Shown here in pieces: positions 1 to 7,918 of a DNA stretch of 7,918 nt. Origin of the DNA: a virus (taxonomy: Duplodnaviria > Heunggongvirae > Uroviricota > Caudoviricetes); IMG/VR virus record IMGVR_UViG_2698536647_000001, positions 1 through 7,918 of that record. One strand, given 5' to 3'. A model generated the notes under the pieces. That model searched no databases and was not told the DNA's origin. It saw only the letters and a list, made by a program, of their open reading frames with translations. The position numbers were made by a program, and so were the translations under genes. How positions within the stretch are numbered: position 1 is the stretch's first letter; the number at the start of each line of letters is the position of its first letter.

Positions 1-1
1 A

Positions 2-190
2 GGGGATCCGACTACAGCGAATGAAATTCACGCTTTCCTTCGGCGGCATAAAGTGAAGTCGTTTATTTTCACACCGCCTTTCGGCGATACCGCGCTGTGG
101 CGTGTCGAGGCTGACACGCTCAAAAAGGTGGTTAAAAACGTAAAAGTGATAACCGTAACCGCAACGTTTGAACAGGCATTTGCACCATGA
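2..190 (+). CDS. M: Minor tail protein M, C-terminal fragment (5' end lies outside the window)
   Basis: Hand translation of frame 2 is open from the window edge to TGA at 188-190: ...KSFIFTPPFGDTALWRVEADTLKKVVKNVKVITVTATFEQAFAP*. It resembles the lambda gpM C-terminus as I recall it (SFLWTPPY...EFEQ). The stop overlaps the L start (ATGA), and the gene sits immediately upstream of L as in lambda. Confidence 0.7.
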   Translation, partial: GDPTTANEIHAFLRRHKVKSFIFTPPFGDTALWRVEADTLKKVVKNVKVITVTATFEQAFAP

Positions 191-942
191 GTCTTAATGC
201 TGATTATCAAAAACTCGAGCCGGGCAATGAAGTCCGGCTTTTTTCTGTCGATGGCACAGCGTTCGGTATGTCAGATGTACTCCGCTTCCACGCACATAAT
301 ATCGCGCATACCCCGGAAGAGATTGAGGCTGCAGGCGGGGATGAGAATAAACTTCCGGCGAAGTCCATCTGGTGGCAGGGGGAGGAGTATAAAGCCTGGC
401 CGTGTCAGGTTGAGGGTATTGAAGCGACTACGGACGGTACCAGTCCACAGCCAAAACTGAGTGTGGCGAACCTGGACAGCTCGATCTCAGCGCTCTGTCT
501 GGCGTATGACGATCTGCTGCAGGCGAAAGTGAGTATCCACGACACGCTGGCACAGTATCTGGACGCCAGAAATTTTCCGCAGGGCAATCCCACTGCAGAC
601 CCGTCACAGGAAAAGCTGAAGGTCTTTTATATCGATGCCAGAAGCACCGAGACGGATGAATCTGTTGAATTTACGCTTTCCAGTCCGATGGATTTACAGG
701 GCCAGATGATACCCACGCGGCAGCTGCATTCGTTATGCAGCTGGTGCATCCGGAACAAGTACCGGACCGGCGACGGCTGCGACTATGCCGGAACGCGCTA
801 TTTCGACAAAAACAATAATCCGGTTGACGATCCATCGCTGGATGTCTGCAACGGCACGCTGACGGCCTGCAAGCTCCGGCACGGAGACAGCAACGAGCTG
901 CCGTTTGGCGGTTTCCCCGGTACATCTCTTATCAGGAGCTGA
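187..942 (+). CDS. L: Minor tail protein L (tail tip assembly, Fe-S cluster-binding family)
   Basis: 251-aa ORF with ATG start. It has the C-terminal cysteine cluster (CSWC...C...C...C) typical of lambda gpL-family proteins, and lies between M and K as in lambda. Its start overlaps the M stop (ATGA). Confidence 0.88.
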   Translation: MSLNADYQKLEPGNEVRLFSVDGTAFGMSDVLRFHAHNIAHTPEEIEAAGGDENKLPAKSIWWQGEEYKAWPCQVEGIEATTDGTSPQPKLSVANLDSSISALCLAYDDLLQAKVSIHDTLAQYLDARNFPQGNPTADPSQEKLKVFYIDARSTETDESVEFTLSSPMDLQGQMIPTRQLHSLCSWCIRNKYRTGDGCDYAGTRYFDKNNNPVDDPSLDVCNGTLTACKLRHGDSNELPFGGFPGTSLIRS

Positions 943-943
943 T

Positions 944-1675
944 ATGCGCCAGAAAACCATTGATGCCATCATGGCACACGCTGCAGCGGAATATCCGCGA
1001 GAGTGCTGCGGCGTGGTGGCACAGAAAAGCCGGGTTGAGCGCTATTTTCCCTGTCGTAATCTCGCAGCAGAGCCGACTGAACATTTTCACCTGTCCCCCG
1101 AAGATTACGCAGCGGCAGAAGACTGGGGGACGGTGGTGGCCATTGTTCACAGCCATCCTGATGCGACGACGCAGGCCAGCGAGCTGGATAAGGCGCAGTG
1201 TGATGCAACGCTGCTGCCCTGGCATATTGTGAGCTGGCCAGAGGGGGATTTACGTACCATTCAGCCACGCGGGGAGCTGCCATTGCTGGAGCGTCCGTTC
1301 GTGCTTGGCCACTTCGATTGCTGGGGTCTGGTAATGAGCTATTTCCGGCAGACCCACTGTATCGAGCTCCACGATTACCGGGTGGATTATCCCTGGTGGG
1401 AAAACGACTACCCGGACAATTTCTATCAGGAGTGCTGGTACGAGTGCGGATTCAGGGAGTTTGATGGTCCGCCTCAGGAAGGGGACCTCGTCATCATGCA
1501 GGTGCAGGCCGATAAGTGGAATCATGCCGGGATTTTACTGGAGGGTAACATGCTGCTGCACCATCTTTACGGGCATCTGAGTCAACGTGTTCCTTATGGC
1601 GGATACTGGCAGGAGCGCACAATGAAGATCGTTCGCTATAAAGATGTAATGGCAGGTGAAACATGCAGGAAGTAA
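944..1675 (+). CDS. K: Tail assembly protein K (N-terminal MPN/JAMM domain plus C-terminal NlpC/P60 domain)
   Basis: The ATG at 944 is preceded by AGGAG at 934-938 (5-nt spacer). The track ORF begins at a TTG at 905 that overlaps L, so I prefer 944. A JAMM motif is visible (E in PRECCG; HSHPDATTQASELD = H-x-H-x7-S-x2-D). An NlpC/P60-like Cys (GHFDCWGLV) and His (KWNHAGILL) follow. Position between L and I matches lambda. Confidence 0.88.
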   Translation: MRQKTIDAIMAHAAAEYPRECCGVVAQKSRVERYFPCRNLAAEPTEHFHLSPEDYAAAEDWGTVVAIVHSHPDATTQASELDKAQCDATLLPWHIVSWPEGDLRTIQPRGELPLLERPFVLGHFDCWGLVMSYFRQTHCIELHDYRVDYPWWENDYPDNFYQECWYECGFREFDGPPQEGDLVIMQVQADKWNHAGILLEGNMLLHHLYGHLSQRVPYGGYWQERTMKIVRYKDVMAGETCRK

Positions 1676-2253
1676 TGACCCGCATTGAGCTTGGCGGCGT
1701 GCTCGGGAAAACATTCGGTAAAGTTCACCATCGCCTGATTTCCCGCGTGAACGAAGCGAGTGTTGCGCTGGCAAAGACTATACCGGGCTTTGAGCAGTTT
1801 ATGATTTCGAGCCAACGCCGTGGTCTCACTTATTCAGTATTCAAAGGGAAAAAGAATATTGGTGTTGATGACCTGGGTTACCCGGTCACCGGCGATGTCA
1901 TTCGCATTGTCCCGGTGATTATCGGGAGCAAAAAGGCCGGATTACTCCAGACAATACTTGGTGCAGTTCTGGTTGCCGTTGGGGCGGTGCTTAATTTCAC
2001 ACCCTGGGCTGCGGCATCACCATTCTTATACAAATTCGGTGCCGCAATGATGATTGGCGGGGTTGTTCAGATGCTTTCCCCTCAACCAGCGGGGCTGGCC
2101 AGCAAACAGAGTTCAGATAACCGCGCCTCATACGCGTTCGGTGGAGTCACCAACACCGCCGCGCAGGGCTATCCGGTACCGCTTCTTTATGGTCGTCGGC
2201 AAATCGGCGGTGCGATTATTTCTGCCGGGATTTATGTCGAAGACCAGCAATAA
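1663..2253 (+). CDS. I: Tail assembly protein I (gpI-like, hydrophobic Gly/Ala-rich C-terminal half)
   Basis: 196-aa ORF overlapping the K stop. An alternative start is the ATG at 1675 in a TAATG stop/start overlap. The Gly/Ala/Val-rich hydrophobic segment (LLQTILGAVLVAVGAVLNF...MMIGGVVQMLSP) and C-terminal PVPLLYG motif resemble lambda gpI, and it lies directly upstream of J. Confidence 0.85.
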   Translation: MQEVMTRIELGGVLGKTFGKVHHRLISRVNEASVALAKTIPGFEQFMISSQRRGLTYSVFKGKKNIGVDDLGYPVTGDVIRIVPVIIGSKKAGLLQTILGAVLVAVGAVLNFTPWAAASPFLYKFGAAMMIGGVVQMLSPQPAGLASKQSSDNRASYAFGGVTNTAAQGYPVPLLYGRRQIGGAIISAGIYVEDQQ

Positions 2254-2269
2254 ATAAAAACCTCCTTTC

Positions 2270-2295
2270 AGGCCACCTCAGGGTGGCCTTTTTTA
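2270..2295 (+). terminator. Putative rho-independent terminator between I and J
   Basis: Perfect inverted repeat AGGCCACC (2270-2277) / GGTGGCCT (2282-2289) with loop TCAG, followed directly by a T-run (2289-2294). It sits 17 nt after the I stop and just upstream of the J start. Confidence 0.5.
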
Positions 2296-2305
2296 TGGGC
2301 GCAAT

Positions 2306-5300
2306 ATGGCTACATCTACTCCGATTAGAGGCCGCAAGGGCGGCAGCTCCAGTTCACGCACCCCGACTGAACAACCAGACGATCTCCAGTCCGTAGCGAA
2401 AGCCAAAATTCTTGTTGCACTGGGAGAGGGCGAATTTGCAGGGCAGTTGACGGCGAAGGATATCTATCTCGATGGCACGCCACTGGAGAATGCAGACGGA
2501 TCGCAAAACTTCAGTGGCGTGGCGTGGGAATTTCGTCCGGGGACTCAGGCACAAAAATATATTCAGGGTATCCCCGGCACAGAAAATGAAATCAGCGTGG
2601 GCACCGAAGTGTCAAGCACCACCGGCTGGACACATACCTTTACCAACACGCAACTGTCAGCCGTTCGCCTGCGCCTCAAGTGGCCATCGCTTTTTAAACA
2701 GGAGGATGATGGCGATCTGGTTGGCTATTCAATTAACTACGCTATTGATCTGCAGACCGATGGCGGCACCTGGCAGACGGTACTTAATACCAGCGTAACC
2801 GGCAAGACAACTTCCGGCTACGAACGCAGCCATCGTATCGATTTACCACAGGCAGGCAGTACATGGACGGTGCGCCTGCGTAAGCTTACGGCGGATGCCA
2901 ACAGCGCGAAAATTGGCGACACGATGACGCTGCAGAGCTACACAGAGGTTATTGACGCCAAACTGCGTTATCCAAATACCGCGCTGCTGTACATCGAATT
3001 CGACTCAAGCCAGTTTAACGGCTCTATCCCGCAAATATCCTGCGAACCGCGAGGGCGTGTAATCCGCGTTCCGGATACGTATGACCCGGAGACCCGCACC
3101 TACAGCGGCACATGGACAGGGGCGTTTAAGTGGGCGTGGACGGATAATCCAGCCTGGATTTTTTACGATCTGGTGGTGAGCGACCGCTTTGGGCTGGGCA
3201 ATCGCCTGACGGCGGCCAATATTGATAAATGGACGCTTTATCAGGTCGCGCAATATTGCGATCAGCCGGTTCCTGATGGTAAAGGCGGTAGCGGCACTGA
3301 GCCTCGCTATACCTGTAACGTGTACGTGCAGGAGAGGAATGACGCCTATACCGTGTTACGTGATTTTGCGGCGATATTCCGGGGCATGACGTACTGGGGT
3401 GGCGATCAAATCGTTGCGCTGGCGGATATGCCCCGCGATGTGGATTACAGCTACACGCGTGCAAACGTGGTTAATGGGCGCTTTACCTATTCGGGCAGCA
3501 CCACCAAAACCCGCTATACCACGGCACTGGTTTCCTGGTCCGATCCGGGTAATGCCTACGCGGATGCGATGGAGCCTGTATTTGAGCAGGATCTCGTTGC
3601 TCGCTTTGGCACAAATCAGCTCGAAATGACAGCCATTGGTTGTACCCGGCAGTCAGAGGCAAACCGCAAAGGACGTTGGGGTATCCTGACCAATAACAAG
3701 GATCGCATCGTGTCGTTCGATGTTGGTCTTGACGGTAAGATCCCACAGCCTGGTTATATCATCGCGGTTGCCGATGAGCTGCTTTCCGGAAAAGTGATGG
3801 GAGGGCGCATCAGCGCGGTTAACGGTCGCGTTATCACGCTTGATCGTGATTCGGCAGCCGCTCCCGGAAGCCGTCTGATGGTTAACCTTCCGTCCGGCGC
3901 ATCGCAGAGCAGGACGATACAGAGCGTAAACGGGCGGGCCGTCACTGTGACAACGGCATACAGCGAAACACCTGCAGTGGAATCGGTGTGGATTGTCGAG
4001 TCTGAAGAGCTTTACGCGCAGCAATATCGCGTTATCAGCGTTACGGATAATAATGACGGAACGTATTCGATTGCTGGCGCTTTGCACGATCCGGATAAAT
4101 ATGCGCGTATCGATACCGGTGCCATTATCGACCAGCGGCCAATAAGTGTAATTCCGCCCGGTAATCAGTCCCCGCCAGCTAATATCGCGATCAGTTCGTT
4201 TTCTGTCGTTCAGCAGAATATCAGCGTTGAGACCATGCGCGTCAGCTGGGACCAGGCGAAAAATGCTATCGCGTATGAGGCACAGTGGCGTCGCAATGAC
4301 GGGAACTGGGTGAATGTGCCGCGCAGCTCCACCACGTCATTCGATGTTCCGGGGATTTATGCAGGACGCTACCTGGTTCGCGTGCGTGCCATCAATGCCG
4401 CCGAAATTTCATCTGGGTGGGGCTATTCAGAAGAGAAAACGTTGACGGGTAAAGTGGGAAACCCACCGAAGCCGGTTGGCTTCATCGCTTCTGAAAACGT
4501 GGTATTCGGTATCGAGCTGAACTGGGGATTCCCGGCGAATACCGAAGACACGCTGAAGACGGAAATTCAGTACAGCCTGACCGGTAGCGAAGATGATGCA
4601 ATGCTGCTGGCCGATGTGCCTTATCCGCAGCGCAAATATCAGCAGATGGGTCTTAAGGCAGGGCAGATTTTCTGGTATCGCGCGCAACTGGTCGACAGAA
4701 CGGGAAACGAGTCCGGGTATACCGACTGGGTGCGAGGTCAGGCCAGCATCGATGTTTCCGATATCACCGATGTGATCCTGGAGGAGATCAAAGACTCCGC
4801 TACGTTTAAAGATCTGATTGAGAGCGCAGTGGACAGCAATGAAAAAATTGCTGGCATGGCTGACGAAATCAAAAACCATGCCGACGAGCTGGAGCAGCAG
4901 GCGAAAGATATACAGGAAAACGCTGACGGGCTGGCGCAGGCGGCGGTAAAAATCGATGAGATTTCCGTTTCAATGGACGGTATGACAGGAGGCGTGAAGA
5001 ATTCGGCAATTGCGATAATCCAGAATGGGCTGGCGCAGGTTGTCAGTCGTCGTTCCCAGACAGCAACAAACGCCGGGAACAGTGCCAGTATAGACAGAGT
5101 GGATACTACGATTGCCGATACCAGCCAGGCGGTCGCACGCGCGCTGGTCACACTGGATGCAGAAGCTGGTGGCAATATCTCTAACTCAACGGACCTGACA
5201 GAAACTCTTGCTGATTTCACCCAGGCTTCGGCAACAAAAATCAACACTCTGACTGTTAAATCAGGCGAAAACAGTGCAGCGATAAACGTCAACGCACAGG

Positions 5301-5761
5301 CTATAGCAGATGTAAACGGTAACCTCAGCGCGATGTATAACATCAAGGTGGGGGTGTCCAGTAACGGGCAGTATTACGCTGCCGGGATGGGTATTGGGGT
5401 TCAAAATACACCCTCCGGCATGCAGTCACAGGTAATCTTCCTGGCAGACCGTTTCGCCGTGACTACTATGGTCGGCGGGACTGTAACACTGCCGTTCGTT
5501 ATCCAGAATGGCCAGGCCATTATCAGGGATACAGTCATTGGCGACGGGACCATAAGCAATGCAAAAATTGGCAATTACATCCAGTCGAACAATTATGTTG
5601 CCGGCTCTGTTGGCTGGAAACTGGATAAGTCCGGGACGTTTGAGAACTACGGTTCGACAGCTGGGGAGGGAGCCATGAAGCAGACCAACCAGACAATCAG
5701 CGTCAAGGATGGCAACAACGTTCTGAGAGTGCAGGTTGGCCGATTAACGGGGGTGTTCTGA
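2306..5761 (+). CDS. J: Tail tip / host specificity protein J (central tail fibre)
   Basis: 1151-aa ORF, about the size of lambda gpJ (about 1130 aa). Segments match my recollection of lambda J (e.g. TWTGAFKWAWTDNPAWIFYDLV...YCDQPVPDG...TEPRYTCNVY versus lambda GIWDGTFKPAYSNNMAWCLWDML...YCDQSVPDG...TEPRITCNAY). There is an FN3-like segment (VSWDQAKNAIAYEAQWRRNDGNW...YLVRVRAINA), an acidic coiled-coil-like stretch and a divergent C-terminus. It follows I as in lambda. Confidence 0.92.
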   Translation: MATSTPIRGRKGGSSSSRTPTEQPDDLQSVAKAKILVALGEGEFAGQLTAKDIYLDGTPLENADGSQNFSGVAWEFRPGTQAQKYIQGIPGTENEISVGTEVSSTTGWTHTFTNTQLSAVRLRLKWPSLFKQEDDGDLVGYSINYAIDLQTDGGTWQTVLNTSVTGKTTSGYERSHRIDLPQAGSTWTVRLRKLTADANSAKIGDTMTLQSYTEVIDAKLRYPNTALLYIEFDSSQFNGSIPQISCEPRGRVIRVPDTYDPETRTYSGTWTGAFKWAWTDNPAWIFYDLVVSDRFGLGNRLTAANIDKWTLYQVAQYCDQPVPDGKGGSGTEPRYTCNVYVQERNDAYTVLRDFAAIFRGMTYWGGDQIVALADMPRDVDYSYTRANVVNGRFTYSGSTTKTRYTTALVSWSDPGNAYADAMEPVFEQDLVARFGTNQLEMTAIGCTRQSEANRKGRWGILTNNKDRIVSFDVGLDGKIPQPGYIIAVADELLSGKVMGGRISAVNGRVITLDRDSAAAPGSRLMVNLPSGASQSRTIQSVNGRAVTVTTAYSETPAVESVWIVESEELYAQQYRVISVTDNNDGTYSIAGALHDPDKYARIDTGAIIDQRPISVIPPGNQSPPANIAISSFSVVQQNISVETMRVSWDQAKNAIAYEAQWRRNDGNWVNVPRSSTTSFDVPGIYAGRYLVRVRAINAAEISSGWGYSEEKTLTGKVGNPPKPVGFIASENVVFGIELNWGFPANTEDTLKTEIQYSLTGSEDDAMLLADVPYPQRKYQQMGLKAGQIFWYRAQLVDRTGNESGYTDWVRGQASIDVSDITDVILEEIKDSATFKDLIESAVDSNEKIAGMADEIKNHADELEQQAKDIQENADGLAQAAVKIDEISVSMDGMTGGVKNSAIAIIQNGLAQVVSRRSQTATNAGNSASIDRVDTTIADTSQAVARALVTLDAEAGGNISNSTDLTETLADFTQASATKINTLTVKSGENSAAINVNAQAIADVNGNLSAMYNIKVGVSSNGQYYAAGMGIGVQNTPSGMQSQVIFLADRFAVTTMVGGTVTLPFVIQNGQAIIRDTVIGDGTISNAKIGNYIQSNNYVAGSVGWKLDKSGTFENYGSTAGEGAMKQTNQTISVKDGNNVLRVQVGRLTGVF

Positions 5762-5762
5762 T

Positions 5763-6065
5763 ATGGCTTATGGAATACAGACCTGGGATGCTTCGGGAAA
5801 CCCCAACAACTACGGAATCAAGCCCGTTTCCGTTGTTGGACGTATACAACTTGCCGCCGGACAAAACTCCGGCAGCTGGTCTTTTACGGTGCCCTCAGGA
5901 ATGAAAGTTGGTTTTGTTCTTTCACTTGATGAAGGAGGTAACAGCGTAGGGCGGCGCATTGTCGCGTCAGGGAGCACAATAACCGTAAGCGCTGCATCTT
6001 CTGTAGGTCTGGGTAATTATCCGGCCTCAAAGTGTGAAGTGGTCGTTTTCATGGAGAAAGCATAA
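5763..6065 (+). CDS. Hypothetical protein, first gene of a post-J module (unknown function; carries WDASG and SGSW motifs)
   Basis: 100-aa ORF whose ATG lies 1 nt after the J stop, with a G-rich SD-like stretch upstream. Its stop overlaps the next start (TAATG). No signal peptide or TM segment is apparent. It shares motifs with the next ORF. Confidence 0.6.
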   Translation: MAYGIQTWDASGNPNNYGIKPVSVVGRIQLAAGQNSGSWSFTVPSGMKVGFVLSLDEGGNSVGRRIVASGSTITVSAASSVGLGNYPASKCEVVVFMEKA

Positions 6066-6739
6066 TGGCCGAATTTGGCGCGATGATATTAATGGACAAC
6101 GGGAACCCATTTGTAACGCCCCAGTCAACGCCTTTTTGTCTTTACGGCAAGTACACTTTCAACTCCTCTGCTAATGGCAGTTCGCAGCAAGTTGCTAAGA
6201 ATATTGCATTAAATGCTGACTACCCTGTGATGGTATTTATCAGGACCACAAATACCGCCCAGCCCACGCCAGTAATATCTTACCGGAACGGCGGAAATGT
6301 ATATGTCGCGGGGGTTAATCCCTATAACCAAAGTTTCACTTTAACGGCGTACGTTTTTGCCATATTCCCGCAGATATTACCGAAATGGGGTTTGGCAATA
6401 TGGGATGCGAGCGGAAAGCTTGTGTTAACTAATGAGTCCCGTGTGCTATCAGACCTGCAGACGGTTGGCACGCCTGGTGCAAACGGCGGGATAAATATTG
6501 ACCAGACGCTGAGCGGGTCATGGGCCGTTGCACCTGCTCAGTTGGGTCAGACCATCATTGTGAATAATTCAACCCAGCCTCCGACTATCTACACGATAAA
6601 TGCTTATTCTTCATGCAGGTTTGACGGGGCCAATACGAGGATAAACGCAGGGGGGACCTCCACTGGGGCAGGTTCACCTGGAGGGGGAACGAATACTGGC
6701 ATTTCATTAACCGCCATAAATACAGCGGCCTATGATTGA
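6065..6739 (+). CDS. Hypothetical protein, second gene of the post-J module (apparent tandem duplication of the upstream ORF's domain; Gly-rich C-terminal tail)
   Basis: 224-aa ORF with GGAG at 6053-6056, 8 nt upstream of the ATG. It contains WGLAIWDASGK and SGSW (compare YGIQTWDASGN and SGSW in the 100-aa ORF), and its N-terminus MAEFGAMILMDNGNP echoes MAYGIQTWDASGNP. It ends in a Gly/Thr/Ser-rich tail (GGTSTGAGSPGGGTNTG). It looks more AT-rich than J by eye. Confidence 0.6.
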   Translation: MAEFGAMILMDNGNPFVTPQSTPFCLYGKYTFNSSANGSSQQVAKNIALNADYPVMVFIRTTNTAQPTPVISYRNGGNVYVAGVNPYNQSFTLTAYVFAIFPQILPKWGLAIWDASGKLVLTNESRVLSDLQTVGTPGANGGINIDQTLSGSWAVAPAQLGQTIIVNNSTQPPTIYTINAYSSCRFDGANTRINAGGTSTGAGSPGGGTNTGISLTAINTAAYD

Positions 6740-6769
6740 TTGATCGTTTTTAGCGATAAATAACATAAT
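6740..6769 (+). promoter_or_regulatory. Candidate sigma70 promoter for the lipoprotein moron
   Basis: TTGATC (6740-6745), an 18-bp spacer, then CATAAT (6764-6769), inside a 110-bp AT-rich intergenic region directly upstream of the lipoprotein gene. This is pattern-based only. Confidence 0.3.
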
Positions 6770-6850
6770 ATTGATCTATCCAATCAATTATACCCACCAG
6801 AATTGTATTGGTATCGTCTAAGATACTGAATTCCTCTGGATACTATCAAA

Positions 6851-7084
6851 ATGAGAAAACTGATTATCTGCATGGCAGGCGCTGTCATGCTTACAGGATG
6901 CGCTGGCGTAATTGAGAAACAGGAACCAGTTTGCAGCGGCACTGCAATCGTTGGCGGTCAGGAAACTACGGTTCAGATTTACGGTGTGCGTAAACAAAAC
7001 AACCAGACGCAGTACCGGGCTGGATATCCTTTCAGCTGGCGCTGGGTAAGTGCGAATACATTTACCGAAACAACCTGCAAATAA
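6851..7084 (+). CDS. Small secreted lipoprotein (moron); possible Cor-like superinfection-exclusion lipoprotein
   Basis: 77-aa ORF. The N-terminus MRKLIICMAGAVMLTGC has a basic n-region, a hydrophobic core and an LTGC lipobox, so a signal peptidase II site is predicted. The +2 residue is Ala, which suggests outer-membrane sorting. The mature part has two further Cys. The gene is bracketed by an AT-rich promoter-like region and a downstream hairpin plus T-run. Its position between J and the tail fibre gene is where lambdoid phages carry cor or lom. Confidence 0.7.
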   Translation: MRKLIICMAGAVMLTGCAGVIEKQEPVCSGTAIVGGQETTVQIYGVRKQNNQTQYRAGYPFSWRWVSANTFTETTCK

Positions 7085-7105
7085 CCCACTACGCTTAAAC
7101 ATAAA

Positions 7106-7128
7106 CCTCGCTCCGGCGGGGTTTTTTT
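7106..7128 (+). terminator. Putative rho-independent terminator after the lipoprotein gene
   Basis: Stem CCTCGC (7106-7111) / GCGGGG (7116-7121) with one G-U pair and loop TCCG, followed by T7 (7122-7128). It lies 22 nt after the lipoprotein stop. Confidence 0.45.
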
Positions 7129-7144
7129 ATTGCCTGGAGAAAAT

Positions 7145-7918
7145 ATGCTTTATAACACCGGCACCATCGCCATTAATGGAAATACCGCCACCGGGACGGG
7201 TACAAACTGGACGGCACCGGCCAGCCAGGTTCGCGCTGGCCAGACAATTATCGTGATGTCTAACCCGGTGCAACTGTTCCAGATTTCATCCGTGAACAGC
7301 GCCACGTCAATGACGGTTACTCCAGCTGCTTCCCCGGCGCTGAGCGGCCAGAAGTACGGCATTCTGGTATCAGACAATATCTCGGTCGACGGCCTGGCAC
7401 AGGCTATGTCACAGCTCATCAAAGAGTACGACGAGAATATTGGCGCGTGGGAGACGTTCGCCACCACCTCAGCAAACCAGAGCATCACCGTTACCATCAA
7501 CGGCACCGCCGTAACCATCCCAGGCATCGGTAAACTTGCGCAGAAAGGGAGCAATGGTGCGCTTGCAATCGCTGACGGCGGGACCGGGGCAACGACTGCA
7601 GAAGACGCTCGCAAAAACTTCGGTTTAGGAAGTAGTGCGACAAAGGATGTCGGAACTGCGGCAGGGAATGTTATGCAGGTGGGAGCTTTTGGGGTTGGTG
7701 CTGTTCTCCAAAATAAGCCCACAGATGCCAGTTCATCCTTCATCAGTGATGCTGATGGCAATACTCTGTGGGCTCCTTCGTATGGCTGTGGGTTTCAGAG
7801 TTCCTACACCGGGCATCGAATTGCGCAGCTGTGGATTACTTACGGTAATGCGGTATTCAGCCGTTTTCTAACAACCACTGACCCTCAAACACCAAAATCA
7901 TCAGTGCCGTGGGCGCAG
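7145..7918 (+). CDS. stf: Side tail fibre protein, N-terminal part (3' end lies outside the window)
   Basis: The ATG at 7145 is preceded by GGAG (7136-7139, 5-nt spacer). My hand translation is open for 258 codons to the window end: MLYNTGTIAINGNTATGTGTNWTAPASQVRAGQTIIVMSNPVQLF... It contains the tail-fibre hallmark ...GALAIADGGTGATTAEDARKNFGLG.... It is missing from the supplied ORF track only because it has no stop inside the window. Confidence 0.8.
   Translation, partial: MLYNTGTIAINGNTATGTGTNWTAPASQVRAGQTIIVMSNPVQLFQISSVNSATSMTVTPAASPALSGQKYGILVSDNISVDGLAQAMSQLIKEYDENIGAWETFATTSANQSITVTINGTAVTIPGIGKLAQKGSNGALAIADGGTGATTAEDARKNFGLGSSATKDVGTAAGNVMQVGAFGVGAVLQNKPTDASSSFISDADGNTLWAPSYGCGFQSSYTGHRIAQLWITYGNAVFSRFLTTTDPQTPKSSVPWAQ

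Follow-up and report, generated by a model that had tools for sequence, protein, structure and literature searches.

The C-terminal part of the tail protein J (aa 816–1151), comprising a shaft, a beta-prism and a tip cap, together with the two open reading frames and the cor gene that follow it, probably constitutes a host-range module that specifies FhuA, a reading to which we give a probability of roughly 0.8. The DNA analysed, referred to below as the window, is a stretch of 7,918 nucleotides from a Caudoviricetes phage (IMG/VR record IMGVR_UViG_2698536647_000001). FhuA is the receptor of phages phi80, T1 and N15, and phi80 infection via FhuA is TonB-dependent. From these relatives, and from a secondary citation given below, we infer that the receptor of the window phage is probably FhuA, the ferrichrome transporter, and not LamB; receptor choice probably resides in the downstream open reading frames rather than in J itself.

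A mosaic J protein

The features that define the extent and the mosaic structure of J are as follows:

2306..5761, + strand: J, central tail fibre or tip attachment protein (single open reading frame, 1151 aa)
2306..4705, + strand: J hub and FNIII body, N15/HK97-like (per-window identities to relatives)
4706..4795, + strand: mosaic junction at about aa 801–830, where the nearest relative changes from N15/HK97 to phi80 (windowed identities)

Pfam places FNIII-A_GpJ at aa 92–218, Phage-tail_3 at aa 343–505 and Phage_Tail_Tip at aa 993–1128, and the hub and FNIII regions are homologous to those of lambda gpJ (PF24801, E 2e-50; PF13550, E 9e-14). By BLASTP, aa 13–885 align with lambda gpJ 4–869 at 32% identity, which bears out the by-eye alignment of the N-terminal part with lambda in the initial annotation, and aa 988–1078 align with lambda J 840–930 (26%, E 3e-9). 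With the lambda gpJ domain definitions of PMC11101478, the two proteins have the same domain order up to the prism and equivalent shaft starts, but the lambda receptor-binding domain, C-terminal to residue 998, has no counterpart in J by Pfam or in the BLASTP alignment. Thus the Ig-like LamB-binding domain of lambda is missing, and J ends 23 residues past the Pfam domain PF09327. A further difference is that J is followed by lom in lambda and by a cassette of a 100-aa open reading frame, a 224-aa open reading frame and cor in the window. On these alignments J is a lambda-type gpJ/TipJ central tail fibre without a receptor-binding domain, of the phi80/T1/N15 kind. The claim that the last 330 or so residues are unlike lambda holds as far as the missing receptor domain is concerned, although about 130 of them form a beta-prism that lambda also has.

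Mapping the conservation breakpoint against lambda, phi80, N15 and HK97, as the initial annotation had suggested, locates the switch at the junction given above. Residues 1–720 are 92–100% identical to N15 gp21, and HK97 J is about 78–100% identical in windows of 40 aa as far as about aa 840; over the first 800 or so residues identity is about 55% to phi80 and 32% to lambda. Past aa 840 the identity to phi80 goes from about 45–60% to 98–100% and that to N15 drops to 12–28%, and a megablast match to phi80 starts at nt 4775. The last 320 or so residues (from about aa 831) match phi80 J at about 96% identity in protein and 87% in nucleotide sequence, with a dN/dS of 0.065 over aa 831–1151. Within this part aa 841–1040 are 98–100% identical to phi80, a stretch of the prism (aa 1041–1080) just 72%, and aa 1081–1151, which include the cap, 92–94% (65–80% to N15 and about 70% to T1). 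Judged by these identities, J is a recombinant carrying a phi80-like C-terminus on an N15/HK97-like body, and its C-terminus, the two downstream open reading frames and cor appear as one phi80-like block, inherited as a unit. The tip or receptor had been expected to differ from that of lambda, and both the missing LamB domain and the 94–100% identity of the block to the FhuA phage phi80 agree with this.

The closest likeness is to mEp237 (AFM76175; mEp237_021–023), in which J is 100% identical in amino-acid sequence, the 100-aa open reading frame 96%, the 224-aa open reading frame 99% and cor 100%. In nucleotide sequence the two agree at 98.1% across window positions 1–7629, and a separate nucleotide match reaches 99.8%. 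The similarity stops at nt 7629, within the side-fibre gene, and there are scattered nucleotide differences, so that the window is distinct from the mEp237 genome as deposited. Of 5426 complete E. coli genomes, 62 carry related prophages.

Shaft, prism and cap

The C-terminal part of J resolves into the following features:

4754..5248, + strand: extended acidic alpha-helical shaft, aa 817–981 (heptad score, AF2, lambda alignment)
4781..4963, + strand: acidic heptad stretch EEIKD...KIDEI quoted in the initial annotation, aa 826–886 (exact peptide match)
4976..4996, + strand: first shaft break, Gly-rich MDGMTGG, aa 891–897 (non-helical in AF2)
5165..5194, + strand: second shaft break, AGGNISNSTD, aa 954–963 (non-helical in AF2)
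5282..5644, + strand: beta-prism "central straight fibre" domain, aa 993–1113 (PF09327, E 7e-48)
5645..5758, + strand: 38-residue tip cap NYGSTAGEGAMK...LRVQVGRLTGVF, aa 1114–1151 (divergence point of J homologue classes)

The heptad stretch had been placed at about 4780–4975, slightly beyond where it is found, and all the quoted peptides are present, although the start given for the region is off the frame by one base (residue 816 corresponds to nt 4751). The stretch is indeed acidic, with 17 D/E against 6 K/R, a net charge of −11 and a pI of 4.1, as is the whole shaft (28 D/E against 12 K/R, pI 4.2). Scored at the a and d positions over 28 residues, against a null of shuffled windows (mean 0.05, 99th percentile 0.53), it peaks at 0.88 and keeps a single heptad register from about aa 837 to 892. 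Over the whole of J only aa 828–895, plus a borderline aa 919–955, exceed the 99th percentile, and the only significant heptad signal thus overlaps the quoted stretch. The score collapses at MDGMTGG, which is conserved among homologues. Helices are predicted by AF2 at aa 817–829, 832–890, 898–953 and 964–981, with low pLDDT there and a mean pLDDT of 47 for the J fragment, so that the helix boundaries are soft.

A helical shaft is not, however, what sets J apart from lambda, as the initial annotation had it: a homologous shaft of three helices is found in lambda gpJ at residues 809–861 (PMC11101478), to the start of which the shaft of J aligns by BLASTP and these domain definitions, and the window J shaft is just longer, at about 165 residues as opposed to about 53, or about three times the length. 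The shaft runs in three helical segments and, by homology, should form a three-stranded coiled coil. Phi80 gp21 has a shaft of equal length (196 residues between two marker motifs) and the same cap. A comparable arrangement is seen in the central fibre PyoF10 of an F2-type pyocin (PDB sequence match, E 4e-28), which has a beta-prism and an extended shaft, a three-stranded coiled coil kinked at Gly, lacks a receptor-binding domain, and is followed by Ig-like proteins proposed as the receptor module. It differs in how side fibres attach, which in the pyocin is by an OB domain docked on the acidic shaft kink; no PyoF13-like chain turned up when PDB sequences were searched with the window side-fibre N-terminus, the best matches to which are anchor domains of Klebsiella phage depolymerases.

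The prism, in which AF2 predicts beta strands, matches T1 gp33, PyoF10 and a J-like gp24 in PDB sequence searches. J homologue classes part right after GWKLDKSGTFE, within VAGSVGWKLDKSGTFENYGS (aa 1098–1117), and the J terminus, whose last residues are VQVGRLTGVF (aa 1142–1151), fits the cap pattern ENYGS...LRVQxGxLTGVF. This cap, common to T1, N15 and phi80, is the sole confidently modelled part of the AF2 J fragment (pLDDT 76–89), and we propose that it is a docking platform for the downstream proteins. The "distinct terminal domain" of the initial annotation resolves into the conserved PF09327 prism and these 38 residues. As the C-terminal domain is conserved with the J of a phage of known receptor, phi80 (FhuA), the region is of a known type and not novel; the arrangement that had been picked out is that of phi80, T1 and N15, correctly described but ordinary.

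The genes downstream of J

Downstream of J the window contains the following:

5763..6065, + strand: 100-aa open reading frame, 10.2 kDa, homologue of phi80 gp22, N15 gp22 and T1 gp32, candidate adaptor (PHROG 557, E 2.5e-36)
6065..6739, + strand: 224-aa open reading frame, 23.5 kDa, homologue of phi80 gp23, N15 gp23 and T1 gp31, candidate FhuA-binding protein (PHROG 425)
6851..7084, + strand: cor, superinfection-exclusion lipoprotein, 77 aa (PHROG 1119, E 7e-37)
7106..7128, + strand: intrinsic terminator 3' of cor (GC-rich hairpin with a trailing T7 run)
7145..7918, + strand: 5' part of the side tail fibre gene, which runs off the window (open frame from ATG 7145; annotated as tail fibre in mEp237)

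The coupling of these open reading frames to J, claimed in the initial annotation, is evident from their spacing, with the J stop TGA at 5759–5761 and the next ATG one base further at 5763, and with the stop of the 100-aa open reading frame overlapping the start of the 224-aa open reading frame (TAATG, 6063–6067). The products of the downstream genes are 94–100% identical to phi80 gp22, gp23 and Cor. Individually, the 100-aa protein is 98% identical to its homologue in phi80, 78% in N15 and 55% in T1, and the 224-aa protein 94%, 65% and 56% respectively; mean column identity is 79% for the smaller and 63% for the larger family. The cor gene is 100% identical to that of phi80 in both nucleotide and protein sequence and encodes a signal peptide with an LTGC lipobox, and the terminator coincides in position with that annotated in mEp237.

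PHROGs labels the two post-J open reading frames "outer membrane protein" and "membrane associated protein". These labels are misleading: neither protein has a signal peptide or a transmembrane segment, the maximum 19-residue hydropathy being about 1.2–1.3. The 224-aa protein has no Pfam match, a profile search of PDB sequences with it returned nothing, and it resembles the FhuA-binding protein pb5 of T5 in neither sequence nor fold. It is, however, 58% identical to Teewinot gp25 over 100% of its length and so falls within the FhuA receptor-binding family of small siphoviruses as delimited by >30% identity and >99% coverage (bioRxiv 10.64898/2026.04.02.716166), and we assume that it is the counterpart of the binder described there.

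Among 120 J homologues, cap classes track the downstream genes. The window-type cap is followed by open reading frames of 100, 225 and 77 aa, a second class by one of 98 aa and DUF8377, and a third by a member of the DUF6453 family that shows homology (E 2e-27) to the LptD-binding protein of Oekolampad, itself validated by cryo-EM as a receptor-binding protein (PDB 9RPT chain C). In phi80, N15 and T1 alike, J is followed by an open reading frame of about 100 aa, one of about 225 aa and cor. HK97 J is the same as the window J to aa 1113, beyond which it carries an extra C-terminal extension, making it 145 aa longer overall, and the cassette of 100-aa and 224-aa open reading frames and cor is absent after it.

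Other systems agree in part. T1 (gp33, gp32, gp31 and Cor) and the FhuA-dependent Dhillonviruses Teewinot and JLBYU60 share a J without a receptor domain, the same cap and FhuA as receptor, and their small open reading frames are 55–58% identical to those of the window; these are, however, virulent phages of other families whose shaft sequences are 10–40% identical to that of the window J, and in T1 cor lies on the opposite strand. For the C-terminus of T1 gp33, which cryo-EM did not resolve, a long alpha/beta fibre is predicted (PMC11945409). The Oekolampad (Bas18) binder is more distant: it is a single protein of about 320 aa of the Pfam family DUF6453 (PF20051), without a 100-aa partner, uses LptD as receptor, and is 10% identical to the 224-aa protein. 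BLASTP of the latter against 9RPT chain C and DUF6453 gave a local motif only (E 0.022), and Foldseek did not recover a match to the Oekolampad binder.

A proposed model for FhuA recognition

Dedicated receptor-binding proteins encoded downstream of gpJ, together with cor, have been described (PMC8594841, PMC12309495, bioRxiv 10.64898/2026.04.02.716166), the published assignments of FhuA-family binders resting on comparative genomics and AlphaFold (the latter two). Most likely J serves as scaffold and trigger and the 100-aa protein as adaptor, while FhuA binding falls to the 224-aa protein. In this model a J trimer would be the scaffold, and both small proteins would be present in the virion, docked on the J cap, with the 224-aa protein itself binding the extracellular face of FhuA and the smaller one acting as adaptor. 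Binding would then be relayed through J, via the prism and shaft, with release of the FNIII domains and opening of the tail tip as in lambda. Cor made by a lysogen would inactivate FhuA and so exclude superinfection; according to a secondary account, a Cor-producing lysogen excludes mEp237 (PMC9311878, citing Uc-Mass 2004).

We consider it unlikely that FhuA is contacted directly by J, through its cap or distal prism, with the two open reading frames encoding tip-assembly chaperones or lysogenic-conversion or membrane proteins. That the cap is highly conserved in phi80, N15 and T1, all of them FhuA phages, would fit this equally well, as would its having been flagged as an FhuA-associated sequence feature (bioRxiv 10.64898/2026.04.02.716166), and a membrane role has the PHROGs labels in its favour, the presence of both proteins in the virion being something we infer. 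Yet neither protein has a signal peptide or hydrophobic segment, and both are translationally coupled to J inside the late tail operon. The model of the 224-aa protein appears to resemble a validated receptor-binding protein whose gene occupies the syntenic position, and a sister cap class carries a homologue of the validated Oekolampad protein downstream, both of which argue against chaperone or membrane functions, while in published models the interface between the J tip and FhuA was of low confidence and geometrically implausible (PMC12309495).

Proteins of about 11 kDa at the position equivalent to that of the 100-aa protein, directly after J, are predicted to be Ig-like, resembling the lambda receptor-binding domain, and in some systems scored as the better binder (PMC12309495). 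The 100-aa protein might accordingly act as a trimer that binds FhuA, a detached equivalent of the lambda Ig-like domain, leaving the 224-aa protein as an accessory or second-receptor factor. This seems to us quite improbable: profile comparison of the 100-aa family with the lambda C-terminal domain gives a probability of 0.9%, and in FhuA-dependent Dhillonvirus it is a protein of about 21 kDa that is the confident FhuA partner (PMC12309495). The 100-aa family is also the more conserved of the two as regards N15 and phi80 (identity to T1 being similar for both), which is more in keeping with an adaptor than with a determinant of specificity. That the C-terminal region has a new specificity, for neither LamB nor FhuA, with the shaft and terminal domain as a new architecture, is very improbable. 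The divergent stretch of the prism and the 6% of positions at which the 224-aa protein differs from phi80 could be read in this way, but the overall identity to phi80 is 94–100% over the J C-terminus, both open reading frames and cor, every domain has named homologues, and J is identical to that of mEp237, which is reportedly Cor-excluded.

A short hairpin-like motif, G-h-x-h-(W)-D/K-x-x-G, is repeated at four places: where the J prism ends (VGWKLDKSG, aa 1102–1110), at the N-terminus of the 100-aa protein (YGIQTWDASG), and at the N-terminus (FGAMILMDNG) and centre (WGLAIWDASG) of the 224-aa protein. It is also present in unrelated cassettes behind other cap classes, and in the 224-aa protein the motif segments are the most conserved parts and those least confidently modelled as a monomer. 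A speculative and rather doubtful generalization is a plug-in rule whereby interchangeable receptor-binding cassettes would dock as an extension of the J prism, mimicking its repeat unit, with the unusually long, acidic shaft of three segments setting the reach and serving as the trigger spring.

The misleading membrane labels of the post-J open reading frames are corrected here, and FhuA can now be annotated as the probable receptor for this prophage or phage. HK97 represents an alternative solution, a receptor domain fused to the same scaffold, and the window J, with its junction at the start of the shaft, is a clear-cut natural case of host-range modules being exchanged.

Gene layout and the architecture of J

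The + strand of the window is a lambda-like tail-tip operon, in which the gene for the gpJ-type tail-tip protein J is followed by two small ORFs (encoding proteins of 100 and 224 residues) and by cor.

Features of the window
187-942, +, L
ends at 1675, +, K, with JAB and NlpC/P60 domains
1663-2253, +, I
2306-5761, +, J (1151 aa)
5763-6065, +, 100-aa ORF
6065-6739, +, 224-aa ORF
6851-7084, +, cor
7106-7128, +, terminator
from 7145, +, start portion of the side tail fibre gene

K begins with a TTG at 905 in the mechanical ORF list (905-1675) and so overlaps L, while its equivalent in the mEp237 annotation begins about 40 nt further downstream. Opposite the J shaft there is a long antisense ORF of 202 aa, 4738-5346 (-), and opposite the side-fibre gene one of 203 aa, 7150-7761 (-); both probably result from the coding composition of the + strand.

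The window is 98.1% identical to mEp237 at the nucleotide level over positions 1-7629 and diverges beyond. Of 5426 complete E. coli genomes, 62 carry similar prophages. The region encoding the C-terminus of J (4750-5761) is 99.8% identical to mEp237 and J itself is 100% identical at the protein level; the module is not new, as the same J is a GenBank entry in the mEp237 genome record. The mEp237 similarity stops at nt 7629 within the side-fibre gene, and the distal fibre therefore differs from that of mEp237.

By BLASTP, lambda gpJ residues 4-869 align with J aa 13-885 at 32% identity, and a second segment, lambda gpJ 840-930, aligns with J 988-1078 (26%, E 3e-9); no part of J aligns with the C-terminal domain of lambda gpJ. 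Pfam Phage_Tail_Tip is found at aa 993-1128, after which 23 residues remain. J lacks a receptor-binding domain, and carries an extended acidic heptad shaft (aa 817-981), a conserved beta-prism (aa ~993-1113) and a terminal cap (aa 1114-1151).

The initial annotation had described a C-terminus divergent from lambda, with an acidic coiled-coil-like segment and a distinct terminal domain, and had concluded that the receptor probably differs. The observation is confirmed and its main inference was right; what J truly lacks is the receptor-binding domain. All of the peptides it quoted are located in J, the acidic stretch at aa 826-886 (nt 4781-4963) and the terminal ones at aa 1098-1117 and 1142-1151. 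The acidic stretch, with a net charge of -11 and a pI of 4.1, contains 17 acidic residues to 6 basic ones, and the a/d-position score of the heptad-like stretch reaches 0.88 compared with 0.53 for the 99th percentile of shuffled windows. The heptad register is unchanged from about aa 837 to 892, and nowhere else in the entire protein is the score strong, aa 919-955 being borderline. The supposed coiled coil is better described as a lambda-type shaft, here acidic and with heptads, of ~165 residues as against ~53 in lambda, and the distinct terminal domain as the prism with a short cap.

An AF2 monomer model of J aa 816-1151, built from a 27-sequence alignment, is poor (mean pLDDT 47) and confident only at aa about 1086-1145, so that outside the last ~60 residues the secondary structure alone is usable. 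It places helices, with soft boundaries, at aa 817-829, 832-890, 898-953 and 964-981, and beta strands after them. We infer that the shaft would be a three-stranded coiled coil.

Whether the side fibre may dock on this acidic shaft, in the manner of the F2 pyocin, was probed with the side-fibre N-terminus, which shows no similarity to lambda Stf; no pyocin side-fibre chain is among its PDB sequence matches, which are Klebsiella phage depolymerase anchor domains. In the side fibre (window 7145-7918), the match to the N-terminal anchor domain in PDB 7LZJ (E 3e-13) covers about the first 100 residues. These comparisons speak neither for nor against such docking.

A phi80-type block from the shaft to cor

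A multiple alignment of J with its counterparts in phi80, N15, HK97 and T1 reveals a mosaic. Over aa 1-720, N15 gp21 is 92-100% identical to J and phi80 just about 55%. In windows of 40 aa, HK97 J is about 78-100% identical as far as about aa 840. Phi80 takes over as the closest relative at about aa 841; its identity to J is 98-100% in aa 841-1040, 72% in aa 1041-1080 and 92-94% in aa 1081-1151. The junction falls at the start of the shaft (about aa 801-830, nt ~4706-4795), where the C-terminal region considered here also begins. The phi80-like block runs on 3' through the 100-aa ORF (98% identical) and the 224-aa ORF (94%) to cor, which is 100% identical to that of phi80, nucleotides included. 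The C-terminus of J, both small ORFs and cor are inherited as a phi80-type unit. Across J aa 831-1151 dN/dS is 0.065.

The patch of 40 prism residues at aa 1041-1080 (window 5426-5545), which covers FAVTTMVGGTVTLPFVIQNGQAIIRD, has a dN of 0.20 at its 72% identity to phi80, in near-identical surroundings. Synonymous divergence from phi80 varies greatly across window 4706-7084, the span from J aa ~801 to cor. Within J, dS is 0.17 (aa 831-900), 0.38 (aa 901-1000), 1.45 (aa 1001-1040), about 2.0 (aa 1041-1080) and 0.89 (aa 1081-1151), and downstream it is 0.16 in the 100-aa ORF, 0.40 in the 224-aa ORF and 0 in cor. Because dS varies so much inside the block, these values suggest several nested recombination events rather than one.

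The gene order J, ~100-aa ORF, ~225-aa ORF, cor is common to the FhuA phages phi80, N15 and T1. HK97 J shares the architecture up to GWKLDKSGTFE (aa 1113) but then has a C-terminal extension; the whole protein exceeds J of the window by 145 aa, and stf comes immediately after it. The only match of this extension to the lambda C-terminus is a weak one of 40 residues (E 0.003).

Cap type and downstream cassette

To describe the modularity of this region we used 120 database homologues of the J fragment (P0001-P0120), which form four classes by their sequence from the start of the prism onwards. One genomic context was looked up for each of three classes.

Tail classes among 120 J homologues, with the genes that follow in the one context looked up
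Window type, 143-146 residues, ending LRVQxGxLTGVF; followed by ORFs of 100, 225 and 77 aa
140-residue type; followed by an ORF of 98 aa and then a DUF8377 protein, the latter unrelated to the 224-aa ORF
154-157-residue type; one DUF6453 protein of 321 aa follows (157-residue class)
258-276-residue type, which includes HK97 and has an additional domain

All of the classes part right after aa 1113, and on this basis the cap is defined as the 38 residues aa 1114-1151. The 321-aa DUF6453 protein is homologous (E 2e-27) to the Oekolampad protein (PDB 9RPT chain C), for which binding to LptDE has been shown by cryo-EM. Cap and downstream content change together in all four classes, HK97 counted, albeit in a small sample, and cap type tracks the downstream cassette. 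This co-variation agrees with a preprint, in which the GpJ C-terminal tip is a specificity-associated feature and is suggested to mediate compatibility with a locus-encoded binder (bioRxiv 10.64898/2026.04.02.716166).

The shaft also occurs in discrete length classes, of 196 (window and phi80), 228 (HK97), 296, 310 and 324 residues, measured between two conserved marker motifs spanning the region equivalent to window 4736-5356. The last three differ by steps of 14, or two heptads; the step of +32 is not a whole number of heptads.

The small proteins and the receptor

The 100-aa and 224-aa ORFs belong to families labelled 'outer membrane protein' (PHROG 557) and 'membrane associated protein' (PHROG 425) respectively. 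These membrane labels, in PHROG and RefSeq, look unfounded, as neither protein has a signal peptide or hydrophobic segment (maximum 19-residue hydropathy about 1.2-1.3). A lipoprotein signal is present in Cor. Homologues of the 224-aa protein occur in 350 phage records, including lambdoid phages, Dhillonviruses and T1-like phages, and gp25 of the FhuA-dependent phage Teewinot is 58% identical to it. Three records labelled 'Campylobacter phage' (MG065636, MG065679 and MG065648; hits H77, H78 and H87) hold homologues 50-63% identical, which resembles the identity in T1-like and Dhillonvirus coliphages and suggests mislabelled or contaminant genomes.

The AF2 model of the 224-aa protein is all-beta (pLDDT 79, pTM 0.76). 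PDB sequence searches with both small proteins and with the 224-aa family profile gave nothing meaningful, and a possible fold link between the 224-aa protein and the Oekolampad protein counts as moderate evidence because Foldseek does not reproduce the match. The most conserved segments of the 224-aa protein (aa 1-30 and 91-160) include the lowest-confidence parts of the monomer model (aa 1-22 and 103-125), and conservation by block correlates with pLDDT at -0.58, a pattern compatible with segments that need a partner in order to fold. Compared with N15 and phi80, and by mean column identity, the 100-aa family is the more conserved of the two; against T1 the two are about equal. That the 100-aa protein might be a detached lambda receptor domain finds no support at the sequence level, a profile comparison with the lambda receptor-binding domain giving a probability of 0.9%.

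A motif, G-h-x-h-(W)-D/K-x-x-G, is present at four places in the window.

Copies of the motif
5609-5638, VGWKLDKSG, end of the J prism (aa 1102-1110)
5769-5798, YGIQTWDASG, N-terminus of the 100-aa ORF
6074-6103, FGAMILMDNG, N-terminus of the 224-aa ORF
6386-6415, WGLAIWDASG, middle of the 224-aa ORF

By hhalign the N-terminus of the 100-aa protein matches the internal motif of the 224-aa protein (E 6e-5 over 13 columns), and other cassettes have like motifs in their 98-aa and DUF6453 proteins. This apparent short link, which joins the end of the prism with both small proteins and with other cassettes, is the one observation that was slightly unexpected.

FhuA is the receptor of the phages phi80, T1 and N15, and is blocked by Cor. 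In lambda, prism and shaft pass on the signal of receptor binding, so that the FNIII domains are released and the tip opens. The initial suggestion of an unrecognised specificity does not hold, since the C-terminus is conserved with the J of a phage of known receptor, phi80. J ends in the C-terminal module of phi80, an architecture on which there have been repeated reports from 2021 onwards. One proposal has dedicated receptor-binding proteins that are encoded with cor 3' of gpJ and associate non-covalently with a J-like protein (PMC8594841). Another description is of a 'knife-like' J end that has no Ig domain and is followed by an Ig-like protein of ~11 kDa and a 'hand-like' protein of ~21 kDa, the latter being the confident predicted partner of FhuA in a FhuA-dependent Dhillonvirus (PMC12309495). 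The same layout is found in a tailocin, the F2 pyocin (PMC13455828), and the C-terminus of T1 gp33 (residues 821-1172), unresolved by cryo-EM, is predicted to be a long alpha/beta fibre (PMC11945409). A paper on co-transfer in lambdoid phages contains nothing specific about a module of J C-terminus and cassette.

We consider it likely, at roughly four chances in five, that this is a phi80-type tip without a receptor domain in J and with FhuA as receptor. The two small proteins would be virion components docked on the cap, and we lean towards the 224-aa protein as the binder, which would contact FhuA with the 100-aa protein as adaptor.

Follow-up and report, generated by a model that had tools for sequence, protein, structure and literature searches.

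A gene pair downstream of J as the most likely detachable, FhuA-binding tail tip of a phi80/T1-type phage

The two open reading frames that follow the central tail fiber gene J in this viral DNA, ORF1 and ORF2, most likely form a detachable receptor-binding tail tip for the E. coli outer-membrane protein FhuA. By sequence they are the gp22/gp23 pair of phi80, of the phi80/T1 type, and it is probable that both are late-expressed virion proteins that constitute a separate central-fiber receptor-binding module in the FhuA-dependent lambda-like siphophages (phi80, HK022, N15, T1, Dhillonvirus). For decades T1 and phi80 have served as textbook examples of FhuA (TonA) phages, and the gene pair is the leading candidate for the protein that contacts FhuA. 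Confirmation of the pair would complete a picture in which lambda-like tails swap receptors by means of a small cassette (J tail, receptor-binding protein [RBP], and exclusion lipoprotein), and would aid in predicting and engineering host range.

The gene pair and its locus

The window, by which we mean the whole 7,918-nucleotide stretch analyzed, is 96% identical in DNA sequence to mEp237 and HK140 and 92% identical to phi80. ORF1 matches PHROG 557 (E = 2.5e-36, residues 1-99 against profile positions 1-100 of 100) and is 98% identical to phi80 gp22, while ORF2 matches PHROG 425 over its full length (E = 1.1e-80) and is 94% identical to phi80 gp23. Thus, the first-pass annotation, which had described the two ORFs as uncharacterized and without a known family, is corrected in that respect, as the pair is already in the literature. 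Its placement of two ORFs of 100 and 224 aa on the same strand downstream of J, in the slot that holds lom in lambda, was upheld. Public annotations name these proteins "outer membrane" or "membrane associated," and the PHROG label of the ORF2 family is "moron." The features of the locus are as follows.

2306..5761, + strand: J, central tail fiber/tip attachment protein, 1151 aa, lacking the lambda-type C-terminal receptor-binding domain (RBD)
5612..5761, + strand: J distal tip segment, approximately residues 1103-1151, GWKLDKSGTFENYG...RVQVGRLTGVF, inherited with ORF1/ORF2 as judged by alignment; putative docking site
5763..6065, + strand: ORF1, 100 aa, phi80 gp22 homolog; N-terminal arm plus one beta-sandwich (predicted)
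5763..5825, + strand: ORF1 arm, residues 1-21, YGIQTWDASGNPNNYGIKP; conservation 0.81-0.87, pLDDT 43-50
6065..6739, + strand: ORF2, 224 aa, phi80 gp23 homolog; two arm-plus-beta-sandwich units (predicted)
6065..6127, + strand: ORF2 N-terminal arm, residues 1-21, FGAMILMDNGNPFVTPQSTP; conservation 0.70-0.84, pLDDT 41-47
6365..6454, + strand: ORF2 interdomain arm, residues 101-130, FPQILPKWGLAIWDASGKLVLTNESRVLSD; conservation 0.81-0.94, pLDDT 44-56; contains the WDASG motif
6740..6769, + strand: promoter-like site 5' of cor, TTGATC-18-CATAAT; a consensus scan match only
6851..7084, + strand: cor, 77-aa lipoprotein of FhuA-directed superinfection exclusion, putative cognate partner of the module; PHROG 1119, E = 7e-37; lipobox LTGC
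7103..7124, + strand: intrinsic terminator after cor, nine-pair stem followed by a T run; annotated in phi80, mEp237, and HK140
7145..7918, + strand: N-terminal part of Stf, the side tail fiber; PHROG tail fiber families, E = 1e-76 to 1e-78; annotated as tail fiber in relatives; runs off the window

The coupling of the three genes that had been proposed is borne out by the letters. The J stop codon, TGA at 5759-5761, is separated by a single base from the ORF1 ATG at 5763, the ORF1 stop and ORF2 start overlap as TAATG (6063-6067), and a purine-rich Shine-Dalgarno-like stretch lies 5' of each of the two starts. The J-ORF1 spacer measures 0-3 nt in 79 of 80 loci and elsewhere reaches ~36 nt (Teewinot) and 48 nt (Sd1). 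A J::ORF1 frameshift fusion was rejected, because the spacer length varies and because ORF1 begins at a start codon of its own, preceded by a Shine-Dalgarno-like sequence. Within the region, promoter and terminator signals were found by consensus scan and in the phi80 annotation at cor only, with none belonging to ORF1 or ORF2; co-expression of the pair with J, as the first-pass annotation had suggested, is supported. The phi80 record describes cor as a moron that encodes a lipoprotein and is served by a promoter and a terminator of its own, and the cor promoter and transcription start fall in the same intergenic region as the promoter-like site described here.

Whether homologs of the pair always follow J had been posed as a check, and the order J, ORF1, ORF2, cor proved to be kept in 80 of 81 related viral loci, with cor adjacent to the module in 80 of 81. 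The same order is found in T1-like phages, Dhillonvirus, and Citrobacter prophages, and the pair also directly follows J in Citrobacter prophages, the T1-like Sd1, Teewinot, and PeterMerian. The numbers of phage records carrying ORF1 (n = 346) and ORF2 (n = 350) and the corresponding taxon counts are nearly equal, and the carriers include strictly virulent phages, for example T1 and Dhillonvirus. Virulent Teewinot, like PeterMerian, encodes its exclusion gene on the opposite strand, while its ORF pair stays with J. The PeterMerian copy of the module is diverged; no receptor for this phage was found in the text of PMC8594841.

The cassette itself has been noted since 2006 (Wietzorrek, as cited in PMC13164509) and has been proposed as a receptor-binding locus since 2021 (PMC8594841). 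It was subsequently modeled (PMC12309495) and genetically linked to FhuA, with a FhuA-specific family and an AF3 receptor model described (bioRxiv 10.64898/2026.04.02.716166). The cassette is reported in the FhuA-dependent phages T1, HK022, N15, ES18, and phi80 and to be absent from non-FhuA relatives, and 10 of 10 BASEL phages that carry it use FhuA (PMC13164509). By analogy with the carriers whose receptors are known, phi80, T1, Teewinot/JLBYU, and the 10 BASEL phages (PMC10373560, PMC13164509), the source phage is presumably FhuA dependent.

The J tail, the arms, and the predicted fold

J contains the Pfam domains FNIII-A_GpJ, Phage-tail_3, and Phage_Tail_Tip, and its relatives in the PDB are F2-pyocin J, T1 gp33, a "J-like gp24" chain, and lambda J. 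Residues 988-1114 align to lambda J residues 840-975, leaving 37 residues compared with 157 in lambda, RBD included (RBD boundary from PMC13455828). In this alignment, the lambda-type extension of ~130 residues past the straight-fiber prism into the Ig-like RBD is absent from the window J, which ends in a tail of the module type, ...MKQTN..ISVKDGN.VLRVQ.G.LTG.., with ORF1 directly after. The Teewinot and Oekolampad J proteins are 92-100% identical up to the last ~50 residues, where identity falls to 39%, whereas Teewinot J and the window J are 20-50% identical overall and 66% identical over the last ~40 residues; J of the T1-like Sd1 has the same C-terminal tail as well. Among 63 distinct J sequences from module-carrying loci, the tail is the best-conserved part of the last 260 residues, and upstream of it J varies among cassette carriers (41-100% identity over the last 200 residues). 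As judged from these comparisons, the last ~45 residues of J are inherited with the ORF pair and not with the rest of J, and a sharp recombination boundary lies ~45 codons before the J end, a point that the present analysis adds. A likeness between J 1107-1116 (DKSGTFENYG) and ORF1 9-18 (DASGNPNNYG), identical at 6 of 10 positions, was dropped as evidence because its E value is 0.29.

The absence of a signal peptide and transmembrane (TM) helix from both ORFs was confirmed (maximum Kyte-Doolittle 19-residue mean 1.2-1.3), and neither contains a lipobox. Consistent with the earlier statement that the pair is not a Lom/Ail-type moron, there is no Ail_Lom Pfam match and no hydrophobic N terminus. 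Pfam gave nothing for either ORF beyond sub-threshold Tailspike_C and DUF1648 matches, neither Pfam nor PHROG linked them to chaperone families of the Tfa or gp38 type, and no enzymatic or toxin domain was found in them.

The predicted structure of ORF2, a model with two low-confidence segments, has the fold of the solved LptD-binding RBP of Oekolampad, consisting of two beta-sandwiches. This clear fold link between a FhuA-type protein and a solved LptD-type RBP is added by the present analysis; according to a 2026 paper, Foldseek and HHpred had returned no matches (PMC13164509). As sequence homology between ORF2 and the Oekolampad RBP is not detectable, with a nonsignificant likeness between the ORF2 N-terminal arm and the RBP N terminus (hhalign E = 0.29 over 13 columns), the fold match could reflect convergence on a common beta-sandwich arrangement. 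A search of PDB sequences found no solved structure matching either family: the ORF2 profile returned nothing at E up to 10, and ORF1 returned only weak matches (E = 0.05), to the C-terminal sandwich of the Sf6 tailspike. Residues 167-207 of Oekolampad gp25 can be aligned to the ORF1 profile with 38% identity over 40 columns at a probability of only 8%, which is a lead only, and BLASTP of the lambda J RBD against ORF1 and ORF2 gave nothing. The Gly-rich C terminus of ORF2, previously described as a flexible tail, is instead predicted to be folded, with residues 190-224 modeled as strands (pLDDT 82-93) and ending in the highly conserved ITAINTAAYD.

The small ORF1 is highly conserved, and divergence is faster in ORF2; within ORF2, the sandwich cores diverge faster than the arms. 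The ORF1 arm is among the best-conserved stretches of ORF1 and contains a 12-residue motif common to ORF2 107-118, and the interdomain arm is the most conserved stretch of ORF2. A further point added here is that the best-conserved segments are those that monomer prediction cannot place. The shared WDASG motif is real: YGIQTWDASG (ORF1 3-12) matches WGLAIWDASG (ORF2 108-117) beyond chance, both for the single pair of proteins (BLASTP E = 0.028) and between family profiles (hhalign P ~5e-6 to 1e-5, probability 82-86%), and its W, D, and G are invariant or almost so in both families.

The first-pass annotation had gone further and read the module as one domain present three times. An arm-plus-beta-sandwich architecture does recur in all three predicted units, and the 12-residue motif is shared by the ORF1 arm and the ORF2 interdomain arm, but wider homology is not significant. 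The SGSW sequences at ORF1 36-39 and ORF2 150-153 are present and collinear, yet alone they are not significant (E = 0.17). When ORF1 was aligned to both halves of ORF2, significance ended after ~12 residues, with only 12 columns significant and E = 0.015-0.38 for extended alignments; ORF1 21-79 runs in register with ORF2 23-85 at an E of only 0.015-0.05, and the ORF2 N terminus, as a degenerate third copy, scores only E = 0.38. A search of the ORF1 profile against 1.84 billion proteins returned ~60 clusters of ~100-aa relatives and repetitive giant proteins, and Foldseek of the ORF1 model against BFVD returned weak matches only (E > 1e-3), to other ~100-aa phage proteins; neither search found an ORF2-like protein.

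A receptor-binding tip and competing explanations

We infer the following arrangement as to the place of the two proteins in the virion, their stoichiometry, their direct binding to FhuA, and what ORF1 and the arms do. J would form a beta-prism shaft followed by the short, module-specific tail of ~45 residues in place of a lambda-type RBD. ORF2 would dock on this tail, with one copy probably capping the whole trimer, and would bind the FhuA barrel, itself a monomer, on its extracellular face. AF2-multimer modeling likewise favored an arrangement in which the 23-kDa protein caps the J trimer as a monomer (PMC12309495); in the T1 cryo-EM structure the distal fiber was not resolved (PMC11945409). 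ORF1, a predicted single beta-sandwich with the same conserved arm, would link J to ORF2 as an adaptor or co-subunit, an assembly factor being less likely. The three conserved arms, predicted to be disordered alone, may fold only when bound to the J tip or to one another. Cor, a lipoprotein expressed from its own promoter, would block FhuA in cells that are infected or lysogenic, and the J tail, ORF1, ORF2, and cor would move among phages as one host-range cassette.

A more specific version, which we regard as speculative and rather doubtful, is that ORF1 and ORF2 together make a pseudo-trimeric cap, in which the 1 + 2 beta-sandwiches contribute three homologous WDASG arms, each folding on the tail of one chain of the J trimer, so that the threefold fiber is converted to a single asymmetric surface for monomeric FhuA. 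If this were true, the FhuA-type pair (100 + 224 aa) and the LptD-type RBP (321 aa), treated in the current literature as unrelated families, would go back to one ancient scaffold, split in the former and fused in the latter.

Among competing explanations, the best placed, itself improbable, is that one or both ORFs are nonstructural chaperones that help to assemble the distal tip of J or the side fibers, comparable to lambda Tfa or T4 gp38/gp57, with receptor specificity residing in the J tail. The location of the pair between J and stf, its co-translation with J, the module-specific J tail, and the small, very conserved ORF1 all agree with such a role, and a structural or chaperone-like function is named as an option in PMC12309495. 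However, a J tail of ~45 residues is too short to serve as a receptor-binding domain for a 22-strand barrel, and ORF2 combines what is predicted to be a bona fide RBP fold with faster divergence, as would be expected if it contacted a receptor. The lack of Pfam or PHROG matches to Tfa, gp38, or similar proteins also argues against chaperones, as does a ~21-kDa band in Littlefixvirus virions, which fits the ORF2 analog by size only (PMC12309495).

We consider it very unlikely that the ORFs are instead accessory parts of Cor-mediated superinfection exclusion, that is, membrane-associated host-cell proteins that help Cor to block FhuA and are not in the virion. This role was assumed in the KanT1 paper (PMC13164509), and the pair always adjoins cor. 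Yet the proteins have no signal peptide, lipobox, or TM segment, and the predicted membrane affinity of their relatives is low (PMC12309495). In addition, the pair is translationally coupled to J while cor has its own promoter and terminator, the exclusion gene of Teewinot and PeterMerian is on the opposite strand, the J tail covaries with the pair, and the predicted ORF2 fold matches that of a solved RBP. Moreover, exclusion of FhuA-dependent phages by Cor alone has been reported (Uc-Mass 2004, as cited in PMC9836094).

It is scarcely credible that the ORFs have nothing to do with adsorption and are instead morons or host-targeting effectors, whether for lysogenic conversion or for injection. 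They fill the lambda lom slot and ORF2 is listed as a moron in PHROG, but their coding sequences overlap and neither a promoter nor a terminator belongs to them. They also occur in the strictly virulent T1 and Dhillonvirus, are obligately paired with a specific J tail, and contain no enzymatic or toxin domain. The earlier suggestion of an injected or host-targeting factor has no support.

Comparison with known systems

Lambda Lom occupies the same slot after J but is a signal-peptide-bearing beta-barrel moron, whereas ORF1 and ORF2 have no signal peptide, Ail_Lom match, or promoter of their own. The lambda J C-terminal RBD, which binds LamB, is a beta-sandwich or Ig-like domain, and ORF1-like proteins are said to resemble it (PMC12309495). 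The closest solved relative of the window J is F2-pyocin J (E = 0), which is also without an RBD. In this Pseudomonas tailocin, J is followed by PyoF11 and PyoF12, with one and two Ig-like domains, the same 1 + 2 layout as ORF1 and ORF2; the authors proposed PyoF11/PyoF12 as a distal receptor module, a predicted role (PMC13455828). T5 pb5/Llp works alike, with a monomeric RBP on a trimeric straight-fiber tip that binds FhuA and a periplasm-facing lipoprotein that blocks the receptor (PMC9586334), and the Cor fold is reported to be Llp-like (PMC13164509).

The LptD-type locus, represented by the gp25 RBP and exclusion lipoprotein of Oekolampad (Bas18) and by Rtp44/Rtp45 (PDB 9RPT; PMC12685063), resembles the window in that its RBP gene adjoins J alongside an exclusion lipoprotein, as the putative RBP gene of the window does. 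The receptor of gp25 is LptD, as opposed to the FhuA proposed for the window pair, and gp25, at 321 aa, acts as one protein without an ORF1-like partner, compared with a total of 324 aa for ORF1 and ORF2. In Oekolampad, the genes for the RBP and for superinfection exclusion lie on the opposite strand, while the window pair is on the J strand. Because the LptD-type locus has no ORF1-like gene and lies on the opposite strand, the role proposed for ORF1 is without a solved precedent.

By contrast, the phi80 gp22/gp23-cor cassette has the same genes, sizes, order after J, cor, promoter, and terminator as the window. This FhuA-type RBP locus downstream of gpJ also occurs in T1, HK022, N15, ES18, the mEp/HK lambdoids, and Dhillonvirus. 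Between it and the window there is no difference of substance, and the window is an ordinary allele of this already described cassette.

Gene content of the distal tail region

The window covers the distal tail region of a phi80-like lambdoid phage, with the following features:

187-942, L
to 1675, K
1663-2253, I
2306-5761, plus strand, J (1151 aa)
5763-6065, plus strand, ORF1, the gene directly after J (100 aa)
6065-6739, plus strand, ORF2 (224 aa)
6851-7084, plus strand, cor, a 77-aa lipoprotein gene
7103-7124, plus strand, terminator after cor
7145 to window end, plus strand, side tail fibre gene (stf), start only

Over window 5600-7150, megablast identity is 96% to mEp237, HK140 and HK225 and 92% to phi80, where the ORF1 and ORF2 counterparts carry no annotation beyond 'gp22; (100)' and 'gp23; (224)'. 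The coupling described in the first-pass annotation is exact at both junctions: the J stop TGA (5759-5761) is followed by one base and the ORF1 ATG at 5763, and the ORF1 stop and ORF2 start overlap in TAATG at 6063-6067. That annotation could name no known family; this locus carries an ordinary allele of the phi80 gp22/gp23 cassette, the probable role of which is published and, for the FhuA type, is a predicted one.

Between the J-ORF1-ORF2 unit and stf, cor forms a self-contained moron with a promoter-like site (6740-6769), an LTGC lipobox and a strong intrinsic terminator; no solved structure was matched by its sequence. A putative 203-aa ORF with a TTG start lies antisense to stf (7150-7761, minus strand), and the phi80 record places a small minus-strand 'gp25 moron' over the stf 5' end at the equivalent position.

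According to the passage of PMC13164509 that cites Wietzorrek et al. 2006, a small protein, a 23-kDa protein and cor occur in the FhuA-dependent phages T1, HK022, N15, ES18 and phi80. All 10 of the 10 BASEL phages carrying the cassette use FhuA (PMC13164509). Dedicated receptor-binding proteins (RBPs) with cognate exclusion proteins were proposed for loci downstream of gpJ by Maffei et al. 2021 (PMC8594841). In a modelling study from 2025, AF2-multimer preferentially caps the J trimer with a single copy of the 23-kDa 'hand-like' protein; the same study saw a ~21-kDa band in Pseudomonas phage virions (PMC12309495). In a preprint from 2026, genome-wide screens, supported by AF3, linked receptor use to a FhuA-specific family encoded here, and GpJ tips were noted to be receptor-specific (bioRxiv 10.64898/2026.04.02.716166). 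The distal fibre is not resolved in T1 cryo-EM (PMC11945409).

Shared motif and predicted architecture

The motif [YW]G-x3-WDASG is present at ORF1 3-12 and ORF2 108-117, and SGSW occurs in both proteins. BLASTP of the pair aligned the 10-residue motif alone (E 0.028), and hhalign of family alignments (31 ORF2 and 20 ORF1 relatives) aligned 12-13 columns at 57-65% probability. Broadening the ORF1 profile to 64 sequences raised this to 82-86% (P about 5e-6 to 1e-5), placing the proposed sharing beyond chance. In each family the motif residues vary little or not at all, so the shared motif is real and subject to selection.

Beyond the motif, profile alignments revealed no significant homology between ORF1 and ORF2. 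The SGSW block is collinear (E 0.17), ORF1 21-79 is in register with ORF2 23-85 (E 0.015-0.05) and the ORF2 N terminus aligns with its middle arm at E 0.38, none of them significant. The ORF1 profile, run against 1.84 billion representative proteins, found a diverse ~100-aa family and no ORF2-like protein. PHROG cross-matches are weak, with 5 of 31 ORF2 relatives matching PHROG 557 and both families touching PHROG 2427 (E about 0.006-0.009).

The ORF2 model (pLDDT 81, pTM 0.77) contains confident beta-sandwiches at 22-103 and about 130-224, and the ORF1 model (pLDDT 78) a single one at 22-100, with predicted strand patterns nearly superimposable between ORF1 and the ORF2 N-terminal half. In all three modelled units a 21-30-residue arm precedes the sandwich. 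Thus, of the proposal that one domain is present three times, the arm-plus-sandwich architecture stands in the models, while homology of the units is not demonstrated, no alignment beyond the motif being significant. The arms (window 5763-5825, 6065-6127 and 6365-6454) are among the best-conserved stretches yet have pLDDT of 41-56, whereas the less conserved cores exceed 90; over the whole of ORF2, pLDDT falls as conservation rises (Spearman -0.59, p 0.003). Because the arms are highly conserved but unplaced by AlphaFold in monomers, this pattern suggests that they fold only in complex. The proposed flexible Gly-rich tail is instead predicted as strands (pLDDT 82-93), and the last ten ORF2 residues are conserved. 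Overall, the first-pass observation is confirmed in part, and its interpretation is supported in part.

Both proteins lack a signal peptide and TM segments, as had been noted. Public 'outer membrane' or 'membrane associated' labels on relatives find no support in the sequences, in which signal peptide, TM segment and barrel are all absent; the labels appear to propagate by annotation transfer.

A probable tail-tip receptor-binding module

Five independent lines, namely synteny, a J lacking a receptor-binding domain (RBD), a module-specific J tail, fold and evolutionary rates, point to ORF1 and ORF2 as a tail-tip receptor-binding module. The order J, ORF1, ORF2, cor is found in 80 of 81 related viral loci, with J-ORF1 spacing of 0-3 nt in 79 of 80. 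The pair likewise follows J in Citrobacter prophages (46% identity), T1-like Sd1, Dhillonvirus Teewinot and Warwickvirus PeterMerian, and relatives occur in 346 (ORF1) and 350 (ORF2) phage records, the taxon counts being almost the same for the two. The module or a Dhillonvirus J, with DNA >90% identical to that of E. coli phages, also turns up in eight 'Campylobacter' phage records, 'Acinetobacter phage NJ01' and 'Pseudomonas phage Motto'; in these the host label is probably wrong or the sequence comes from a contaminating E. coli phage. One 124-aa protein is a natural chimera, its first ~37 residues ORF1-like and joined straight to a side-tail-fibre N terminus, and so is a deletion variant without ORF2 and cor; its source is presumably a prophage in decay.

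Window J 988-1114 aligns to lambda J 840-975, the lambda straight fibre being residues 808-998 (PMC13455828). Only 37 residues remain thereafter, compared with 157 in lambda, RBD included; window J has no RBD of its own. The J proteins of Teewinot (FhuA-type) and Oekolampad (LptD-type) are 92-100% identical and then 39% over the last ~50 residues, while Teewinot and window J are 20-50% identical overall and 66% over the last ~40. Sd1 J ends with the same tail as window J (...MKQTN..ISV.D.N..LRVQ.G.LTG..), the best-conserved part of the last 260 J residues across module carriers. A sharp recombination boundary lies ~45-50 codons before the J end (window 5612-5761, compared with loci L088 and L089); upstream, J tracks phage lineage, and downstream, the receptor module. 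Within the same genomes ORF1 is more conserved than ORF2, and the ORF2 cores vary more than its arms, a rate pattern that would be expected of an adaptor plus a receptor-contacting protein.

Adsorption of T1 and phi80 to FhuA is TonB-dependent. Co-inheritance suggests that the module-specific J tail serves as a docking site; fold match, locus and literature genetics suggest that ORF2 caps it and binds FhuA. ORF1 may be an adaptor or third pseudo-subunit, the weakest step, and the arms would fold on their partner. Cor blocks FhuA, as established in the literature for phi80 and mEp-type Cor. A pure chaperone role, for ORF1 above all, is possible. An exclusion role, guessed for cassette proteins that gave no structural matches by Foldseek or HHpred (PMC13164509), is contradicted: ORF1 and ORF2 lack export signals and are coupled to J rather than cor, and virulent Teewinot and PeterMerian carry the exclusion gene on the opposite strand with the pair kept in the J operon. 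That the pair are morons or effectors is essentially unsupported.

Comparison with pyocin and LptD-type loci

Among solved structures, the one nearest to window J is the central fibre of the Pseudomonas F2-type pyocin (1053 bits); T1 gp33 and lambda J are more distant. The F2-pyocin J, too, is followed by two proteins, one with a single Ig domain and one with two, which have been proposed to be the missing receptor module (PMC13455828). In PeterMerian (Bas05; locus L090, 2189-3094) the pair has diverged (ORF1 53% identical, ORF2 38%), and deletions in the two sandwich cores have shortened ORF2 to 197 aa.

PDB 9rpt_C is Oekolampad gp25, encoded directly after Oekolampad J, and PDB 23gd_D, 'J-like tail tip protein gp24' (1148 aa), matches that J in name and length. 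By cryo-EM, gp25 binds LptDE as a monomer, and the adjoining lipoprotein is an exclusion factor (PMC12685063). Unlike the window, the Oekolampad locus, which is an LptD-type allele of this region (L089, from NC_073089; 3555-4744 of L089, minus strand), has its 321-aa RBP and exclusion lipoprotein both opposite to J, the lipoprotein gene upstream, and no ORF1-like gene. The present analysis adds a fold link to this solved LptD RBP, the exact J-tail boundary, the conserved but unplaceable arms and a size coincidence, 100 + 224 (324 aa) versus 321 aa. On these four grounds we raise the conjecture, one we consider rather improbable, that the FhuA-type pair and LptD-type RBP are split and fused forms, with ORF1 and ORF2 making a pseudo-trimer.

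Follow-up and report, generated by a model that had tools for sequence, protein, structure and literature searches.

Cor and other accessory genes of lambdoid tail regions

The closest described relatives of the gene studied here are the Cor proteins of lambdoid phages. In the account given in PMC3594210 (citing Uc-Mass et al. 2004), Cor of HK022, N15 and phi80 inactivates FhuA, protecting lysogens from FhuA-requiring phages; this inactivation was accompanied by lower ferrichrome uptake and by protection against colicin M. The cor gene of phi80 blocks infection by T1, as summarized in PMC2885432 from Kozyrev & Rybchin 1987 and Vostrov et al. 1996, because T1 and phi80 share FhuA. The same article cites Kozyrev & Rybchin 1987 and Vostrov 1996 for Cor-dependent lysogenic conversion in phi80 and N15 lysogens. 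A 2018 study, as cited in PMC9311878, described interactions of Cor with several other outer-membrane proteins. In the phi80 record FN582354, cor is annotated as a moron with -35 and -10 elements, a start site, a 16-residue signal peptide processed by Lsp, a lipidated cysteine and a terminator.

More distant members of the same family (PHROG 1119, NF047972) are found in N15, HK022, HK75, mEp167, ES18, T1 and the Drexlerviridae, at 35-79% identity. These orthologues share the lipobox, two conserved cysteines and a position beside the tail fibre genes. In T1-like lytic phages, Cor is active in the course of lytic infection rather than from a prophage. [quoted passage not shown] Lom is an eight-stranded outer-membrane beta-barrel. 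HK97 gp15 is a superinfection exclusion moron, again with a protein described as unrelated to Cor, and it blocks phage entry rather than receptor binding (PMC3594210).

We analyzed a window of 7,918 nt, the whole stretch of DNA under study, which is the tail module of a lambdoid siphovirus. Positions 1-7629 are 98.1% identical to phage mEp237, the megablast match stopping at 7629, and prophages of E. coli ES6 and ECONIH4 are about 98% identical to the window. The order J-gp22-gp23-cor-stf is common to the window, phi80, mEp237 and HK75 (Table 1). An earlier note on this DNA had located the lipoprotein gene between J and stf; it does adjoin stf, but gp22 and gp23 separate it from J. These two genes are always found between J and cor. 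In PHROGs they fall under phrog_557 ("outer membrane protein") and phrog_425 ("membrane associated protein"), and they were without a match in Pfam, NCBIfam and PADLOC. Further upstream, the K-like ORF, when read from its TTG start, has 38 nt (905..942) in common with the end of the L-like ORF; its true start may be an internal ATG giving "...MRQKTIDAIMAH". A search of the whole window against Rfam found no RNA family.

Table 1. Features of the window, in window coordinates, with the basis of each assignment
Feature	Coordinates	Strand	Basis
L-like protein ORF	187..942	+	ORF list
K-like protein ORF, TTG start as listed	905..1675	+	ORF list
I-like protein ORF	1663..2253	+	ORF list
Tail tip protein J, 1151 aa	2306..5761	+	ORF list
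gp22 homologue (phi80/N15), 100 aa, conserved	5763..6065	+	ORF list, gene-order comparison
gp23 homologue (phi80/N15), 224 aa, conserved	6065..6739	+	ORF list, gene-order comparison
AT-rich gp23-cor spacer with candidate promoters and weak ribosome-binding site	6740..6850	+	GC 0.31 vs 0.53
Candidate promoter A: TTGATC (6740-6745), 18 nt, CATAAT (6764-6769)	6740..6769	+	Consensus scan, 9/12 matches
Candidate promoter B: weak -35 ATTATA (6787-6792), extended -10 TGGTATCGT (6809-6817), start site 6825	6787..6825	+	phi80 annotation transfer
cor CDS, 77 aa and stop, ATG start	6851..7084	+	NF047972, PHROG 1119, identity to phi80 Cor
Lipoprotein signal peptide, residues 1-16	6851..6898	+	Sequence; identical 16-aa peptide annotated in FN582354
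Mature 61-aa lipoprotein, from predicted lipidated Cys17	6899..7081	+	38-homologue alignment, AlphaFold model
Intrinsic terminator: hairpin 7103-7124, then T7 at 7122-7128	7103..7128	+	Hairpin scan, RNA fold, phi80/mEp237 annotation
Tail fibre gene stf, incomplete at window end	from 7145	+	ORF list

Identity of the lipoprotein gene

The ORF downstream of the spacer encodes a protein beginning MRKLIICMAGAVMLTGC... (the same N-terminus is also written MRKLIICMAGAVMLTGCAG...), which is identical to Cor of phi80 (UniProt P17651, "adsorption-inhibiting cor protein"; CBH95076.1, AFV29164.1); the identical protein is also carried by mEp213, mEp237 and HK225. Among 50,697 phage records searched by tblastn, 242 contain a Cor homologue, 15 of them at ≥99% identity; within those 15, the matches listed (phi80, FN582354; mEp213; HK225) are 100% identical over all 77 residues. 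The curated equivalog model NCBIfam NF047972 ("phage exclusion lipoprotein Cor") gave a score of 140.9 bits (cutoff 31), with residues 1-76 aligned to profile positions 1-76 of 78, and PHROG 1119 ("Cor superinfection exclusion protein") matched residues 1-77 at 7.1e-37. The earlier note had suggested a Cor-like outer-membrane lipoprotein and an HMM search against the Cor family as a check on it. Both the search, which exceeded the cutoff of the Cor model by 110 bits, and the identity to the phi80 protein bear this suggestion out.

At E ≤ 0.001, 113 homologues were recovered by database search; most come from Escherichia, Enterobacter, Salmonella and other Enterobacterales, and their conserved pattern marks the ORF as a real gene. 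Two antisense ORFs overlap it (6818..7102, 94 aa, - strand; 6784..6942, 52 aa, - strand); both were set aside as unsupported, the homology of the plus-strand ORF being overwhelming. The cor region was present in ~1% (58/5426) of complete E. coli genomes and was chromosomal in all of them. PGAP had labelled the gene "cor: phage exclusion lipoprotein Cor" in 13 of the 15 genome rows listed. Pfam holds no family for Cor, and the protein drew only sub-threshold matches to DUF4223 and MiAMP1 (E about 0.03), which we attribute to the signal peptide or to chance. PADLOC, similarly, has no defence-system model for Cor.

The N-terminus has the organization of a lipoprotein signal peptide: a basic n-region (MRK), a hydrophobic core (LIICMAGAVM) and then LTG, the first three residues of the lipobox. 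The lipobox LTGC occupies residues 14-17, with Cys17 followed by Ala at position +2, so that the proposal of a lipoprotein gene is upheld by features that can be read directly from the sequence. There is no inner-membrane retention signal, position +2 being Ala rather than Asp. Conservation was assessed in an alignment of 38 full-length Cor homologues. G16 and C17 are ≥90% conserved, as are C28, Y55, W63 and W65; C76, Y44, P60 and F61 are invariant. Cys28 and Cys76 likely form an intramolecular disulfide, and a disulfide of that kind is common to Cor and the T5 protein Llp (van den Berg et al.). An AlphaFold2 model based on the 38 aligned sequences (mean pLDDT 82.4, above 90 over the mature domain) has five beta strands forming a small barrel.

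The earlier note had considered it equally likely that the gene specifies an undescribed exclusion or virulence lipoprotein, and had listed LamB, OmpC and BtuB alongside FhuA as receptors that might be affected. A lipoprotein aimed at one of these other receptors would fit a gene in an accessory-gene hotspot that has no Pfam family, and nothing beyond these two points speaks for it. The 100% identity to phi80 Cor excludes this alternative, the Cor equivalog model was passed by a wide margin, the receptor-binding end of J is of the phi80 (FhuA) type, and the literature on the identical protein points specifically to FhuA. We therefore regard an undescribed lipoprotein directed at LamB, OmpC, BtuB or the like as having next to no probability.

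Since the protein is identical to phi80 Cor, the identity of the gene is realistically irrefutable. We place at about 95% the probability that it is the cor ("conversion resistant") gene of a phi80/mEp237-type lambdoid phage or prophage, with the inactivation of FhuA as its function. As a feature it is already known, routinely annotated and ordinary, and the allele in the window is the founding allele of the Cor family.

Mosaic structure and transcription signals of the cor locus

Comparison with phi80 revealed a sharp mosaic joint in the locus. The cor CDS, the terminator and the opening bases of stf have the same DNA sequence as in phi80 and mEp237: across 6850-7149 (300 nt) there are 0 mismatches to phi80. 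Immediately upstream the picture changes, with 21 mismatches to phi80 in 6750-6849 and 10-20 per 100 nt in gp23, whereas 6400-7199 has 0-1 mismatches to mEp237 throughout. The window therefore carries, in the 110 bp upstream of cor, an allele that differs from phi80 at about 21 positions per 100 nt and matches mEp237; over the spacer proper (6740-6850), we counted 1 mismatch to mEp237 and about 20 to phi80. This pattern, read from the alignments, suggests a recent exchange of the cor cassette with a breakpoint that would lie just upstream of the cor start codon.

A second mosaic boundary lies inside stf, as judged from the alignment with mEp237, which diverges after about 7500 (36 mismatches per 100 nt across 7500-7918). 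The start of stf in FN582354 also contains an annotated antisense moron, "gene 25", with its own promoter and a terminator overlapping the cor hairpin. In the window, the corresponding segment (7150-7407, - strand) reads ATA (Ile) in place of the "gene 25" ATG start and is otherwise nearly identical; the frame stays open to 7761. The altered start and the longer open frame make antisense "gene 25" doubtful.

The earlier note had described an AT-rich spacer, a 77-aa lipoprotein ORF and a hairpin with a T-run, and all three were found where it had placed them. The spacer, which is conserved in an alignment of lambdoid cor loci, has a GC content of 0.31; the figure is 0.53 across the window and 0.54 in J and stf. 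A weak ribosome-binding site, CTGGA, is present about 11-15 nt before the cor ATG. A promoter had also been anticipated in the AT-rich region. Candidate A, with its 18-nt spacing and 9/12 consensus matches, is indeed present, but phi80 annotation designates a different site, which we mapped onto the window through the ungapped phi80 alignment as candidate B. Both candidates are predicted sigma-70 sites. The extended -10 motif of candidate B, TGnTATnnT, is kept in 5/5 aligned lambdoid cor loci; its -35 is poor, and its -10 matches the consensus at 4/6 positions. The ATAAT core of candidate A recurs in the aligned relatives, displaced by 1-2 nt. Because the scan of 6600-7300 yielded 3 promoter-like sites against 1.2 ± 1.0 in shuffled sequences, candidate A by itself is weak evidence for a promoter.

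Several repeated sequences occur in the same region. Two exact copies of ATTGATC (6739 and 6770), each containing a Dam GATC, hold the sole GATC sites beyond position 4811, and ATTGAT/ATCAAT inverted repeats are present as well. At the position where the window reads GCGATAAAT, phi80 and mEp237 carry a third GATC (GCGATCAAT). These sites could be bound by a regulator or be Dam-sensitive, or they could be chance occurrences in AT-rich DNA. A 12-nt inverted repeat (6731-6742/6781-6792, 92% complementary) was rejected as an element, as phi80 carries substitutions in both arms that weaken the pairing, and we treated it as an AT-rich coincidence or, at most, a lineage-specific feature. A Fur box, which would have implied co-regulation with iron-repressed fhuA, was also rejected: the best match was 11/19, and 1494/2000 shuffled sequences matched the consensus equally well.

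Regulation of cor could differ from that in phi80, because the control region is a distinct allele with ATTGATC and inverted repeats. A reading built on this difference would have the 110-bp region confer regulation unlike that of phi80, through another promoter or an unknown regulator acting at the repeats, and would, separately, make Cor an FhuA inhibitor of the Llp type; taken as a whole, we consider it unlikely.

The terminator hairpin downstream of cor has 9 pairs, 5 of them G-C, and a loop of 4. The predicted folding energy of the RNA from 7085-7140 is -17.6 kcal/mol (z = -2.57), a stability reached by 4/200 shuffled sequences. A rho-independent terminator is annotated at this position in phi80 and mEp237; HK75, LAU1 and Phi06_2987S retain both the hairpin and the T-run. 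The terminator proposed in the earlier note therefore holds in both structure and conservation.

These features raise the question of whether cor is a transcription unit of its own. The scan of 6600-7300 detected no terminator between gp23 and cor; late-operon transcripts therefore presumably read through cor. There was thus a possibility that Cor is made only within the late tail operon and that the promoter-like sequences arose by chance in AT-rich DNA. The modest quality of the promoter matches (9/12 for candidate A, and 3 sites against 1.2 expected) is compatible with this possibility, as is the GC content of the cor CDS, which at 0.49 equals that of gp23. Set against it is the Cor-dependent lysogenic conversion by phi80 and N15 reported in the sources cited in PMC2885432, from which it follows that cor is expressed from a repressed prophage. 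The terminator that cor possesses directly before stf and the conservation of the extended -10 in five lambdoid loci also argue against it. In Salmonella phage ES18 (NC_006949; 401-643 of the locus compared), cor likewise lies between a gp23 homologue and a tail fibre gene, but, unlike in the window, it is on the strand opposite to both. This inverted orientation implies that cor has its own promoter there and shows directly that it can act as an autonomous cassette. We conclude that expression confined to the late operon is very unlikely; the conversion phenotype, the conserved terminator and the ES18 orientation support independent transcription of cor. In the lysogen, cor would be expressed from its own promoter in the spacer, one or other of the candidates above, with the transcript ending at the hairpin and T-run.

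FhuA as the target and a proposed mode of action of Cor

The tail tip protein provides a second line of evidence on the receptor. Residues ~830-1151 of J are about 95% identical to phi80 J, whereas residues 1 to ~830 are only about 55% identical, so that J is chimeric relative to phi80 with a junction at about residue 830. The pattern resembles an exchange of the receptor-binding module that goes together with the presence of cor. Because the C-terminus of J is of the phi80 type, the phage very probably uses FhuA, and Cor would then block the phage's own receptor.

We propose the following route from gene product to exclusion. Signal peptidase II would cleave the 77-aa prolipoprotein before Cys17, and this residue would be lipidated; with Ala at +2, the protein should then pass to the outer membrane by the Lol pathway. 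The mature 61-aa Cor would be a small beta-barrel, probably clamped by the Cys28-Cys76 disulfide. [quoted passage not shown]

Llp contacts FhuA at the periplasmic face and causes the extracellular loops to refold; direct binding and allostery have been demonstrated for Llp (PDB 8A60, chain B with FhuA; 7QJF), whereas for Cor they are proposed. The two also differ in setting: Llp is expressed early by T5, a strictly lytic phage, from a gene adjoining that of the receptor-binding protein pb5. A 2026 preprint describes the molecular mechanism of Cor as not yet elucidated and gives a common architecture for Cor and Llp as a prediction. A Foldseek search with the Cor model returned nothing at E ≤ 0.001; Llp was at rank 29 (E 0.28), amid generic Tudor/SH3-like barrels. 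Structural alignments of Cor with Llp gave 12-13% identity (published: about 20%). Against the full set of PDB sequences, 8A60 and 7QJF among them, neither phmmer with the protein nor hmmsearch with the 38-sequence profile produced anything meaningful or any Llp match at E ≤ 10. The link between Cor and Llp would thus be one of predicted fold only: the structure comparison lends moderate support to an Llp-like action, and the sequence comparisons give no evidence of membership in the Llp family.

Cor might instead act otherwise than Llp, that is, by some means other than direct periplasmic binding and allostery. The undetectable sequence homology and the non-significant Foldseek match agree with such a difference, as does the statement in the 2026 preprint, and we also counted Arguijo-Hernandez et al. 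on this side. On balance, we lean towards the Llp-like periplasmic mechanism as somewhat the better supported, and a mode of action unlike that of Llp, while far from negligible, seems doubtful.

The outcome of an Llp-like or other action would be the inactivation of FhuA, the TonB-dependent ferrichrome transporter, as indicated by the phenotypes in the literature. With FhuA inactivated, T1, phi80, N15, HK022 and mEp phages would fail to adsorb, colicin M would be excluded and ferrichrome uptake would fall. By blocking the receptor of its own phage, Cor would shield the lysogen against competitors, and in the lytic cycle it probably also prevents the loss of progeny to cells already infected and to debris. 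Such a block on the phage's own receptor is the usual logic of superinfection exclusion.
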